Of a stretch of 64,000 bases of DNA, positions 1-64,000 are shown one piece after another. Position 1 is the first letter of the stretch, and the number at the start of each line of letters is the position of its first letter. The position numbers and the translations under genes are program-made. This stretch comes from Bacteroidia bacterium (GTDB taxonomy: Bacteria > Bacteroidota > Bacteroidia > M30B66): NCBI GenBank assembly GCA_965279035.1, contig OZ257142.1, positions 2,464,001 to 2,528,000 of the forward strand, given 5' to 3'. The notes below the pieces were generated by a model that saw only the letters and a list, made by a program, of their open reading frames with translations, was not told the origin of the DNA and did no database searches.

Positions 1-1
1 A

Positions 2-844
2 TGGTTAGGAGAATTCATTTCTAAAGAGCGTGATCATTTTGTTTTAGCAACCAAGTTCGCATTGAAGGATCGAAATGGTGATCCAAATTATGCTGGGAAT
101 CATCGTAAAAACTTGATGCGTTCAGTGAAAGCTAGCCTCGAACGATTGCAAACTAACTACATTGATTTATTGTGGCTTCATGCCTGGGATTTTACGGTAG
201 CTCCCGAAGAACTCATGCGTGCATTGCAAGACTTAATTCATCAAGGAACCGTTCATCATATTGGAATTAGTGATACTCCCGCTTGGATTGTTTCTCAAGC
301 CAATACCATAGCTGAACTCAGAGGATGGAATCGTTTTGCTGGATTGCAGGTTGAATACAATTTACTTCAACGATCGCCTGAAGCAGATTTGCTCCCCATG
401 GCAAAATCATTCAATTTGGCTGTTACACCTTGGGCACCTCTAGCAGGTGGTGCTTTAACAGGAAAATACCTGAAAAATGAATCGGGCCGGGTGAATGAAG
501 AAAGTGTGAGAAGAAGTCAACTTGCGAATTCTATTGCTAGTGAAGTAGTTCAAATTGCAGAGGAATTGGATGTAAGTCCGGCACAAGTAGCTATCAATTG
601 GACGCGTCAACGAAATCAAGTTGTGATTCCTATTATTGGTGCTAGAAAAGCAGAACAATTAGCTGATAGTTTAGGTGCTACCTCATTTGTATTGCCCGAA
701 GAAAGTATGGAAAGACTCAATAAAATCAGTGCGATTGATCTTGGTTTTCCACATGAATTTTTAAAAACCGATGGAGTAAAGGATGTATTGTTTGGGGGAA
801 CATACACTCAAGTAGAAAACCATAATAGTAGTTTTCTACGTTAA
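2..844 (+). CDS. Aldo/keto reductase (5'-truncated by window edge)
   Basis: Frame is open from base 2 (WLGEFISKERDHFVLATKF). Motifs SLERLQTNYIDLLWLH, IGISD, QVEYNL, PWAPLAGG, PIIGA. Confidence 0.93.
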   Translation, partial: WLGEFISKERDHFVLATKFALKDRNGDPNYAGNHRKNLMRSVKASLERLQTNYIDLLWLHAWDFTVAPEELMRALQDLIHQGTVHHIGISDTPAWIVSQANTIAELRGWNRFAGLQVEYNLLQRSPEADLLPMAKSFNLAVTPWAPLAGGALTGKYLKNESGRVNEESVRRSQLANSIASEVVQIAEELDVSPAQVAINWTRQRNQVVIPIIGARKAEQLADSLGATSFVLPEESMERLNKISAIDLGFPHEFLKTDGVKDVLFGGTYTQVENHNSSFLR

Positions 845-868
845 TCCTTTTATCAAGTAAATCTACCT

Positions 869-1651
869 ATGAAAATTTATTCTTTGTTATCGATGTTTCT
901 CTGTTTGCTTAGTACAGGGAACCTTTTTTCTCAATCAACCTACATTGATAAGGCCATTTCTGCAAATGATCATGAGCGAAAGAGACCATTGACAGATGCC
1001 TTAGAGCTAGGATTTAATGCCGTTTCGGCTCAACTTGAATTGAAGAAAGATGGTAAATTATATTGTGGTTCAGGTACTTTAAAAGAACGGTATCTTGATC
1101 CTTTGCGTTTGAGATCGAACAATGGAGCTCAATTTATTTTCCCAGAACATCCCGATGAATTCTTGCTTTTATTGGAAGTAACGAGCGATAGTTCTTTAAC
1201 CTATGCCGCATTGATTAAAGATTTAGAAGAGTATTATCCCATGTTGACTTCATTCGAAGGAACTAAAAAAACTAAGAAGCCCGTTCGCATTGTTTTAAGT
1301 GGAAAAATCCCTCATAAAACCATGTATTCAGAATCTATTCGACGCGTGTTTGCAGAAGATTTAGTGAATAAATTGGATTTAAATCATGATGCTACTTATT
1401 GCTCCGTTTCAAGTTTGAAAATGAAAAAATTATTCGATTGGAAAGGAGAAGGAAATATGCCCAACATGCAATACCATTCGCTTGGATCATACATCAAGAA
1501 TGGACATAAATTGGGACGTTGGGTGCGTATATATGATTTGCCCGAAGTACCCAATACATTTGATATTCTGTTAGAAGCGGGAGCTGATTATTTAGAAGTA
1601 AAGGACATAAAAAGTTTTGCTGAGTATTGGAAAAAGCGAAAGCCTTATTAA
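869..1651 (+). CDS. Secreted PLC-like/GDPD-like phosphodiesterase-fold protein with degenerate active site
   Basis: Signal peptide. SANDH..RPLTDAL..GFNAVSAQL resembles the HSHNDY..PL..AL..GF.SIEAD motif; LKERYLDPL; AGADYL. Confidence 0.6.
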   Translation: MKIYSLLSMFLCLLSTGNLFSQSTYIDKAISANDHERKRPLTDALELGFNAVSAQLELKKDGKLYCGSGTLKERYLDPLRLRSNNGAQFIFPEHPDEFLLLLEVTSDSSLTYAALIKDLEEYYPMLTSFEGTKKTKKPVRIVLSGKIPHKTMYSESIRRVFAEDLVNKLDLNHDATYCSVSSLKMKKLFDWKGEGNMPNMQYHSLGSYIKNGHKLGRWVRIYDLPEVPNTFDILLEAGADYLEVKDIKSFAEYWKKRKPY

Positions 1652-1742
1652 TCAATGAACGTTTATTAATACTAACATTTCGCCTTTCATAATTAAGTTC
1701 ATTTCGATGCGTTGAGGATTCAATTCAACTGAACTTAGCTAA

Positions 1743-4325
1743 ATGTTCCTCCGCATTTCCAAAACCCTTTTTATCATCTGGAAATACACACGCAAACCCT
1801 TGATGTGGTTGGCTGGAAGCATTACAGTTTGTATTCTTGCTGCTTGGATATTAGCCGCTATTTTTGAAGATGAAGTCAAAGAATTCTTTCTTCAGAAAAT
1901 CAATGCAGAACTCAATACCAAAGTGGAGATTGGAAAAATAGAATTCTCTCTTCTATCGCATTTTCCAAATGCAAGTATTTCACTAGAGCAAGTAAAAGCT
2001 CATCATTCCAAACCATATAAAGGTGCTGGATATTTATTGGAAGCGAGTTCCATCGATTTTAGTTTTAGTGTATTGGATTTATTCAGTGGAAACTATACGG
2101 TTGATCAAATTGATCTCAACAATGGAGCAATCAATATAATACGCAACGAAGATGGTATCATTAACTACGAATTGATTAAATCGGATACCACAAAAGGAAA
2201 AGAAGACGGAAAATTTCAATTTGAGTTAAGTGCATTCCACGTTCGAAATGTGAATATGCTTGTACGTGATGATCCTTCCGATTTTGCGACTTTATTTTTC
2301 ATTAGCAAAGGGAAATTCAGTGGAGCATTCACAAAAGACATTTTCGATCTTGAAATCGAGAGTGAAATTCAATTAAATCATCTCACAAGCGACGAAACTG
2401 TATGGATTCAAGATCGTCCTCTGAGCATTGACCTTGGTTTACAAATCAATCAGAAAGAAGACCTATACACATTTTCAGAAGGAGAATTCCGAATTTCAGA
2501 TTTAGCACTTTCAATTCAAGGTACTATTCAGAATAAAGAAATTCCAACGTTCAATTTGCAATTTGGTGGAAAGAATTTGGATATAAGTTCATTCTTGTCC
2601 TTGCTGCCAAAGGAATATAATGAACAAATTAAAAAGTACCGAAGTGATGGTAAATTCTACTGTTCGGCCGAATTAAAAGGAAAGTGGAGTAAAGAAGAAA
2701 ATCCGTTTTTCAAAGCGGAATTTGGAATACAAAAGGGTGAAATCCTACAAAAGGAAAATGATATTCAATTAGAAGATGTGAATTTTAGCGGAAGTTTCAA
2801 CAATGGCTCTAAACATTGTTTAGCAACAAGTACCTTGGATTTACAAAATGTGCAAATGAAATTGAAAAGCGGCACGGTAAAAGGCCGACTTAAACTAATC
2901 AATTTTGACCATCCAAATTTGAATGCTCAAGCCAATGCATCCTTATCTCTAAATGATATTCAACAATTTTTCCCATTAGATCCTTTGTTTTTAAAAACTG
3001 GAAATGCTTCTCTTCAAATAACCTTGAATGGTCCAATTGCCGGAGGTTTGAAACCAGGAACATCCCCAACAAATCAACTTCTGGCTAATGGCTTACTTCA
3101 AATTGAAGATGCCTCATTTAAAATACAAGGTGATTCACTTGATTATTCGGGATTTTCAGGGAATTTCCGTTTTAGTAATAATGATGTGTCGGTCGATAAT
3201 TTCAGAGGAAAAGCCGGTCAAACAGATTTCTTAATGAAGGGCCATTTAGGGAATGTATTTGGCTATTTGTTTTCGAAAGATCAACCAATCTATATTGAAA
3301 CAACAGTTCAAAGTCAGCATGTGTATTTGGATGAATTGTTTGGGCGACATTCAACTAATAGCAATCCTGATTCAGCCTATCGATTTCGAATTTCACCACG
3401 ACTTAGTTTGAAGGTGAATGCCCGAGTTGATCAATTGCAATTCCGGAAATTTAAAGCTAAAAGTATTGTTGGTGATTTTCGTGTTTCAAATCGTGAACTC
3501 ATTGCAGATCGACTCATTCTTCAAACAATGGGTGGTTCATTAAGTATGAATGGGAATGTTGATGGAACTCTAGAAAAAAATCTACTACTCACCTGCTCTG
3601 CTAAACTTAAAAATGTTGATATCACAAGCGTTTTTGTTGAGTGCGAAAATTTTGGGCAGGATGTAATGAATGATAAAAACATCCGCGGAAAACTAGAAGC
3701 CGATGTAAATTTCACAACGCTACTTTCGGCTGGATTGGAAATAGATTTGAATAAACTCTACTGTCGATCCGACATTGTTATCAGTCAAGGAGAGCTGATC
3801 AATTTTACACCTTTGAATAATCTATCTCGCTTTATTAGTTTGGATGAATTGAAGCATGTTAAATTCTCCACTTTAAAAAATCAAATCGAGATTCGAGATC
3901 GAAAAATCATCATCCCAAAAATGGATATTGCCTCAAGTGCTATAAGTATTGGAGCTTCAGGAACACATAATTTTGACAACATAGTTGATTATCATTTTGA
4001 GATTTTACTTTCAGATCTTTTATCCCGTAAAGCCAAGAAAGCCAAAATAGAAAATGAAGAATTTGGGGTAATTGAAGAAGATGGATTGGGGAAAACTCGA
4101 TTGTTTATTTTGATGAAAGGTCAGCTCGATAAGCCAATCATTGCTTACGACAAAAAAGGAGCTCAACAAAAAATCCGGAACGACCTCCAAACAGAAAAGA
4201 AAACGATGAAACAGATTCTGCATGAAGAATTTGGATTGTATAAAAAAGACAGCACCATCATCAAAAACAAAAAAATCATCCCAGATAAGAAAAAGAAAAA
4301 GGTGATTATAGAGTTTGAAGATTAA
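1743..4325 (+). CDS. AsmA-like family protein
   Basis: N-terminal TM anchor, long beta-rich body, C-terminal segment FSTLKNQIEIRDRKIIIPKMDI..SGTHNFDN. Confidence 0.85.
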   Translation: MFLRISKTLFIIWKYTRKPLMWLAGSITVCILAAWILAAIFEDEVKEFFLQKINAELNTKVEIGKIEFSLLSHFPNASISLEQVKAHHSKPYKGAGYLLEASSIDFSFSVLDLFSGNYTVDQIDLNNGAINIIRNEDGIINYELIKSDTTKGKEDGKFQFELSAFHVRNVNMLVRDDPSDFATLFFISKGKFSGAFTKDIFDLEIESEIQLNHLTSDETVWIQDRPLSIDLGLQINQKEDLYTFSEGEFRISDLALSIQGTIQNKEIPTFNLQFGGKNLDISSFLSLLPKEYNEQIKKYRSDGKFYCSAELKGKWSKEENPFFKAEFGIQKGEILQKENDIQLEDVNFSGSFNNGSKHCLATSTLDLQNVQMKLKSGTVKGRLKLINFDHPNLNAQANASLSLNDIQQFFPLDPLFLKTGNASLQITLNGPIAGGLKPGTSPTNQLLANGLLQIEDASFKIQGDSLDYSGFSGNFRFSNNDVSVDNFRGKAGQTDFLMKGHLGNVFGYLFSKDQPIYIETTVQSQHVYLDELFGRHSTNSNPDSAYRFRISPRLSLKVNARVDQLQFRKFKAKSIVGDFRVSNRELIADRLILQTMGGSLSMNGNVDGTLEKNLLLTCSAKLKNVDITSVFVECENFGQDVMNDKNIRGKLEADVNFTTLLSAGLEIDLNKLYCRSDIVISQGELINFTPLNNLSRFISLDELKHVKFSTLKNQIEIRDRKIIIPKMDIASSAISIGASGTHNFDNIVDYHFEILLSDLLSRKAKKAKIENEEFGVIEEDGLGKTRLFILMKGQLDKPIIAYDKKGAQQKIRNDLQTEKKTMKQILHEEFGLYKKDSTIIKNKKIIPDKKKKKVIIEFED

Positions 4326-4343
4326 TCCGATAGCTATCGGATT
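4324..4343. repeat. Perfect 20-bp palindrome AATCCGATAGCTATCGGATT
   Basis: Read directly. A degenerate second copy (ATCCTGATAGCTATCCGGA) lies at 4379-4397. Confidence 0.85.
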
Positions 4344-4432
4344 GATGTGCTGGTAAATATTGTGCTTATGTGCTGATTATCCTGATAGCTATCCGGAGAA
4401 GTGCTGATTGAAAATGTGCTGATTTGCTGATT
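4343..4432. repeat. Degenerate TGTGCTGA(T) short-unit repeats
   Basis: Several TGTGCTG/TGCTGATT units, the same motif as at 19424-19514. Confidence 0.7.
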
Positions 4433-4496
4433 ATCCTGCTAAAAACAGACGATGTGCAAGTGGAAAATAGATTGCTGTTTATCGTTTAGTGGATAT

Positions 4497-4650
4497 TTTG
4501 AGTTTCCCAACAGCATCCCCGAAATTCATTCCGGGTTTGATGTTTTAATTTAAAGTTTGAGTTTCCCAACAGCATCCCCGGAATTCATTCCGGGATTTAT
4601 AAGTTAATTTGATGTTTGAGTTTCCCAACAGCATCCCCGAAATTCATTCC
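4497..4650. repeat. Three direct repeats of 36-39 bp with 59-bp period, each hairpin-forming
   Basis: TTTGAGTTTCCCAACAGCATCCCCG(A/G)AATTCATTCC(GGG) starts at 4497, 4556 and 4615, separated by two different 20-nt AT-rich linkers. Confidence 0.92.
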
Positions 4651-4757
4651 AGAAGAACAGAGTTGAATTTTTATTGTTTAAAATTCATTTGTTGAAATCT
4701 CTTTTCTAATTGATAGATCATAATAATCGAAATTTGAATTTCAATAATGAATGATTG

Positions 4758-5831
4758 ATGTCGGAAAAACCCTATACGAAAGGACGTGGAGCGCAGATGA
4801 ATCCGGCAAATCGCTTTTTGAAATTGCGTCAGGAAGTGGATGTTGAGCACCAATCAACAAATGAAGAAAAGGAAGCATTACTCAACGAAAATCCCGAGAC
4901 AAACTATTTAGATGTATTCCCAAAAACCATCATCAATAAAGTAGAAAGTACCGATTTACCTGATTATAGTTTGAATCCCTATCAAGGCTGTGAGCATGGT
5001 TGTGTGTATTGCTATGCACGAAATACTCATGAATACTGGGGTTTTAGTGCAGGTGCTGATTTTGAGCAAAACATATTAGTAAAACGTAATGCTCCTGAAT
5101 TATTACGAAAAACGCTATCCGATCCAAAATGGAAAGCCGAACTCATCATGTTGGCGGGCAATACTGATATTTATCAACCCATAGAACGTAAACTTAAAAT
5201 CACCCGAGAAATACTGGAAGTGTTTTGGAAATTCCGTCATCCGGTTGGAATGATTACAAAAAACAGTTTGATCGAACGGGATATCGACATTTTAGAAAAG
5301 CTCGCTTCCGAAAATTTAGTCAACGTGCTATTAAGTTTAACAACACTCGATGAACATCTAAAGCGGAAACTTGAGCCTAGAACTTCTTCTGCCAAGAATA
5401 TATTAAAAACAATAGAGCTGCTTACTGCACGAGGAATACCTGTTCGAATTCTTGCTGCTCCGATTATTCCTTCAATCAACGACCATGAGATTCATAACAT
5501 CGTAAAAGCTGTTGCCGACGCTGGAGCTTTGGGAGTTTCGTATCAAGTTGTACGATTAAATGGACAAGTTGCAGCGCTTTTTGAAGATTGGCTGAGAAAG
5601 AATTTTCCTGATCGGGCTGATAAAGTATTGAATCAAATTCGATCGGTTCATGGCGGTCAACTCAACGATTCGCGCTTTGGTATTCGAATGCGAGGCGAAG
5701 GACTATGGGCTGAAATGATCCGTAAACAGTTTAAACTAGCCACAGCTAAGTATTTGAAAGATCGTCATGTTCCAAGCTTGAATTTTGATTTACATGAACT
5801 GAACAAAGGCGGCCAAATGCGGTTGTTTTAA
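4758..5831 (+). CDS. PA0069 family radical SAM protein (spore photoproduct lyase-like)
   Basis: KGRGAQ.NP.NRF N-terminus, NPYQGCEHGCVYCYAR (CxxxCxxC), TDIYQPIE, LEPRT, C-terminal QMRLF. Confidence 0.92.
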   Translation: MSEKPYTKGRGAQMNPANRFLKLRQEVDVEHQSTNEEKEALLNENPETNYLDVFPKTIINKVESTDLPDYSLNPYQGCEHGCVYCYARNTHEYWGFSAGADFEQNILVKRNAPELLRKTLSDPKWKAELIMLAGNTDIYQPIERKLKITREILEVFWKFRHPVGMITKNSLIERDIDILEKLASENLVNVLLSLTTLDEHLKRKLEPRTSSAKNILKTIELLTARGIPVRILAAPIIPSINDHEIHNIVKAVADAGALGVSYQVVRLNGQVAALFEDWLRKNFPDRADKVLNQIRSVHGGQLNDSRFGIRMRGEGLWAEMIRKQFKLATAKYLKDRHVPSLNFDLHELNKGGQMRLF

Positions 5832-5887
5832 TCAACATTAAAATTTCATTCAAAATAAAAACATCTAGGAATGCCTCGATTTATTTG

Positions 5888-5895
5888 TATTTTTG
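5888..5895 (+). promoter_or_regulatory. Bacteroidota -7 promoter element TATTTTTG
   Basis: Matches TAnnTTTG upstream of ATG 5941. Confidence 0.5.
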
Positions 5896-5940
5896 TTATC
5901 CTTCCTAGTACAATGCAATTCCAACCTAACTTTTTTTGAG

Positions 5941-8016
5941 ATGAATTTAAAACATGTACAATTTCGACTATTGAATAAGGTGTTTAGCCCGATATTCATT
6001 TTGGGTTTCATCCTTTTTAACCATTCTGTTAAAGCACAAACACAAGTAATAATTCCAGATAATCTAATTGCAAACGATTTTGCAAGTTATGGTACTGGTG
6101 GATGGCGGATGCTTTCTACAGGTAATTCAAGCAGTTCAATTGTTGCTGTAGCCGATTTTAATATTCCTGAAAATACAGGTCCTCATAGCATTCGTGCGAG
6201 CAGAACCGGTGGATCTGGAATCAATCGATCATTTTTAGGATATTATGAAGAGTCGAGAACACTTTCTATGCTCAGCTCTGTTTCTTGGAATCAATATTCC
6301 GAACAAGGAACAGATTCTTATCTAAATATTTTCATTACAAATGGTCAAGCTGCGGCAACCATCGTTTATCAACCTGCAACTGTTTTAAATTCATGGACAA
6401 CTCATACATTCAATAGTAGTTCATCTTCTGCAGCACTAAGCATTCGGGTAGGTAGTACATCAACTCCAATTACTTATGCTCAATTGATGAGTCAATATGG
6501 AACTTGGACGATTTATGATCATCCAAACACGTATGTTGCTCCTAATACTTTTAGCGATTTTATCGGAGGAATTGTTTTAGTATCTGGATCTAGTAGTCCA
6601 ATATTAGCACAAACACATACGTATGATGGTGTTGTAATTACATTTACTGCTGAAACTCCAAAATCATATGATTTTGTTTCTCCACTACCTACTCCTCCAG
6701 GATGTTCAGCAGTTTCTGTGGTTAGTTATGAACCAGGATTGCGTCAAGATGGTACACCTGTTTTATCAACACGACAATTTTTTAATAATGCAACAGGTGC
6801 TCCTCAAAATTATGATGTAGCAGTTCCTGAAGATCAAGTAAACTTTGTGTCTCTCGGATTTGGAGGTAAGATTGTTTTAGAGCTAGAAAATCCTATTAAA
6901 AATGGACCTGGAGATGATCTTCGTGTGTATGAAACTACCTATGGGATTTCTCCAAATAAATGTCAACGAAGCCCCGAAAGAGTAAAAGTATATGCTTCAC
7001 AGGATGGATGTAATTATGTGTATTTAGGAGAAGGTTGTCAAGATGCTACCTTTAATTTAAACACTCTAGCTTGGGCTAGCTTCATTAAATTGGTAGATGT
7101 AAGCCCACTAAATGCAACCTATGTAAACAGCAATAATGGTCCTGAAGACGGATACGATTTGGATGGAATTGTATGCTTACATGGCATTGCAACAGATTTA
7201 ACACCAAGTGCATTAGTTCCTGCTGTGTTGACAGAAGTGATTGATCACACTCCCGATTCAGAAGCTCGTCGAAAAAACAATACCTTAATTATTAATGGAA
7301 CACCTGAACGAAGAGTAACTACGAAAATGTTGGGAATACCACAAAACAATAACACGCTGAATTTTTATTCCATGGGATTTGGTGGATTTGTAGTTGTGAA
7401 ATTCGATTATGTGGTATTCGATGGTATTGGAAACGACCTTCGTATTTATGAAACATCATACGGAAATCCAACTTGTGCCAATTATCCTGAGAAAGCAAAC
7501 GTAGAAGTTTCTTTGGACGGAACAACTTGGGTTGATTTAGGTACCTATTGTCAAGATGGTACATTAGATATTGCACCTACTGGATTCCAAGGAATTCAAT
7601 ATGTGCGTTTAGTAGATCGCTCGCCAATTAGTTCAACTAAATTCCCTGGAAATGCCGATGCATATGATTTAGATGGAATTGTTGATATTCATGCTTGTGC
7701 AATTAATTCAGCTTCTCGTTTAGCAAACGATGATGGTGAAGAAGTAATTGAAGGAATTCCAAGTTCTGCTAGTGTTTATCCAAATCCTTTTCAAGACAAA
7801 GTCACTGTGAGTTTTATCAATGAAAGCAATGACCATGAAGTTTCAATTTCGATTTACAATTTGTTAGGTGCTTTGGTTTATTCCAAAAAATACCCAATTG
7901 CTTCAGAAGCATTTTTTAATCAAACTGTTGATTTATCTGAACTTCCTGCTGGACTTTATACGATTCACACAGCTTGTCCAAGCTTCACACAATCGGATAA
8001 AATCCTGAAACAATAA
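5941..8016 (+). CDS. T9SS type A CTD secreted protein with an internally duplicated domain
   Basis: Signal peptide ending VKA-Q. Two copies of S(L/M)GFGG...DLR.YET.YG...Y(D)LDGI. C-terminal VYPNPF...LPAGLY...KILKQ. Confidence 0.85.
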   Translation: MNLKHVQFRLLNKVFSPIFILGFILFNHSVKAQTQVIIPDNLIANDFASYGTGGWRMLSTGNSSSSIVAVADFNIPENTGPHSIRASRTGGSGINRSFLGYYEESRTLSMLSSVSWNQYSEQGTDSYLNIFITNGQAAATIVYQPATVLNSWTTHTFNSSSSSAALSIRVGSTSTPITYAQLMSQYGTWTIYDHPNTYVAPNTFSDFIGGIVLVSGSSSPILAQTHTYDGVVITFTAETPKSYDFVSPLPTPPGCSAVSVVSYEPGLRQDGTPVLSTRQFFNNATGAPQNYDVAVPEDQVNFVSLGFGGKIVLELENPIKNGPGDDLRVYETTYGISPNKCQRSPERVKVYASQDGCNYVYLGEGCQDATFNLNTLAWASFIKLVDVSPLNATYVNSNNGPEDGYDLDGIVCLHGIATDLTPSALVPAVLTEVIDHTPDSEARRKNNTLIINGTPERRVTTKMLGIPQNNNTLNFYSMGFGGFVVVKFDYVVFDGIGNDLRIYETSYGNPTCANYPEKANVEVSLDGTTWVDLGTYCQDGTLDIAPTGFQGIQYVRLVDRSPISSTKFPGNADAYDLDGIVDIHACAINSASRLANDDGEEVIEGIPSSASVYPNPFQDKVTVSFINESNDHEVSISIYNLLGALVYSKKYPIASEAFFNQTVDLSELPAGLYTIHTACPSFTQSDKILKQ

Positions 8017-8039
8017 ATTGGATTTATTATATAAAACTC

Positions 8040-8070
8040 AAAAGCCCATTCGCTATGAATGGGCTTTTTT
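8040..8070. terminator. Intrinsic terminator, probably bidirectional
   Basis: AAAAGCCCATTC-gctat-GAATGGGCTTTTTT between convergent genes. Confidence 0.85.
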
Positions 8071-8160
8071 ATTTGCCTACTTTATTGCTAGCAGGCATTT
8101 CAATCGGATAATGAAAATCACAAACACATCATCAAAAAATCCGAAAGAAATAAACGAACG

Positions 8161-8781
8161 TTAAACAGGTTCTGAGGATTGAGCAACGTCGTTTTTGTAC
8201 AATTGAAAAAATAAAATAGGAAGAAAAATAATAATCAGAACGATTGCTCCAAGAAGAAATAAAACGTTAGCTCCGGGAAATTGAAGGAATTTAAAAATGG
8301 CTCCAATAGATACGACGATCCCTCCAATTGCCCCACTTAAACTTCTAATTCGAGCATTTCTCGAAAGGAAAGAATAATTCCGAATGGAAATTATTAAAAT
8401 GAAAATCATAGATAATAGTAAAAAGCAATTTCCAAAGAACATGATTACACTTCCGCCAGGCCAATGAAAAGTGCGGAATGTAAAGGCAGTCAATGTTAAT
8501 AAGGATGCTAAAAATCCAGTTGAATACAGGAGCTTTTTCATAGTGAGTTGTTTTTTAAACGTGAGTAAAAAGACAGTTCGTTCTTCAATAGCCGTTAAAC
8601 CTTCAGGAGATAATTGAAGAATGGCTTCATTCATTGCCGCTTCGAATGAAATTCCAGAATCGAGTTGTGCTTCAATGTGACAACACAAATGATCGAGCAA
8701 TTCTACCCGAAGTGAATGCATGCTGACAGAGTGATTTACAAGCATCGACACTTGTTCGAATTGGTCATCCTGCAGATCCAT
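8161..8781 (-). CDS. PadR-associated membrane protein (ELLDHLCCHIE N-domain plus 4 TM helices)
   Basis: EL.DH motif; repeated F..(H/Q)(W/F)PG(G/A) TM hairpins; overlaps the padR stop. Confidence 0.75.
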   Translation of the reverse strand: MDLQDDQFEQVSMLVNHSVSMHSLRVELLDHLCCHIEAQLDSGISFEAAMNEAILQLSPEGLTAIEERTVFLLTFKKQLTMKKLLYSTGFLASLLTLTAFTFRTFHWPGGSVIMFFGNCFLLLSMIFILIISIRNYSFLSRNARIRSLSGAIGGIVVSIGAIFKFLQFPGANVLFLLGAIVLIIIFLPILFFQLYKNDVAQSSEPV

Positions 8782-9118
8782 AGTGTAATCCAGGTTGAGG
8801 AATTAATACTTGCTGAAGGGTTTCGAAAAACTGGAATAGTTCATCCACGCGAATCCGAGATTGCGTTTTCCCGGTTGCAGTTAATCGGTAATAGATGCGC
8901 GGTCGTTTACCAATAAACTCTTCTTCTGTACTTAAAAAACCTTCAGCTTCAAGCTTGTGTAAGGCTGGATACAAGGAGCCTTCTTTGAGCAAAATTTTAC
9001 CATCGGTGCGCTCTTTCACCGCCTGTGTTATTTCATATCCATACATACGCCCTTTCTCATCTAATAAATTGAGAAGAATGGTGCTAAGTGTTCCTTTTAA
9101 AAGTTCTTTCGAATACAT
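8765..9118 (-). CDS. PadR family transcriptional regulator
   Basis: ELLKGTL, MYGYEI, EGSLYPALHKLE, RIYYRLT..G. Confidence 0.93.
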   Translation of the reverse strand: MYSKELLKGTLSTILLNLLDEKGRMYGYEITQAVKERTDGKILLKEGSLYPALHKLEAEGFLSTEEEFIGKRPRIYYRLTATGKTQSRIRVDELFQFFETLQQVLIPQPGLHYGSAG

Positions 9119-9122
9119 AGGA

Positions 9123-9148
9123 CAAATATACATTGAACTTCTATGCAT
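9123..9148 (-). promoter_or_regulatory. -7 element TATATTTG with overlapping imperfect inverted repeat (candidate PadR operator)
   Basis: CAAATATA at 9123-9130; ATACAT-N9-ATGCAT at 9128-9148. Confidence 0.5.
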
Positions 9149-9277
9149 TAACAATTATTAAATCCATTTTAGTATGTTGAATTGAAAAAAATGGATTAAC
9201 GTATTCAAAATAAATCAGTTAAAATTTCAATAAGATAGTATACGATCTTCACCATTCAAAATGCTTTACTTTGAAAA

Positions 9278-11062
9278 GTGACTCAACTGCTTAGTAAATC
9301 TGATTTTAAAGTTGCCCGCTCCTGTATGGTTAAACTTCTATACAAGAAAAAGGGCTTTCCATCGGAGAAAGATCGAAATCGTTTTTTGTCACTATTGGCA
9401 GATGCAGGAATGATGATTCATTCGATGGCTCGACTGTATTATCCAACCGGAATTTTTCCTCCTGATAATACAGATGAATTGGTTTGGCTTCAATCGCAAA
9501 TGAAGTGTGAAATGGTGACTTTGTTTGAAGCAAGTTTCGAAACACATAGTCGACATATACGTGTTGATATTCTAGAAAAAAAAGGAAATAAACTAGAAAT
9601 CGTTGAAATTAAATCGCGCGGGATTGATGTAGAAGAAATGAATGGAAATCCTCATCGAAGAAAGCGTGCAATATCGAAAATCAGAGAACTTATCGTTGAT
9701 CTTGCATTCCAGAAGTTAGTTATTGCTCAGCTTTATCCCGAATGTGATATTTCTTGCTCCTTAATTCTCCCAGATAAAAATCGAGTAAATCCTATTGATC
9801 GATTAGCCGATCGTTTTAAGATGGAACGAAGCATCGATTCTCAAGGACGAATAAAAATCGATGCAATTTATTCGGGAAATCCTCAAGAAGTAAAGGATGC
9901 AAATCTTTTGGTCAAAGTAAATGTGAGTGAAGAAGTGAATGCCGTATTACATGAAGTAGAAGCAGAAGCGATGAAACTAGAAATATTGCTGCATCAACCA
10001 GAATTAATTGAACCAGAAATCGGTTGTCATTGTCGCGATTGTGAATTTACTCTTGTTAACGAATCTTATTCTAAGAGCGGCTTTGAAACCTGTTGGAAGA
10101 CACATGCACACACCCAACCTCATATATTAGATTTGGGCCAATTGGGGAATGTGAATAGTGATGGACGAGTTGACGATTTAATAGCGCAGGGTTTTTCATC
10201 GTTAAATGAAGTTCCAGAGAAATGGTTAGAAGGAAAATGGGGCAATCGTCCTTGGTTGCAAAGAACACAAATGAAAGCCATGATGTTTTCTGGTTTTCAC
10301 AAAGCCGTTTCTGACATCATTTACCCCATCTTCTTTATTGATTTCGAAACAATTCAGCCTTCAATTCCACAATACAAAGGGATGAAGCCTTATCAGAAAA
10401 TTCTTTTTCAATGGAGTTGTCATCGTATGGATTCTCCTAATTCAGAACCTGTCCACTTCCATTGGCTTCATGACACCAAAGAAAAACCGAATCCAATTTT
10501 TCTCGCCGAATTAATCAAGATACTTGGAAATAAAGGAACAATAATGACCTGGAGTGCCTATGAACAAGGTGTTTTGAATGCGCTCAAAATGGAAGCAGAA
10601 ACAACCGCAATTCAACGTGATTGGATCCAAAAAGCAGTGCATCGAATCAGCGATATGAATCAATTGGCCATGAAATATTATTTCCATCCACAAACAGGCG
10701 GTCGGACATCAATTAAAGTAACATTGCCTGCTATCCTTCAACATCCAAATTCAGATAGAACATTTAAATGGTTAAAAGATCTAGGTGTTTTTGAATTAGA
10801 TGAACAAGGAACTATTATAAATCCATATAAATTGCTTCCAACAATTAATCTTCCCGGAATTGAAGGAAGTGTAAATGACGGATCAGCAGCTATGATAGCC
10901 TATCATTATTTACAACTCAGTTTGAATGATTCTCATCAAAAAGAATTTCAAGCATATCGATCCTCATTGCTTCAATACTGCGAATTGGATACACTTGCCA
11001 TGCTCATTATTTTTGAAGAATGGCTCTTGATGGAAGAAAGCGAAATGCCTCATTCAAATTAA
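9278..11062 (+). CDS. DUF2779 domain-containing nuclease (PD-(D/E)xK plus DEDD/RNase H-like)
   Basis: LSKSDF...C, RVDIL...IVEIKS, DLAFQ, CHCRDC, FIDFET, FQWSCH, SIKVTLP, YCELDT. Confidence 0.82.
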   Translation: MTQLLSKSDFKVARSCMVKLLYKKKGFPSEKDRNRFLSLLADAGMMIHSMARLYYPTGIFPPDNTDELVWLQSQMKCEMVTLFEASFETHSRHIRVDILEKKGNKLEIVEIKSRGIDVEEMNGNPHRRKRAISKIRELIVDLAFQKLVIAQLYPECDISCSLILPDKNRVNPIDRLADRFKMERSIDSQGRIKIDAIYSGNPQEVKDANLLVKVNVSEEVNAVLHEVEAEAMKLEILLHQPELIEPEIGCHCRDCEFTLVNESYSKSGFETCWKTHAHTQPHILDLGQLGNVNSDGRVDDLIAQGFSSLNEVPEKWLEGKWGNRPWLQRTQMKAMMFSGFHKAVSDIIYPIFFIDFETIQPSIPQYKGMKPYQKILFQWSCHRMDSPNSEPVHFHWLHDTKEKPNPIFLAELIKILGNKGTIMTWSAYEQGVLNALKMEAETTAIQRDWIQKAVHRISDMNQLAMKYYFHPQTGGRTSIKVTLPAILQHPNSDRTFKWLKDLGVFELDEQGTIINPYKLLPTINLPGIEGSVNDGSAAMIAYHYLQLSLNDSHQKEFQAYRSSLLQYCELDTLAMLIIFEEWLLMEESEMPHSN

Positions 11063-12345
11063 GCATCAGCACCAGCCGATGGATTAGGTTTGCTTGATCT
11101 GAATCGATCTTTCAGTTTCAAAAAAGGAGATTCGAAAAAGCGATAACTGATTTTTGAGAATGCAATGGTGCCAAATAAACACAGTAAAATTTGGGAAAGA
11201 AATACCCAAGGACTATCTACTGCCGGCTGCAATCCGAGTGTTTTAAATAGATAGAAGATTAGCCAAATCATGACTAAATGCCAGAGGTACAAACCGTAAG
11301 AAAGTTTACCCCAGGAGGATAGAATTTTGATTTTACCAAATTTGAAAAATGATTCTTCGGAATACTCCTGTTCTCCAATGATGAAAGCGAAAATGACTGA
11401 AAAAATTGCTGGTTCAATGGCTTGTACCCAATTCATGATTGGATAGAATTGAAAACTGTATGTCCGATCACGAATGATTATGAGTACAATGGCAGCTATG
11501 TATGGAAGTACAATTGATTTGCGTGGTAATGTTCTGAAGTAATTTCGGAGTTTGTCGGAATAAAATAAGCCATAAGCCAATAAAGCTCCCATGGTGATAT
11601 CCGATAAAATACTGAGTGTATGGAAACGAGTAACTAATACAGCGTGATTCCTGATTTCATTAAAGCGAGTAACAATTTCGGCTGGATGAGGATAGGAAGG
11701 ATCGCCTAATTTGTATGTATTGAAAAGATAAACAATTTCATTCCATTGATAAAAGCGAAAAGCAGCTGTAAAAATTAAAACACCAAATAAGGAGTAGATT
11801 AAAAATTTCCGTGGAACTAAAGCAATTAATAAAGGCCAGAAAATATAGAATTGTTCTTCAACCGAAATTGACCAAAGTACTGCCAATACTGGACTTGGAT
11901 AACCATTCATCGTGATATCGAAATTCACGAGGAAGCTTAAATAATATCCAATTCGATCATAAGGAATAAATGAATAAATAGCAGGAAATGGATTTGATTC
12001 AGGATGAATTTTTAGTAATCCAGGAAGCACTACAAATCCAACAAAAACTAAAACAAAATAGAGTGGCCAAATACGCAAAAAGCGTCTTGCATAAAATCCT
12101 CCAATATTTATTTTTCCAATGTCCTCGCGCTCTTGAAGCAATAAATTGGTAATTAAAAACCCACTTAAAGTGAAGAAGAAATTCACCCCTAAATCTCCAT
12201 TTTGAGCCAAAGACTCTTCAATCCAACGATACCAAGTAGATCCATTATAATACAAACCAAAACTGGTCATATGTAAACAGAATACCGAAAAGAAAGCAAA
12301 AAATCGTAGTGTATCAAGATGTTCGAAGTATCGTAATGGACGCAT
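11059..12345 (-). CDS. Acyltransferase family 3 (OafA-like) O-acyltransferase
   Basis: LDTLRFFA, GVNFFFTLSGFLI, RRFLRIWP, WSISVEEQFY, SYGLYLWH. Start placed downstream of the terminator at 12427-12448. Confidence 0.92.
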   Translation of the reverse strand: MRPLRYFEHLDTLRFFAFFSVFCLHMTSFGLYYNGSTWYRWIEESLAQNGDLGVNFFFTLSGFLITNLLLQEREDIGKINIGGFYARRFLRIWPLYFVLVFVGFVVLPGLLKIHPESNPFPAIYSFIPYDRIGYYLSFLVNFDITMNGYPSPVLAVLWSISVEEQFYIFWPLLIALVPRKFLIYSLFGVLIFTAAFRFYQWNEIVYLFNTYKLGDPSYPHPAEIVTRFNEIRNHAVLVTRFHTLSILSDITMGALLAYGLFYSDKLRNYFRTLPRKSIVLPYIAAIVLIIIRDRTYSFQFYPIMNWVQAIEPAIFSVIFAFIIGEQEYSEESFFKFGKIKILSSWGKLSYGLYLWHLVMIWLIFYLFKTLGLQPAVDSPWVFLSQILLCLFGTIAFSKISYRFFESPFLKLKDRFRSSKPNPSAGADA

Positions 12346-12426
12346 GATTTCGAATATTAGTGCTGGATTTAATTCGGAGATTTTGAGCGAATATATTATT
12401 TCTCGTAAAGGAAATCTGTTTAAAAT

Positions 12427-12448
12427 AAAAAAGGAGCCCGAAAGCTCC
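12427..12448 (-). terminator. Intrinsic terminator
   Basis: Minus strand GGAGCT-TTCG-GGCTCC-TTTTTT directly after the protease stop codon. Confidence 0.8.
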
Positions 12449-12453
12449 AATTA

Positions 12454-14685
12454 TCAATCATGTTGAACAATAATTCGTTTAGATAAAACACGCGATTTAC
12501 TTTGTGTTTGCAACAAATAAACTCCATTTGCCCAAGTCGATACATCTAGTATTGTTTGAGATTGATTCAATTTCCCTTTCCATATCTGGCTTCCATCAAT
12601 CGAATAAATCGTCAACAAAGGATTTTCTTCCAACCATGCATTCGAGATTATGAGTGAAACCTTGTCTTGAATTGGATTAGGAAATATCTGTACTAGAAAT
12701 TCTTCGGGTAATAAATCTAAACTTGTTGGTCCAACACAAAATGTTAGTGAGTCGGAGAAATTGAAACTTCCACCGGTTCCAATTGAAATACCCAAGGTAT
12801 CGAAAACGGTATAAGAACCATTGCCGCTACTACCACAACAAATCCCATCACCATAACCATCATGCATTCTCAATACATAACATCCGTTTGCCAAACACAA
12901 ATTAACATTTGTTGTTCCTAGAGTCACAGAACCAAGCGACTCTTGTGCAATGACTTGATTTGTTGTTTTATTAATTATTTCCCAAGAAGTTTCTTCTGGA
13001 TAATCATCAGAAATTAATTCAAAACGATATCCCGCCCCTACTTTATTATTTACAGTCATGCTCAATGAATTGTTCCACGTTTGATCATCGGCTATTCCAT
13101 TAGCTAAATTGACTGCTACATCGAATTGTTGACCAGCACCACTATTCATTAAAATGCTTGGAAGAGTTACATCTACGACTTGATTATAGGCCATACTTCC
13201 ACTCCAATTAAAGGTTTGAAGAGATCCTCCCGCAAATTGATAATTGAGTGTAAAGCTTGTCAACGTGGTTAAACCACTATTGCGAACACGCACCACTGGT
13301 ACAAATGAACTTTCATTACAATACTCAGCAACAGGAGAAAGAATGCTTTGTAAACGTGCATCCAACGCAAAGGCCGGAACACTTGCTTCCATTCCACTTA
13401 CAGTCATTGAATCTGTGTTATTTGGATCGAGCCAATCTTTTAATCGCACATTGGCACTAGCTCCATCCCATGAGGTAACAAATCTTCCGAAATTATCATT
13501 TACATTATTACTGCATGTTGCATCACCACCGAAAAGTTGCCCAATAATTTGGTGATTTTCATTATACAAAGGAGATCCAGAAGAACCTGGTTCAGTTGTT
13601 CCGTCTTCCCAATCTGGAATGTTCCAACAATCTGCGTTACTCCAAGTATTTATTCCTGTAACACCTGTATTAAATGATATTTTCTCTACATCACCATCGG
13701 GATGATGAATACATATTGCTTGAGCTGGAGGCGTGTTTTGACGTGACCAGCCAGATAAATACGCCGAATATTCAGCTGGTATTTCAGAAGTTAATTCAAC
13801 CAAACAAAAATCAGAGCCTGCATTGTTTGCTCTTCGGATGCAACCTTGAACAACATCGGTTGTTGGGCCATCGGTTGTTGGGGAGCATGTAGGACTTTTA
13901 TAATTGAACAAGAATATATCTGTATTTCCTGGATCACAATGGTTGGCAGTTAATATATACGGAGTGCCATCGTGAAGTGTATTGTCTACGGCAGCTCCTG
14001 AACAATAGCGTGAATTATTGGATGTTAATAAGACAACACTTGAACGGATTTGATTCGCCCAAGCATCGCCTTCGGGACAAACCACATTGTTATTACATGA
14101 ACCAGAAGTATTGAAGTCTTTGAGCGATTTAGCAAAATCACGATATCCATGAATGATGTAACTCAGGTGTAGTTTTCCTTGTCCTACAACTGAAGCTGGC
14201 TCGCTGTATTCAATCACTACTTGATCACCTCGAACAGGAAGTGTTGCAAAATTGCCAAGAACATTTTCGTTTGCTTCTGAAAATGCACCTCGAACTTGAG
14301 ATCCATCAATCGAATAAACAAACAACTTGGCTCCCGAAGGAACGTCGTATTGATCGAAAATGAAGTTGATGTTTGTTGCTCCGTTTGATTTAATCAACAA
14401 TTGCCAAACATGAGTTCCATTGGGCAAAACAGTTGAAGAACCATGTGTTAAAGGAGAAATATCTACAGGAACATCTTTCCCAAAACGAAGCGACTTTTCC
14501 CCTTGAGATTGGAGTAAAGCGTCTTCTTCTAATAAGATTGAATTTTGAATGGGAGATAATTTAAAAACAGCTGGAGCAGGTATATTTTGCTTACCTAATC
14601 CAAACGGCTTTCCGCCTAATTGAGGTTGGGCAACTGCTATTAAAGCAATGCTCAAACCCAGAAATGTTGAGTAGATTTTTTTCAT
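12454..14685 (-). CDS. Lysyl endopeptidase-like (trypsin-fold) serine protease with T9SS type A CTD
   Basis: LTANHC, SDFCLVEL, IHHPDGDVEK, GTTEPGSSGSPL, C-terminal IFPNP...GVYLL. Confidence 0.9.
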   Translation of the reverse strand: MKKIYSTFLGLSIALIAVAQPQLGGKPFGLGKQNIPAPAVFKLSPIQNSILLEEDALLQSQGEKSLRFGKDVPVDISPLTHGSSTVLPNGTHVWQLLIKSNGATNINFIFDQYDVPSGAKLFVYSIDGSQVRGAFSEANENVLGNFATLPVRGDQVVIEYSEPASVVGQGKLHLSYIIHGYRDFAKSLKDFNTSGSCNNNVVCPEGDAWANQIRSSVVLLTSNNSRYCSGAAVDNTLHDGTPYILTANHCDPGNTDIFLFNYKSPTCSPTTDGPTTDVVQGCIRRANNAGSDFCLVELTSEIPAEYSAYLSGWSRQNTPPAQAICIHHPDGDVEKISFNTGVTGINTWSNADCWNIPDWEDGTTEPGSSGSPLYNENHQIIGQLFGGDATCSNNVNDNFGRFVTSWDGASANVRLKDWLDPNNTDSMTVSGMEASVPAFALDARLQSILSPVAEYCNESSFVPVVRVRNSGLTTLTSFTLNYQFAGGSLQTFNWSGSMAYNQVVDVTLPSILMNSGAGQQFDVAVNLANGIADDQTWNNSLSMTVNNKVGAGYRFELISDDYPEETSWEIINKTTNQVIAQESLGSVTLGTTNVNLCLANGCYVLRMHDGYGDGICCGSSGNGSYTVFDTLGISIGTGGSFNFSDSLTFCVGPTSLDLLPEEFLVQIFPNPIQDKVSLIISNAWLEENPLLTIYSIDGSQIWKGKLNQSQTILDVSTWANGVYLLQTQSKSRVLSKRIIVQHD

Positions 14686-14769
14686 TTGGTTGAGATGGTT
14701 ATTGCAAATATAGATTCTCTCACCTTAAATTCTATGTACTGACATTAAAATGAGTTGAAACACGAGATT

Positions 14770-15558
14770 TCAATCATCAAATTCTTCTGCTAAAATCTCT
14801 CTTAATTGTTTTGGGGTGATGTTGGTTTTTAATGCTCCATTACGTGCAATTGAGATTTCGCCCGTTTGTTCCGAAACAGCTATAGATATGGCATCCGATT
14901 GTTCGGAAATTCCAACAGCTGCACGATGTCTTAATCCTAATTGAAATGGAAAGACTGTATTTTCAGTCAATGGCAATACACATTTTGCAGCCTTTACACG
15001 ATTATTCGAAATAATAACAGCACCATCATGCAAAGGATTATTCTTGAAAAAGATCGACTCCAATATGTTCGCAGTTATCTCGGAATCAAGACGTTCTCCA
15101 GTATTTGCATAATACTTCAAATCCGATTTACGACTAATCACAATCAATGCTCCGGTATGCTGCAATGCCATCTTCTGACAAGCTGTTACAATTGATTCGT
15201 AGTTTAAGCTACCATATGCTGCTGAATTCAATCCTGAAAAGCCTTTAAAGTTTTCTTTGTTGAAGATTCCGCGAGAACCAACCATCAATAAAAACCGACG
15301 AAGTTCCTGTTGAAATACAATAATGAGTGCTATGACTCCAACTCCAATAAATTGTCCGAGGATTGTTGCTAGTAGCTGCATATTGAGCGCTTTAACAAGC
15401 AACCAAAGCAGATAAAATAAAAGAATTCCAAAGAAAATGCTAACAGCACTTGTCCCTCTTACTAAACTATACAATTGATAGAGTAAAATGGCTACAATGA
15501 CGATATCCACAATATCGAGCCAGCGTAGAGTAATAAAAAAGGAAATCAGCAATTGCAT
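14770..15558 (-). CDS. cdaA: Diadenylate cyclase
   Basis: Three TM helices, FQQELRR, PLHDGA, GLRHRAA, VSEQTG. Confidence 0.93.
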   Translation of the reverse strand: MQLLISFFITLRWLDIVDIVIVAILLYQLYSLVRGTSAVSIFFGILLFYLLWLLVKALNMQLLATILGQFIGVGVIALIIVFQQELRRFLLMVGSRGIFNKENFKGFSGLNSAAYGSLNYESIVTACQKMALQHTGALIVISRKSDLKYYANTGERLDSEITANILESIFFKNNPLHDGAVIISNNRVKAAKCVLPLTENTVFPFQLGLRHRAAVGISEQSDAISIAVSEQTGEISIARNGALKTNITPKQLREILAEEFDD

Positions 15559-15599
15559 GAGGACAAATGTAAGGAAGCTCGCTTAGCCCGCGTACTCTA

Positions 15600-16475
15600 T
15601 TATTTGACAGAACGAATCATTTCCAAAATCCGAATAGCTTCAACAGCAGGTTTTACATCATGAACACGAAGAATTTGTGCACCTTTTTGAAGAGCTATGG
15701 TATGTAAAACGGTTGATCCATTTAAGGCTTCATCTGCTTTAACATTGAATAAACGTGTAACCATTGACTTTCTGGAAACACCAACTAATAAAGGAACCTT
15801 AAGCTTATGAAATACATCCAATTTATTCAATAACTGATAATTATGCTCTAAGTTTTTCCCAAATCCAAACCCAGGATCAACAATAACATCCTCTACTCCT
15901 ATTTGCCTAAGTGTTTCCAAGCTTTGAAGTAATTCGTGAAAGACCTCATAAACGACATCTTTATATGTTGGATTTTGTTGCATAGAATCAGGACGACCTT
16001 GCATATGCATGAGAATATAGGGAACTTTCAATTCAGCAATCGTCGAAAACATAGCTGTATCAATCTTTCCAGCCGAAATATCATTGATTAAATCTGCACC
16101 CGATTCAACTGCCCAACGTGCCACTTGAGCATGGTAGGTATCTACTGAAATAATACTTGTAGGAAACTCCTTTCGCACAGCCGTAATAGCAGGTTGCAAA
16201 CGTTTCCACTCATCATCTGCCTCAGAAATTAAAGCACCCGGCCGACTTGAACTCGCGCCTAAATCTAAAAACTGAGCTCCTTCTTGTATGTGACGACTGG
16301 CTAATTGAAGTAAACTCGCATCTGAAACACGACTTCCGGCAAAAAAGGAGTCATCGTTAATATTAATTATGCCCATAACACAGGGCTTATCGAAGGAAAA
16401 TGGCTTTCCTTGAATCCGAATGCTGTGGATTTCGGGGGATGATGTTAATTTCGTGCCCTTGATTCTAGTTTCCAT
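15600..16475 (-). CDS. folP: Dihydropteroate synthase (start uncertain)
   Basis: MGIININDDSF, SSRPG, DPGFGFGK, GVSRKS, LRVHDV. Confidence 0.95.
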   Translation of the reverse strand: METRIKGTKLTSSPEIHSIRIQGKPFSFDKPCVMGIININDDSFFAGSRVSDASLLQLASRHIQEGAQFLDLGASSSRPGALISEADDEWKRLQPAITAVRKEFPTSIISVDTYHAQVARWAVESGADLINDISAGKIDTAMFSTIAELKVPYILMHMQGRPDSMQQNPTYKDVVYEVFHELLQSLETLRQIGVEDVIVDPGFGFGKNLEHNYQLLNKLDVFHKLKVPLLVGVSRKSMVTRLFNVKADEALNGSTVLHTIALQKGAQILRVHDVKPAVEAIRILEMIRSVK

Positions 16476-17019
16476 GCAACAAACATCGGCACAATTCGAC
16501 GCAGTCATTCAACGATGCAAAGATATTTTTCTCAAAAAGAACACCGATTACGGTACTTCTTGGCGGATTTTTCGGATTTCATCAATAACTGATCAGCTTT
16601 TCATCAAAGCAAGTCGCATTAGAGGTATCGAAACCAAAGGAATGCACCTCGTGGAAGAAGGCATTGAACCTGAGTTTGTTGGAATCGTGAATTACTCTTT
16701 GATGGGATTGATTCAAATGAAATTAGGTTCAAATACAGAATTGGAATTAAGCAGAGAACGTTCTGAACAACTTTATGATCAAACGGTAGCTGAAGTAAAA
16801 GCTCTTATGATGCAGAAAAACCATGATTATGGTGAAGCTTGGCGCGATATGCGGGTTAGTTCTTTTACTGATATGATCCTAGTTCGACTCATGCGTATTA
16901 AACAAATGGAAGATAATCAAGGTGCTACACTTATTTCTGAAGGCATTGATGCCAATTACATGGACATGATCAATTACGCTATTTTTGCACTCATTAAAAT
17001 CTCAGAAAACGAGGCGTGA
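16474..17019 (+). CDS. DUF1599 domain protein (two tandem copies)
   Basis: KNTDYGTSWR and KNHDYGEAWR; conserved neighbour of folP and DoxX. Confidence 0.85.
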   Translation: MQQTSAQFDAVIQRCKDIFLKKNTDYGTSWRIFRISSITDQLFIKASRIRGIETKGMHLVEEGIEPEFVGIVNYSLMGLIQMKLGSNTELELSRERSEQLYDQTVAEVKALMMQKNHDYGEAWRDMRVSSFTDMILVRLMRIKQMEDNQGATLISEGIDANYMDMINYAIFALIKISENEA

Positions 17020-17065
17020 TATTTGCCAATCTGCGCCGCTTTTTTAAAAAATTACGAATTCTAGT

Positions 17066-18205
17066 ATGAAGTACCTCGTTCATCTTTGTCGCACACTTGT
17101 TGGCGTTCTTTTCATAATTTCTGGCTTAATCAAATCGAACGATACCATTGGTTTCGCCTATAAACTCGAAGAATATTACCAAGTTTTTGGTACAGAGTTT
17201 TTGATTTCATCGGCTGTATATCAAGCAATGGCTATTTGCATTGTTGAAGTAGTTTTAGGTGTCATGTTATTATTAGGATACCGTAAAAAACTCACTCTGT
17301 TTCTCTTAATGGCAATGATTGTGTTTTTCACTTTCCTAACATTTTACTCAGCCTACTTCAACAAAGTAACCGATTGCGGATGTTTTGGAGATGCGCTTCA
17401 CCTTACTCCTTGGCAATCTTTCGGAAAAGATGTTGCTCTTTTGATTTTGATATCAGTCCTTGTTGTTGGCAGCAAACACATTCAACAATTATTCAGCAAT
17501 AAAGTAACACTCGGCATTCTCTCAATTGCCTTGATTCTCAATATTGCATTCCCAATTTATACATACAATTATTTACCGGTGAAGGATTTCCGTCCTTATG
17601 CTATTGGCAACGATATCATTGAACAAATGAATGGTGGTCGCCCCGGGAAATTCGATACACGTTTTGTTTATAAAAATCTTCAAACCGGAAAGGATGAAGA
17701 AATGGCTAAACCGCCTTATACTGATACGATTAACTGGGAAATCGATACGTTAAAATGGAAGTTTGTCGATACAAAACAAATAGTTCTCGATCCAGGTGAG
17801 CAAGCTCCAATTCACGATTTCAGTATTAGCAGTGTCGAAGGTTCAGAATTCACTGATGATTTCTTAAAACACGACAGTCTGCATTTCTTCCTTGTTAGTT
17901 ATGATTTAACAAAAGCAGATCGAGGCGTACAACCTCAAATTAATGCATTCGCGCAAGCTTGTGAGAAAAACGGAATTCCATTCATCGGCTTATCTTCTAG
18001 CACACCTGAAGCAATCGACGAATTCCGCCACGAAGTACAAGCTCCTTACGATTACTACATTACCGACGCCACCCAACTAAAAACCATGATCCGCTCCAAT
18101 CCAGGACTCATGTTACTAAAAGGCTCTAAAGTCCTTGACATGTGGCATTATCACAGCTTTCCAAGCTTTGAAGATTTTAGAAAGAAATATCCTTCAAATA
18201 AGTGA
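17066..18205 (+). CDS. DoxX family (BT_3928-like) membrane protein
   Basis: FIISGLIK.ND..GF..KL.EY, DCGCFGDA, RSNPGL. Confidence 0.88.
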   Translation: MKYLVHLCRTLVGVLFIISGLIKSNDTIGFAYKLEEYYQVFGTEFLISSAVYQAMAICIVEVVLGVMLLLGYRKKLTLFLLMAMIVFFTFLTFYSAYFNKVTDCGCFGDALHLTPWQSFGKDVALLILISVLVVGSKHIQQLFSNKVTLGILSIALILNIAFPIYTYNYLPVKDFRPYAIGNDIIEQMNGGRPGKFDTRFVYKNLQTGKDEEMAKPPYTDTINWEIDTLKWKFVDTKQIVLDPGEQAPIHDFSISSVEGSEFTDDFLKHDSLHFFLVSYDLTKADRGVQPQINAFAQACEKNGIPFIGLSSSTPEAIDEFRHEVQAPYDYYITDATQLKTMIRSNPGLMLLKGSKVLDMWHYHSFPSFEDFRKKYPSNK

Positions 18206-18230
18206 TGTGTATTCTAGGACTTATGCAAGT

Positions 18231-19211
18231 CTATGCAGCGTATTTTTTTAGATCAACATAGGGTGTTTTTCTTTTTACGACAGCAAATACTCTTGATACA
18301 AGTTTGTTTTTGACTGCATTGAGTGCACAATTATAATGTTTTCCTTCCTGGATTTTACGCTCCATATATTCTCTCATTTCGGTGTTATTTAATACTGCCG
18401 AACGCGCCGCCATTGTTAATACTCCATTGATTTTTCGATTTGATCTTCTATCGGTTTGTGTTTTCCCTTTTATGGATGTTCCTGATGATTTTTCGAATGG
18501 AGCTATTCCACTATAACATGCATATTGACGAGCATTGTCGAAGTATTCAAAGCCATTTGTTGTGGCGATTAAATACCAACTCGACACTGGTCCAACTCCT
18601 TTTATAGATTGAACTAATTCGTCGATTTGACGAAGATTATCATCTGACTTTATCAATGATTTGATTTCCTCTTCTACCAGTTTAAGTTTATCGTTAAAGG
18701 TCTTTAACAGATCCGTTTCGATTTGAAAAACTATATCTACACCAGTGGTTTTTGATGAGTTCTTAAGTCTGTTTTTGATGCCTATCTTCTCTTTTTCCAG
18801 ATGCGAACGCATACTCAAGAGCTTTCTCAGCTGCGCTACAGCACTCTTTGATAGTACCGTTGGGCTAAGCTGTTCTGCATGTAATGCAATGAAATTTGCG
18901 ATTCTTTGGGAGTCTATCTTATCATTTTTGCCTCGCTGAAGTCCAATAGAATACTTAATGTTTAAGGAGGATTCCATGTAAAAACAGATCTTCTTTTCAC
19001 TCAAAAACACAGATAAATCCTCGCTATAAATACCCGTATGCTCAAAGCAAATGGCCATCGATTTTACACTCACTTTCAACTGCTTTAACCAAGCAAGCAT
19101 CAGTGTATAACCATCGATATCATTGCTAAAGACGTTGTGCTGAGATTGATTATGTAAATAAACATCCAGCGTTAATTTTGACACATCAATGCCAATAAAG
19201 TTCTTCTTCAT
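18231..19211 (-). CDS. IS110 family DEDD recombinase/transposase
   Basis: FIGIDVSK, CFEHTG, KNDKID (DEDD tetrad), SIKGVGPVS, YSGIAP...SSG, NAVKNKL. Confidence 0.95.
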   Translation of the reverse strand: MKKNFIGIDVSKLTLDVYLHNQSQHNVFSNDIDGYTLMLAWLKQLKVSVKSMAICFEHTGIYSEDLSVFLSEKKICFYMESSLNIKYSIGLQRGKNDKIDSQRIANFIALHAEQLSPTVLSKSAVAQLRKLLSMRSHLEKEKIGIKNRLKNSSKTTGVDIVFQIETDLLKTFNDKLKLVEEEIKSLIKSDDNLRQIDELVQSIKGVGPVSSWYLIATTNGFEYFDNARQYACYSGIAPFEKSSGTSIKGKTQTDRRSNRKINGVLTMAARSAVLNNTEMREYMERKIQEGKHYNCALNAVKNKLVSRVFAVVKRKTPYVDLKKYAA

Positions 19212-19224
19212 ACTTTTGTTTTTA

Positions 19225-19407
19225 AGTGTTGCTCTTGGCTAAAACCTTTAATAGATCTCGAAGTCTAAAATTCTAGCTGGCCATTAACAACATGGTTAAA
19301 GGAAACGGGGACTCATACACACCTTAGGGATTTAAAGACCTAGCTGATGAGATAGTTCACCCCGTTTCTTTGTTTATTTTCAGTCAAGATATCTCAACTA
19401 AAATAAT
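19225..19407 (-). ncRNA. Putative IS110 bridge RNA (target-binding and donor-binding loops); ends approximate
   Basis: Stem 19298-19310/19360-19371 encloses target-matching segments at 19343-19349 and 19318-19321. A second loop holds donor-matching segments at 19270-19276 and 19244-19250. Confidence 0.75.
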
Positions 19408-19423
19408 AGTGCAAGTCTAAAGG

Positions 19424-19514
19424 CTGATGTGCTAGTGTGCTGATGTGCTAGTGTGATAGTGTGCTGGTTTGTTATCCTTATCAGCACATTAGCACATAAA
19501 CTAATTAGCACATT
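19424..19514. repeat. 8-bp-period tandem repeat with inverted arm (long hairpin)
   Basis: CTGATGTG/CTAGTGTG units; 19428-19443 is the reverse complement of 19481-19496 with one mismatch. Confidence 0.85.
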
Positions 19515-20532
19515 ATTTAAGTTTCGCTTCCAACACTCTGATCTCTCTTGAAGGAGAACCTCCTTCATAAAGGATGCGGTGGACAAAATCGCAAATCGGT
19601 AAATCAACTCCTAGGCTTTTGTTGACCTCGTTGAGTGAATGAACTGCGTAAAAACCTTCGGCGATCATATTCATCTCGAGCTGTGCCGATTTAACGGTAT
19701 AGCCTTTTCCAATCATCTGTCCGAAAATACGGTTACGACTGAATTGTGAGTAGGCAGTTACGAGCAAATCTCCCAAATAGGCACTTTCGTTTAAGTCGCG
19801 ATTGACATTAGGAACGGCTGCATCGAGAAAACGCTTCATTTCCTGCATGGCATTCGAAACCAGAACTGCTTGGAAATTATCCCCGTAATTCATCCCACGA
19901 GTAATACCAACCGCCAACGAAATAATATTTTTCATAACCGTTGCATATTCAATGCCTTGTACATCATTCAAAATCGTGTGTGTATGAATAAACCGACAGT
20001 TGAGAATATGAGCCATGCGTAAAGCCAATTCTTCATTCACTGCCGAAACGGTCAAATAGGATTGTCGCTCCAAGGCAACTTCTTCGGAATGACAAGGACC
20101 GGCGATAATACCCATTTGTTTTGGGTGAATGCCAATGCTTGTATGCAGGTAATCAGTAATGATTTCGTGTCTTTCGGGAATCATGCCTTTGATGGCAGAG
20201 AATACCGATTTTCCATGAAATGCATCTTTAGATAAACCCGACAAGGTTTGATGCACAAATGCAGCAGGCAAAGCCAAAATGATCATTTCCGAACCAGCTA
20301 TAACGGCTGATAAATCGGAGGAGGGATGCACTTTGTTCATGTCGAGCTGAATATCGCTCAGATAGCGCGGATTGTGTGAAAACTGCGCAATGTGCTGTAC
20401 TTGCTCTTCCGAACGCATCCACCAATGAACATGAATGGGACGTTCGTTTAAGATTTTAACAATGGCTGTAGCCCAACTTCCTGCACCTATTACGGCAACC
20501 GAAGGCATATGAGCAGATGGTTGATCGCTCAT
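19513..20532 (-). CDS. gpsA: NAD(P)H-dependent glycerol-3-phosphate dehydrogenase
   Basis: GAGSWATA, AIKG, GPCHSEEV, KNI, GDLLVTAYSQFSRNR. Confidence 0.95.
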   Translation of the reverse strand: MSDQPSAHMPSVAVIGAGSWATAIVKILNERPIHVHWWMRSEEQVQHIAQFSHNPRYLSDIQLDMNKVHPSSDLSAVIAGSEMIILALPAAFVHQTLSGLSKDAFHGKSVFSAIKGMIPERHEIITDYLHTSIGIHPKQMGIIAGPCHSEEVALERQSYLTVSAVNEELALRMAHILNCRFIHTHTILNDVQGIEYATVMKNIISLAVGITRGMNYGDNFQAVLVSNAMQEMKRFLDAAVPNVNRDLNESAYLGDLLVTAYSQFSRNRIFGQMIGKGYTVKSAQLEMNMIAEGFYAVHSLNEVNKSLGVDLPICDFVHRILYEGGSPSREIRVLEAKLK

Positions 20533-20536
20533 AGGC

Positions 20537-21679
20537 TTAAGATGAAACCGAAACCGGCTGAAGGATTTCCTTGAGTTTGTTTACAGTTGTGTCGATTTCT
20601 TCCTTGGTGGTGTATTTACTAAATGAGAAACGAACATTGTGACGAGCAGGATCTACTTTCAATGCACCTAAGACATGCGATCCAATGTCGGAACCAGAAG
20701 AACAAGCACTTCCTCCAGAGGCGCAAATACCATTGATATCGAGGTTGAATAGTAACATATCACCCGATTCATTTGGGGGAAATGAAACATTCAACACCGT
20801 GTAAAGCGAATTGTCAGATATGTCTCCATTGAATTGCACTCCAGGTATACTTTCACGCAATTGCTCAATCATATAGTTCTTCAATCCTTGCACATGTTGT
20901 TGATGGACTTCTAAATCGCGATACGCTACTTCCATCGCTTTAGCTAATCCAACTATTCCGTATAGATTTTCGGTTCCACCTCGCATATTGCGTTCTTGGG
21001 CGCCACCATAAATGAAGGGATGAATATTCGATCCGGAACGGATGAAGATAAATCCGACTCCTTTAGGTCCATGGAATTTATGTGCAGCACAGTTGATAAA
21101 ATCAACGGGGATTTCTTGCAAATCAAATGGATAATGCCCCATTGTTTGAACGGTGTCGCAATGCATGATGCCATTGTAGCTTTTAACTAAGGTGGCAACT
21201 TCTTTCAAAGGCAAACGAGTTCCAATTTCGTTATTGGCATGCATGAGCGAAACCAAAGAACGCGGCTTGGATTTCAATAATTCTTCTAATTGAGATAGAT
21301 CGACATTCCCTTTTTCATCGACGTTTAAGATGCTCAATTCAATTTTTCCTTCTTCTGCTAAATGCTCCAAAGTATGCAAAACAGCATGGTGTTCGGTTGG
21401 CGAAGTAATGGCGTGTTTTATCCCAAAATCTTCAATGCTACGAACGATAGCCATGTTATTCGCTTCGGTTCCGCCAGATGTGAAGAAAATCTCCGATGGT
21501 GAAACATTCAACAAAGAAGCTACTGTCTTACGAGATTTCTCAATAGCTGAACGAGTAATACGCCCCAAAGAATGAATCGAAGAAGGATTACCAAATTGCT
21601 CGCGCATCAAAGGAAGCATTGCGTCAATGACTTCATCATCTAAGCGAGTGGTTGCTGCATTGTCGAGATAGATTGCCAT
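20537..21679 (-). CDS. iscS: Cysteine desulfurase (IscS/NifS type)
   Basis: YLDNAATT, GNPSS.H, FTSGGTE, AHKFHGPKG, SGGSACSSG. Confidence 0.9.
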   Translation of the reverse strand: MAIYLDNAATTRLDDEVIDAMLPLMREQFGNPSSIHSLGRITRSAIEKSRKTVASLLNVSPSEIFFTSGGTEANNMAIVRSIEDFGIKHAITSPTEHHAVLHTLEHLAEEGKIELSILNVDEKGNVDLSQLEELLKSKPRSLVSLMHANNEIGTRLPLKEVATLVKSYNGIMHCDTVQTMGHYPFDLQEIPVDFINCAAHKFHGPKGVGFIFIRSGSNIHPFIYGGAQERNMRGGTENLYGIVGLAKAMEVAYRDLEVHQQHVQGLKNYMIEQLRESIPGVQFNGDISDNSLYTVLNVSFPPNESGDMLLFNLDINGICASGGSACSSGSDIGSHVLGALKVDPARHNVRFSFSKYTTKEEIDTTVNKLKEILQPVSVSS

Positions 21680-21729
21680 AGTATTTTGGGAAAAGGCCGC
21701 TGCAACGACCTGTTGGTTGAACAAACGAT

Positions 21730-23133
21730 TTATTTCAGCATCATTTCTGCAGTGAACTCCTTGATATCCATAATGATTTTATTCGCTAGGTTATCGGCTG
21801 TAGCCATGTTTTCGGCTTCAGAATAAATACGGATAATTGGTTCTGTATTCGAGCGACGTAAATGCACCCAGGATTTATCAAACTCAATCTTCACCCCATC
21901 AATCGTGTTGATTGGCTGCTTTTTATATTTTTCCTGAACTTTCATTAGAATCTCATCCACATTTAATTCAGGAGTCAATTCTACTTTGTTTTTAGAGATA
22001 TGGTAGTTAGGATAAGTTGAACGAAGCATCGAAACGCTTTTACCGTATTTGGCTAAATGCGTGAGGAATAAAGCGATTCCAACTAAAGCATCACGTCCGT
22101 AGTGCAATTCAGGATAAATAATTCCTCCATTTCCTTCACCACCAATAATGGCGTTTTGAGCTTTCATCATTTCCACCACATTCACCTCCCCTACTGCCGA
22201 CGCAAAATACTGATTATTATATTTTTCAGTTACCTCACGTAATGCTCTGGTTGAAGATAAATTTGATACCGTTGAACCGGGAGTATTCTTCAAAACATAA
22301 TCGGCTACAGCAACTAATGTGTACTCTTCACCGAACATATCTCCATCTTCACAAACAAGTGCTAAGCGATCCACATCTGGATCAACAGAAATTCCTAAAT
22401 GAGCTTTTTTCTTCACCACTTCTTCACTCAAATCGCGTAAATTCTCAGGTAGTGGTTCTGGATTATGAGGGAATTTTCCATCAGGTGTGCAAAACAACTC
22501 GGTCACTTGCTCAACACCTAAAGCCTTTAATAACATTGGAATAGCAATTCCTCCAGTTGAGTTTACCGCATCAATCACCACTCGGAAATTGGCATTACGA
22601 ATAGCGTCTACATCCACCAAAGGCAAGGCTAATACACGGTCGATGTGTTTTCGTATGTAGCCATCCACTTGATGATAACTACCTAGATGATTTACATCTA
22701 CATAGTTAAAATCTTCTCTGTCAGCAATATCGAGAACGTTTTGACCATCCTCGGCTGAGATGAATTCGCCCTTTTCGTTGAGCAATTTCAAGGCATTCCA
22801 TTGTTTAGGATTATGACTAGCTGTAAGGATAATTCCAGCATGCGCATTTTCCATTTCAACAGCTAACTCAACAGTTGGAGTGGTACTTAAGCCCAAATCA
22901 ATCACATCGATGCCCATACCTTGCAGCGTTCCAACGACCAGATTACGAAACATTTCTCCTGAAATACGAGCATCACGGCCAATAACGATTGTGTAATGAT
23001 CGCGCTGTTGGCGTTGTTTTACCCACGTAGCAAAAGCTGAAGTAAACTTCACAATATCTACCGGTGAAAGTCCATCTCCAGGAGCACCACCAATGGTTCC
23101 ACGAATTCCCGAAATTGATTTAATTAATGCCAT
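21730..23133 (-). CDS. glmM: Phosphoglucosamine mutase
   Basis: SISGIRG, TASHNP, DPDVDR, GGEGNGG, R.SNTEP. Confidence 0.88.
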   Translation of the reverse strand: MALIKSISGIRGTIGGAPGDGLSPVDIVKFTSAFATWVKQRQQRDHYTIVIGRDARISGEMFRNLVVGTLQGMGIDVIDLGLSTTPTVELAVEMENAHAGIILTASHNPKQWNALKLLNEKGEFISAEDGQNVLDIADREDFNYVDVNHLGSYHQVDGYIRKHIDRVLALPLVDVDAIRNANFRVVIDAVNSTGGIAIPMLLKALGVEQVTELFCTPDGKFPHNPEPLPENLRDLSEEVVKKKAHLGISVDPDVDRLALVCEDGDMFGEEYTLVAVADYVLKNTPGSTVSNLSSTRALREVTEKYNNQYFASAVGEVNVVEMMKAQNAIIGGEGNGGIIYPELHYGRDALVGIALFLTHLAKYGKSVSMLRSTYPNYHISKNKVELTPELNVDEILMKVQEKYKKQPINTIDGVKIEFDKSWVHLRRSNTEPIIRIYSEAENMATADNLANKIIMDIKEFTAEMMLK

Positions 23134-24023
23134 GACTGTTTGAATAATAATTTAAAATTCAGTTGACTTAGTGTGTCGCTTGAAGGTGGAAGTGTTTGAT
23201 ATGCTGCATTTCCCGCTCAATTGCCCCATAAATATCGGAGCGAACATTGACTAAAGGAAGTCGCACAAATTCTTCGCAAATGCCCAATAATTTGAGCGCT
23301 GATTTAATTCCTGCTGGACTACCATCAGCAAACATTAAACGCGTAAACTCTAGTAATGCATAGTGTATTGGACGAGCAGAAACTACATCTCCATCCATTG
23401 CACGACGCGTCATTTCGGAGAAAAGTAAAGGGTATGCGTTGGCTACAACTGAAATAACACCATCGGCACCGCAAGCCAACAAAGGCAGTGTTAATGCATC
23501 ATCGCCACTGTGAACCAGGAATCCATCGGGACGTTGACGAATAATTTGCATGATTTGCTCCATGTTTCCTGAAGCTTCTTTCACACCACACACGTTTTTG
23601 CATTCATGAGCGATTCTTAAGGTTGTTTCTGCAGTCATGTTTACGCCTGTTCTGCCAGGAACATTATAAAGCATCACTGGTTTAGCACTCGCTTCGGCCA
23701 CTAATTTATAATGCTGAAAATGACCTTCTTGATTCGGTTTATTGTAATAAGGTGCAACCGACAAAATAGCTGCAATGCCATTCATATCGGTATGTTGAAG
23801 CGTTTCTACAACTTCGTGAGTATTGTTTCCTCCTACACCTAACATGACAGCACAACGACCCGCATTTTCGTCCAAAACAATTTCTTGAACACGTTTCTTT
23901 TCGTCTTTGCTTAAGGTAACCGATTCACCTGTAGTTCCAAGAGCAACAAGCACATCAATTCCACCTTCAGCCAAGTGGTTTACCAGGCGACGAAGTGCTT
24001 GTTCATCAACATTTCCTTTAGGA

Positions 24024-26791
<2,768 letters not shown>

Positions 26792-26833
26792 TCATAAGTT
26801 TGCAGCGATTTTTAACCCTCGTTTTCCCAAATC

Positions 26834-28012
26834 ATGAATGAAGTTGTAATCATTGCTGCTGTTCGTACTCCGATTGGTAGTTTTAACGGCTCTTTGGCCG
26901 GACTTACTGCAACACAGTTAGGTGCTGCTGCTATAAAAGGTGCTGTAGAACGCGCTGGAATCCAGCCTAGTCAAGTACAGGAAGTATTTATGGGTAATGT
27001 GATTTCTGCCAATTTAGGTCAGGCTCCTGCTACTCAAGCGGCTACTTACGCTGGTTTACCGGATACAGTTCCAAGTACAACCGTTAATAAAGTATGTGCT
27101 TCGGCTATGAAGGCGGTGATGTTGGGAGCGCAATCTATCATGGCAGGAACCAACGATGTGGTTATTGCCGGAGGAATGGAAAGCATGTCGAATATTCCTT
27201 ATTACCTCGATAAAGCACGTAATGGTTATCGTTTAGGTCACGGACAAATCATTGATGGTTTGGTGCGTGATGGATTGTGGGATGTTTATAAAAACTACCA
27301 CATGGGTTCTGCAGCTGAATTGTGTTCACGTGAATACAGTATTAGTCGTGAAGAACAAGATGCGTATGCAATTGAATCTTATACACGTTCGGCTGCTGCG
27401 GTTGCTGCGGGAAAATTCAAAAACGAAATTGTTCCGGTAAGTATTCCACAACGTAAAGGCGATCCAATCGTAGTTTCGGAAGATGAAGAATACAAAAACA
27501 TCAAATTCGATAAAGTTCCTACACTTAATCCTGCATTTGAAAAAGACGGAACAGTTACTGCGGCAAATGCTTCTACATTAAATGATGGTGCTGTTGCCCT
27601 TGTTTTGATGAGTGCTACAAAAGCAGCTGAACTAGGATTGAAACCAATTGCTGCTATTCGTGGAATTGCTGATGCTCAACAAGCACCTGAATACTTTACT
27701 ACTGCTCCTGCGAAAGCAATTCCTCTAGCTATTGCAAAAGCTGGTTTGAAAGCTTCTGATATTGGATATTACGAAATCAATGAGGCATTCTCCGTTGTTG
27801 CCATTGCAAACAATAAAATTTTAGGATTGGATGCTTCTAAAGTAAACGTAAACGGTGGTGCTGTTGCTCTTGGACATCCGCTAGGTACTTCTGGTGCTCG
27901 TATTATTGCCACATTAATTAACGTTTTGGATCAAAACAACAGTCAATATGGAGTTGCTGCAATCTGTAATGGTGGCGGTGGTGCTTCAGCTGTAGTGATT
28001 GAAAAACTCTAA
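26834..28012 (+). CDS. atoB: Acetyl-CoA C-acetyltransferase (thiolase)
   Basis: NKVCAS, GGMESMS, EINEAF, GHPLG, ICNGGGG. Confidence 0.92.
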
Positions 28013-28042
28013 ATCGTGCAAAACGGTCCAACTGACATCCGA

Positions 28043-28831
28043 ATGAATTTCGGGATTTGTAATCTGAGCGTTATCCCTGGTCGAATTGAACCGAGTGATA
28101 AAAGCGAGATGATCACACAATTGCTATTTGGCGAGCATTTTACCGTGTTGCGTCGACAAGGTAATTGGTTGTATATCCGATGTGCTTTTGATAATTACGA
28201 ATGTTGGATTGATATAAAACAATGTCAGGAAATCTCTCTGGAAACCTTTACAGAATTGGAATCCAGAGAGATTACTTCGACCATGGAGTTGATGTATGTG
28301 CTTCAGGATACCGAGCGTGGATTTTATCAGCCGGTTGTAATTGGTAGTTCTCTCCCCTATTTCGATGGTAGAACTTGCAATTTGGAAGGTTTTGAATATG
28401 CATATGATGGTCAAACCAACACCATCAAACATGGTACTATCAACCAGTTTATTACTGAAACAGCTTATACTTATTTGAATGCACCTTATCTCTGGGGAGG
28501 ACGATCTCCTTTGGGAATTGATTGCTCCGGATTTACGCAAGTAGTTTTTAAGATAGCGGGACAAAAGCTAGATCGAGATGCATATCAGCAAGCTGATCAA
28601 GGTGTAACGCTTGGTTTTATTGATGAAGCAGAAGCGGGTGATTTAGTTTTTTTCGATAATGAAGAAGGTAAAATTATCCATGTAGGTATTTTATTAGGTG
28701 CTGGAAAAATCATCCATGCATCGGGACGAGTTCGAATAGACCGTATCGATCATCAGGGAATTTTCAACGAAGAAACTGGGAAATATACTCATCAACTTCG
28801 CGTCATCAAACGGGTTTTAGCCTTAGCGTGA
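28043..28831 (+). CDS. NlpC/P60 (C40) peptidase with N-terminal SH3-like domain
   Basis: QLLFGE, PYLWGG, GIDCSG, HVGI, IIHASG. Confidence 0.92.
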   Translation: MNFGICNLSVIPGRIEPSDKSEMITQLLFGEHFTVLRRQGNWLYIRCAFDNYECWIDIKQCQEISLETFTELESREITSTMELMYVLQDTERGFYQPVVIGSSLPYFDGRTCNLEGFEYAYDGQTNTIKHGTINQFITETAYTYLNAPYLWGGRSPLGIDCSGFTQVVFKIAGQKLDRDAYQQADQGVTLGFIDEAEAGDLVFFDNEEGKIIHVGILLGAGKIIHASGRVRIDRIDHQGIFNEETGKYTHQLRVIKRVLALA

Positions 28832-28875
28832 TTGATGTCACAACTTTTCTTTAAAATTCAATTGAGATTTGGCTT

Positions 28876-29334
28876 ATGAAAAAGAAACATCTCATCATCC
28901 TAATACTCATTTTAGGAAGCATAACAACAGCATTTACTATCTCTACTAAATACAATTCAACATCTGGATCTTCCGAACCTTGGAAACCAGAACAATTAAT
29001 GGAGCCTTCAGTATTAGCTTCTAAATTGGCATCTCCCGAAAAACATCCTTTGATTTTCGATATTGGACCTTCAGGAATCATCAAAGAAGCTGTTGAAATA
29101 GGTCCTGGTCAAGAAAAAAACAATATTGATAAACTGAAGTTGGCTTTAAGCAAACAGGATAGATCAAGGGAAGTAGTTATTTATTGCGGATGTTGTCCTT
29201 TTAAAAATTGTCCAAACATTCGTCCGGCTTTCGAAGCGTTGAATGAAGCAGGATTTAAAAATTCATATTTGCTTAATCTATCTCAAAATCTTCGAGTTGA
29301 TTGGATTGCCAAAGGATATCCAATGGCTCACTAA
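28876..29334 (+). CDS. Secreted rhodanese-like domain protein
   Basis: Signal peptide; EVVIYCGCCP...L...GF.N...W...GYP. Confidence 0.75.
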   Translation: MKKKHLIILILILGSITTAFTISTKYNSTSGSSEPWKPEQLMEPSVLASKLASPEKHPLIFDIGPSGIIKEAVEIGPGQEKNNIDKLKLALSKQDRSREVVIYCGCCPFKNCPNIRPAFEALNEAGFKNSYLLNLSQNLRVDWIAKGYPMAH

Positions 29335-29428
29335 ACAATCGCTATTTTATTGTTACCAATCGGTAAACTTTTCACGCACACACCAAAAGCAGCAGCCATC
29401 CTCGTATGTTTGCTGCTTAATTTTTAGT

Positions 29429-30010
29429 ATGAAATCAATCGTAGTGTATTGTGGATCACGTAAAGGAAATAGACCAGCTTATGCAGAAACAGCTCAAATG
29501 CTTGGAAAAACTCTAGCTGAAAAAAATATTAGATTGGTATATGGTGGCGGGAACGTTGGCTTGATGGGCATTACAGCCGATTCAACTATGCAACATGGTG
29601 GTGAAGTTTTGGGAATTATTCCTGGTTTCTTGAATCAATTGGAAGTTGGACATACTGGAATTTCTGAGTTACGTGTAGTAGAAAACATGCATCAACGCAA
29701 ACTCATGATGCACGAAGAATCGGATGGAATCATTACGCTTCCAGGCGGATTTGGAACGATGGAAGAGATATTTGAAATGCTCACCTGGGGACAATTAGGT
29801 ATGCATCAAAAACCCATTGGAGTGCTGAATGTAGAAGGCTATTATGACGATTTAATTGCACAAGCCGACCGCATGGTAGCAGATGATTTCCTCAGTGTTC
29901 GAAACCGAGAAATGTTGATTGTGGAATCTGATCCAATTCGATTAATTGAATTACTTGTGAATTATGTTCCGAGTCCGAATCCAATCGTAATTACTCCTGA
30001 ACGAAGCTGA
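29429..30010 (+). CDS. LOG family protein (TIGR00730)
   Basis: VYCGS, LVYGGG.VGLMG, MHQRK, LPGGFGTMEE. Confidence 0.93.
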   Translation: MKSIVVYCGSRKGNRPAYAETAQMLGKTLAEKNIRLVYGGGNVGLMGITADSTMQHGGEVLGIIPGFLNQLEVGHTGISELRVVENMHQRKLMMHEESDGIITLPGGFGTMEEIFEMLTWGQLGMHQKPIGVLNVEGYYDDLIAQADRMVADDFLSVRNREMLIVESDPIRLIELLVNYVPSPNPIVITPERS

Positions 30011-31663
30011 TTACTCGAAATGCTCGTTTGATAATTCTTCTTTCACTGGAGCATATCGTTTTTCTAAATCATTCATGTACTTGGCAAATCGATCCTCCAT
30101 TTTTTCTAAACGATTTGTATTATCCATACTAATCGATTTCTTTTCTGGGAAGCTTTCTATATGCAACGTTTGTGTTGGATATGCCAAACGGACTCCTAAA
30201 ACATCTGCTAAACGGATTGTTTCGAGGATAATTTCGTGGCGCGCTTTTAACTCTTCCGTTAAGGTTGCAGAACTAAAAAAGATATTGAAAAGAATATTGA
30301 TTGAACTTGATGTGAGTTCGTTGACATGTATTTCATTTTCTTCGGTTCGTGTTTGAGGATGAAGATGAACAATGTCTCTAAGTCCTTTAACATAGAGTTG
30401 GATGAGTTCAACGGGCGTATCATAATTTAAGGTAATGAAGGTTCTATAACGACGAAACTGCCGCATTCCTAAATTATCGACCACCATATCGACCAATTTC
30501 CCATTGGGAACAGAAATCAGCGAATTCGCTCCTGTACGAATGCGAGTGGAACGAAAGCCTACTTCTTCTACTGTTCCTGTAAAACCATCTGCCGAAACTA
30601 AATCACCAATTTGGAAAGGTTTGTCCACGAATATCATCAAGGAGCCAAACATGTTCTTGATAGTGTCTTGAGCTGCAAGTGCAAAGGCTAAACCTCCAAT
30701 CGAAACTCCAGCAATTAAAGCAGTTAAGTTAAAATCGAGGTTATTTAAAATAGCTACAACTCCGAAAATGACTACAAACACTTTCATTGCTTTCCGAAAC
30801 AACGGAACGAGTTGATCATCAAGTGTGGTATCGGTTTGCTCGGCGCGTCGTTTTAGAATGAGTGAGAACACATCTGCCAAACGATACAAAGCAATGGTGA
30901 GAAAAACGGGTTCAACTATATCAAACCCGAGCACTACATAATACGCATAATCAGAGGGAAATAGCAAAGAAGGAAAAAGCCTATGCATCACTTGAACCAA
31001 GACCAAATAACTAATGGGAATGGCCATGCGGTGAATGGCATTTTTGAATTCTTCGGATACGTTTGTACGTTGTATGATACGTCTTACGATACGCTCAATA
31101 AGCACGGTAAACAAGCGGTGTAGTAGAAATCCGATCAGGATAAGAATGAGAATACCGATATACTGCCAAGCTTTAAGCCCTAGGAAAGTTTTGTTATTAG
31201 TGCTTGGGAATAGGTTCATCAAAATGTCCGTCCCCAATGGAAATATTTTATGATGAATTTCCGGAATCGCTTGCATGGTTCGAGATGAATATTCCCATTT
31301 ATCATTATTACGAACCAAGTAAATTGCAGGAAAGCCTTTTTCGGGTGCGTATTGCTGTTTATTTATTAGCGTATCGATGAATTCTGGATCGCTAGGAATA
31401 GAAGAAAAATCGGGTTTGAAACCACGACTATCGTAGATCTGCTTGAGTTGAATAGCAAGTTCTTGATTCGTAGCTGATGAATTCCCAAAAACTTCGGCTG
31501 ATTTTTCAGGTTGAAAATGTGCATCCTGCAAATAATAGAAATGCTTGAATACAGCACTTTGCGGACTTTTTTGATCAATCGGATATTCTTGAGCAAGGAG
31601 AGAAAATCCTGTATTGATAAAAAGTAAATGGAGCAATAAGCAAAATCGAAGAACGCGGATCAT
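30011..31663 (-). CDS. MscS family mechanosensitive channel with periplasmic N-domain
   Basis: GGLAFALAAQD, DKPFQIGD, GTVEEVGFRSTRIRT, AYPTQTL. Confidence 0.92.
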   Translation of the reverse strand: MIRVLRFCLLLHLLFINTGFSLLAQEYPIDQKSPQSAVFKHFYYLQDAHFQPEKSAEVFGNSSATNQELAIQLKQIYDSRGFKPDFSSIPSDPEFIDTLINKQQYAPEKGFPAIYLVRNNDKWEYSSRTMQAIPEIHHKIFPLGTDILMNLFPSTNNKTFLGLKAWQYIGILILILIGFLLHRLFTVLIERIVRRIIQRTNVSEEFKNAIHRMAIPISYLVLVQVMHRLFPSLLFPSDYAYYVVLGFDIVEPVFLTIALYRLADVFSLILKRRAEQTDTTLDDQLVPLFRKAMKVFVVIFGVVAILNNLDFNLTALIAGVSIGGLAFALAAQDTIKNMFGSLMIFVDKPFQIGDLVSADGFTGTVEEVGFRSTRIRTGANSLISVPNGKLVDMVVDNLGMRQFRRYRTFITLNYDTPVELIQLYVKGLRDIVHLHPQTRTEENEIHVNELTSSSINILFNIFFSSATLTEELKARHEIILETIRLADVLGVRLAYPTQTLHIESFPEKKSISMDNTNRLEKMEDRFAKYMNDLEKRYAPVKEELSNEHFE

Positions 31664-31856
31664 GGCTTTGATTCGGAAGATTGGGTAAAAAATTCAGAAG
31701 GCGAAAATAACCTAAAAAGAATGTTGAAAATCGGCTTTCTAGCTCGAGTTGTTTACAGGGATTTAATGGGTTTTCAACTAGACGAGGTGAAACTCTTTTC
31801 TTTCGAAGTGTATTATGAGTACATTAATTCATCAGGTTTACATTAAAATTAATATC

Positions 31857-32357
31857 ATGACGGACGCACATTGGCATTTAGTATTTAACCACATGCCCAT
31901 TATGGGAGCATTTTTCGGTTTATTAATTCTTGCTGCAGGAATTTTCCTTAAACAACCGATCATTCGCAAAACAGCTTATTGTGTATTGATATTCAGCTCA
32001 CTACTTACATTACCTGCTTTCTTTACAGGTGAAGGTGCTGAAGAAATGATCGAAGAACTGCCCGGAGTTTCACATCATCTCATTCATGAACACGAAGAAT
32101 CGGCTGAATTCGCCTTATGGCTTTCTGAAATTTTAGGAATTCTTGCTTTTGTGGCTCTTTATTTTGAACAAACCAAACATAAACTAGCAGGCACATTGAG
32201 TATTGTTACCTTAATTTTCAATCTAGGAACTTTTGTTTCGATGAGCCTTGTAGGGAATTCAGGTGGAGAAATTCGTCACCCGGAAATTCGAAAAGAAAGT
32301 CTTTCCTCTTCTTCTGATTCTTTAAATAGAATCAAAGAAAACGAAGAAGATCACTGA
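31857..32357 (+). CDS. His-rich membrane protein (DUF2231-like)
   Basis: HLVFNHMPI, TGEGAEE, HEHEE, GGEIRHPEI. Confidence 0.7.
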   Translation: MTDAHWHLVFNHMPIMGAFFGLLILAAGIFLKQPIIRKTAYCVLIFSSLLTLPAFFTGEGAEEMIEELPGVSHHLIHEHEESAEFALWLSEILGILAFVALYFEQTKHKLAGTLSIVTLIFNLGTFVSMSLVGNSGGEIRHPEIRKESLSSSSDSLNRIKENEEDH

Positions 32358-33244
32358 TTTATTTTTGCGTATTTATTGGAATTCGTTGGATCCAATTCAG
32401 CTAGTAAAGCGAGAATCTCTTCCTTTTCTGTTGGTGTAGCTTGTTTATAAATGTTAATTAGCTCATCGGTTTTAGCATTAAAGAAAAGCTGAACATTATA
32501 CGATGAAGGGCGCTGTTTATTTACTGTTTGAATCTTCTTTAATGCTTCTTTGATATTGGTTTTCGCCAAATCCATTTTACTATACATATTATCCATACCC
32601 ATGCGGTTGTACAAATAATTGGCTTCTCGTAAAGGACGATAAATTGAATTCAAATAGTTTTCAGTTAACCAGTAACGATTACGTGGAGGAATATCCGAAG
32701 CCTTCCAGCCTTTTCCACCATCATTTTGAGCATTGATAACCGTTTGTTGTGCTTTTTGCCAGAATTGCGTTCCGCCTTCCAAACTAAAACTGTCGTAATC
32801 CATCGCCAACATGACGTAGGCATAATAGCCTAAAATGCTCGATAAACTAGAAACATAAGCATTGTCTGCAAAATCAATGGGTTGGTACTCTAGATATTTG
32901 AAAGCAATGTCTTGATCGATGAAATTCATCAAAAGTGTTCCAATATTGGCATTGTAGATTGGTCGTCGTAGCTGAATTTGCAAAGTGCCCGACATTTCAT
33001 CTGGTTGAGTGTATTTGTTGATGTTGAAAGTCAAACTGCATTCAATACGTTCGTCGCGTTTGAATTGATCGCTCGTCCATTTACGGTTATTCATAAATTC
33101 CCGAATGGCAGTTTCTAGTGTTGTAAAGATTCGTTTATCGCTTAGTTGAATACTTGGAGATAATACCGAAACCTTGCAATTTAACTCTTGGCTAACACCA
33201 ATCAGTGGAAGAAAAAGACTAACAATAAGAATGAGTTTACGCAT
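32351..33244 (-). CDS. DUF4835 family protein
   Basis: SQELNCKV, FMNNRKWT, DYDSFSLEGG, NRYWL; directly downstream of coaBC. Confidence 0.85.
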   Translation of the reverse strand: MRKLILIVSLFLPLIGVSQELNCKVSVLSPSIQLSDKRIFTTLETAIREFMNNRKWTSDQFKRDERIECSLTFNINKYTQPDEMSGTLQIQLRRPIYNANIGTLLMNFIDQDIAFKYLEYQPIDFADNAYVSSLSSILGYYAYVMLAMDYDSFSLEGGTQFWQKAQQTVINAQNDGGKGWKASDIPPRNRYWLTENYLNSIYRPLREANYLYNRMGMDNMYSKMDLAKTNIKEALKKIQTVNKQRPSSYNVQLFFNAKTDELINIYKQATPTEKEEILALLAELDPTNSNKYAKINQ

Positions 33245-34442
33245 GTAACATCAGTTCGTTAAGATGATCAGCAATTTCACGAGCCGCCTCCGATTTAGAT
33301 CGTTGTTCGAATGCCTTCCAATTTCCTTCGGAAGTATATATTTCGATTTGATTTTTATCACTACCAAACACAGCATTCTCAGGAGAAAGTATGTTCAATA
33401 CAATAAAATCGAGATGCTTGTTCTTTAATTTCTTTTCTGCTTGAATTCTACCTTCTGAGGTTTCTAAAGCAAAACCAGCTAAGATTTGTCCTGGCTGTTT
33501 TAAATCGCCAAGTTTAGCTAGAATGTCTTTTGTGGGTTCTAATTGTAAAAGTAATTCTGCTTCCGACTTTTTTATTTTACCCTCTTTCTGGACAGATGGT
33601 TTATAATCGGCAACAGCTGCAGTAAGAATTGCAGCATCACAATTGGAGAAACGTTTGACTGTTTCATTATACATTTCCTCTGCAGTTATTACTGAAATAA
33701 CTTCAATGCTAGGATTCGTTGCTTTGAGCTGAACTGGCCCAGAAACCAATTCTACTTTCGCTCCGCGTGATGCTAATTCTTCTGCCAAAGCATATCCCAT
33801 TTTCCCCGATGAATGATTGGAAATGAAACGAACAGCATCGATTGATTCTTGTGTTGGTCCTGCAGTTAGCAGAATTTTTTTTCCAAACATCAAGCGATAA
33901 TGAGCAAAATGCGATTGCAAACTGGCAACAATATCTTCGGGTTCCGACATACGACCTTCACCAATTAATCCACTGGCAAGTTCACCCGAAGCTGGCTCAA
34001 TTATAAAGTTCCCGAATTCCTTTAATTTTTGAATGTTCGATTGTGTGGAAGGATGTTTCCACATATCCACATCCATTGCAGGTGCGAAAAATACCGGACA
34101 TCGAGCAGAAAGATACACTGCTGAAAGCAAATTGGGACAAAGTCCGTTTGCACAATGTCCAAGTGTATTGGCACTTGCTGGAGCGATGATAAATGCATCA
34201 GCCCAAAGTCCCAATTCTACATGATTCACCCATTCTCCTTGTGAACCAATTGTAAAACTGGAGTTCACCGGATTTCTCGAAAGAGTATGAAGAGTAAGTG
34301 GAGTAATAAAGTCGCGCGCCGATTCGGTCATCACCACACGGACTTCCGCCCCGGCTTTCACCAGGAGACGAGTGAGAGCGGCACTTTTATATGCAGCAAT
34401 GCTACCCGTTACGCCCAGGATGATCTTTTTCCGAAAAAGCAT
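33237..34442 (-). CDS. coaBC: Bifunctional phosphopantothenoylcysteine decarboxylase/synthetase
   Basis: GSIAAYK, APAMD, TAGPT.E.ID.VRFISN.SSGKMG, GFALET. Confidence 0.96.
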   Translation of the reverse strand: MLFRKKIILGVTGSIAAYKSAALTRLLVKAGAEVRVVMTESARDFITPLTLHTLSRNPVNSSFTIGSQGEWVNHVELGLWADAFIIAPASANTLGHCANGLCPNLLSAVYLSARCPVFFAPAMDVDMWKHPSTQSNIQKLKEFGNFIIEPASGELASGLIGEGRMSEPEDIVASLQSHFAHYRLMFGKKILLTAGPTQESIDAVRFISNHSSGKMGYALAEELASRGAKVELVSGPVQLKATNPSIEVISVITAEEMYNETVKRFSNCDAAILTAAVADYKPSVQKEGKIKKSEAELLLQLEPTKDILAKLGDLKQPGQILAGFALETSEGRIQAEKKLKNKHLDFIVLNILSPENAVFGSDKNQIEIYTSEGNWKAFEQRSKSEAAREIADHLNELMLHA

Positions 34443-34451
34443 GCAGGACGC

Positions 34452-34772
34452 TTATTTCTCTTCAGTCGCCTCGTTAGCACGACTGCGGTGATATACTTTT
34501 CCTTCTTGATATTCATTGATAGCTATCAAAGAAGGTTTAGGTTGACGTTCGTAATATTTTGAAATTTCGATTTGCTCACGGTTTTCGAAAATTTCTTCCA
34601 AATTATCGCTTGAAGTTGCAAACTCAGAAAGTTTTGCATTCAACTCTTCTTTCACGTTCAAACCAATTTGGTTAGCACGTTTTGCGATGATGGCAATGGA
34701 TTCGTAAATGTTTCCTGTTGTTCCTTCTAAGTTACGAAGGTCGCGGGTTACAGTGGTGTTTTCTACAGCCAT
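34452..34772 (-). CDS. rpoZ: RNA polymerase omega subunit (Bacteroidota type)
   Basis: TGNIYESIAIIAKRANQI, ENREQIEISKYYE..PKP. Confidence 0.9.
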   Translation of the reverse strand: MAVENTTVTRDLRNLEGTTGNIYESIAIIAKRANQIGLNVKEELNAKLSEFATSSDNLEEIFENREQIEISKYYERQPKPSLIAINEYQEGKVYHRSRANEATEEK

Positions 34773-34795
34773 AGTGGGTGTTCCTTGGGAACGTT

Positions 34796-35608
34796 TTAGT
34801 TCGTTGGTTTATATTGGGCAAATCGCTCTTTGGCTTTCGAATGAATCGATTCTGCCTCTTTTGCGTATTTTCCGGTTGCAAATTTATCAATAAAAGTGAA
34901 ATAGGCGTCAATTGTACTTTTGTATCGCTCATACTTTTTTGAATCGATACTGTTTTCGGCCAATTCGTAGTTCGATTTACAAATCAAAAACAGCAATTCC
35001 TCTTTATATGTAGTCATCGGAAAGTCTTTTATTGTATTCTGCATGGCGATAATTGCCGCTTTGTAATCCGACATCTTATAATAGAGCATCGCCGTTTCAT
35101 AGGCTTTGATTTCGAGTTTCGCACGGAGTTTATCAATCAAGGTATTGCATTCTTCAATGCGAGTGCTGTTTGGATATTGATTGATAAAAAGCTGCAATTC
35201 CTCTATGGCTCTATAGCTATTCGACTGATCCAATGAGGGGGCTGGTGAACCGAGATAATAGCAATACGCATTCATGTAGGCCATTTCCTCGGTGCGTTTA
35301 CTTGATGGATAGGTTTTAGCAAACTGAGCAAAGTGATAACTCGCACTGATTAAATCATCTAAGTAATAATTACAGTAACAGTAATAGTAATAAATATCTT
35401 CCGCTTCAGAGGTTCCTCGTTTAACGCTCACCAGTTCTTCCAACAAGGGATACGCTTTTTGATAGTCTTTTTTATCGTAAAGTTTTTTAGCCAACTCATA
35501 CTTGCGAGCATAGTCATTGCTTTTCAGAACTTTCTGATAATCACTACATGACGTGCTAATTATGCAGGTAAAAAGGAGGATAAAAATTGGATTCTTCAAA
35601 AATTTCAT
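34796..35608 (-). CDS. bamD: Outer membrane protein assembly factor BamD
   Basis: Lipobox STSC, TPR repeats, LDQS...AIEELQLFINQYPNS. Confidence 0.92.
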   Translation of the reverse strand: MKFLKNPIFILLFTCIISTSCSDYQKVLKSNDYARKYELAKKLYDKKDYQKAYPLLEELVSVKRGTSEAEDIYYYYCYCNYYLDDLISASYHFAQFAKTYPSSKRTEEMAYMNAYCYYLGSPAPSLDQSNSYRAIEELQLFINQYPNSTRIEECNTLIDKLRAKLEIKAYETAMLYYKMSDYKAAIIAMQNTIKDFPMTTYKEELLFLICKSNYELAENSIDSKKYERYKSTIDAYFTFIDKFATGKYAKEAESIHSKAKERFAQYKPTN

Positions 35609-35681
35609 GGTGCAAAAATACAGAAAGGGTTGTTGACAAACGGATGTTCGTGACTTTTCCTATGTGAGACCTTAATTTTCT

Positions 35682-35689
35682 TAATTTTG
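35682..35689 (+). promoter_or_regulatory. -7 promoter element TAATTTTG
   Basis: Matches TAnnTTTG 28 nt before ATG 35718. Confidence 0.6.
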
Positions 35690-35717
35690 CGGGCGAATTG
35701 CTTAACACGCTCCCATC

Positions 35718-36959
35718 ATGGACTTATTTGAAAAGCTAAAGTTGAATCCAGGTCCGCTAGGATCTTATGCAAAAGAAGTACACGGATATTTTACCTTCCC
35801 AAAGTTGGAAGGAGAAATTGGACCACGGATGATTTTCCGCGGAAAAGAACGACTCAATTGGAGTCTGAATAATTATTTAGGATTAGCGAATCATCCTGAA
35901 GTTCGTAAAGCGGATGCTGAAGGTGCTATTCAATATGGAGCAGCTTTACCTATGGGTGCTCGTATGATGTCGGGAAATACCGATTTACACGAACAACTTG
36001 AGCGTGAATTGGCTGACTTTGAAAAGAAAGAAGATGCTATTTTGGTAAACTACGGTTATCAAGGTATCATGTCGGCAATTGATGCTTTAGTAGATCGTCA
36101 CGATGTGATTGTTTACGATTCCGAATCGCATGCATGTATTATTGATGGTGTTCGTTTGCATATGGGTAAACGTTATGTGTATCCTCATAACGACATTAGT
36201 AATTTAGAAACTCAATTGGAACGTGCTACGAAATTGGTAGCTGAATCGAACGGAGCTATTTTGGTTATTACCGAAGGAGTTTTCGGAATGAGTGGTGATC
36301 AAGGGAAATTGAAGGAGATAGTTGAGTTAAAGAAAAAATTTCAGTTTCGCTTATTGGTTGATGATGCTCACGGATTTGGAACAATGGGCAAAACAGGTGC
36401 TGGTACTTCCGAAGAACAAGATTGTATGGATGGTGTGGATTTATACTTTGGAACTTTCGCTAAATCCATGGCTTTAATTGGAGGATTTATTGCCGGTGAA
36501 AAAGAAGTGATTGAGTATTTACGCTACAATATGCGTTCTCAAATTTTTGCGAAAGCCTTGCCAATGCCATTGGTTGTTGGTTCATTAAAGCGTTTGCAAT
36601 TATTACGTACTCAACCCGAATTGAAAGATAATCTTTGGAAAATCACTAATGCACTTCAAGGCAAACTTCGTTCTGAAGGTTTTGAAATTGGCAAAACACA
36701 ATCGCCTGTTACACCAGTATTCTTGAATGGTTCAATTCCTGAAGCAGCTAATTTGATTTTCGATTTACGCGAAAACTTCAATATTTTCTGCTCTATGGTT
36801 GTTTATCCAGTTGTACCGAAAGGAGTGATCATGTTGAGACTCATTCCAACAGCTGTTCATACGCTTGAAGATGTAGATTACACAATTAAAGCATTCTCTA
36901 GCATTAAAGACAAATTGAAAGCCGGTCATTATGAACGAGCAATGGAGAAAGTGATTTAA
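35718..36959 (+). CDS. PLP-dependent alpha-oxoamine synthase, probable cysteate acyltransferase (sulfonolipid/capnine synthesis)
   Basis: NNYLGL, HACIIDG, DDAHG, GTFAKS. YPKLEG-like N-terminus (FPKLEG), PMGARMMSG and SQIFAKALP match the CapB/SulA subgroup as recalled. Confidence 0.8.
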   Translation: MDLFEKLKLNPGPLGSYAKEVHGYFTFPKLEGEIGPRMIFRGKERLNWSLNNYLGLANHPEVRKADAEGAIQYGAALPMGARMMSGNTDLHEQLERELADFEKKEDAILVNYGYQGIMSAIDALVDRHDVIVYDSESHACIIDGVRLHMGKRYVYPHNDISNLETQLERATKLVAESNGAILVITEGVFGMSGDQGKLKEIVELKKKFQFRLLVDDAHGFGTMGKTGAGTSEEQDCMDGVDLYFGTFAKSMALIGGFIAGEKEVIEYLRYNMRSQIFAKALPMPLVVGSLKRLQLLRTQPELKDNLWKITNALQGKLRSEGFEIGKTQSPVTPVFLNGSIPEAANLIFDLRENFNIFCSMVVYPVVPKGVIMLRLIPTAVHTLEDVDYTIKAFSSIKDKLKAGHYERAMEKVI

Positions 36960-36979
36960 TACTTTATTCTATAAAATTG

Positions 36980-37014
36980 AAAGCCTCGAGAATAGTGATT
37001 TTCGGGGCTTTTTT
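36980..37014 (+). terminator. Intrinsic terminator
   Basis: AAAGCCTCGAGAAT-agtg-ATTTTCGGGGCTTTTTT. Confidence 0.8.
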
Positions 37015-37166
37015 ATTTTACATGTTGATTTATATTCGATATATAAATGCAAAAGCTTTTCACCCGTAATGAATTAAATCATTTATATAGGTTATAAATT
37101 CACAAACACGATCATTCCTAAATTCAATGAAATTTGCTCATTATTCACTGTTTTTAAATAATTCCA

Positions 37167-37520
37167 ATGGATAACTATCGAAAACTGTTGCTGATCTTGA
37201 TGATTTCATTTTTTATTTCATGCAATAAAAATGAAGAGAAGCAAACGATTCCTGTTTCTATTCACTATTTCCCTATAGTCAAATCGATTATGCAAGCTAA
37301 ATGCAATTCATGTCATTTGTCTTCTGGAACATGGGCTGGGCAACCTGTTTCTTTCGATACAGATTCTTCCATTTCTGCAAGTAGTTTAATTATAAAAAAT
37401 GCTGTAGTAGGACCATTTTCACAATTCAATAAAAAGATGCCTCAAGATGATTCACTTTCAACAAATGAAATTCAAGCGATTGATTCTTGGCAATCGAAAG
37501 GAGGAAATATAACGGATTAA
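37167..37520 (+). CDS. Small lipoprotein with c-type heme motif
   Basis: Lipobox FISC, CNSCH, KMP, L...EI..I..W...G. Confidence 0.75.
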   Translation: MDNYRKLLLILMISFFISCNKNEEKQTIPVSIHYFPIVKSIMQAKCNSCHLSSGTWAGQPVSFDTDSSISASSLIIKNAVVGPFSQFNKKMPQDDSLSTNEIQAIDSWQSKGGNITD

Positions 37521-37553
37521 GATTAATTTAAAAATGACAGTAGATAATTTCAT

Positions 37554-38531
37554 TTAAAAATTATCCAGTAATAATTCATAATCCTGAAATAATTCAGTTG
37601 GATTTTCAATTTTGTTTTGGGAAAGCGGAATTCTTATGAAAATGGTAGAATAAATCCCAGGTTTTGTTTTATAATTTAGAGGATTAGCCCAAGAATCGTC
37701 ATCGAAACGGAGTTTTGCCTTACCACAAATACCTGCTTCAAAACCAATTATTCCATTTTTTAAAATCCTTCGTCCATAACGAAATCCCAAGACCGATTGT
37801 CTTAATTTCATTTGCATCTGATCGCCTGTAAATGAAGCTAATGGAGATCCTATTGCATTCCTCACCCCTATTGGATGAAATGCAATTGTATAAATACTTC
37901 TAGTTGTTTTATATTGATAACTCATTAAGAATGGCAAAACAAATCGAATAGTTTGGTGCGAGTCGACCTTCCAATTAAATCCAAGTAATGGGAATAAAAT
38001 TCCATTTCCATAGACATAGGAATATGAAATACCGATATTCCACTTCCATTTTTTGGAGTTTAATCTTGAATACATGAGTGAACCTGAATATTTGGGATTA
38101 TTTAATGACCATATTTTATCATCCGTTTGAATAAGTAATCGGTTGCTAAATACAAAATAACCATGCAACCTCTTATTATCGAAATAAACAGTTCTTAAAC
38201 TCAATGAACTCGTTAATAAAATCCGTTTTGAATTTTGATCAAAAAAACGAACAGGTTGAATGACTTGTCGAACATTTCCTCGAAAAGAAATAAGACCTGT
38301 ATCTAACTTGATTTTCCCAAGATCAAAATCGAGTTCAACTTGATTGGATTGAATAGAAAACGCATCTGTTGTGTCGATGTATTTTCTGGTTGAAAAGAAA
38401 GTAGATTGAAGTTTTAAGTTAAATGGTTGTTTAAAGTCTGATTGTGAACTAAGCTTTAAAACACACAGAATAAATAGTAAGATGAAATAGCAATTCCGAG
38501 GTAAGATCATGTTGAGTAGAGTTCGTTTCAT
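37554..38531 (-). CDS. Putative outer-membrane beta-barrel protein (DUF6268-like)
   Basis: Signal peptide, amphipathic strands, W.IGISY...G....PLLGFNW. Confidence 0.55.
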   Translation of the reverse strand: MKRTLLNMILPRNCYFILLFILCVLKLSSQSDFKQPFNLKLQSTFFSTRKYIDTTDAFSIQSNQVELDFDLGKIKLDTGLISFRGNVRQVIQPVRFFDQNSKRILLTSSLSLRTVYFDNKRLHGYFVFSNRLLIQTDDKIWSLNNPKYSGSLMYSRLNSKKWKWNIGISYSYVYGNGILFPLLGFNWKVDSHQTIRFVLPFLMSYQYKTTRSIYTIAFHPIGVRNAIGSPLASFTGDQMQMKLRQSVLGFRYGRRILKNGIIGFEAGICGKAKLRFDDDSWANPLNYKTKPGIYSTIFIRIPLSQNKIENPTELFQDYELLLDNF

Positions 38532-38600
38532 TCAGTTCGTTTAAAATCAGACTAAATCAATGATTGAATCAAGCTTACACTTTTATGTATCTTCGTTGCC

Positions 38601-39980
38601 ATGGCATGGGTGCTATTTATTTTTTTCTTAGGATTTTTTCTATTTCTTATTTTAAAGATGCCCTTTTTTTCTAAAAGTGGCATTCGACCTATTCCTCTGT
38701 TTATTGCTTATTTATTGAAAGTCCTTGCAGGAATTGGATTAACATTAATCTATACGTATTACTATCCAGATCGAAGCACAGCAGATATTTATAAATATTT
38801 TGATGATGCACGAGTGATTTCTTCAGCATTACCGGAGCATCCAGAAATTTATTTTAAACTAATTGTTGGAGTTCAAGAAAATAATCCAACACTCGAACCC
38901 TATATTTCTAAAATGCACAATTGGTCCCTACATAGTGATCAATGGTTTGAATATACACAAACTCGCGATTTTAATTTATTTAGTTCCAATCGCATAATAA
39001 CTCGCTTTAATGCTTTGATATTTCCATTAAGCCAAGGAAACATATTTACACATGTTTTATTTATGTGCTTTCTTTCATTTACTGGTTTAATGGCGCTTTA
39101 TCGATTATTATCAAGCCAAGATTCCTCGAAAAAAATAGGATTGTTTCTTGTAATTTTCCTTTGGCCTTCAGTGATGCTTTGGTCTTCTGGAGTTTTGAAA
39201 GATGGAATGATAATAGCCGTTTTTTATCTAATGATTTATTTGATTCATAAGATTATCCAAAATAAAGAAAATAGCTATTTGCAAATTCCTGTTGTTTTGA
39301 TTTTTATTTTGATCTTACTTATCACCAAATATTATGTTGTATTGGCCTGTATTCCAGCATTCATTGCATTATTTATAAATCGATTTCGACCATCAATAAG
39401 CCCGTTTCGAATGCAGCTACTTGCATTAGGAATTTGCTTGATTACTCTATTAAAACTTTCCTACTCTGGTTTTGAACCAAATGCAATTTCTATTTTACAT
39501 GATAAACGGGAAGAAGCGTTAAAGGCAGCAATTTTAGGGAATGCAAAACACAATTTATTTGTCGACAATGCTGATATAGGTATTCTTGGATTTATTCAAA
39601 AAACACCAGAAGCTTTAACAACAGGATTATTTCGCCCATTTATTTGGGAAACAGGAAATTCACCATTTATTTTCTTGAGTGCAGTAGAAAACGTATTGTT
39701 GTTCCTATTAGTTTTAACAACCCTGTTTTACAGAGATCGAAATTTGAATTACCCAAAAACTGTTTTTGTTTGGTTTTTTATTTCGTTTAGTCTCTGTCTT
39801 GCTTTTATCATAGGATACACAACTCCTGTAAGTGGAGGAATTGTTCGCTATAAAACTGCATTTTTACCTGCTTTATGTAGTAGTTTGATTTTAATTTCAG
39901 ATATTAAAAAAATACCTGTACTAAAACGAATTAAAAATCAATTCATTCAAAAACTAGAAACATTCCTATTTATTAATTAA
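38601..39980 (+). CDS. Polytopic membrane protein, GT-C/Wzy-like
   Basis: About 11 TM segments, AD..KYF, PS..LWSSG.LKD, FRPF.WE, G.IVRYK. Confidence 0.6.
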   Translation: MAWVLFIFFLGFFLFLILKMPFFSKSGIRPIPLFIAYLLKVLAGIGLTLIYTYYYPDRSTADIYKYFDDARVISSALPEHPEIYFKLIVGVQENNPTLEPYISKMHNWSLHSDQWFEYTQTRDFNLFSSNRIITRFNALIFPLSQGNIFTHVLFMCFLSFTGLMALYRLLSSQDSSKKIGLFLVIFLWPSVMLWSSGVLKDGMIIAVFYLMIYLIHKIIQNKENSYLQIPVVLIFILILLITKYYVVLACIPAFIALFINRFRPSISPFRMQLLALGICLITLLKLSYSGFEPNAISILHDKREEALKAAILGNAKHNLFVDNADIGILGFIQKTPEALTTGLFRPFIWETGNSPFIFLSAVENVLLFLLVLTTLFYRDRNLNYPKTVFVWFFISFSLCLAFIIGYTTPVSGGIVRYKTAFLPALCSSLILISDIKKIPVLKRIKNQFIQKLETFLFIN

Positions 39981-40812
39981 ACAATGTGGAGTTAATTCCT
40001 CTCTCAGACTCCCATTTTCTAATTGCTTGGATTGATGTTTTCACCTTCAGTTTCTTTAGAATATTCCTACGGTAAATTTTAACTGTTTGAATTTGCAAAT
40101 TAAGAGCTTCACCAATTTCTTTTGATGATAAGCCTTTAGCAATAAGGGCTAATGTTTCGTTTTCTCGTGGCGACAAGGTTGCAATTAAGTCATTTGAATT
40201 GGTATCAGGCAAGATTTCTTTTGTCTTAGTACCATTAGTAAAATAACCTGCAACACGTTGAACTGATTGATTATCTGGCAAACAAACAACAGTACCAAAA
40301 TCTATTAATTGTTCATTTTCTCCATTCTGAACGAGTTTGTTCATTTGAATGCACCAAGAATATTTCCCATCTGCCAATTTAATCCGATAGAAAACTTTAA
40401 AGGAAATTTGCTCCCAATCCTCTTTAAATACATTCAATAAATGAGTGCCTGCTTTTTTAATGATTTGTAATACATTCAAATAATCGTCGGGGTGAATAAT
40501 CGACTCAAGAATTTGAATATTACTGTTTAAAAATTGTGTCTTTTCAATTCCAACAAGTTCAGCTAAAGCATTATTTACATATAAATAATTTGAATTACTA
40601 TAATCAATCACATAAACACCAATCTTCAATTCATCAAATAACTGTAATTCGAATGAAGAGGATAAAATAAATTTTTTTGTATTTCCATTTAAATGAATAC
40701 GCCTTAACAATTTGCTAAGTTGTTTTAGCAATTTGAATTTTGACTCTACTTTTTCTGTATTCTCGGATTGCTCGTTATTCAATACAAACATGTACTCTTG
40801 ATTGAAAATCAA
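39973..40812 (-). CDS. PAS-domain LuxR family regulator (start may be ATG 40791)
   Basis: IHPDD PAS motif; LSPRE...L.LIAKGLSSKEI...TVK.YRRNILKKL. Confidence 0.9.
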   Translation of the reverse strand: MIFNQEYMFVLNNEQSENTEKVESKFKLLKQLSKLLRRIHLNGNTKKFILSSSFELQLFDELKIGVYVIDYSNSNYLYVNNALAELVGIEKTQFLNSNIQILESIIHPDDYLNVLQIIKKAGTHLLNVFKEDWEQISFKVFYRIKLADGKYSWCIQMNKLVQNGENEQLIDFGTVVCLPDNQSVQRVAGYFTNGTKTKEILPDTNSNDLIATLSPRENETLALIAKGLSSKEIGEALNLQIQTVKIYRRNILKKLKVKTSIQAIRKWESERGINSTLFN

Positions 40813-40902
40813 AGCAATTTAAGGGTATCAATTTTAATAAGCCCTCACCCAAAAGGTGTATTTTTCAATTCTTAACAATTGATAAATGCAACAATCTGGA
40901 CA

Positions 40903-42288
40903 CTATAATGACTTCAATTCGTTCGCAAGAGCTGTCAATACACTTTTTGCATCTCCAAACAACATACTTGTTTTGGGATTGTAAAATAACTGATTGTCGA
41001 TACCTGCGTAACCTGCATTCATTGAACGTTTGTTTACAATGATATGGGTAGCATTTTCAACTTCCAAAATAGGCATCCCAAAAATAGGACTTGAAGGATC
41101 TGTTTTAGCAGCAGGATTAACAACATCATTAGCACCAACAACCAAAACCACATCAGTTGAAGCAAATTCAGGATTCACTTCTTCCATTTCGGATAGTTTC
41201 CCGTAATCAACACTAGATTCGGCAAGCAATACGTTCATGTGTCCTGGCATACGTCCAGCAACTGGGTGAATGGCATATTTCACTTCAACACCACGTGATT
41301 CTAAAATGAGTTCTATTTCATGAATCACATGTTGTGCTTGTGCTACTGCTAATCCGTAACCAGGAACGATGATTACTTTTTTAGAATAATTCATCAATAC
41401 AGCTAAGTCAGCTACTTGAATATCTTTAACCGTTCCGCCTTCGGCTGATGCACCTGCACTTGCAGTACCTCCACCAAATGCTCCAAAAATAACATTGCTT
41501 AATGGACGGTTCATGGCTTTACACATAATAACTGTAAGCAATGTACCAGCTGAACCAACCAAAATACCACCAGTGAGCATGGCTTTATTTCCATAAAGGA
41601 ATCCGCCGAATGCTGCAGCTAAACCAGTAAATGAATTCAACAATGAAATCACCACTGGCATATCGGCACCACCAATTGGAACCACGAAAAGCACTCCGTA
41701 CAAAAGTGAAAGTGCTAATAATAAATACATGAAAGCGGTAGTATTCAAATCACCATTAATGACCATCATTGCTCCTAATCCAAGAGTAATGATCATCAAA
41801 ATGGTATTGATGATATTGTAAGAAGGAATTCGAATAGCTTTATTCATTGTTCCATTCAATTTCAAGAAGGCAATCATACTTCCCGAAAACGAAACAGAAC
41901 CGATAATTAATCCAGCTAAAACAGGAATCAAAGCAGCAGTATCATGCGATAAATGCGGATACTCGATTAATGAAATCAAAGCAGCACAAGCACCACCCAT
42001 TCCATTAAAAAGTGAAACGAGTTCGGGCATTTTGGTCATAGCTACTTTACGAGCAGTAACCCAACCAGCAATGGTTCCAATGATAATCGCCAAAGCAATT
42101 AAACCATATATAATTCCGGGAACTTCTCCTTCGTGTAATAGAATAGTTCCGAAAATGGCTGTTGTCATTCCTGCCGCGCCAATCAAGTTTCCTTTGCGAG
42201 CAGTTTTGGGATTGCCCATCATCTTTAATCCAATGACGAAAGTCACAGATGCAATCAGATAGCAGATTTCGAGTAGAGATAAATTCAT
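40903..42288 (-). CDS. pntB: NAD(P) transhydrogenase subunit beta
   Basis: MPELV, GGADMPVVIS.LNS, PVAGRMPGHMNVLLAE, GANDVVNP. Confidence 0.97.
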   Translation of the reverse strand: MNLSLLEICYLIASVTFVIGLKMMGNPKTARKGNLIGAAGMTTAIFGTILLHEGEVPGIIYGLIALAIIIGTIAGWVTARKVAMTKMPELVSLFNGMGGACAALISLIEYPHLSHDTAALIPVLAGLIIGSVSFSGSMIAFLKLNGTMNKAIRIPSYNIINTILMIITLGLGAMMVINGDLNTTAFMYLLLALSLLYGVLFVVPIGGADMPVVISLLNSFTGLAAAFGGFLYGNKAMLTGGILVGSAGTLLTVIMCKAMNRPLSNVIFGAFGGGTASAGASAEGGTVKDIQVADLAVLMNYSKKVIIVPGYGLAVAQAQHVIHEIELILESRGVEVKYAIHPVAGRMPGHMNVLLAESSVDYGKLSEMEEVNPEFASTDVVLVVGANDVVNPAAKTDPSSPIFGMPILEVENATHIIVNKRSMNAGYAGIDNQLFYNPKTSMLFGDAKSVLTALANELKSL

Positions 42289-42300
42289 GGTTCGTTCCCC

Positions 42301-42609
42301 TTATTTCTTTTTCTTAAACATTTCGAGCATGCGATCGGTCACAACAAAACCACCAACCACATTGAGTGTTCCAAGCAAAACAGCTAAAAAGCCTAATGCT
42401 AGTGAAACATAATCGTCGGATGCTAAATTGAGCATCACGTAAATTGCTCCAACAATAACAACTCCGTGTATCGCATTGGCGCCCGACATTAAAGGTGTAT
42501 GCAAAACCGTTGGTACATGACCAATTACTTCTACCCCAACAAATATGGAGAGGATGATGAAGTAAATCATGTCTATATTTTCCTGTATAAAGGCCAGAAT
42601 ATTTTCCAT
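42301..42609 (-). CDS. pntAb: NAD(P) transhydrogenase subunit alpha, part 2
   Basis: VP..LHTPLMSGANAI, NVVGGFVVTDRML.MF. Confidence 0.95.
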   Translation of the reverse strand: MENILAFIQENIDMIYFIILSIFVGVEVIGHVPTVLHTPLMSGANAIHGVVIVGAIYVMLNLASDDYVSLALGFLAVLLGTLNVVGGFVVTDRMLEMFKKKK

Positions 42610-42642
42610 TTTGATTTGATTAAAAAATTCAGAATTACTCTC

Positions 42643-43758
42643 TTATTTAGCTACTGAAGGATGAACAGCTTTTCCTTGGTAAACGATTAAAGATCCTTTG
42701 GTGATTTCTTCATCCATTTCCCAATTGAATTTGTCTTTATCAGCTAAATGATATAAAAACGTACTGATGTTTTTTGCGTAGAGTTGACTTGCATTTAATG
42801 GAAGTAAAGAAGGAAGATTTGATTCTCCAATCAGAGTTACTCCATGTTTTACAACAGTTTGATTGAGTTCAGAAATTTCACAATTTCCACCTTGTTCAAC
42901 AGCCATATCCACGATAACAGAACCTGCTTTCATCGATTTCACCATGTCTTCGGTTATTAATCGTGGAGCTTTTTTTCCTGGGATCAAAGCAGTAGTAATC
43001 ACTATATCGGCATCGGCCACGTGTTTTCCAACAAGCTCTTGCTGTTTACGAAGAAAATCTTCCGACACTTCTTTTACATAACCGCCTTCTGTTTTCATGG
43101 AATCATCGCCTTTCAATTCGATGAAATATCCACCCAAACTTTGAACTTGCTCTTTAGTTTCGGGACGAATATCGCTCACTTCGACAATTGCTCCAAGACG
43201 TTTTGCTGTTGCAATGGCTTGCAATCCAGCAACACCAGCACCCATGATAAGCACTTTGGAAGGCTTAACCGTTCCAGCAGCGGTCATCAACATGGGAAAT
43301 ATTTTTCCTAAAGTATTGGCAGCTAGAATCACTGTTTTATATCCGGCGAGGTTGCTTTGAGAACTCAATGCATCCATTTTTTGTGCACGAGAAATTCGAG
43401 GAACGGCATCCATCGAAAATGCATTTACTCCAGCATTTACTAATGCTGAAACAGTTTCGGGAGTAGTTGCAGCAAATAAGAAGCTGATTAAGACAGCGTC
43501 TTTTTTCATTAAAGAAATATCTTCAACCAAAGGAGCATTCACTGCTAAAACAACATCGGCATCAGAATAAACTGATTTTCCATCGGTTAATTTGGCTCCG
43601 GCAGCTTCGTATATTGAATCGGCTAGAAAGGATTTTTCTCCAGCTCCTCGTTCAACAATCACCGAAAAGCCTTTTCCAACAAGTTCTTTCACCACTTCTG
43701 GTGTAATGGAAACCCGGTTTTCGCGGGCTTTTTTCTCTTTAGGTACAGCAAGAATCAC
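42643..43758 (-). CDS. pntA: NAD(P) transhydrogenase subunit alpha, part 1
   Basis: ENRVSITP, PRISRAQKMDALSSQ, GAGVAGLQA, TTALIPG. Confidence 0.96.
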   Translation of the reverse strand: MILAVPKEKKARENRVSITPEVVKELVGKGFSVIVERGAGEKSFLADSIYEAAGAKLTDGKSVYSDADVVLAVNAPLVEDISLMKKDAVLISFLFAATTPETVSALVNAGVNAFSMDAVPRISRAQKMDALSSQSNLAGYKTVILAANTLGKIFPMLMTAAGTVKPSKVLIMGAGVAGLQAIATAKRLGAIVEVSDIRPETKEQVQSLGGYFIELKGDDSMKTEGGYVKEVSEDFLRKQQELVGKHVADADIVITTALIPGKKAPRLITEDMVKSMKAGSVIVDMAVEQGGNCEISELNQTVVKHGVTLIGESNLPSLLPLNASQLYAKNISTFLYHLADKDKFNWEMDEEITKGSLIVYQGKAVHPSVAK

Positions 43759-43990
43759 AGGCGTTGCATTTGCGACAAAAATAGAAGAAATGCAACAACA
43801 GCAACAAAATTTGAAATTATCCTTGAACAGTTTAGAATCATTATAGATTACGGCCTAATGGAGAAGAATTTTCAAGTTCGCTTGATTGAAATTTAATATG
43901 AAATGAGAATTAAGTTCACATAAAGAATGTCAAAGTGTAGAATGAAATTCGAAAAATCTGAACGTAATTTGTGCTTGATTTCAAACCCGA

Positions 43991-44362
43991 ATGGAAATAA
44001 ATAAGCCGATCACTTTGGTCGTTGGTGCTAGTACTAATCCTGAACGATATGCATTTCGTGCCATCGAAAAACTGCGTGCGAATCACTACCCAGTTCTTGC
44101 ATTTGGTTTAAAAGAAGGACACGTTGGAGATGTGGTAATTTGCAAACAGCTTCCTATGCAAACTGCAATTGACACAATTACTTTATATGTTGGCCCCGAT
44201 CGACAAGCGGAACTCATTGAGCCTTTATTGGATTTAAAACCACGCAGAATAATTTTCAACCCGGGAACAGAAAATCAAGCATTTATTGAACAAGCAGAAC
44301 AAGCTGGTGTTATTGCTGAGATCGCTTGCACTTTGGTTCTTCTTTCCATGCATACTTATTAA
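43991..44362 (+). CDS. CoA-binding protein
   Basis: LVVGAS.NPERY, DTITLYV, IIFNPGTEN, ACTLVLL. Confidence 0.9.
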   Translation: MEINKPITLVVGASTNPERYAFRAIEKLRANHYPVLAFGLKEGHVGDVVICKQLPMQTAIDTITLYVGPDRQAELIEPLLDLKPRRIIFNPGTENQAFIEQAEQAGVIAEIACTLVLLSMHTY

Positions 44363-44391
44363 TACGCTTAAGAAACTACTTTGAATTATCG

Positions 44392-46764
44392 ATGTTTTTA
44401 AAATTGAATACCGCTTCTCGATTTTTGTTTTTGTTTTTGCTTTTTCCGCTGCTGAATCAAGCTCAAGTAAAATATACATTAAGTGGTTATGTAAAAGATG
44501 CTACAACTGGTGAGTTTCTTCCCGGAGCCAATGTATATCTCAAAGAGAATATGCAAGGTACAACAACCAATGGCTATGGATTTTATTCTTTAACAGTTCC
44601 TTCGGGAAATTACACTTTAGGCGTTTCATTTATTGGTTACACAGAATACACAACTACCATAAAACTTAACGGGAATCAACGGATTAACATTACGTTGTCT
44701 CCTAAAATGATTCAAACTAAAGAAGTAGAAATAACAGATAAACGTATTGAGAATAATGTGAAAAGTACCGATATGGGGCGTGTTGAATTATCGGTAGAAA
44801 AGATGAAGAAACTACCTGCTTTCTTTGGTGAAGTGGATTTAGTTAAAATAGTGCAACTCATTCCGGGAGTTAAAAACGCAGGTGAAGGAAATACAGGTTT
44901 GTATGTGCGTGGTGGTGGTCCAGATCAAAATCTAGTATTATTAGATGAAGCAGTCGTTTATAATGCTGCTCACTTGCTCGGATTTTTTTCGGTGTTTAAT
45001 TCAGATGCAGTTAAAACTGTTGATTTACATAAAGGCGGAATGCCCGCTCAATATGGTGGTCGCTTAGCTTCGGTGCTCGACATCAGTATGAAAGAAGGAA
45101 ATAATCAGAAGTATAAGGTGGATGGAGGAATTGGAGTGATTGCTTCCCGATTAACAGTTCAAGGTCCAATTAAGAAAGATACTTCTTCGTTTATTATTTC
45201 TGCACGCAGAACCTATATCGATGCTGTAACCAAACCATTCATCAAAAGTACTTCCCCTACCAAAGGATCTGGCTATTATTTTTATGACCTCAATACCAAG
45301 ATAAATTACCGATTGAGTGATAAAGACCGCTTTTTTATTTCAGGGTATTTCGGTCGGGATGTTTTTCAATTTAAAAGCACCAAGAGCAATTTCAACATTC
45401 GAATTCCTTGGGGAAATGCAACCGTTTCGACTCGATGGAACCACTTGTTTAGCAATAAATTATTTCTCAATACATCCTTGATTTTTTCAGATTATCACTT
45501 CGAGTCGAACATTCAACAAACTGCTTTCAACATCAAGTTTGCATCGGGAGTTCGAGATTACAATGGGAAGCTTGATTTTACTTGGTATCCAAACGTTCGA
45601 CATACCGTAAAGTTTGGAACGAATTATATTTTCCACCGATTTTCTCCCAATAATACCAGCGGCGATATTGCTGGCGAAGCATTAGATTTTGGACCGAAAG
45701 TGTATTTGTATGCTCATGAAGCTGCCGCATACATTGGTGATGATTATGATATCAGCGAAAAATTGAGAATCCACGGTGGTTTGCGCGCTTCTTGGTTTGG
45801 ACAAGTTGGTCCGTATACACAATACAATAAGAATTCATTGGATCAAAAAACAGATTCGGTTAATTACAGCAAAGGAAAACTCATTAAGCAATATCCGAAT
45901 GTTGAACCACGATTGATGTTGCGCTATACCTTGAATAAAAATTCCTCCATCAAAGCTTCGTATACTCAGAATTACCAATACATACATATTACTTCTTTAG
46001 CGAATCAGAGTTTACCAACTGATCTTTGGTTTCCATGCACCAATCGCGTGAAACCACAATTTGGCACACAATATTCCTTAGGCTATTATCGAAATTTTAA
46101 AGAGAATGCTTGGGAAACTTCGGTCGAAGCCTATTACAAAACGATGAAGAACCAAATTGAATTTAAAGATGGTACACTTCCTTCGAGTGGCGTGGGCGAT
46201 AATCTCGATAATTACCTCACATTCGGAACTGGACAAGCATACGGAGCTGAGTTTTTTGTGAAAAAAGCCATGGGAAAAACCAATGGTTGGATAGGTTATA
46301 CCTTGTCTTGGACAACACGGAAATTCCCTGAGTTGAATAATGGGAAAACTTATTTTGCTCGTTACGATCGACGACATGATTTATCAATAGTTGTTAGTCA
46401 TGAACTTACTGATAAATGGACATTCGGGGCGGTTTTTGTTTTTGCTTCGGGCAATTTATTATGGCTACCAACCAGCATTTATTATTTTGAAGGGAAGCCC
46501 GTTGTTAATTATGGTGATCGAAATAATTATAGAATGCCTTCGTATCATCGCTTAGATTTATCGGCAACGTATACACCAATTACAAATCGAAAATTGAAAT
46601 CGAGTTGGAATTTCTCAATATACAATGTGTATAGCCGGCTAAATCCATACTTCATATATATAGAAACTTCAGGCAGTCCTTTATCGGGTGATTTGAAAAA
46701 CTCAGCTAAAAAGGTTTCTCTTTTCCCTATCATTCCTACGGTCACTTATAATTTCAGTTTTTGA
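44392..46764 (+). CDS. TonB-dependent receptor
   Basis: Carboxypeptidase-regulatory-like N-domain, plug VRGGGPDQN, YGGRLASV, terminal YNFSF. Confidence 0.93.
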   Translation: MFLKLNTASRFLFLFLLFPLLNQAQVKYTLSGYVKDATTGEFLPGANVYLKENMQGTTTNGYGFYSLTVPSGNYTLGVSFIGYTEYTTTIKLNGNQRINITLSPKMIQTKEVEITDKRIENNVKSTDMGRVELSVEKMKKLPAFFGEVDLVKIVQLIPGVKNAGEGNTGLYVRGGGPDQNLVLLDEAVVYNAAHLLGFFSVFNSDAVKTVDLHKGGMPAQYGGRLASVLDISMKEGNNQKYKVDGGIGVIASRLTVQGPIKKDTSSFIISARRTYIDAVTKPFIKSTSPTKGSGYYFYDLNTKINYRLSDKDRFFISGYFGRDVFQFKSTKSNFNIRIPWGNATVSTRWNHLFSNKLFLNTSLIFSDYHFESNIQQTAFNIKFASGVRDYNGKLDFTWYPNVRHTVKFGTNYIFHRFSPNNTSGDIAGEALDFGPKVYLYAHEAAAYIGDDYDISEKLRIHGGLRASWFGQVGPYTQYNKNSLDQKTDSVNYSKGKLIKQYPNVEPRLMLRYTLNKNSSIKASYTQNYQYIHITSLANQSLPTDLWFPCTNRVKPQFGTQYSLGYYRNFKENAWETSVEAYYKTMKNQIEFKDGTLPSSGVGDNLDNYLTFGTGQAYGAEFFVKKAMGKTNGWIGYTLSWTTRKFPELNNGKTYFARYDRRHDLSIVVSHELTDKWTFGAVFVFASGNLLWLPTSIYYFEGKPVVNYGDRNNYRMPSYHRLDLSATYTPITNRKLKSSWNFSIYNVYSRLNPYFIYIETSGSPLSGDLKNSAKKVSLFPIIPTVTYNFSF

Positions 46765-47648
46765 TGAAGGTCTTTTATCGATTGATTTTTACTGGATTTA
46801 TTCTGGTCTCGTTTTCATCTTGTGAGCGTGATATACAAATTGACTTGCCCGATTCGGAGGAATTGATTGTAGTTGAAGGAAGTATTGAACCAGGTGAATC
46901 ACCCATTATTGCATTAACACGAAACAGAGGTTTTTTCGATAATTTTCCAACGAACCTTGAGGGTTTTATTAATGAGTTTGTGATTCAAGATGCAGTTGTG
47001 ATTGTAAGTGATGGACAAACAAGTGAGCAACTAACGTTTGTTGTAAATCCAATGGCTTACCCTTATTTCTATTATACCGGAAATAATCTTAAAGGTGAAA
47101 TAGGAAAGACCTATTCTTTAACCATCATTTCGAATGGTAAAACAATTACTTCATCCACACATATTTCTGCTGCCGTTCCCATCGATTCCACTTGGTATGG
47201 ATTGAATCCATTCGATTCAACGGAAGATAGTTTAGGTGTAGCTTACCTTAGTATAACTGATCCCGATTCGATAGGAAATGCGTATCGTTTGTTTGCCAAG
47301 AAAAAAGAAGAAGGTGGATTTAATCAAGTAGCTGGTTCTGAATTTAACGATGATTACGTCAATGGTCAAAAGGTGATTTTCTTTGCAGGACAAGGCGATA
47401 AACCCTTTGTAACGTCCGACACCTTTGTACCATTAAATTACTTCTATAATATTGGAGATACTATCATTTTAAAATTTTGCTCTATTGGTAGTAAAGAATT
47501 GAAGTTCTTTTATACGATGGATGCTGCGCTCAATTCGAATGGAAATCCCTTTGCTGCACCAACCATTGTGAAATCGAATGTGAAAGGTGGATTGGGTGTT
47601 TGGTGTGGATATTCGCCTTCATACGACACCCTAATCGCCATCAAGTAA
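46764..47648 (+). CDS. DUF4249 family lipoprotein
   Basis: Lipobox FSSC, VVEGSI, SNVKGGLGVW; TGATG coupling to the receptor gene. Confidence 0.85.
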   Translation: MKVFYRLIFTGFILVSFSSCERDIQIDLPDSEELIVVEGSIEPGESPIIALTRNRGFFDNFPTNLEGFINEFVIQDAVVIVSDGQTSEQLTFVVNPMAYPYFYYTGNNLKGEIGKTYSLTIISNGKTITSSTHISAAVPIDSTWYGLNPFDSTEDSLGVAYLSITDPDSIGNAYRLFAKKKEEGGFNQVAGSEFNDDYVNGQKVIFFAGQGDKPFVTSDTFVPLNYFYNIGDTIILKFCSIGSKELKFFYTMDAALNSNGNPFAAPTIVKSNVKGGLGVWCGYSPSYDTLIAIK

Positions 47649-47663
47649 TTGTATATTTGCCTT

Positions 47664-48614
47664 ATGAATACAAACGAAAACGAACATGTAGAATGCCTGA
47701 TTATTGGATCAGGACCGGCTGGGTATACAGCAGCTATTTATGCTGCTCGTGCTGATATGAAACCATTGATGTATCAAGGATTGCAACCAGGTGGACAACT
47801 AACCATTACCACCGAAGTAGATAATTTTCCTGGATATCCGAATGGTGTGGATGGAACTAAAATGATGGAAGATTTATTGGCTCAAGCCCAACGTTTTGGG
47901 ACTGATGTTCGTTTTGGTTTGGCTACAAAAGTTGATTTCTCAGGACCAATTCACAAAGTGTGGATGGATGAAACAAAGCTGATTACAGCCAATACAGTAA
48001 TAATTGCTACTGGAGCGTCGGCCAAATGGTTGGGAATAGAATCAGAAAGTAAATACAATGGCTTTGGTGTTTCGGCTTGTGCTGTGTGTGATGGATTCTT
48101 TTACCGCGGACAAGAAGTTGCCATTGTTGGTGGTGGCGATACAGCTGCAGAAGAAGCAACCTACTTAGCTAAGTTGTGCAAGAAAGTAACAATGATAATT
48201 CGTCGGGATGAATTGCGTGCTTCCAAAGCCATGCAACATCGCGTATTTAATACTCCGAACATTGAAGTGTTATTCAATACCGAAACCATTGAAATTACTG
48301 GAGAACAATCGGTAAGTGGTGCTCGATTCCGGAATCGAATTACGGGAGAAGAAACATCCATTGCTATTACAGGTTTCTTTGTAGCCATTGGACATGAACC
48401 CAATTCTGGAATCTTTAAAGAGTTTTTAGATTTGGATGAAAATGGCTATATCAAAACCATTCCGGGTAGTTCTCGCACCAATGTGGAAGGTGTTTTTGCC
48501 TGCGGCGATGTGCAAGATCATATTTACCGTCAAGCAGTTACAGCAGCAGGAAGTGGTTGCATGGCTGCTTTAGATGCCGAACGCTATTTAGCAACTGTTG
48601 GAATAGAAGCTTAA
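47664..48614 (+). CDS. trxB: Thioredoxin-disulfide reductase
   Basis: GSGPAGYTAA, GGQL, CAVCDG, GGGDTA, YRQAVTAAG. Confidence 0.97.
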   Translation: MNTNENEHVECLIIGSGPAGYTAAIYAARADMKPLMYQGLQPGGQLTITTEVDNFPGYPNGVDGTKMMEDLLAQAQRFGTDVRFGLATKVDFSGPIHKVWMDETKLITANTVIIATGASAKWLGIESESKYNGFGVSACAVCDGFFYRGQEVAIVGGGDTAAEEATYLAKLCKKVTMIIRRDELRASKAMQHRVFNTPNIEVLFNTETIEITGEQSVSGARFRNRITGEETSIAITGFFVAIGHEPNSGIFKEFLDLDENGYIKTIPGSSRTNVEGVFACGDVQDHIYRQAVTAAGSGCMAALDAERYLATVGIEA

Positions 48615-48632
48615 TTTTTAAAAAGACTTATG

Positions 48633-48662
48633 AGCCATGTAGATAATCTGCATGGCTTTTTT
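48633..48662 (+). terminator. Intrinsic terminator
   Basis: AGCCATGTAGAT-a-ATCTGCATGGCT-TTTTT after trxB. Confidence 0.8.
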
Positions 48663-48840
48663 ATGCCTTGAAAATTCTTCATAGAAATTCCTTTTTTGAA
48701 AGCACAATTCATGTATTATTGATGATGTTTTGAATGTGCACAGTGCCTGAGCGGTTGAGGCGGCACCTTGTATAGCCGAAGACGCGACCTTTTTTGAGTT
48801 TGGGCAATTCGCGTGGAAAAAAAGGGCAGGCCCCCTTAAA

Positions 48841-50040
48841 TTAATTCACCGAAATCTTTTGGTAACAAGGCTTCTGCCCTACTTTATGGATTTCGATTAT
48901 ATAAAAACCAATAGTTAATTGAGTTGGAATTGAGCTAGTTTTTTGTTGAATCAAGCGACCTGAAAAATCCCAGATTTTCCAATCAGAAAGTTCAGATAGA
49001 TTCTGCTGAACCTGCGACCATTCCTGACAATCCGTAGATTTTTCTAAATGATAAATTCCATTGTATGCGTTAGATGGATCTATTTCGATATCGACAACCA
49101 CGGGTAAATGATCGCTCAAATTGTGCAAAGCTTGAATGACAGAATCGGGCGCACTTGTATTGGTTGGCGGACTGATAATCGCAAGATTGTAATGATTTCC
49201 ATCGTTACCAAAAGCGCCATAGGTTTCGGGCAAAATACGTAAACCATGCGTTCCGTTGAGCACGTCTTCGGTACTGAGAATGAAGTCGAAACGATCGTCG
49301 AGTCCACCTGCTATTCCACTATCGAAACTTGTTGTTCGTGGACTTTGCGTATGAATGTCTTTGAAGGAAGTATTATTACTCCAATTACCGGGGCGATTGA
49401 TTGGATCGAAAAACTGACCGATTCCGGGAGCTAATAAATTTTGGTAAGCTAGTTCGGAGCTTGAATACAGATTGAAATCACCATTCATGAATGTGTTGAA
49501 CACTCCGGGGCGATTAGCTAAATCGGTTCGAATAGCTGCAGTTTGATTGGCGCGTTCGGCTTCGTTGTCGCTGCCCTGACTTGATTTCAAATGAGCCACA
49601 TATACGGTAAAGAACACAGTATCGGGATATTGGGTAAAATCCTGATCACGGAAATAGAGGTAATAAATAAAGGTTTTGCGCGGTAATGTGTAGATATACC
49701 TGTATTTGCTATATCCGATGCGGTGTTTATTGTAGAATAAAGCATTGCCAATAGAAAAATCGTAGATATAAGGAGCGGCGGCGTAAATAGATGTATCAAG
49801 CCCTTGCGACATAAGTGTATCGATGGCTTGTTGACCGATCATTTCGTTACAAGAAATCACATCGGGTTGAATATACCTAGAGATTGGTTTCATGTTGACA
49901 CCTTTGAGCGGATTGGCTTCGGGAAACATGAGCATATTGTATTGCATCATACGAATGGTATCCTTTTGAGCAAAGGAATTTAGGTTGAGCAATACGAAAA
50001 TGGAGCAAAAAAAGAGGTACTTCACAAGGTAAAGGAACAA
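48841..50040 (-). CDS. Secreted endonuclease/exonuclease/phosphatase family protein (start uncertain)
   Basis: YN, PDVISCNE, HLKS, GDFN, DRFDFI, SDHLPV; remnant CTD at the C-terminus. Confidence 0.85.
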   Translation of the reverse strand: MFLYLVKYLFFCSIFVLLNLNSFAQKDTIRMMQYNMLMFPEANPLKGVNMKPISRYIQPDVISCNEMIGQQAIDTLMSQGLDTSIYAAAPYIYDFSIGNALFYNKHRIGYSKYRYIYTLPRKTFIYYLYFRDQDFTQYPDTVFFTVYVAHLKSSQGSDNEAERANQTAAIRTDLANRPGVFNTFMNGDFNLYSSSELAYQNLLAPGIGQFFDPINRPGNWSNNTSFKDIHTQSPRTTSFDSGIAGGLDDRFDFILSTEDVLNGTHGLRILPETYGAFGNDGNHYNLAIISPPTNTSAPDSVIQALHNLSDHLPVVVDIEIDPSNAYNGIYHLEKSTDCQEWSQVQQNLSELSDWKIWDFSGRLIQQKTSSIPTQLTIGFYIIEIHKVGQKPCYQKISVN

Positions 50041-50072
50041 CGAATGGATGGATTTACGAATTTTGTAATAGC

Positions 50073-50609
50073 ATGTTAAATCAAGATTTAATCGAGCGTT
50101 TAAAAACCCACTGGTCTTCTAGAGGTGTAGAAATTATTGCTCGAGAATGCATACATGACCCAGCTTTATTGGATGATTTGGTTAATATCATGTTGGATGG
50201 AAAGCCACGTGAACAGCAGCAATCGGCATGGTCTGTTGCTAAAATAAGTGATACACATGCTCATTTGTTTTTACCGTATACCGAACGTTTAATTGAGCAT
50301 TTAGCCAATCCGGGGCATCCATCAGTCATACGAAATACACTACGCATTTGGATGTTTGCATTACCAGATGAGAGCTATCATGGACGTATCACACAACTTT
50401 GCTTTGAGGTTTTAAATGATCGCTCTAAACAACCTGCCTGCAGGGCATTTGCGATGCATGTCTTAGGACATATTTGTGAACTTTATCCTGAATTGTGGAA
50501 TGAATTAAAGAGCATTATTCAATCAGGAATGGAAGTAGAAAATCCTGCCTTTTGTTCAGTTGGAAGAAATCTCTTAAAACATTTTGCCAAGCTCAAAATC
50601 GCTCCATAG
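50073..50609 (+). CDS. Hypothetical HEAT-repeat-like helical protein
   Basis: 178-aa ORF with helical pattern and a YPEL..EL motif. Confidence 0.6.
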   Translation: MLNQDLIERLKTHWSSRGVEIIARECIHDPALLDDLVNIMLDGKPREQQQSAWSVAKISDTHAHLFLPYTERLIEHLANPGHPSVIRNTLRIWMFALPDESYHGRITQLCFEVLNDRSKQPACRAFAMHVLGHICELYPELWNELKSIIQSGMEVENPAFCSVGRNLLKHFAKLKIAP

Positions 50610-50648
50610 TGTATTTAAAACACCCCATTTTTTTGCATCTTTAACCCG

Positions 50649-53600
50649 ATGTTGAAACGATTCATTGTTCCAGTATGTATTTTGTTGATGTGCTTTCCTG
50701 CATGGGGACAGTACATTTCGCGCAGTGAACCGGTTCCTTATAATTGTCCGGTTGTTTGTGTTAGTGGAACATTGACATTAAAGATTCCTCAAATTCAGAA
50801 TTTACCAGCAGGAAGTCAAATTCAAGCATTGCTGTCGAATGCAAGTGGTTCGTTTGCATCGGGAACGCAAGTATTACCAGTTGCCTCGTATAGCACCAAT
50901 ACAGGAACAAGTTGGATAAATGGAACATATACCTTTTCGTCGAATATTAACGATTTATATATTCGAGTAATCATTCCAATTGGAACTACAACTGGTTCTA
51001 ATTATACAATAAAGATTCAAGCATCAACAGGGTATGTTTCGAATGATTTGTTTCAATGTAGCGGAAGTAATACAATCACAATATCACCATATGTGGCGCC
51101 ATTACCTCAAGTTAACCAATCTGATTTTGGAAATGGGGCTTGGATTGGGCATGTTTATACCTGGACACCCACAACCAGTGTTATTTTAAATACACCAGCA
51201 TTGGTTAATGCACAAACGTTTTTTGATCCTATCAATTACCAAGGACATGTATTATATACTCCTTTAGCATTGAATTTATTATTCTCATCTACAGGTGGGG
51301 TTCCAGGTATTTTAAATAATGGAACTAGTATCGATTGCGGAAACTCATTCAACACCGATTTCAGTTTGAGATTGAAACGACAGGAAAATTTCAGTCCCGG
51401 CTATTATCAATTTAGTATTCAGGGTGATGATGGAATTCGTTTGAGTATTGATGGCGGGGCAACCTGGATTTTGGATGCATTTTTAGAACAAACATATTCA
51501 TCGAGTTTTCGGACAACTTTATCAAATTATCCCAATGGGATTTGCCTTTCTGGACCGACCGATTTGGTGATTGAGTATTTTCAACGCCCAGCTGACGCGC
51601 ATTTGAATTTTACATCCACCCTTCAAACGGCCATTAATTTCACACAGCCGACAGCTCAAAGTATTTGCGAAAATGGGAATACGAGTTTTACCTTAGGTCC
51701 TCCAAATGCATCATTAACCTATCAATGGCAAGTTAGTACGGATGCTGGAACTACTTTTTCAGACTTAGTTAATGGTGGAGTTTATTCGGGAGTGAATTCA
51801 TCCACTTTAACACTATCAAATGTCCCCATTTCGATGAGTGGGAATTATTATCAATGTGTGATTACAACTGCTTGTCAAGGGAATATTGTTTCAGGACAAG
51901 CGAGTTTGTCGGTGAGTTCATCTCCTACAATTAGCACACAACCAACTGATCAATCTTGGTGCGCTGGGCAAAACATCGTTTTTACTTCGGGAGCTAGTGG
52001 TTCAGGAGCAAGTTATCAATGGCAGGTTAGTACAAATGGAGGTGCTACTTTTAGCAACATTAATAACAACGCTGTTTATTCGGGTGCTACAACATCTAGT
52101 TTAACTTTAACTAATGCAACAGCATCGTATGTGGGTTATCAATATCAATTAGTGATAAATGGCTGTTCAACAGTCATAACTAGTAATGCAGCAGAAATAC
52201 TTTCGGGAGGAAGCATTACAATAAACCAGCAGCCACAACCGATGACAGTTTGTCAAGGAGATCCAGCAACGATGAGTGTTTCGGTAAGTGGAGGAAGTTC
52301 GTATCAATGGCAAGTGGATGGTGGTTCGGGATTCAATAATGTGAACGATAACAATGGATACAGTGGTTCTCAAACAGCTATTTTATCGTTAATTGGAGCA
52401 GCTACTTCGGTGAATGGATTAGTATACCAATGTATAATTTCGAGTGCGTGTTCAGGAAGTGTACTATCGTCAAGTGCAGTATTAACAGTAAATCCCAATA
52501 CTGGCATTACTCAGCAAGCACAAAATCAATCAATTTGCTCAGGACAAAATGCCACATTTACAATAACTGCGGGAGGTACAGGATTAAGTTATCAGTGGCA
52601 GATTAGCACCGATGGAGGAACAACATTTTCAAATCTCAGTAATGCTGCACCTTTTGCAGGAGTTAATACAACCAATCTAAGTTTAACCGCTCCTGCAGAT
52701 ACATACACTGGTGCAATTTTTCATTGTGTAGTAAGCGGTACTTGTGGTTCAGCTCAAACTTCTATTTCGCGGACATTAACCATTACTAGTTTACCGGTAA
52801 TACAAACACAACCAACGAATCAAAATGGGTGTGAAGGAAGTAGTGTCACCTTTTCGGGGATTTTTTCAGGGAATCCAAGTTTAACCTGGCAAATGAGCAC
52901 CGACAACGGAATTAGCTTCGTGAATGTGGTTGATGGAGGAATCTATTCGGGAAGTAATACCGAGAATTTGACCATTAACTCTATTACAAATTCACTCAAT
53001 CAAACGATTTTTCAGTTAAGTGCGAATGGTTGTGGAACTACTGTTTTAAGTTCAACTGCAACCCTTGACGTTTTACCACTACCAACTATTCAATTAATTA
53101 GTGCTCCTCCACCTGTTTGTCCGGGCGAAGATGTGAGTATAACGGTATCAAGTACCAATGCAGTGAGTTTGCAATGGCAGGTGAATACGAACGGTACTTG
53201 GACTAATGTGGTTGATGGAAGTACGTATGGGGGAACAACTACCGAAACATTGATAATCAATAACATTCCGGCTAGTTTGCAACAGGCATTATTTCGCTGT
53301 ATGGTGATTGGTGCATGTTTACCTGATGTGTATTCGGAAGAAGTGTTGTTGTATTTGAATGGAATTCCTATAATTTCTTCTCAGCCTACTTCACAAGTTG
53401 CATGTTCGGGCGGAACAGTTAGTTTTCCATTAGTTGTTGCAGGAGATGGGATTTCGTATGAATGGCAAATAAAGCAAGATGATGGTACTTATTCGGCATT
53501 GACAAACAACGAACTATTTTCAGGTGTAAACACGTCAAATTTGGTTGTTGCTGGCGCGAATGAAGTGGATGGAATTACGATTCGTTGTCAGTTGAGTGGT

Positions 53601-53921
53601 TGTGGTGATGAGATTTTGACCGATACCTTTCATGTAACTATTTATCAAAACGATCCAGTATATATTCCGAATGCCTTTTCACCCGATGGAGATCCCAACA
53701 ATCAACGGTTTATGGTGTATACCGAAGGTGAGCCACGGTTAGATGCAAGCATTTTTGATCGTTGGGGCGAATTAATGTATCACTGGACTAGTAAAGAAGA
53801 TGGTTGGGACGGAACTTTCTTAGGGAAAGAAGCACAAGAAGGTGTGTATGTGTATCGTATTGTGATCAATACAGCGTGTGAACGCCGAACTCAACAAGGT
53901 AGCATTACTGTTTTCCGATAA
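50649..53921 (+). CDS. Surface adhesin-like protein: PA14-like domain, seven Ig-like repeats, T9SS type B CTD
   Basis: GDDGIRL, seven Q.P..Q..C...YQWQ repeats, YIPNAFSPDGD..N..F...WDG...GVYVY. Confidence 0.9.
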   Translation: MLKRFIVPVCILLMCFPAWGQYISRSEPVPYNCPVVCVSGTLTLKIPQIQNLPAGSQIQALLSNASGSFASGTQVLPVASYSTNTGTSWINGTYTFSSNINDLYIRVIIPIGTTTGSNYTIKIQASTGYVSNDLFQCSGSNTITISPYVAPLPQVNQSDFGNGAWIGHVYTWTPTTSVILNTPALVNAQTFFDPINYQGHVLYTPLALNLLFSSTGGVPGILNNGTSIDCGNSFNTDFSLRLKRQENFSPGYYQFSIQGDDGIRLSIDGGATWILDAFLEQTYSSSFRTTLSNYPNGICLSGPTDLVIEYFQRPADAHLNFTSTLQTAINFTQPTAQSICENGNTSFTLGPPNASLTYQWQVSTDAGTTFSDLVNGGVYSGVNSSTLTLSNVPISMSGNYYQCVITTACQGNIVSGQASLSVSSSPTISTQPTDQSWCAGQNIVFTSGASGSGASYQWQVSTNGGATFSNINNNAVYSGATTSSLTLTNATASYVGYQYQLVINGCSTVITSNAAEILSGGSITINQQPQPMTVCQGDPATMSVSVSGGSSYQWQVDGGSGFNNVNDNNGYSGSQTAILSLIGAATSVNGLVYQCIISSACSGSVLSSSAVLTVNPNTGITQQAQNQSICSGQNATFTITAGGTGLSYQWQISTDGGTTFSNLSNAAPFAGVNTTNLSLTAPADTYTGAIFHCVVSGTCGSAQTSISRTLTITSLPVIQTQPTNQNGCEGSSVTFSGIFSGNPSLTWQMSTDNGISFVNVVDGGIYSGSNTENLTINSITNSLNQTIFQLSANGCGTTVLSSTATLDVLPLPTIQLISAPPPVCPGEDVSITVSSTNAVSLQWQVNTNGTWTNVVDGSTYGGTTTETLIINNIPASLQQALFRCMVIGACLPDVYSEEVLLYLNGIPIISSQPTSQVACSGGTVSFPLVVAGDGISYEWQIKQDDGTYSALTNNELFSGVNTSNLVVAGANEVDGITIRCQLSGCGDEILTDTFHVTIYQNDPVYIPNAFSPDGDPNNQRFMVYTEGEPRLDASIFDRWGELMYHWTSKEDGWDGTFLGKEAQEGVYVYRIVINTACERRTQQGSITVFR

Positions 53922-53986
53922 GAATTTACCCGTGATTGTTGCATGCACCGGATGCATTCGATAGGTTTGGAGGATAATTCCAATCT

Positions 53987-56101
53987 ATGCGATCTACACA
54001 CCTGCTTTCGAGTTTCTTTATCCTTTGTTCAACGGCGCTTTTAAGTCAGAAGCAGCTAACGCTGGATGAGATTTTCACTAAAACCGATTTGAGTCCTAAA
54101 AGCATCAAAGGCCTACAATGGATTCCCGGAACAAATTCCTACACCAGCATTCCAGACGAAAAAACCGATGTTTTATTACGAACATCGGCCGATAAAGGAA
54201 CAAGTGATACTTTACTCAAAGCTTCTACCCTATCTTCTGAATTAAAACGTTTCCCAAGCCTGACTTGGTTAGATGCGAATCGATTTTATTTTCGGGTGAA
54301 GAACCAAATCAACTTTGGGAGTTTGGAAGGAACTTACACACAAACTCATTCGTGGAATGCCGAAGAAGCTGAAAACATAGACATAGAGCCTAAGACCGAA
54401 GCAATCGCATTCACAAAGGGCAATGATTTATTGGTCAGCATCAACGGAAAGACCACCAATATCAGCAACGAAAGCAATAAAGGAATTGTGTATGGACAAT
54501 CGGTTCACCGCAACGAATTTGGTATCACCAAAGGAACATTTTGGAGTCCTAATGGACGTTATTTAGCATTTTACCGGATGGACCAAAGCATGGTAACCGA
54601 CTATCCTTTAGTTAGTTTGGAAACATTACCTGCAGAATCGACTCCGATTAAATATCCCATGGCCGGACAAAAAAGTCATCAGGTTACATTAGGAATTTTC
54701 GATGTTCAAACGGGGAAACACATTTATTTAAAAACCGCAGGACCGGATGAGCACTATTTAACGAATATCAGTTGGTCGCCCGATGAAAAGTATGTGTTGA
54801 TTGCGGAATTAAATCGTGGTCAAAACGAAATGCACTTGAATCAATATCAAGTTACGGATGGTGCATTTGTGAAGACATTATTTACTGAAACAGATCCACA
54901 ATGGGTTGAGCCTGAGCATCCAGCTGTATTTATACCGGGAAAAAATGATCAGTTTATTTGGCAAAGTGAGCGTGATGGATTTGATCATTTGTATTTATTC
55001 GATTTAACCGGAAAATTATTGGCTCAAATCACAAAAGGGAATTATGTAGTGACGGATGTATTAGGATTTGATCCAACTGGAAAGTTTGTGTATGCAATGA
55101 TTGCTGATAATGTTGGTTTAGATCGTAAGCTTATCAAGGCATCGATGAAAGGAGATGTAAGTATTTTAACACCGGAAAGTGGTGTACATGATATTCAAAT
55201 GAACAGCACAGGAAGTTATTTTATTGATAATTTCAGCAATATATCTACTCCTCGCACCCAACGTGTATTAGATGGAAAAGGCAAGAGTATTCGCACATTA
55301 ATGCAATCGGCCGATCCATTTAAAGAGTATGCTTTAAGCAAACCCGAATTGGTACAAGTAAAAGCATCGGATGGTACCATCTTAAATGGTAGATTATTCA
55401 AGCCATTTAATTTTGATGCGAGTAAAAAATATCCAATTGTAGTTTATGTATATGGTGGTCCGCATGCACAAATGGTTAGCAATCGTTGGCTAGCTGGTGG
55501 TAATTTATGGATGAGCTGGATGGCAGCACAAGGCTATGTTATTTTCACACTCGATAATCGTGGTTCAGGTGAACGCGGATTGGAGTTTGAGCAAGCCATT
55601 CACCGCAAATTAGGTGTTGTAGAAATGGAAGATCAACTAGCTGGAGTGAATTATTTGAAAAGCTTGCCTTATGTGGATAGTCAACGAATGGGCGTTCATG
55701 GATGGAGTTTCGGTGGATTTATGACGACTACTTTAATGACCAAAAATCCGGGAATTTTTAAAGCAGGTGTTGCTGGTGGTCCGGTAATCGACTGGAAAAT
55801 GTATGAAATCATGTACACCGAACGTTACATGGATACTCCAGCAGAAAATAGCGATGGATACGAAACCGCTAATTTGATCAACAGTGCCAAAGGATTGAAA
55901 GATCGTTTGATGTTAATTCATGGAACAATCGACAATGTTGTAGTTTGGCAACATAGTCAAGCGATGATTAAAAAGTGTGTGGATGAAGGAGTGTTGATTG
56001 ATTACATGATTTATCCCGGTCACGAACACAATGTTCAAGGAAAAGACCGTTTACATCTATACAAAACCGTTTCGCGGTATTTGATGGACAACTTAAAATA
56101 A
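53987..56101 (+). CDS. Dipeptidyl/prolyl tripeptidyl peptidase, family S9B
   Basis: WSPNG, YGGP, GWSFGG, YTERYM, D.VV, YPGHEH. Confidence 0.93.
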   Translation: MRSTHLLSSFFILCSTALLSQKQLTLDEIFTKTDLSPKSIKGLQWIPGTNSYTSIPDEKTDVLLRTSADKGTSDTLLKASTLSSELKRFPSLTWLDANRFYFRVKNQINFGSLEGTYTQTHSWNAEEAENIDIEPKTEAIAFTKGNDLLVSINGKTTNISNESNKGIVYGQSVHRNEFGITKGTFWSPNGRYLAFYRMDQSMVTDYPLVSLETLPAESTPIKYPMAGQKSHQVTLGIFDVQTGKHIYLKTAGPDEHYLTNISWSPDEKYVLIAELNRGQNEMHLNQYQVTDGAFVKTLFTETDPQWVEPEHPAVFIPGKNDQFIWQSERDGFDHLYLFDLTGKLLAQITKGNYVVTDVLGFDPTGKFVYAMIADNVGLDRKLIKASMKGDVSILTPESGVHDIQMNSTGSYFIDNFSNISTPRTQRVLDGKGKSIRTLMQSADPFKEYALSKPELVQVKASDGTILNGRLFKPFNFDASKKYPIVVYVYGGPHAQMVSNRWLAGGNLWMSWMAAQGYVIFTLDNRGSGERGLEFEQAIHRKLGVVEMEDQLAGVNYLKSLPYVDSQRMGVHGWSFGGFMTTTLMTKNPGIFKAGVAGGPVIDWKMYEIMYTERYMDTPAENSDGYETANLINSAKGLKDRLMLIHGTIDNVVVWQHSQAMIKKCVDEGVLIDYMIYPGHEHNVQGKDRLHLYKTVSRYLMDNLK

Positions 56102-56139
56102 AGCTTCTGAAAAAGTCCTCGACTTCAATCTTCGCCGGA

Positions 56140-56889
56140 ATGTGCATTCTTATTGGGATGTGCTTTCCGGCTTCTTTATCGGCACAAAACCGAGTAATTC
56201 ATGCCGTGGTTTCCTTGTGCGATAATCAATATCAAGGCATAGTAAAAGTTCCTGCTGGAATTGGAAACGGACAAAGTCCTTCGACGAATTTGTATTGGGG
56301 GGCCCGTTTTGGTGTGAAGACAGTTTTTACGCGCAGTAAAGAGTGGACATTGTTAGGAGAATCGACACAGACAAACCCAAAGATTCTACAACGATTGGTA
56401 TTTAAACACAAAACTGCTCCAGTACTATTTATTGCAGATGCTTGGGATGGAAAGTATATTAAGGAATGCACCGAATGGTTTATCGAATCGAATTCGGGAA
56501 AACACCGAGACAGTATTGAGGTAAAAGGAAAGAAATATCCATCGGGCAGTTGGTCCAGTTTGCTTTGTTATATTGGACATGATGGTTTGATGGACTTCGA
56601 TCTCAACCTGAATATAACAGCTGATGGAGCATACCGGGAAAGCATTGTTTTAGCCTGTTACAGCAAACATTACTTCAGTCCGTGGTTGAAGAAATGTGGA
56701 GCGGTTCCTTTGGTTTGGTCGACTGGTTTAATGGCTCCAGAAGCCTACATCTTAGAGGCTGCATTACATGAATGGGTGAGTAAATTCAACGATAAGGAAG
56801 CTATCCGCTCTGCTGCAGCACAGGCGTATTCAACGTATCAAAAATGTTCCTTGTCGGCAGCTAAACGATTATTGGTAAGTGGCTATTAG
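56140..56889 (+). CDS. Secreted hypothetical protein (start may be CTG 56107)
   Basis: Signal peptide, NLYWG, YIGHDG, LACYS. Confidence 0.7.
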   Translation: MCILIGMCFPASLSAQNRVIHAVVSLCDNQYQGIVKVPAGIGNGQSPSTNLYWGARFGVKTVFTRSKEWTLLGESTQTNPKILQRLVFKHKTAPVLFIADAWDGKYIKECTEWFIESNSGKHRDSIEVKGKKYPSGSWSSLLCYIGHDGLMDFDLNLNITADGAYRESIVLACYSKHYFSPWLKKCGAVPLVWSTGLMAPEAYILEAALHEWVSKFNDKEAIRSAAAQAYSTYQKCSLSAAKRLLVSGY

Positions 56890-57345
56890 CTATACTTGTA
56901 TTAGTCGTTTATCCAGAATAAAAGGATGTTGATCTTTAATAACGACTTTCTTGTATTCCTGATGTGAGCAGTTTAGCAGGACTATGTGAGCTGTGCGAAT
57001 GATGCTACTGGGTAATTTTAATGCGAGTGCTTTTGTTTGGATGAAATGCTTGGAAGCGATTTCTGCTAAATGAGTCGGGGCTGGATATTCCGCCCAATTG
57101 GAAGGCAAATCGGAGATTGATATTTCAGCTATTAAATTATCCGGAATTTCTAACATTAACATATCCAAGTTGTTGAGATTGGAATTTGAAGCATGGACAA
57201 GGACTTCGAGCAAGGCAATTTCCGGATTGGCTCCAGTATATAAAACGGCTTGTCCCATTTTATTCCATCTACCCGGAAACAAAGCCGCGCCCGTTCCAAA
57301 AATGTCGTAGGCGTGTTTCGATTGCGTAATACGATATACAAGCAT
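56890..57345 (-). CDS. RES domain toxin
   Basis: VYRI, G.GA....GRWN, LY......ALLE.LVH, LPSSII. Confidence 0.9.
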   Translation of the reverse strand: MLVYRITQSKHAYDIFGTGAALFPGRWNKMGQAVLYTGANPEIALLEVLVHASNSNLNNLDMLMLEIPDNLIAEISISDLPSNWAEYPAPTHLAEIASKHFIQTKALALKLPSSIIRTAHIVLLNCSHQEYKKVVIKDQHPFILDKRLIQV

Positions 57346-57349
57346 TTAG

Positions 57350-57808
57350 CTAACTATAAACGCCATATTCGATACGACCGAGTAAATCTCTTACTTTGGA
57401 AATACCATCTGGAATATTGAGTAAATGTTGTGGTTCCAAACCACCTAAAGCCAAATTGGGTAAAGCTAACCATTTGAAGAAATTCTCTTGACTAGAGAAG
57501 ATTTCAGAGCCATTGATAAACAAAAAAGTAAGCTCTAATAGATGAACACTAAAGTTGCGATCGAGTGTTTTGTTGGTTTTGATCCAACGATAAACAGTAG
57601 GCTCTGACACATTTAGGTATTGAGCAACTGCTTCGCGATGAAGATGAAAGTACTTGCGAAAATTGTCAATGACGGGTGCTTTGATGCCTTTTGTAGCAAT
57701 TGAAATGAAATCGTAAGAACTAGAAAGTTCTCCTTTCAGAAACTCCGACCCTAACACAACTTTTAAGGTAGTGTATTGATTACTGGGCATTCTTTCTTCA
57801 GATATCAT
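57350..57808 (-). CDS. Xre/MbcA/ParS-type antitoxin
   Basis: HTH, then W...PN.ALGG..P..LL...G...V...LGRIEYGVYS. Confidence 0.92.
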   Translation of the reverse strand: MISEERMPSNQYTTLKVVLGSEFLKGELSSSYDFISIATKGIKAPVIDNFRKYFHLHREAVAQYLNVSEPTVYRWIKTNKTLDRNFSVHLLELTFLFINGSEIFSSQENFFKWLALPNLALGGLEPQHLLNIPDGISKVRDLLGRIEYGVYS

Positions 57809-57809
57809 T

Positions 57810-57840
57810 TGATAATATTATTTATCAGATAACAAATCTA
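57810..57840 (-). promoter_or_regulatory. TA operon -7 element and inverted-repeat operator candidate
   Basis: TAGATTTG on minus strand at 57833-57840; TGATAA-N6-TTATCA at 57810-57827. Confidence 0.6.
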
Positions 57841-57869
57841 AGTGGATTAATGTTAGAATCAAAATTAAT

Positions 57870-59585
57870 TTACAAGGCTTCTGTCCTTTGATTAATAGAC
57901 AATAAATAAGCTACACTCATCAATACCAAACAACCAATCACATTAAACCAGAGAAAGCTAATAGTGGTTGTTAGGAATAAAAAAATTACTGTTGCTTGAG
58001 CGATCAAAGCTGACCAGAAAACGGCTTTAGCAGAACAGCTTTTCATCCAGAATGCACAAAGGAATATACCGAGAATAGGACCGTAAAAAATGGAACCAAG
58101 AATATTGACAACTTCAATGAGACTATTCCCGAGATTATAGGCAAAACACGCAACTACAATACAGAAAACTCCCCATCCGAATGTGTACCAGCGCGACAAA
58201 CGGTATTCTTGATCTTTAGTCAGTTGAACGGAACTATGCCGTTTGTGTAAATCGATGATACTGGAAGAGGCCAATGAATTCAATGCTGCAGCTATTGAAC
58301 CCCAAGCGGCGAGGAAAATAATCGCGATAAGCAATCCTACTAAGCCTTTAGGAAGGAAATCAATAACGAATCGCAGGAAGATATAGTTGGTATCGTTGGA
58401 ATCACCTTTAATGCTTGGAGAATCAATCCAGAGTTTCACTTTTTTACGGAGCTTATTACTAGCATCATCCAACCGACGCATTTCAAGAATTTGAGCATCC
58501 CTTTCTACTGATTTATCAGCAACGTTATTAAGTTGAACATACTGCGCAACAGCCTGTTGTTTTTGAAGATTTATTTGGTTGAAATCCTGTTGCAGAGTTT
58601 GAAGTGAATCGGAATAAACAGCTGATTTTTCCAGTTTAGCAAGTTCAACCGAATTGAAAAAAATGGGTGCTTGAAAAAAGCTATAAAAGCAAAACACTAA
58701 AACTCCGATTAAGAGTATTAAAAACTGCATAGGGATTTTCACTAATCCATTCATCAACAGCCCTACCCGACTCTCTTTCAAGGATTTTGCAGTAAGGTAT
58801 CTTCCTACTTGAGATTGGTCGGTTCCGAAATAGGAAAGTGCCAGAAAAAATCCACCGATTAAACCGCTCCAGATATTGTATTTATCACTCCAGTCGAAGC
58901 TTCCATCCTTCATTCCAGTAGTAATTACATTGAGTTTGCCCAATTTTCCACTTACATGAAGCGCATCAACAAATCCAACCGAATCGGGTAGCATATGAAT
59001 GACTAAATATCCCGCTAGGAACATCCCTATAAAAATGATGATAAACTGAAGCTGCTGCGTATAAGCAACGGCTCTAGCACCACCGCTGACCGTATAAATA
59101 ATAAGCATTCCTCCCATCACCACATTGGTGAAATAAATATTCCACCCAAAAAGCGACGATAAAATGATGGATGGCGCAAAAACACTAATTCCTGTTGAAA
59201 GTCCGCGTGATATAAGAAACAGTATTGAAGTTAATGTGCGAGTTCGTAAATCGAATCGGTTTTCGAGGAATTCGTATGCAGTATAAACGTTGAGTTTCTT
59301 AAATACTGGGACAAAGGCGATACAGATTACAATCATCGCCAAGGGCAAACCAAAGTAGTACTGCACAAAGCGCATCCCATCAGTGTATGCTTGTCCAGGC
59401 GCGGATAAGAAAGTGATAGCACTAGCCTGTGTGCCCATGATACTTAGCAAAACCAAGAACCAAGGCATGGATTGATTGCTACGGAAATAACCGTCGAGAT
59501 CTTTCGTCGTTCGACTCCGGTAAAGGCCATACACAATGATGACACTTAAGGTCAGCACCAAGACAATCCAGTCGATGCTGCTCAT
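57870..59585 (-). CDS. Sodium:solute symporter
   Basis: TQASAITF, AYEFLE.RF, YT..GG..AV, GTDQSQV.RYL, AALNSL. Confidence 0.93.
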   Translation of the reverse strand: MSSIDWIVLVLTLSVIIVYGLYRSRTTKDLDGYFRSNQSMPWFLVLLSIMGTQASAITFLSAPGQAYTDGMRFVQYYFGLPLAMIVICIAFVPVFKKLNVYTAYEFLENRFDLRTRTLTSILFLISRGLSTGISVFAPSIILSSLFGWNIYFTNVVMGGMLIIYTVSGGARAVAYTQQLQFIIIFIGMFLAGYLVIHMLPDSVGFVDALHVSGKLGKLNVITTGMKDGSFDWSDKYNIWSGLIGGFFLALSYFGTDQSQVGRYLTAKSLKESRVGLLMNGLVKIPMQFLILLIGVLVFCFYSFFQAPIFFNSVELAKLEKSAVYSDSLQTLQQDFNQINLQKQQAVAQYVQLNNVADKSVERDAQILEMRRLDDASNKLRKKVKLWIDSPSIKGDSNDTNYIFLRFVIDFLPKGLVGLLIAIIFLAAWGSIAAALNSLASSSIIDLHKRHSSVQLTKDQEYRLSRWYTFGWGVFCIVVACFAYNLGNSLIEVVNILGSIFYGPILGIFLCAFWMKSCSAKAVFWSALIAQATVIFLFLTTTISFLWFNVIGCLVLMSVAYLLSINQRTEAL

Positions 59586-59710
59586 GCAAACGCGGCTGTA
59601 AACAAGTAAAACAGCATGATAAAAAGGAGTAAAACACCTATTACGAGTGCATACATTCCTTTCCAAGAGCCCATGATAGGAGCTTTTTCGTTTGGATCAA
59701 TTTCCGTCAT
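59582..59710 (-). CDS. 42-aa single-TM protein, absent from the ORF track
   Basis: MTEIDPNEKAPIMGSWKGMYALVIGVLLLFIMLFYLFTAAFA*. Overlaps the PIG-L stop and has an ATGA overlap with the symporter start. Confidence 0.75.
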   Translation of the reverse strand: MTEIDPNEKAPIMGSWKGMYALVIGVLLLFIMLFYLFTAAFA

Positions 59711-62183
59711 TTTTTCCCCAAGCGATTAAGTTTGCAAACAAGCGATAAGCACCCGGAACACCAGCTGGAAGTTCACGGAAAAACGACAGTCCGGTATAAA
59801 TGAATTTTCCTTTTCCATACTCGGTTACGAGCAAAGCACCTTGTAATGTTTTTTCACCCGGATCGTTACATTCGAGCAATGGTGTGTAATGTGAATCCCA
59901 TTTCTCAGGAAAATACAAGCCACGTTCCTGAATCCATCCGGTAAAATCCTGATCGGTAATTTGATTCGGAGAATTGAAAATTGGATGATTGGTAATCAAA
60001 CGTTTCATAGGAGCATTTTCGTCAGTTACCCGTTCGCGCGAAACTTCAAACGAATAAGGTCCTGGCTGCACGCTCACATCGCTTATCCAATTTTTGGTGT
60101 TGTATTGTTCGATTAAAGTTCCGCCTTGTTGCACGTATGCTAATAAAATCGGCATGAGGCTCGACATATTTTCATTCGTATTAAATGCCCGAATTCCAAT
60201 AATTACAGCATCGGCATTTTTTAATTTTTCAACTGTTACATCTCCTGAAGCAATTGTATTTACTGTGTAACCAGCTTGTTTCAAGCAATCACCTACTTTA
60301 TCGTCGGCACCGGGAATGTAAACGATATTTTCACCTTTACGATTTAAGTCCACGAATACGGCTTTAAATGCAGCTGGCTTTACCCAAGTTTGAATTGGAA
60401 TGTGATCGTAATCAATACGACTAATATGCATCAGCTCCTTTTTATTTGAACCTTCCACCATCAACACACCAATAGTAAAAACGGCATCTTGCTTTGTTTC
60501 CCGACTTGGATTAGCAAAAAGATCGAAACGAATAACTTGTTTAAGAGGAGCACCATTTCCCAATTGAACTGATATTTTGGAAGGAGTAGAACGAAAATAA
60601 GCAGGCAAATCGAGTGCTACATCAATGTTTGCTGAGATAGCTGATGTTTCAATGGTAATTTCAACCGTACGATGGTCGCTTTGATTGAGGATAAAAACAT
60701 CTTCATTTACAGTTGCAGAAATTGCAGGCAAAACTTCTACTCTTCTAGTCAATTCGCCTTTTACAGGATCAACCCACAAGTAGTTTAATGGAAAGCGTTT
60801 GAGAAAATGGATGTCTCCAATTTGCCATTCTGTTTCTAATTGAATGGGGGCATCAGATTCAGGCTTACCAATTTGTCCTAATTCATTCACAGTAAATAAA
60901 CCTTCTGCATGAGGTGAACTAAGCCAATACGGATTAGATGTGGCTAATTGAGCAGGAAGCTTAAGCGTATCGTTTCGGGTATAGATTTCATTAGTAGTCA
61001 AAACTTTATTGCATTCAACTAAGGGTGAATTGGGTAAAATGGCACGTGTTGAAAGCAGTTTTAATTCTTGATTTGAGCGATTGATGCAAGAAAAACTCAC
61101 CGGTACAGCTTCACCCGGATTGACAGCAAATTTATTCGCCTTGAATTCACCATAAAATCCGGCGCATTGAAGAACGATATCTTGCAATAGCTGCTCGTGA
61201 TGATCGGAATATTCAAGAGGTGTTAGTTTCTGAAATGCTTGATAAAGTCGCGTTAAAGCTGGAATACTTAAAGCAGGATTTTGAATGTTGAAGTGTTGAA
61301 TGATGGTGGCAATGGAATCAGAAATGGCTTTGTTTTTCCAACCTGGCTTCAGGTTTTCAAATGGTTCTGATTGTGCTTTTTCGCCTGCTAAATAATCGAA
61401 ATATTCCAAAATTTCACCACGCTGAAGCGCTACACCAAATCCCTGACTTTTATGCTGACTGCGGCTTTTAGCAGAAATCTCACCCACCGATTCACCCAAT
61501 AATGGTAAAAAAGAACCGATGTCGAGTTTGAGTGCAGATGAAACATCGGCTTTGGGATCGCGCCATTTTCTGAAGTTGTTCCAATACAACGATTTCGTTT
61601 TCCAAGTTCCATAAAGCTTTACGGTTTCAGGAAATCGTTTTTCATCAGCAGCTGCTTCAAATGCTTCTGTAGCCAAGATTGCTGAAGCTGTATGATGACC
61701 ATGTCCTCCTTCTCCAGTGGTTGGGAAACGAGCAATGATCACATCTGGCTTGAATTTCCGAATGACCAAAACCACATCACTCAAAATTTTTTCTTTATCC
61801 CAAATACGAAATGTTTCTTCTGGATTTTTCGAAAATCCAAAGTCAAAAGCGCGAGTAAAAAACTGCTCTGCACCATCCGTATTTCGAGCAGCAATTAACT
61901 CTTGCGTTCGAATCAAACCCAATTCTTCGGATTGTTCGTTTCCTATCAGGTTTTGTCCTCCATCACCACGTGTTAGAGAAAGATAAGCCGTTCGGTAATG
62001 ACGATCATTCGACAACCAAGAAAGCAAACGTGTATTTTCATCATCCGGATGAGCAGCGATATACAGAACTCTGCCTTGTGAATTCAGATGTTGTAATTGA
62101 GAGATTATCTCACCTGGAGCAGATTGCGATTGCAGCGTTCCAAATAAAAGAGAGAATAAATTGAGTAATAAAAAGTGCTTCAT
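59697..62183 (-). CDS. Secreted PIG-L/LmbE family deacetylase with C-terminal GATase-like domain
   Basis: Signal peptide, AAHPDDE, TRGDGGQN, DFGFSK, HGHH, SRSQHKSQGFG, WIQERGLYF. Confidence 0.9.
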   Translation of the reverse strand: MKHFLLLNLFSLLFGTLQSQSAPGEIISQLQHLNSQGRVLYIAAHPDDENTRLLSWLSNDRHYRTAYLSLTRGDGGQNLIGNEQSEELGLIRTQELIAARNTDGAEQFFTRAFDFGFSKNPEETFRIWDKEKILSDVVLVIRKFKPDVIIARFPTTGEGGHGHHTASAILATEAFEAAADEKRFPETVKLYGTWKTKSLYWNNFRKWRDPKADVSSALKLDIGSFLPLLGESVGEISAKSRSQHKSQGFGVALQRGEILEYFDYLAGEKAQSEPFENLKPGWKNKAISDSIATIIQHFNIQNPALSIPALTRLYQAFQKLTPLEYSDHHEQLLQDIVLQCAGFYGEFKANKFAVNPGEAVPVSFSCINRSNQELKLLSTRAILPNSPLVECNKVLTTNEIYTRNDTLKLPAQLATSNPYWLSSPHAEGLFTVNELGQIGKPESDAPIQLETEWQIGDIHFLKRFPLNYLWVDPVKGELTRRVEVLPAISATVNEDVFILNQSDHRTVEITIETSAISANIDVALDLPAYFRSTPSKISVQLGNGAPLKQVIRFDLFANPSRETKQDAVFTIGVLMVEGSNKKELMHISRIDYDHIPIQTWVKPAAFKAVFVDLNRKGENIVYIPGADDKVGDCLKQAGYTVNTIASGDVTVEKLKNADAVIIGIRAFNTNENMSSLMPILLAYVQQGGTLIEQYNTKNWISDVSVQPGPYSFEVSRERVTDENAPMKRLITNHPIFNSPNQITDQDFTGWIQERGLYFPEKWDSHYTPLLECNDPGEKTLQGALLVTEYGKGKFIYTGLSFFRELPAGVPGAYRLFANLIAWGKNDGN

Positions 62184-62216
62184 GAATTGGGTTGGGTTTT
62201 CCTAATCAGTGACATT

Positions 62217-62882
62217 TCAGGATTCAAACAGAGTAATTAAAAAATCGTTTAATGATTTGATTGATCCATCTAAATCCCAGCCTTCGCGATTTCGTGGTTC
62301 GACTGGATTTGAAATGGAACGCAATTGAATGACAGGAATTTGTTCTAGTATTCCAACATACATTATTGCAGCACCTTCCATGCTTTCTATTTGAGCTTCT
62401 GGATTTAATCGTTTCATTTTAAGAATCGATTGCTCTTCTCCATGAACTGTTTGAACGGTAATTCCTTTTACGGTTGGAAGTAGATTGATTTTATCTATCA
62501 GCTTTGAGAAAGTATTTGGAAACGGAATAGATTCAAGTGTATCAAAGCGTTTGTCTTGCAACCCAATGTCCGACGCTGAGATATAAAATTCACCATGTTC
62601 TGCCCCAAATCCATAAAAATGATCACTTACTACATTGACGAGTGTTGTTCGTTTAATTTCAGAATCAATTGAACCGGCAATTCCAACGTTCAACAATAAA
62701 TCTGGATGATAATCGGAAAGCGATTTAGTCAAATGATAGGTAGTTGCAACCATTCCGGCACCTGTGATTACTAATTTCAATTGAATATCACCTAGATTTC
62801 GAAACTCTCCAGAACGTAAATTCAAGGTATTTATAAATGGTAAAATCTCTGCTTGAGTAGCTACAATAAGCAAAATCTTCAT
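62217..62882 (-). CDS. mqnB: Futalosine hydrolase
   Basis: IVAT..E, TGAGMVAT, GIAGS, GITVQTVHG, ESMEGAA, RSISN.VE.RNR..W. Confidence 0.85.
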   Translation of the reverse strand: MKILLIVATQAEILPFINTLNLRSGEFRNLGDIQLKLVITGAGMVATTYHLTKSLSDYHPDLLLNVGIAGSIDSEIKRTTLVNVVSDHFYGFGAEHGEFYISASDIGLQDKRFDTLESIPFPNTFSKLIDKINLLPTVKGITVQTVHGEEQSILKMKRLNPEAQIESMEGAAIMYVGILEQIPVIQLRSISNPVEPRNREGWDLDGSIKSLNDFLITLFES

Positions 62883-63002
62883 GTTTCAAATATACAAGGA
62901 CAATACTTCTTGCACTTTATTTTTAAATGAATTTCTCCACAGAACCGCTTTACAGAATGTTAATCGGAACAGATTGCTATTTTTGTCCCACAAACCTACC
63001 CG

Positions 63003-64000
63003 ATGTTAGAAACTTCTTTGTCCCGAATTCAATGGACCTTTAGGGTGCTCTTAATGGCAATGCTTAGTACATGGCTGTTATCGAACAAAGTATGGATGAC
63101 TGATCGGAATTTCCCGGTTATTCCCATTATAGATGGACTACCTTCTTTACCATCTCCTATCGATTATATTTTTTATAGTATCCTCATTGTATTAGCTATT
63201 TATCAGATTATTTATCTCGAAAATAGAAATACAAAAATTGCCTTGATCGCACTTCTTGGTTTCATGATGATTGGTGATCAAATGCGTTGGCAGCCATACA
63301 ATGTGCAGTATTTCTTAATGATTGTTGGTTTGTTTTTTTATCCGAAATATACCGATGGATTAATCAATGTTTTCCGAATGATGGTGGTTGTATTTCTTGT
63401 ATTTAGTGGATTACAAGAATTAAATACTGTCTTTTTCGAATCGATTTTTCCGTGGATGGTTGCTCCTATTGCATCTATTTTTCCAGCCACAGTTGAACCT
63501 AATATTTTAGGTGGTGGATATATTTTTCCTTTTATAAGTATAGCTGCAGGAATCGGATTGCTTTTCGACAAAACGCGTGATTATGCAGTTTATGTAGGGA
63601 TGTTCGTAAATCTTTTTTACTTCTATGCCTTAAGTCCAATGGGGAACGATTGGAATCATGCCATCCTACCCTACAATATTGCCATGACTTTATTCACCTA
63701 CTTGCTTTTCTTTAAAAGTGAGTTTTCGATTAAAGACATTTTTTGGTCAAAATCTTTTCGCTATCAACAAATTGTATTTGTCTTTTTTGCCTGTATTCCG
63801 TTTTTAAGTTTATTCGGTTTGTATGATCGTATGCAAAGCTTTAATACCTATTCCGGGAAATCGCTTTATGCGAAAATCTATGTAACCGAATCGCTAGTTG
63901 AATTACTTCCTGATGGAGTAAAACGCTATGTATATCGTCCACCTCTTGGAGAACCATATATCGAAACTACGTATTGGTCGGCCGATGCACTTAAGGTTTC
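63003..64000 (+). CDS. Polytopic membrane protein (HTTM/DoxX-like), 3'-truncated by window edge
   Basis: Frame translated by hand from ATG 63003 to the end with no stop. DQMRWQPY, SGL..LN, WN..I.PYN, SFN.YSG; a -7 element TATTTTTG lies upstream. Confidence 0.75.
   Translation, partial: MLETSLSRIQWTFRVLLMAMLSTWLLSNKVWMTDRNFPVIPIIDGLPSLPSPIDYIFYSILIVLAIYQIIYLENRNTKIALIALLGFMMIGDQMRWQPYNVQYFLMIVGLFFYPKYTDGLINVFRMMVVVFLVFSGLQELNTVFFESIFPWMVAPIASIFPATVEPNILGGGYIFPFISIAAGIGLLFDKTRDYAVYVGMFVNLFYFYALSPMGNDWNHAILPYNIAMTLFTYLLFFKSEFSIKDIFWSKSFRYQQIVFVFFACIPFLSLFGLYDRMQSFNTYSGKSLYAKIYVTESLVELLPDGVKRYVYRPPLGEPYIETTYWSADALKV

Follow-up and report, generated by a model that had tools for sequence, protein, structure and literature searches.

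A very probable bridge-RNA-type IS110 insertion sequence of a Bacteroidota lineage, inserted in a many-copy intergenic octamer motif

The closest described system is IS621 of Escherichia coli, in which a non-coding left end with two internal loops lies upstream of the gene for a recombinase of about 326 aa with DEDD RuvC-like and serine-bearing Tnp domains, the left target guide being sense to the left flank and the right guide antisense to the right flank (PMC11208160, PMC11208158). REP repeats account for 144 of its 173 insertion sites (PMC11208160). In ISPpu9/ISPpu10, ISPa11 and other REP-specific IS110 elements of Pseudomonas, all copies are described as lying in one intergenic repeat of the host (PMC1525189, PMC12288879, preprint 10.64898/2026.03.19.712850); these elements target REP stem-loops, and insertion of ISPpu10 is reportedly gated by the stem-loop itself. 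An element with the same arrangement of recombinase, left end and guides as IS621 is found at positions 18210-19423 of a 64-kb stretch of DNA from a Bacteroidia bacterium (contig OZ257142.1), referred to here as the window. It is very probably an intact bridge-RNA-type IS110 insertion sequence, guided by a loop of its RNA to a many-copy intergenic octamer motif. Like IS621 and the Pseudomonas elements it occupies a dispersed intergenic repeat of its host; it is only a distant sequence relative of IS621, its host belongs to a Bacteroidota lineage, and its target is one unit of an AT-rich motif of 8-bp period rather than a GC-rich REP palindrome. The element is composed as follows.

18210..19423, minus strand: insertion sequence of the IS110 family, 1214 bp
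18210..18230, minus strand: right non-coding end (RE), 21 nt, ending ...CCTAGAATA
18231..19211, minus strand: IS110-family recombinase (DEDD/Ser), 326 aa, PF01548 and PF02371
19212..19423, minus strand: left non-coding end (LE), 212 nt, candidate bridge RNA gene

The IS110 identity proposed in a first-pass annotation of this DNA was borne out by matches of the recombinase to PF01548 (2.5e-16, profile positions 1-148 of 155) and PF02371 (2.2e-18, profile positions 2-86 of 87). Residues 4-318 of 326 align with solved bridge recombinases, the best match among solved structures being ISCro4 (PDB 9t56), at an E of only 1.6e-25, followed by IS621 (E 1.5e-22). The ISCro4 alignment spans the IGIDVSK, CxE, D..D and SG motifs, so that D9, E57, D97, D100 and S243 fall in conserved motifs and S243-G244 is aligned with the SG of ISCro4; the catalytic residues of IS621 are named in PMC11208158.

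The left end of the element reads CCTTTAGACTTGCAC... and the right end ...GTCCTAGAATA(C), and the element measures 1215 bp when the shared C (18209) is included twice, once with each end. Nine related elements, whose outer flanks are unrelated, retain the LE and RE termini, and the first-pass boundaries agree with these except for the one shared C, which may be assigned to either end. A separate 1221-nt contig of run X19, a run containing the window sequence, corresponds to 18206-19426 and is further evidence for the extent of the IS. Terminal inverted repeats are absent (CCTTTAGAC... at one end, ...CCTAGAATA at the other), as is a multi-base target duplication; both junctions have one C in common, and intact copies of the target repeat of a sister element in genome G003 confirm this single shared base. 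The shared core is thus one base (left CC and right CA at every junction), compared with the CT dinucleotide that IS621 uses. Every left junction reads AG-C-C, except for AT-C-C in L010, and every right junction TA-C-A. A CA core, with the element starting at the G one base earlier, was rejected because it predicts out-of-register empty sites and does not reproduce the intact G003 copies of the sister element's target repeat. A dinucleotide core differing between donor and target (CC versus CA, or AC versus GC) was judged unlikely, because mixed junctions would then be expected, while all junctions are uniform. The octamer motif bears no likeness to the IS ends.

The element lies between two convergent genes, 4 nt past the stop codon of a MauE/DoxX-like gene and within an array of 8-bp units.

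17066..18205, plus strand: MauE/DoxX-like membrane protein gene (PF07291 6.1e-21, PF07681 1e-06)
18203..18209, minus strand: target right half as left after insertion, CACATCA on the minus strand
19424..19428, minus strand: target left half, ATCAG on the minus strand
19424..19515, no strand assigned: octamer array (T-R-R-TGTGC units) followed by inverted units (TRF)
19436..19445, minus strand: further intact copy of the 10-nt target CATCAGCACA
19480..19491, plus strand: intact 12-nt target motif ATCAGCACATTA, in the inverted arm
19513..20532, minus strand: gpsA (NAD-dependent glycerol-3-phosphate dehydrogenase)
4343..4432, no strand assigned: second intergenic cluster of the target motif, with two one-mismatch target copies

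On the plus strand TGATGTG stands before the IS at 18203-18209 and CTGATGTG CTAGTGTG CTGATGTG CTAGTGTG follows it from 19424; one 8-bp register therefore spans both flanks. Tandem repeats were detected by TRF at 19423-19455 (period 16, 100% matches) and 19428-19465 (period 8), with inverted AGCACATT units at 19483-19515. Base 18209 is the single C common to the target right half and the element end. The TGA at 18203-18205 is both the stop codon of the upstream open reading frame (17066-18205) and the first triplet of the octamer unit TGATGTG; at the other side, the gpsA stop codon TAA is directly followed by TGTGCT. The array with its inverted units is predicted to form a long hairpin between the convergent genes (z -4.4 and -4.2). 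The first-pass annotation had proposed that the IS interrupts a repeat of 8-bp period and that its target occurs again, intact at 19436-19445 and with one mismatch twice near 4369-4424; the register and the TRF array sustain the former, and the copies are present as described, the intact copy being TGTGCTGATG and the one-mismatch copies TGTGCTGATT at 4369-4378 and 4415-4424. The second cluster also adjoins CCGATAGCTATCGG-type palindromes. With up to one mismatch, CATCAGCACA occurs 14 times in the window versus 3.76 +/- 1.93 times in shuffled sequence, at least 14 occurrences being reached in 0 of 100 shuffles, and six of the 14 matches fall in the intergenic clusters 4361-4424 and 19436-19496.

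Further copies were surveyed in contigs and genomes of relatives and in the contigs of run X19. Near-identical elements on other contigs are preceded by ...ATCAG| at 8/8 left junctions and followed by |CACAT[CT]A at 6/6 right junctions, the half-sites of the window, and the contigs of run X19 show extra flank continuations of the same kind at both IS ends. Six of the eight left flanks lie in or beside AGCACAT-rich sequence, and for the other two (L018, L064) the nearest 100 nt or so are free of arrays. Many occupied sites are in one-directional arrays or beside single units, without an inverted partner. Word depth in run X19 is 747.9 for the IS contig and 218.6 and 204.5 for its flanks (about 3.5-fold), a ratio that is not a copy number. 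Runs X1, X2 and X8 contain only parts, namely fragments resembling the IS at 88-100% and numerous short stretches of array. In 19 of 23 junction flanks there is no open frame longer than 62 codons; longer frames are present at L007-LE (164), L016-RE (108) and L062-LE (82).

An empty DoxX-gpsA site had been predicted to exist in relatives with an exact 15-mer at the insertion point. The site is indeed empty in genomes G002 and G006, which are of other species (85-91% nucleotide identity in the flanking genes), and the exact 15-mer recurs at neither site. In G002, ATCAG is directly followed by CACATCA, at an equal distance from the stop codon of the DoxX-like gene. The G006 site has one 8-bp unit fewer, so the full target is absent from it, and either the array changed in length there or a gain of 8 bp accompanied the insertion. 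The G002 comparison was anchored on the stop codon; MAFFT alignment of the two intergenic regions, with the IS taken out, was uninformative owing to unequal array lengths. Close relatives show both gains and losses of arrays.

The target ATCAG-C-ACAT(C/T) is the centre of a consensus unit, ATCAGCACAT, that is often arrayed at 8-bp period. The 12-mer ATCAGCACATYA is present in 14-42 copies in eight of 24 family genomes and in 0-7 copies in the other 16, and its reversed control in 0-2 copies per genome. In the eight related genomes rich in it the motif is a dispersed intergenic repeat, with many copies per genome, extragenic and far above chance, and this abundance supports the earlier suggestion that the element uses a dispersed multi-copy repeat different from that of IS621. 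REP sequences are imperfect GC-rich palindromes of about 35 bp; the unit here is a direct 8-mer, and hairpins arise only where an inverted array follows a direct octamer array. IS DNA was found in three motif-rich genomes only, besides one weak 50-nt match in G021, and motif-rich G004, G006, G007, G008 and G024 (14-42 copies) gave no IS match in their incomplete assemblies. In G004, 23 of the 24 array clusters do not fall in open frames of at least 100 codons. The idea that arrays always abut stop codons failed, since only 6/24 G004 clusters are within 8 nt of the end of such a frame in matching orientation, and frequent TGG units in the same genome make it less likely that a stop codon is kept in every unit.

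The 212-nt LE is predicted to fold into a 5' stem-loop and two internal loops, in the manner of a bridge RNA.

19378..19403, minus strand: 5' stem-loop of the candidate bridge RNA
19300..19370, minus strand: target-binding loop with closing stems
19343..19353, minus strand: target loop 5' side (AUCUCAUCAGC), left target guide
19314..19324, minus strand: target loop 3' side (AGGUGUGUAUG)
19229..19290, minus strand: donor-binding loop with closing stems
19268..19279, minus strand: donor loop 5' side (CAGCUAGAAUUU), CUAGAAU corresponding to the RE end CCTAGAAT
19240..19251, minus strand: donor loop 3' side (UUAAAGGUUUUA), UUAAAGG antisense to the LE start CCTTTA

The final 7 nt of the left target guide (CAUCAGC) equal the left flank plus the shared C in the same sense. 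Within the 3' side of this loop, the right flank C-ACAYC is matched in antisense by GGUGUG, and the final three bases of the element by the adjoining UAU; the latter resembles the handshake guides of IS621, where bases past the right guide likewise pair with the final bases of the donor. The match of the left donor guide is limited to 7 nt and, as a difference from IS621, its final two positions are mismatched; the right donor guide could pair discontiguously (UCUA-UU-AAAGG with CCTTT-AGA), as described for IS621. Both donor loop sides are invariant in 6/6 aligned elements. Across these six sequences the two-loop structure has standard pairs in 96.2% of cells versus 38-50% when partners are slid, with compensatory changes at six pairs, and the observed score was reached by 0 of 500 shuffles. 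The guide-bearing loops are by nature unpaired, and the structural covariation rests on six sequences. Searches of Rfam 15 at E up to 1 returned no match to a bridge-RNA family; two far sub-threshold matches to miRNA precursors reflect the array hairpin. Between 18000 and 19700, five sigma-70 promoters were predicted versus 5.3 in shuffles, with a scan that does not cover Bacteroidota promoters, and intrinsic terminators numbered 0, no better than shuffles.

Guides were compared with flanks across relatives, the guide type of eight contig-end junctions being assumed from 88-96% nucleotide identity of the IS part present, because the guide lies outside the same contig. The 7-nt left guide equals the flank at 6-7 of 7 positions in 13/13 left junctions, versus 2-6 of 7 for guides of other types, and the left flank differs for each of the four guide types. 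At 11/11 right junctions the right guide agrees at 4-6 of 6 positions strictly and at 6/6 with G.T pairs; one G.T pair is present in the right guide, and three of the four guide types are undiscriminated, their right flanks being alike. The predicted target loop agrees with the flanks, and in relatives the two vary together. A sister element with guide AAAUAG has as its target the centre of a different dispersed repeat of about 45 bp in its own host, the repeat being unchanged apart from the insertion, and guide UCAUCUAU goes with a ATCATCTAT-type repeat.

By analogy with IS621, the element would be excised as a circle in which RE (...CCTAGAATA) is joined to LE (CCTTTAGAC...), with an expected circle junction of ...CCTAGAATA-C-CTTTAGAC...; no RE-LE joint was present among the run X19 contigs listed, which are contigs rather than raw reads, and none of the sequencing runs found to contain the stretch is an RNA run. 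The left end would be transcribed into an RNA with two internal loops, of which the donor loop would pair with the element's own joined ends and the target loop with both strands of the chromosomal site ATCAG-C-ACAT(C/T). The target site for recombination would be ATCAGCACATCA, and the recombinase would exchange strands at the single shared C. Since the target is a motif that occurs tens of times per genome and is intergenic, the element would land outside genes with many alternative sites at its disposal. That landing in the motif is safe for the host is plausible, because the sites are intergenic.

Site selection might instead depend on recognition of DNA by the protein or of a DNA structure such as the array hairpin, the match between loop and flank being incidental; the window site is at the foot of a strong hairpin, and a target stem-loop is reported to add specificity for ISPpu10 (preprint 10.64898/2026.03.19.712850). 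Such recognition is very unlikely, since the four guide types each have their own left flank, and a hairpin context is found at some occupied sites only, many having no inverted partner. The octamer arrays might themselves be products of the IS, for instance footprints of its insertion and excision or sequence derived from its ends, and not a landing pad that was there before it; the window with the IS removed does have one unit more than the empty G006 site, and arrays come and go between close relatives. This origin is nevertheless highly improbable, as the motif is unlike the IS ends, five motif-rich genomes lack an IS match (though their assemblies are incomplete), the sister element leaves its target repeat unaltered besides the insertion, and scarless excision has been described for IS110 (PMC11208160).

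Nor is guidance by the target loop to a many-copy repeat readily replaced by a 10-12-nt specificity without any adaptation to repeats, the copies seen being a few that drifted into sequence common in the host. The shortness of the target and the two left flanks without a nearby array would fit such drift, which is unlikely overall: the difference is one of wording only, as hosts carrying the IS have many intergenic copies of the site, and the sister element also lies in a dispersed repeat of its own host, a coincidence hard to obtain twice by chance.

The mechanism is a known one, and the element adds another member to the known IS110 kind with nothing new mechanistically, leaving the existing understanding of IS110 unaltered. 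It provides a natural bridge-RNA example outside Proteobacteria with a guide set on a many-copy intergenic motif, and it brings together an occupied and an empty site, the guide, and sister elements whose guides have been re-set. A possible use is as a compact (1.2 kb, 326 aa) Bacteroidota-derived pair of recombinase and guide with a readable code. The IS also marks a peculiar and seemingly undescribed family of octamer arrays. A broader reading, offered tentatively and as somewhat doubtful in its joint form, is that this IS110 clade follows short repeats particular to each lineage through changes to a few target-loop bases, and that the T-R-R-TGTGC arrays are an undescribed, fast-turning-over element of gene 3' ends in one Bacteroidota lineage. 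On this reading, the single-base crossover (C) would set the element truly apart from IS621 with its dinucleotide core.

Among bacterial short tandem direct repeats, the octamer landing pad compares with the heptamer arrays of TAACTGA (PMC4679880) and with 'long simple sequence repeats'. As described there, TAACTGA arrays resemble the octamer landing pad in being direct, short in unit, intergenic and phylogenetically patchy, and in both the unit contains stop codons, which limits any overlap with a gene to its extreme end; TGG units are common in the octamer arrays, so the stop codon is not conserved. The octamer arrays differ in their 8-nt unit, in being often paired with inverted arrays, and in lying mostly after stop codons, whereas TAACTGA arrays lie mostly just upstream of start codons. 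Octamer arrays often start at a stop codon and often form hairpins with inverted arrays.

The first-pass annotation had claimed that an IS110-family element interrupts an intergenic repeat of 8-bp period, and its reasoning was correct: octamer-array flanks around the element were borne out by direct reading of the window, by Tandem Repeats Finder and by the Pfam domains of the transposase. Left and right ends, flanks and junctions are named here in the orientation of the recombinase (window minus strand).

Features of the insertion locus
17066-18205, plus strand: ORF of a MauE/DoxX-like protein gene, stop codon TGA at 18203-18205
18200-18209, plus strand: AAG TGA TGTG, flank on the DoxX-like side
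18231-19211, minus strand: ORF of the IS110-family transposase, 326 aa, Pfam PF01548 and PF02371
19423-19465: 8/16-bp array (Tandem Repeats Finder)
from 19424, plus strand: CTGATGTG CTAGTGTG CTGATGTG CTAGTGTG, flank on the gpsA side
19483-19515: inverted set of octamer units (Tandem Repeats Finder)
19513-20532, minus strand: gpsA, beyond the element on its far side

On each strand the array and the inverted units form a single long hairpin (z -4.4 and -4.2). The element lies 4 nt past the DoxX-like stop codon and parts that gene from the hairpin; it has the orientation of gpsA, the next gene upstream of its left end, and no ORF at the window locus is broken by the insertion. A single copy is present within the 64-kb window. 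The 10-mer predicted as target is present unaltered at 19436-19445 and, differing at one position, at 4369-4378 and 4415-4424; allowing up to one mismatch, the window holds 14 matches against 3.76 +/- 1.93 in shuffled sequences (0 of 100 reached 14), which confirms the repeat copies previously proposed. Just downstream of the second motif cluster lies a 59-bp tandem repeat (TTTGAGTTTCCCAACAGCATCCCCGAAATTCATTCCGGG...; 4497-4650, 2.6 copies, 90% matches).

Element boundaries were set by comparing loci of transposase relatives, 5 on genome contigs and 10 on metagenome contigs. Both ends are common to six full-length relatives (L001, L006, L007, L008, L009 and L010; 67-86% amino acid identity), with conserved termini CCTTTAGACTTGCAC... 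on the left and ...GTCCTAGAATAC on the right and unrelated sequences outside them; the partial relatives L002, L004 and L005 have one end each. The window element is 1214 bp long, from 19423 down to 18210, with one C (18209) assignable to either end. In a sister element, left flank, one C and right flank together reproduce intact host repeat copies letter for letter. A boundary shifted by three bases ("CA core") was rejected, as it finds no match in intact copies of the sister element's target repeat. The more distant relatives L001, L009 and L010 have, towards the 5' side of the left end (alignment A1 columns 25-62), an extra insert of ~38 nt that includes a GGGGGUCUGGGGG-type segment and is absent from the window element and L006.

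The left end (LE; 212 nt from left terminus to start codon), which contains a candidate bridge RNA gene, was aligned for six distinct elements. Nearly all variable columns fall in two short segments, and both RNAalifold and a hand-written structure give a 5' stem-loop followed by two stem-enclosed internal loops. Standard pairs fill 96.2% of cells of the hand-written structure versus 38-50% after a shift of the partners by 1-3 columns, both partners change in six pairs, and 0 of 500 shuffles reached the observed score; from six sequences, this pairing evidence for the predicted two-loop structure is supportive rather than strong.

The first internal loop, the target loop, has the layout described for IS621. 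Its 5' side (19343-19353) ends in CAUCAGC, the left flank plus the shared C, and its 3' side (19314-19324) reads AGGUGUGUAUG. Within the latter, GGUGUG is complementary to the right flank together with the shared C (one G.T pair), and UAU to the element's final bases, ATA. In IS621, bases just past the right guide, termed "handshake guides", pair with the terminal bases of the donor once strand exchange has taken place (PMC11208158). Guides change together with flanks among relatives: AAAUAGC corresponds to ...GAAATAG| at L001, L007 and L008, AUUAGC to ...CACATTAG| at L009, and UCAUCUAUC to ...TCATCTAT| at L010. At the 13 left junctions, 6-7 of 7 positions agree with the cognate guide and 2-6 with guides of other types, and at 11 right junctions the cognate guide pairs at 4-6 of 6 positions strictly and at all 6 allowing G.T, the guide type being assumed for eight contig-end junctions whose guide lies off the contig. 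The right guide discriminates at L010 only, because right flanks are alike in three of the four guide types. The sides of the second, donor loop are invariant in all six sequences: CUAGAAU on the 5' side (the element's right end being CCTAGAAT-A) and, on the 3' side, UUAAAGG, the antisense of CCTTTA at the left end. Together with the UCUA beside it, this segment can pair discontiguously with CCTTT-AGA, resembling the right donor guide reported for IS621.

Residues 4-318 of the recombinase align with the solved structures of ISCro4 (9t56, E 1.6e-25) and IS621 (8wt6, E 1.5e-22). D9, E57, D97, D100 and S243, placed residue by residue on the ISCro4 alignment only, lie within the conserved IGIDVSK, CFE, D..D and SG motifs; the catalytic set of IS621 is D11, E60, D102, D105 and S241 (PMC11208158). 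The element's parts, its sites and the agreement of guide with site are direct observations. By analogy with the family (PMC11208160, PMC11208158), the element would excise without a scar as a circle, the RNA would be transcribed from the circle's joined ends, both loops would pair with both DNAs, and strand exchange would be Ser-mediated. Left and right junctions have a single C in common, followed by C at every left and A at every right junction. This is the only visible departure from IS621, which has a CT dinucleotide at both junctions. A dinucleotide core differing between donor and target should yield mixed junctions; none was seen among those compared, and crossover is therefore probably confined to the shared C.

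Flanks of other copies were read in the closest relatives (L006; L002/L016 in G002, a related genome; seven contig-end pieces in G001; two in G005), which are 84-96% identical in nucleotides to the window element over the part present. The left guide of the target loop is identical wherever the contig includes the loop. Counting the window, ATCAG closes all eight left junctions, with AC, AT or TT before it, and all six right junctions start with CACATCA or CACATTA, so the expected half-sites recur at the other copies. Six of the eight left flanks fall within or next to sequence rich in AGCACAT; the remaining two, L018 and L064, are array-free over about 100 nt. What is targeted is therefore the unit ATCAG|CACAT, and not the 8-bp period in itself.

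The empty DoxX-gpsA site sought in related genomes was found as predicted in G002 but only in part in G006. G002 has the gene order of the window (gpsA 89% amino acid identity, DoxX-like 79%, next gene 87%) and no element; beside the DoxX-like stop codon it reads ...AAAAATCAG, then directly CACATCA and the complement of the stop codon, which is the predicted site at the window's distance from the gene end. G006 (gpsA 98% amino acid identity over the part present, DoxX-like 96%, about 85% nucleotide identity) is also empty, BLAST matching window positions 19425 and 18209 to neighbouring bases; compared with the window, one 8-bp unit is missing from its array (...CACACTAG CACATCA, followed by the end of the gene), and the ATCAG half-site is therefore absent at that place. 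G004 (gpsA 99% amino acid, 91% nucleotide identity) has a different gene after gpsA, and its DoxX-like gene lies on another contig, ends in TAA and has no array. The window insertion is therefore younger than the split from G002, G006 and G004, and the arrays themselves change fast. Against window 19480-19513, synteny with G004:C66 (L043) is lost right at the array: the two share gpsA and the initial array units, after which G004 has a different gene (431 aa, opposite strand). At the same DoxX-like gene end, G006 has an array and G004 does not.

The 12-mer ATCAGCACATYA occurs in 14-42 copies in eight of the 24 genomes in the family that includes G002 (G001, G002, G004, G005, G006, G007, G008 and G024) and in 0-7 copies in the remaining 16 (reversed control 0-2), all incomplete assemblies prone to break at repeats. 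IS DNA is present in G001, G002 and G005, all motif-rich, with one weak 50-nt match in G021 and none found in the other 20. Around exact 11-mer matches in G001 and G002, 12 of 16 loci are intergenic arrays and four are single chance matches inside genes; in G004, 23 of 24 clusters of at least two units lie outside open frames of at least 100 codons. The octamer unit is T-R-R-TGTGC (TGA, TAG, TAA, TGG). Its first copy is the stop codon of a gene at several loci, including both sides of convergent pairs (both window-locus genes, the G002 DoxX-like gene, G006, G004 gpsA, L028, L029 and L031). Only six of the 24 G004 clusters lie within 8 nt of a gene stop, and since TGG units are common, stop codons are not conserved per unit. 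No description of such arrays was found in the literature as available, partly in excerpt; the nearest likeness found is to heptamer arrays (TAACTGA) described from Beggiatoaceae, Cyanobacteria and a few Bacteroidetes, which for the most part precede start codons (PMC4679880).

Octamer arrays were catalogued at window 19424-19515 and 4343-4432 and at L025, L028-L031, L034-L036, L038-L042, L055 and L075-L091. Units are interleaved with CCGATAGCTATCGG-type palindromes in G001, G005 and window 4320-4400. A perfect 14-18 bp palindrome of type (T)CCCGATAGCTATCGGG(A), of which the window has a shorter form (CCGATAGCTATCGG), recurs between AGCACAT units in G001 and G005 (L020, L021, L035, L038-L042, L062); this looks like another dispersed element, one linked to the octamer motif. 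Other short-period intergenic arrays in G001, ATTACGGA/ATTACGAA (8 bp) and TTCAAAT(T) (7-8 bp), often adjoin AGCACAT arrays (L035 = G001:C12, L036, L038, L040, L042). In G004:C40, C44 and C45 (L081-L083), arrays lie inside larger repeated blocks: one and the same ~60-120-nt unit, flanked by CCCTTCGACAGGCT and GTTTAGATTTCGT, is found two to three times per locus and across different contigs.

In the sequencing run containing the window (98% of its sampled words present), analysed as contigs, the element forms a separate 1221-nt contig (18206-19426) with a word depth of 747.9 against 218.6 and 204.5 for the two flanking contigs, a ratio of about 3.5 that should not be read as a copy number. At either end of the element the contig graph forks. 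On the left-end side, one further continuation splits off at 19428 with only CTGAT in common, another at 19447, following 24 bases of array that differ at 4 positions; on the right-end side, one splits at 18203, sharing TGATGTG with another GCTGATGTG before it. Depth and branches fit several copies in the source genome, all in the same half-sites.

The RNA basis of IS110 targeting has been known since 2024. Repeat-aimed IS110 elements with RNA guides are already known, and the window element is a further case; REP-specific members (IS621, ISPpu9, ISPpu10, ISPa11) were recognised from 2003-2006 on (PMC1525189, PMC11208160). In the literature as available, no IS110 element aimed at the octamer motif in Bacteroidota was found, and the supplementary tables of PMC11208160, with thousands of natural targets, may cover this clade. 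L001, L007 and L008 are one element at three sites (75% amino acid identity to the window's), with flanks belonging to a ~45-bp repeat (...GTAGAGCTGAAATAG|CACACTKCATGGCAAGCCTCGAAC...) of which G003, the genome containing L001, has four intact copies with the exact 13-mer; the L010 site is a ATCATCTAT-type short repeat. Since the window element, L001/L007/L008 and L010 each sit in host repeats, this clade has at least three guide types aimed at intergenic sequence that is repeated in the host.

Follow-up and report, generated by a model that had tools for sequence, protein, structure and literature searches.

The IS110-group element and its insertion site

The window considered here (the whole stretch of DNA analysed, 64,000 nucleotides) carries, between the convergent genes gpsA (19513-20532) and a gene of the BT_3928 family (17066-18205), a whole insertion sequence of the IS110 group that is read on the minus strand. 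Its gene, its ends and its insertion site are listed below; a point within a motif sets off the core, and LTG stands for the left target guide described in the next section.

18209..19422, minus: whole IS110-group element, 1214 bp, by the top-strand definition, from CTTTAGAC... to ...CCTAGAATAC; junctions read directly
18231..19211, minus: recombinase gene, 326 aa (Pfam PF01548 and PF02371; alignment to 8wt6_A and 9t56_A)
19423..19431, minus: left target and target core, CACATCA.GC; 8/9 match to LTG CUCAUCAGC, 7 contiguous
19418..19422, minus: right donor half (RD) CTTTA, left end of the element (sequence read)
18211..18217, minus: left donor half (LD) CTAGAAT, right end of the element (sequence read)
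18209..18210, minus: donor-derived core AC (uninterrupted sister sites; AC at both junctions in relatives L019 and L031)
18204..18208, minus: right target half (RT) ACATC (sequence read)
19423..19515, no strand: array of 8-mer repeats (AGCACATN) supplying the target (Tandem Repeats Finder, period 8/16)

Both Pfam domains of the family were recovered in the predicted protein, DEDD_Tnp_IS110 (PF01548) at 2.5e-16 and 60.3 bits against a curated cut-off of 29, and Transposase_20 (PF02371) at 2.2e-18 and 66.8 bits against a cut-off of 21.3. The only solved structures that matched, over residues 4-318, are the recombinases of ISCro4 (E 1.6e-25) and IS621 (E 1.5e-22, 83.8 bits), and in the alignment to the IS621 chain 8wt6_A the residues D9, E57, D97, D100 and S243-G244 align with D11, E60, D102, D105 and S241-G242 of IS621, a correspondence that was counted by hand, the chain index of 8wt6_A being the native numbering plus 2. 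Mutating these IS621 residues abolishes recombination, as described in PMC11208158. A first-pass annotation, made from the letters of the window, had called this an IS110 recombinase, and with both the DEDD and the Tnp domain present and all five IS621 catalytic residues kept, this identification is upheld. The closest relatives are found in Bacteroidota MAGs, and the closest plasmid-borne ones in Chryseobacterium, Chondrinema, Flavobacterium and Spirosoma, where the annotation reads just 'IS110 family transposase'. The T9SS is typical of Bacteroidota; because the window encodes T9SS type A and type B sorting domains as well as the BT_3928-family neighbour, we likewise agree with the assignment to a Bacteroidota host.

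The gene is flanked by a non-coding left end of 211 nt (19422-19212) and a right end of 22 nt (18230-18209), and the ends of the element are identical in relatives despite different flanks. At the left junction, host sequence ...CACATCAGC ends at 19423 and is followed by CTTTAGAC, which can also be written as ...CACATCAGC meeting CTTTAGACTTGCAC between 19423 and 19422. The right end closes with ...GTCCTAGAAT (18211) and is followed by ACACATCAC, the junction being ...GTCCTAGAAT.AC/ACATCAC with AC at 18210-18209. A 3-bp inverted repeat, GAC at 19417-19415 and GTC at 18220-18218, surrounds the 14-bp donor; inverted repeats of this short, sub-terminal kind are known in the IS110 group (PMC11208160). 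A 13-mer of the left end was found in the window only in the element itself, apart from one chance match with 2 mismatches, and the 111 matches of a 14-mer of the left end in viral contigs, none of which stands beside a recombinase homologue, were set aside as chance.

The insertion lies 4 nt behind the BT_3928-family gene, which is unbroken, and the right target half overlaps the stop codon of this gene (TGA 18203-18205, plus strand). Target-like words occur 17 times in the window where 5.0 were expected. A second intergenic array of the same 8-mer (AGCACATN, period 8/16), with AATCAGCACAT-type words, is present at 4344-4432 and is unoccupied, and comparable arrays flank the relatives in genome G003 and at loci L002, L169 and L170. 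These arrays look like a Bacteroidota repeat family that the lineage of the window element uses as a landing pad.

Two-loop layout and guide segments of the left end

The left end would encode a bridge RNA of about 175 nt, in which a 5' hairpin precedes one loop for target binding and one for donor binding. Its structural parts and guide segments, all on the minus strand, are as follows.

19378..19403, minus: 5' stem-loop of 11 bp ahead of both guide modules (minimum-free-energy and centroid folds)
19298..19371, minus: target-binding module, with outer stem AAAGAAACGGGG (19371-19360) / CCCCGTTTCCTTT (19310-19298), internal loop and hairpin
19343..19351, minus: left target guide (LTG) CUCAUCAGC, same sense as left flank and core, with CATCAGC at 19349-19343
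19325..19342, minus: inner hairpin of the target-binding loop (UAGG...CCUA), helix 2, with both-side changes in 3/4 pairs
19317..19323, minus: right target guide (RTG) GGUGUGU, antisense to AC.ACATC of the right junction, including one G.T wobble
19315..19316, minus: handshake dinucleotide AU, complementary to left donor half positions 6-7 (AT)
19228..19291, minus: donor-binding module, with outer stem 19291-19280 / 19239-19228, loop and TAGA..TCTA hairpin 19267-19252
19270..19276, minus: left donor guide (LDG) CUAGAAU, identical to the right end 18217-18211
19244..19250, minus: right donor guide (RDG) UAAAGGU, antisense to AC.CTTTA, the word formed where the ends join

A 5' stem-loop is also described for IS621-type RNAs (PMC11208160). 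Every coordinate previously given for the stem, CATCAGC, the TAGG..CCTA hairpin, CTAGAAT, the TAGA..TCTA hairpin and TAAAGGT proved correct on the minus strand. The right target guide, which had been described as TGTG, needs amending: its position (19321-19318) is right and its length of 4 nt is not, these letters sitting within the 7-nt GGTGTGT (19323-19317) that is followed by the AU of the handshake. Taken together, this guide and dinucleotide (GGUGUGU then AU) are complementary to AT.AC.ACATC of the right junction. The complement of the right donor guide, ACCTTTA, had been said to arise only from joined ends, and this is what we find, since the integrated left junction reads GCCTTTA and the word forms only when AC (18210-18209) joins CTTTA (19422-19418). 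Between the left donor guide and the core there is no pairing, UU standing opposite AC. In 200,000 shuffles of the 205-nt interior of the left end, the four guide words arose singly in 0.7%, 2.3%, 2.3% and 17% of cases, the three 7-mers arose together once and all four words together never (0/200,000).

Folded as a single sequence, the RNA has a minimum free energy that is not significant against shuffles (z = -1.36). No Rfam family matches it: eight weak matches, all far below the gathering scores, are microRNA and snoRNA models placed on a flanking repeat hairpin, and Rfam holds no bridge-RNA family. Relatives were therefore collected, using one scan of species genomes, the three genomes behind the loci so found, 400 genomes of the same class and one metagenome scan. 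A homologue with 32-41% identity is present in 34 of the 400 same-class genomes, and the metagenome scan, run with the donor-loop pattern, gave five complete close relatives. Using a covariance model (R1) built from six close sequences, with the structure specified by us, a full-length match was obtained directly upstream of the gene in all 31 loci searched (E <= 5e-4). Loci L003, L033, L035 and L043 stand outside these 31, having exceeded the E-value limit in an earlier search; L004 and L005 were replaced by L170, and L022 (genome G097) was left out of the R1 search and of all guide, donor and core counts.

In the 31-locus R1 alignment, 91.0% of cells are paired against 62.4% in shuffled alignments, and 29 of 30 pairs carry changes on both sides; these pair counts come from an alignment fitted to R1, which favours the structure, and the margin is nevertheless large, with every helix contributing. 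Helix 1 has both-side changes in all of its 11 pairs and 93% of its cells paired over the 31 sequences, and helices 3, 4 and 5 have them in 15/15 pairs. Covariation scores 0.784 in this alignment; shuffles score 0.238, with 0/500 as high as the alignment, and slid controls, where partners were moved by 1-3 columns, score at most 0.197. Support for the fold thus comes from covariation and not from energy. Folding and covariation across homologues had been named as one way to check the two-loop layout, and the layout is kept, with compensatory changes, in the 31 loci. In the window, the outer target stem contains one A.C mismatch (19369/19301), at a place where relatives have G-C.

The consensus fold from RNAalifold also contains a 10-bp helix between the two strands of the donor loop (LDG:RDG). 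This helix was rejected: its cells are 68.7% paired against 69.8% in shuffles, it shows no covariation and 489 of 500 shuffles score as high.

Guides, flanks and core in the relatives

The donor loop is identical in the window element, L001, the G003 copies and L168-L172, and the target loop varies with the flank in these elements, as listed here.

Window, L170, G003: LTG CAUCAGC with left flank CATCAGC or TATCAGC; RTG GGUGUGU or AGUGUGU with right junction ACACATC or ACACATT
L001, L171, L172: LTG AAAUAGC with left flank AAATAGC or GAATAGC; RTG AGUGUGU with right junction ACACATT or ACACACT
L168: LTG UCAUCUAUC with left flank TCATCTATC; RTG UAAAUGU with right junction AC.ATTTA
L169: LTG AAUUAGC with left flank CATTAGC; RTG GAUGUGU with right junction ACACATC

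Within the second group, L001 combines the guide AAAUAGC with the flank AAATAGC, and L171 and L172 combine AGUGUGU with the right junction ACACACT; the flanks of L001 and L172 are homologous and may represent one insertion event.

For a family-wide test, junctions were placed from the donor-loop guides only and the target-loop guides were then scored. At right target positions 10-14, cognate guides match 4.22 of 5 positions and non-cognate guides 1.44 of 5 (27 elements); at left target positions 1-7 the values are 5.6 and 2.8 of 7 (20 elements). In both cases 0 of 20,000 permutations were as high, and these results were unchanged after collapsing identical guides. Failure of the loop segments to co-vary with insertion sites in homologues had been put forward as the observation that would count against guides; the segments do co-vary, for both target halves. 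A few elements depart from the rule: L020 and L045 match at 1/5 and L021 at 3/5 right target positions, L016 and L026 match at 4/7 left target positions, L019 requires a 1-nt bulge, and L034 matches at 2/7 left target positions in the registers allowed and at 8/8 one position over. The left target score of 2/7 in L021 is expected because its left flank is another right end, and the right flank of L045 is another element's left end. In L020, a same-sense GGCGCAT stands 12 nt farther into the right flank, and the 9 nt matched by the left guide are those that precede an additional AC; this may reflect an irregular insertion or a different register.

The donor-loop guides follow the ends of their own element. 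The 7-mer of the left donor guide is found in the right end in 28 of 31 cognate pairs against 29 of 800 non-cognate ones, with nine 7-mer types among the 31 sequences; target-loop segments differ in nearly all elements. The complement of the right donor guide is found in the integrated left end in 14/22 cognate and 12/350 non-cognate pairs, and the eight misses include the five members of the window lineage, in which the ends must be joined to create the word. Elsewhere the right donor guide changes with the left end, as in the five copies of genome G358, which start ATTTACA (ACATTTA) and carry UAAAUGU, or in L016, which starts CCTTAGG and carries UAAGGGA. In 26 of 30 elements the handshake dinucleotide fits positions 6-7 of the left donor half, 21 of them combining AT with AU and 5 AA with UU, and it covaries family-wide, ...GAAT going with AU and ...GAAA with UU. 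On the donor-loop side the handshake is weak, position 7 matching in 11/21 cognate against 142/420 non-cognate pairs.

The loop segments could in principle act at the level of DNA, for instance as protein-binding sites formed by internal copies of the ends, or belong to a regulatory structure in the 5' UTR, with no guide RNA involved. The donor-loop segments are indeed conserved in the way of protein-binding sites, and the consensus fold pairs the donor-loop strands into the 10-bp helix. This helix, however, lacks covariation whereas five others covary as RNA, the target-loop segments change with host DNA that lies outside the element, and one segment has the sense of the flank and the other is antisense to it, as in IS621, so that we consider such an explanation extremely improbable. 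The fold established by covariation, the covariation of guides with flanks and the catalytic residues, like the sequences themselves, are observed here.

Several side observations were made on these loci. In L021 (about 2170-2200, locus minus strand), the left end is directly preceded by a right end, ...ATCTTGGAAT.GC.CTTTAGTTCG; this arrangement is a tandem copy or an assembled circle junction, with one 2-nt core between the ends. In L045, CTTTAGTTGAG, which resembles another element's left end, begins directly behind the right end ...CATAGAAA.TC, and the recombinase frame contains an internal TGA. Multi-copy relatives were found in complete genomes, with five copies in G358 (L024 and L046-L049) and four in G220 (L027 and L050-L052), whose right ends are much longer, about 160 and 230 nt respectively from the stop codon to the terminal TAGAAT.

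At the core, the window reads GC at the left junction and AC at the right one, so that the two junctions do not share an identical dinucleotide in target and donor and only position 9 (C) is common to both. The same holds across the window lineage, where 12 left junctions carry GC (11) or TC (1) and none AC, and all 13 right junctions carry AC. Among the 21 elements with both junctions, from which L021 and L045 were left out, each having another element's end as one flank, the junctions agree at position 9 in 20 cases and at position 8 in just 9. The left target guide always carries the base of the left junction, and the right target guide always carries the base of the right, donor-derived junction. 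AC is taken to be donor-derived because uninterrupted sister sites within the flanking DNA of L169, L170 and L172 have ACA immediately after AGC; the target is therefore CATCA.GC.ACATC and the donor CTAGAAT.AC.CTTTA. The target and the donor (CCTAGAAT.AC.CTTTAG) reconstructed in the first-pass annotation are the same ones. Other registers were tried in search of a shared dinucleotide: CA/TA, with a left end starting GCCTTTAG, fits L001 and not the window, and CT and AG fit neither.

Alternatively, the AC that follows GAAT might be host flank, in which case the target CATCAGC/ACACATC and the donor CCTAGAAT/CTTTAG would share no nucleotide. The window alone is ambiguous on this point, as in its array CAGC is followed by ACAC, and if wobble pairs are allowed the guides can be drawn either way. 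Against this, the sister sites read AGC then ACAT or ACACT with no extra AC (an array of AGCACATC in L170, GAAAAAGCACACTT in L172, and the site in L169), L019 and L031 carry AC.CTTTAG on the left too, UAAAGGU is a perfect complement only of AC.CTTTA, and in L021 a right end is joined to a left end via one 2-nt core. A host origin of AC is thus distinctly unlikely, and we keep AC as part of the donor.

With AC derived from the donor, the core pattern fits inheritance of the top strand's version. Top-strand inheritance is implied for positions 6-7 in what the IS621 papers describe, and a 2026 preprint argues for it from single-strand excision (10.64898/2026.08.31.748434). It is possible, at somewhat less than an even chance, that this Bacteroidota clade has a shared core of only one nucleotide, position 9 immediately before the top-strand cut, with position 8 set separately in target and donor as a third handshake-like position; we offer this as a reading to test and not as a finding. 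In the window lineage, the right target guide ends in a 3' U that can form a wobble pair with G of the target ahead of exchange and a regular pair with A of the donor once exchange has taken place.

Mobility, mechanism and relation to known bridge-RNA systems

In sequencing run X1, which is probably the source, the element forms one unitig (18206-19426) with a depth of 748 against 205-219 in its flanks (about 3.5 times), a unitig depth that is not a copy number; there is no variant position inside, and other flanks join at 18203 and 19428. The depth and the alternative flanks suggest several identical copies and recent movement of the element. Among contigs aligned to the window, no circle junction joining a right end to a left end was found. 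A wastewater contig (X6) runs from 18192 to 19425 through 10 different letters, at about 88% likeness; it is a relative without the element at the locus, but not a clean empty site.

The only record from an RNA library is a 170-nt contig from a lake metatranscriptome (run X24), which may hold DNA. It covers 19200-19368, comes from a relative with 6 differences, spans almost exactly both guide modules and stops at their ends, and gives a weak hint of transcription of the RNA. A sigma-70 scan of the integrated sequence gave five sites where 4.3 were expected, none placed to drive the RNA, with a consensus that does not cover Bacteroidota promoters. The -7 promoter consensus of Bacteroidota is TAnnTTTG; TAAATTTG in L001 (about 1325-1345) and TATATTTG in L168, both just upstream of the target module, resemble this box. 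The window lineage is without such a -7-like box and has a different 5' hairpin instead.

The element might be a genuine bridge-RNA IS110 that is now inert at this locus, either with its RNA unexpressed or disabled by the A.C mismatch or the unequal cores, the matches of the guides then recording a past insertion. The sigma-70 scan without a suitable promoter and the mismatch at 19369/19301 would agree with this, and IS621 itself is described as expressing its RNA weakly from integrated copies and excising inefficiently (PMC13626964). However, the ORF is full length with all catalytic residues, the X1 unitig stands at about 3.5 times flank depth with no internal variant and with other flanks at both ends, and the GC/AC type of arrangement is present in every copy of the lineage that was read and is therefore compatible with transposition. 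We regard an inert element as unlikely. As to the 'intact RNA-programmable recombinase' first proposed, intactness appears sound from the sequence and the probable several identical copies in X1; production of the RNA, its binding by the protein and the chemistry would follow by homology.

The match of the handshake and the sub-terminal GTC/GAC repeat lead us to take the model of IS621 as the working model, and the element is very probably a Bacteroidota insertion sequence of the IS110 group that operates in the manner of IS621. [quoted passage not shown] By analogy, the DEDD/Ser recombinase of the window would cut and swap top strands just after core position 9, the AU after the right target guide would pair with the incoming donor bases AT as the handshake, and the natural target would be the intergenic array of AGCACATN repeats.

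Like IS621 (Escherichia coli, structures 8WT6-8WT9), the element combines a RuvC-like DEDD domain with a Tnp domain carrying the catalytic Ser-Gly. Further likenesses to the published description of IS621 are an RNA encoded in a long left end (here 211 nt, against a right end of 22 nt), a 5' hairpin ahead of two loops, of which the target loop is variable and the donor loop conserved, a left target guide in the sense of the left target with right target and right donor guides antisense to the respective right halves, two handshake nucleotides behind the right target guide, a 3-bp inverted repeat around the donor and insertion into a repeated intergenic sequence. By contrast, the present element is distant in sequence (83.8 bits, E 1.5e-22) and comes from a different phylum, its natural right target guide has 7 nt against 4 paired nt reported for IS621 (PMC11208158), only position 9 (C) is common to target and donor where IS621 is described with CT in both, and the left donor guide is without pairing to the core. 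As to the promoter that IS110-group elements would rebuild across their joined right and left ends, the sigma-70 scan covered the integrated sequence and gave sites at chance level. The recombinase of ISCro4 (PDB 9t56) is the best match among solved structures (E 1.6e-25, residues 4-318) and has the same motifs, a comparison of proteins only. The IS1111 group, in which the bridge or 'seek' RNA lies in the right end, shares the recombinase family and the guide logic, as described in PMC11208160; in that description its RNA is downstream of the gene, within a long right end, and its sub-terminal inverted repeats are of 7-17 bp, whereas in the element studied here the RNA is upstream, the right end has 22 nt and the inverted repeat 3 bp.

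Bridge RNAs have been predicted for 85.7% of IS110-group elements, according to PMC11208160, so that this element, a clean but ordinary example of the recently discovered bridge-RNA recombinases, is a well-documented addition to the group and overturns nothing known. In a literature search combining bridge RNA, IS110 and Bacteroidota, no native Bacteroidota bridge RNA was apparent from titles and abstract openings among the matches listed; the orthologues tabulated with PMC11208160 may already cover this clade. What the element adds is that the bridge-RNA scheme of IS621, handshake included, can be read straight from sequence in a distant Bacteroidota clade that numbers at least 31 loci in this analysis, all of them without an Rfam match. 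Also gained are an RNA model supported by covariance and a natural series of re-targeted guides on one scaffold, and the native pair of recombinase and RNA could be tried as a tool in Bacteroidota. The natural junctions, with their differing first core base, bear on how strictly cores must match and on which strand's version survives: the presence, in all copies read, of the target's base at the left junction and the donor's at the right would be a natural record of top-strand-only inheritance, and if the core is a single nucleotide, target and donor would need no shared dinucleotide, which would relax a design rule of bridge editors.
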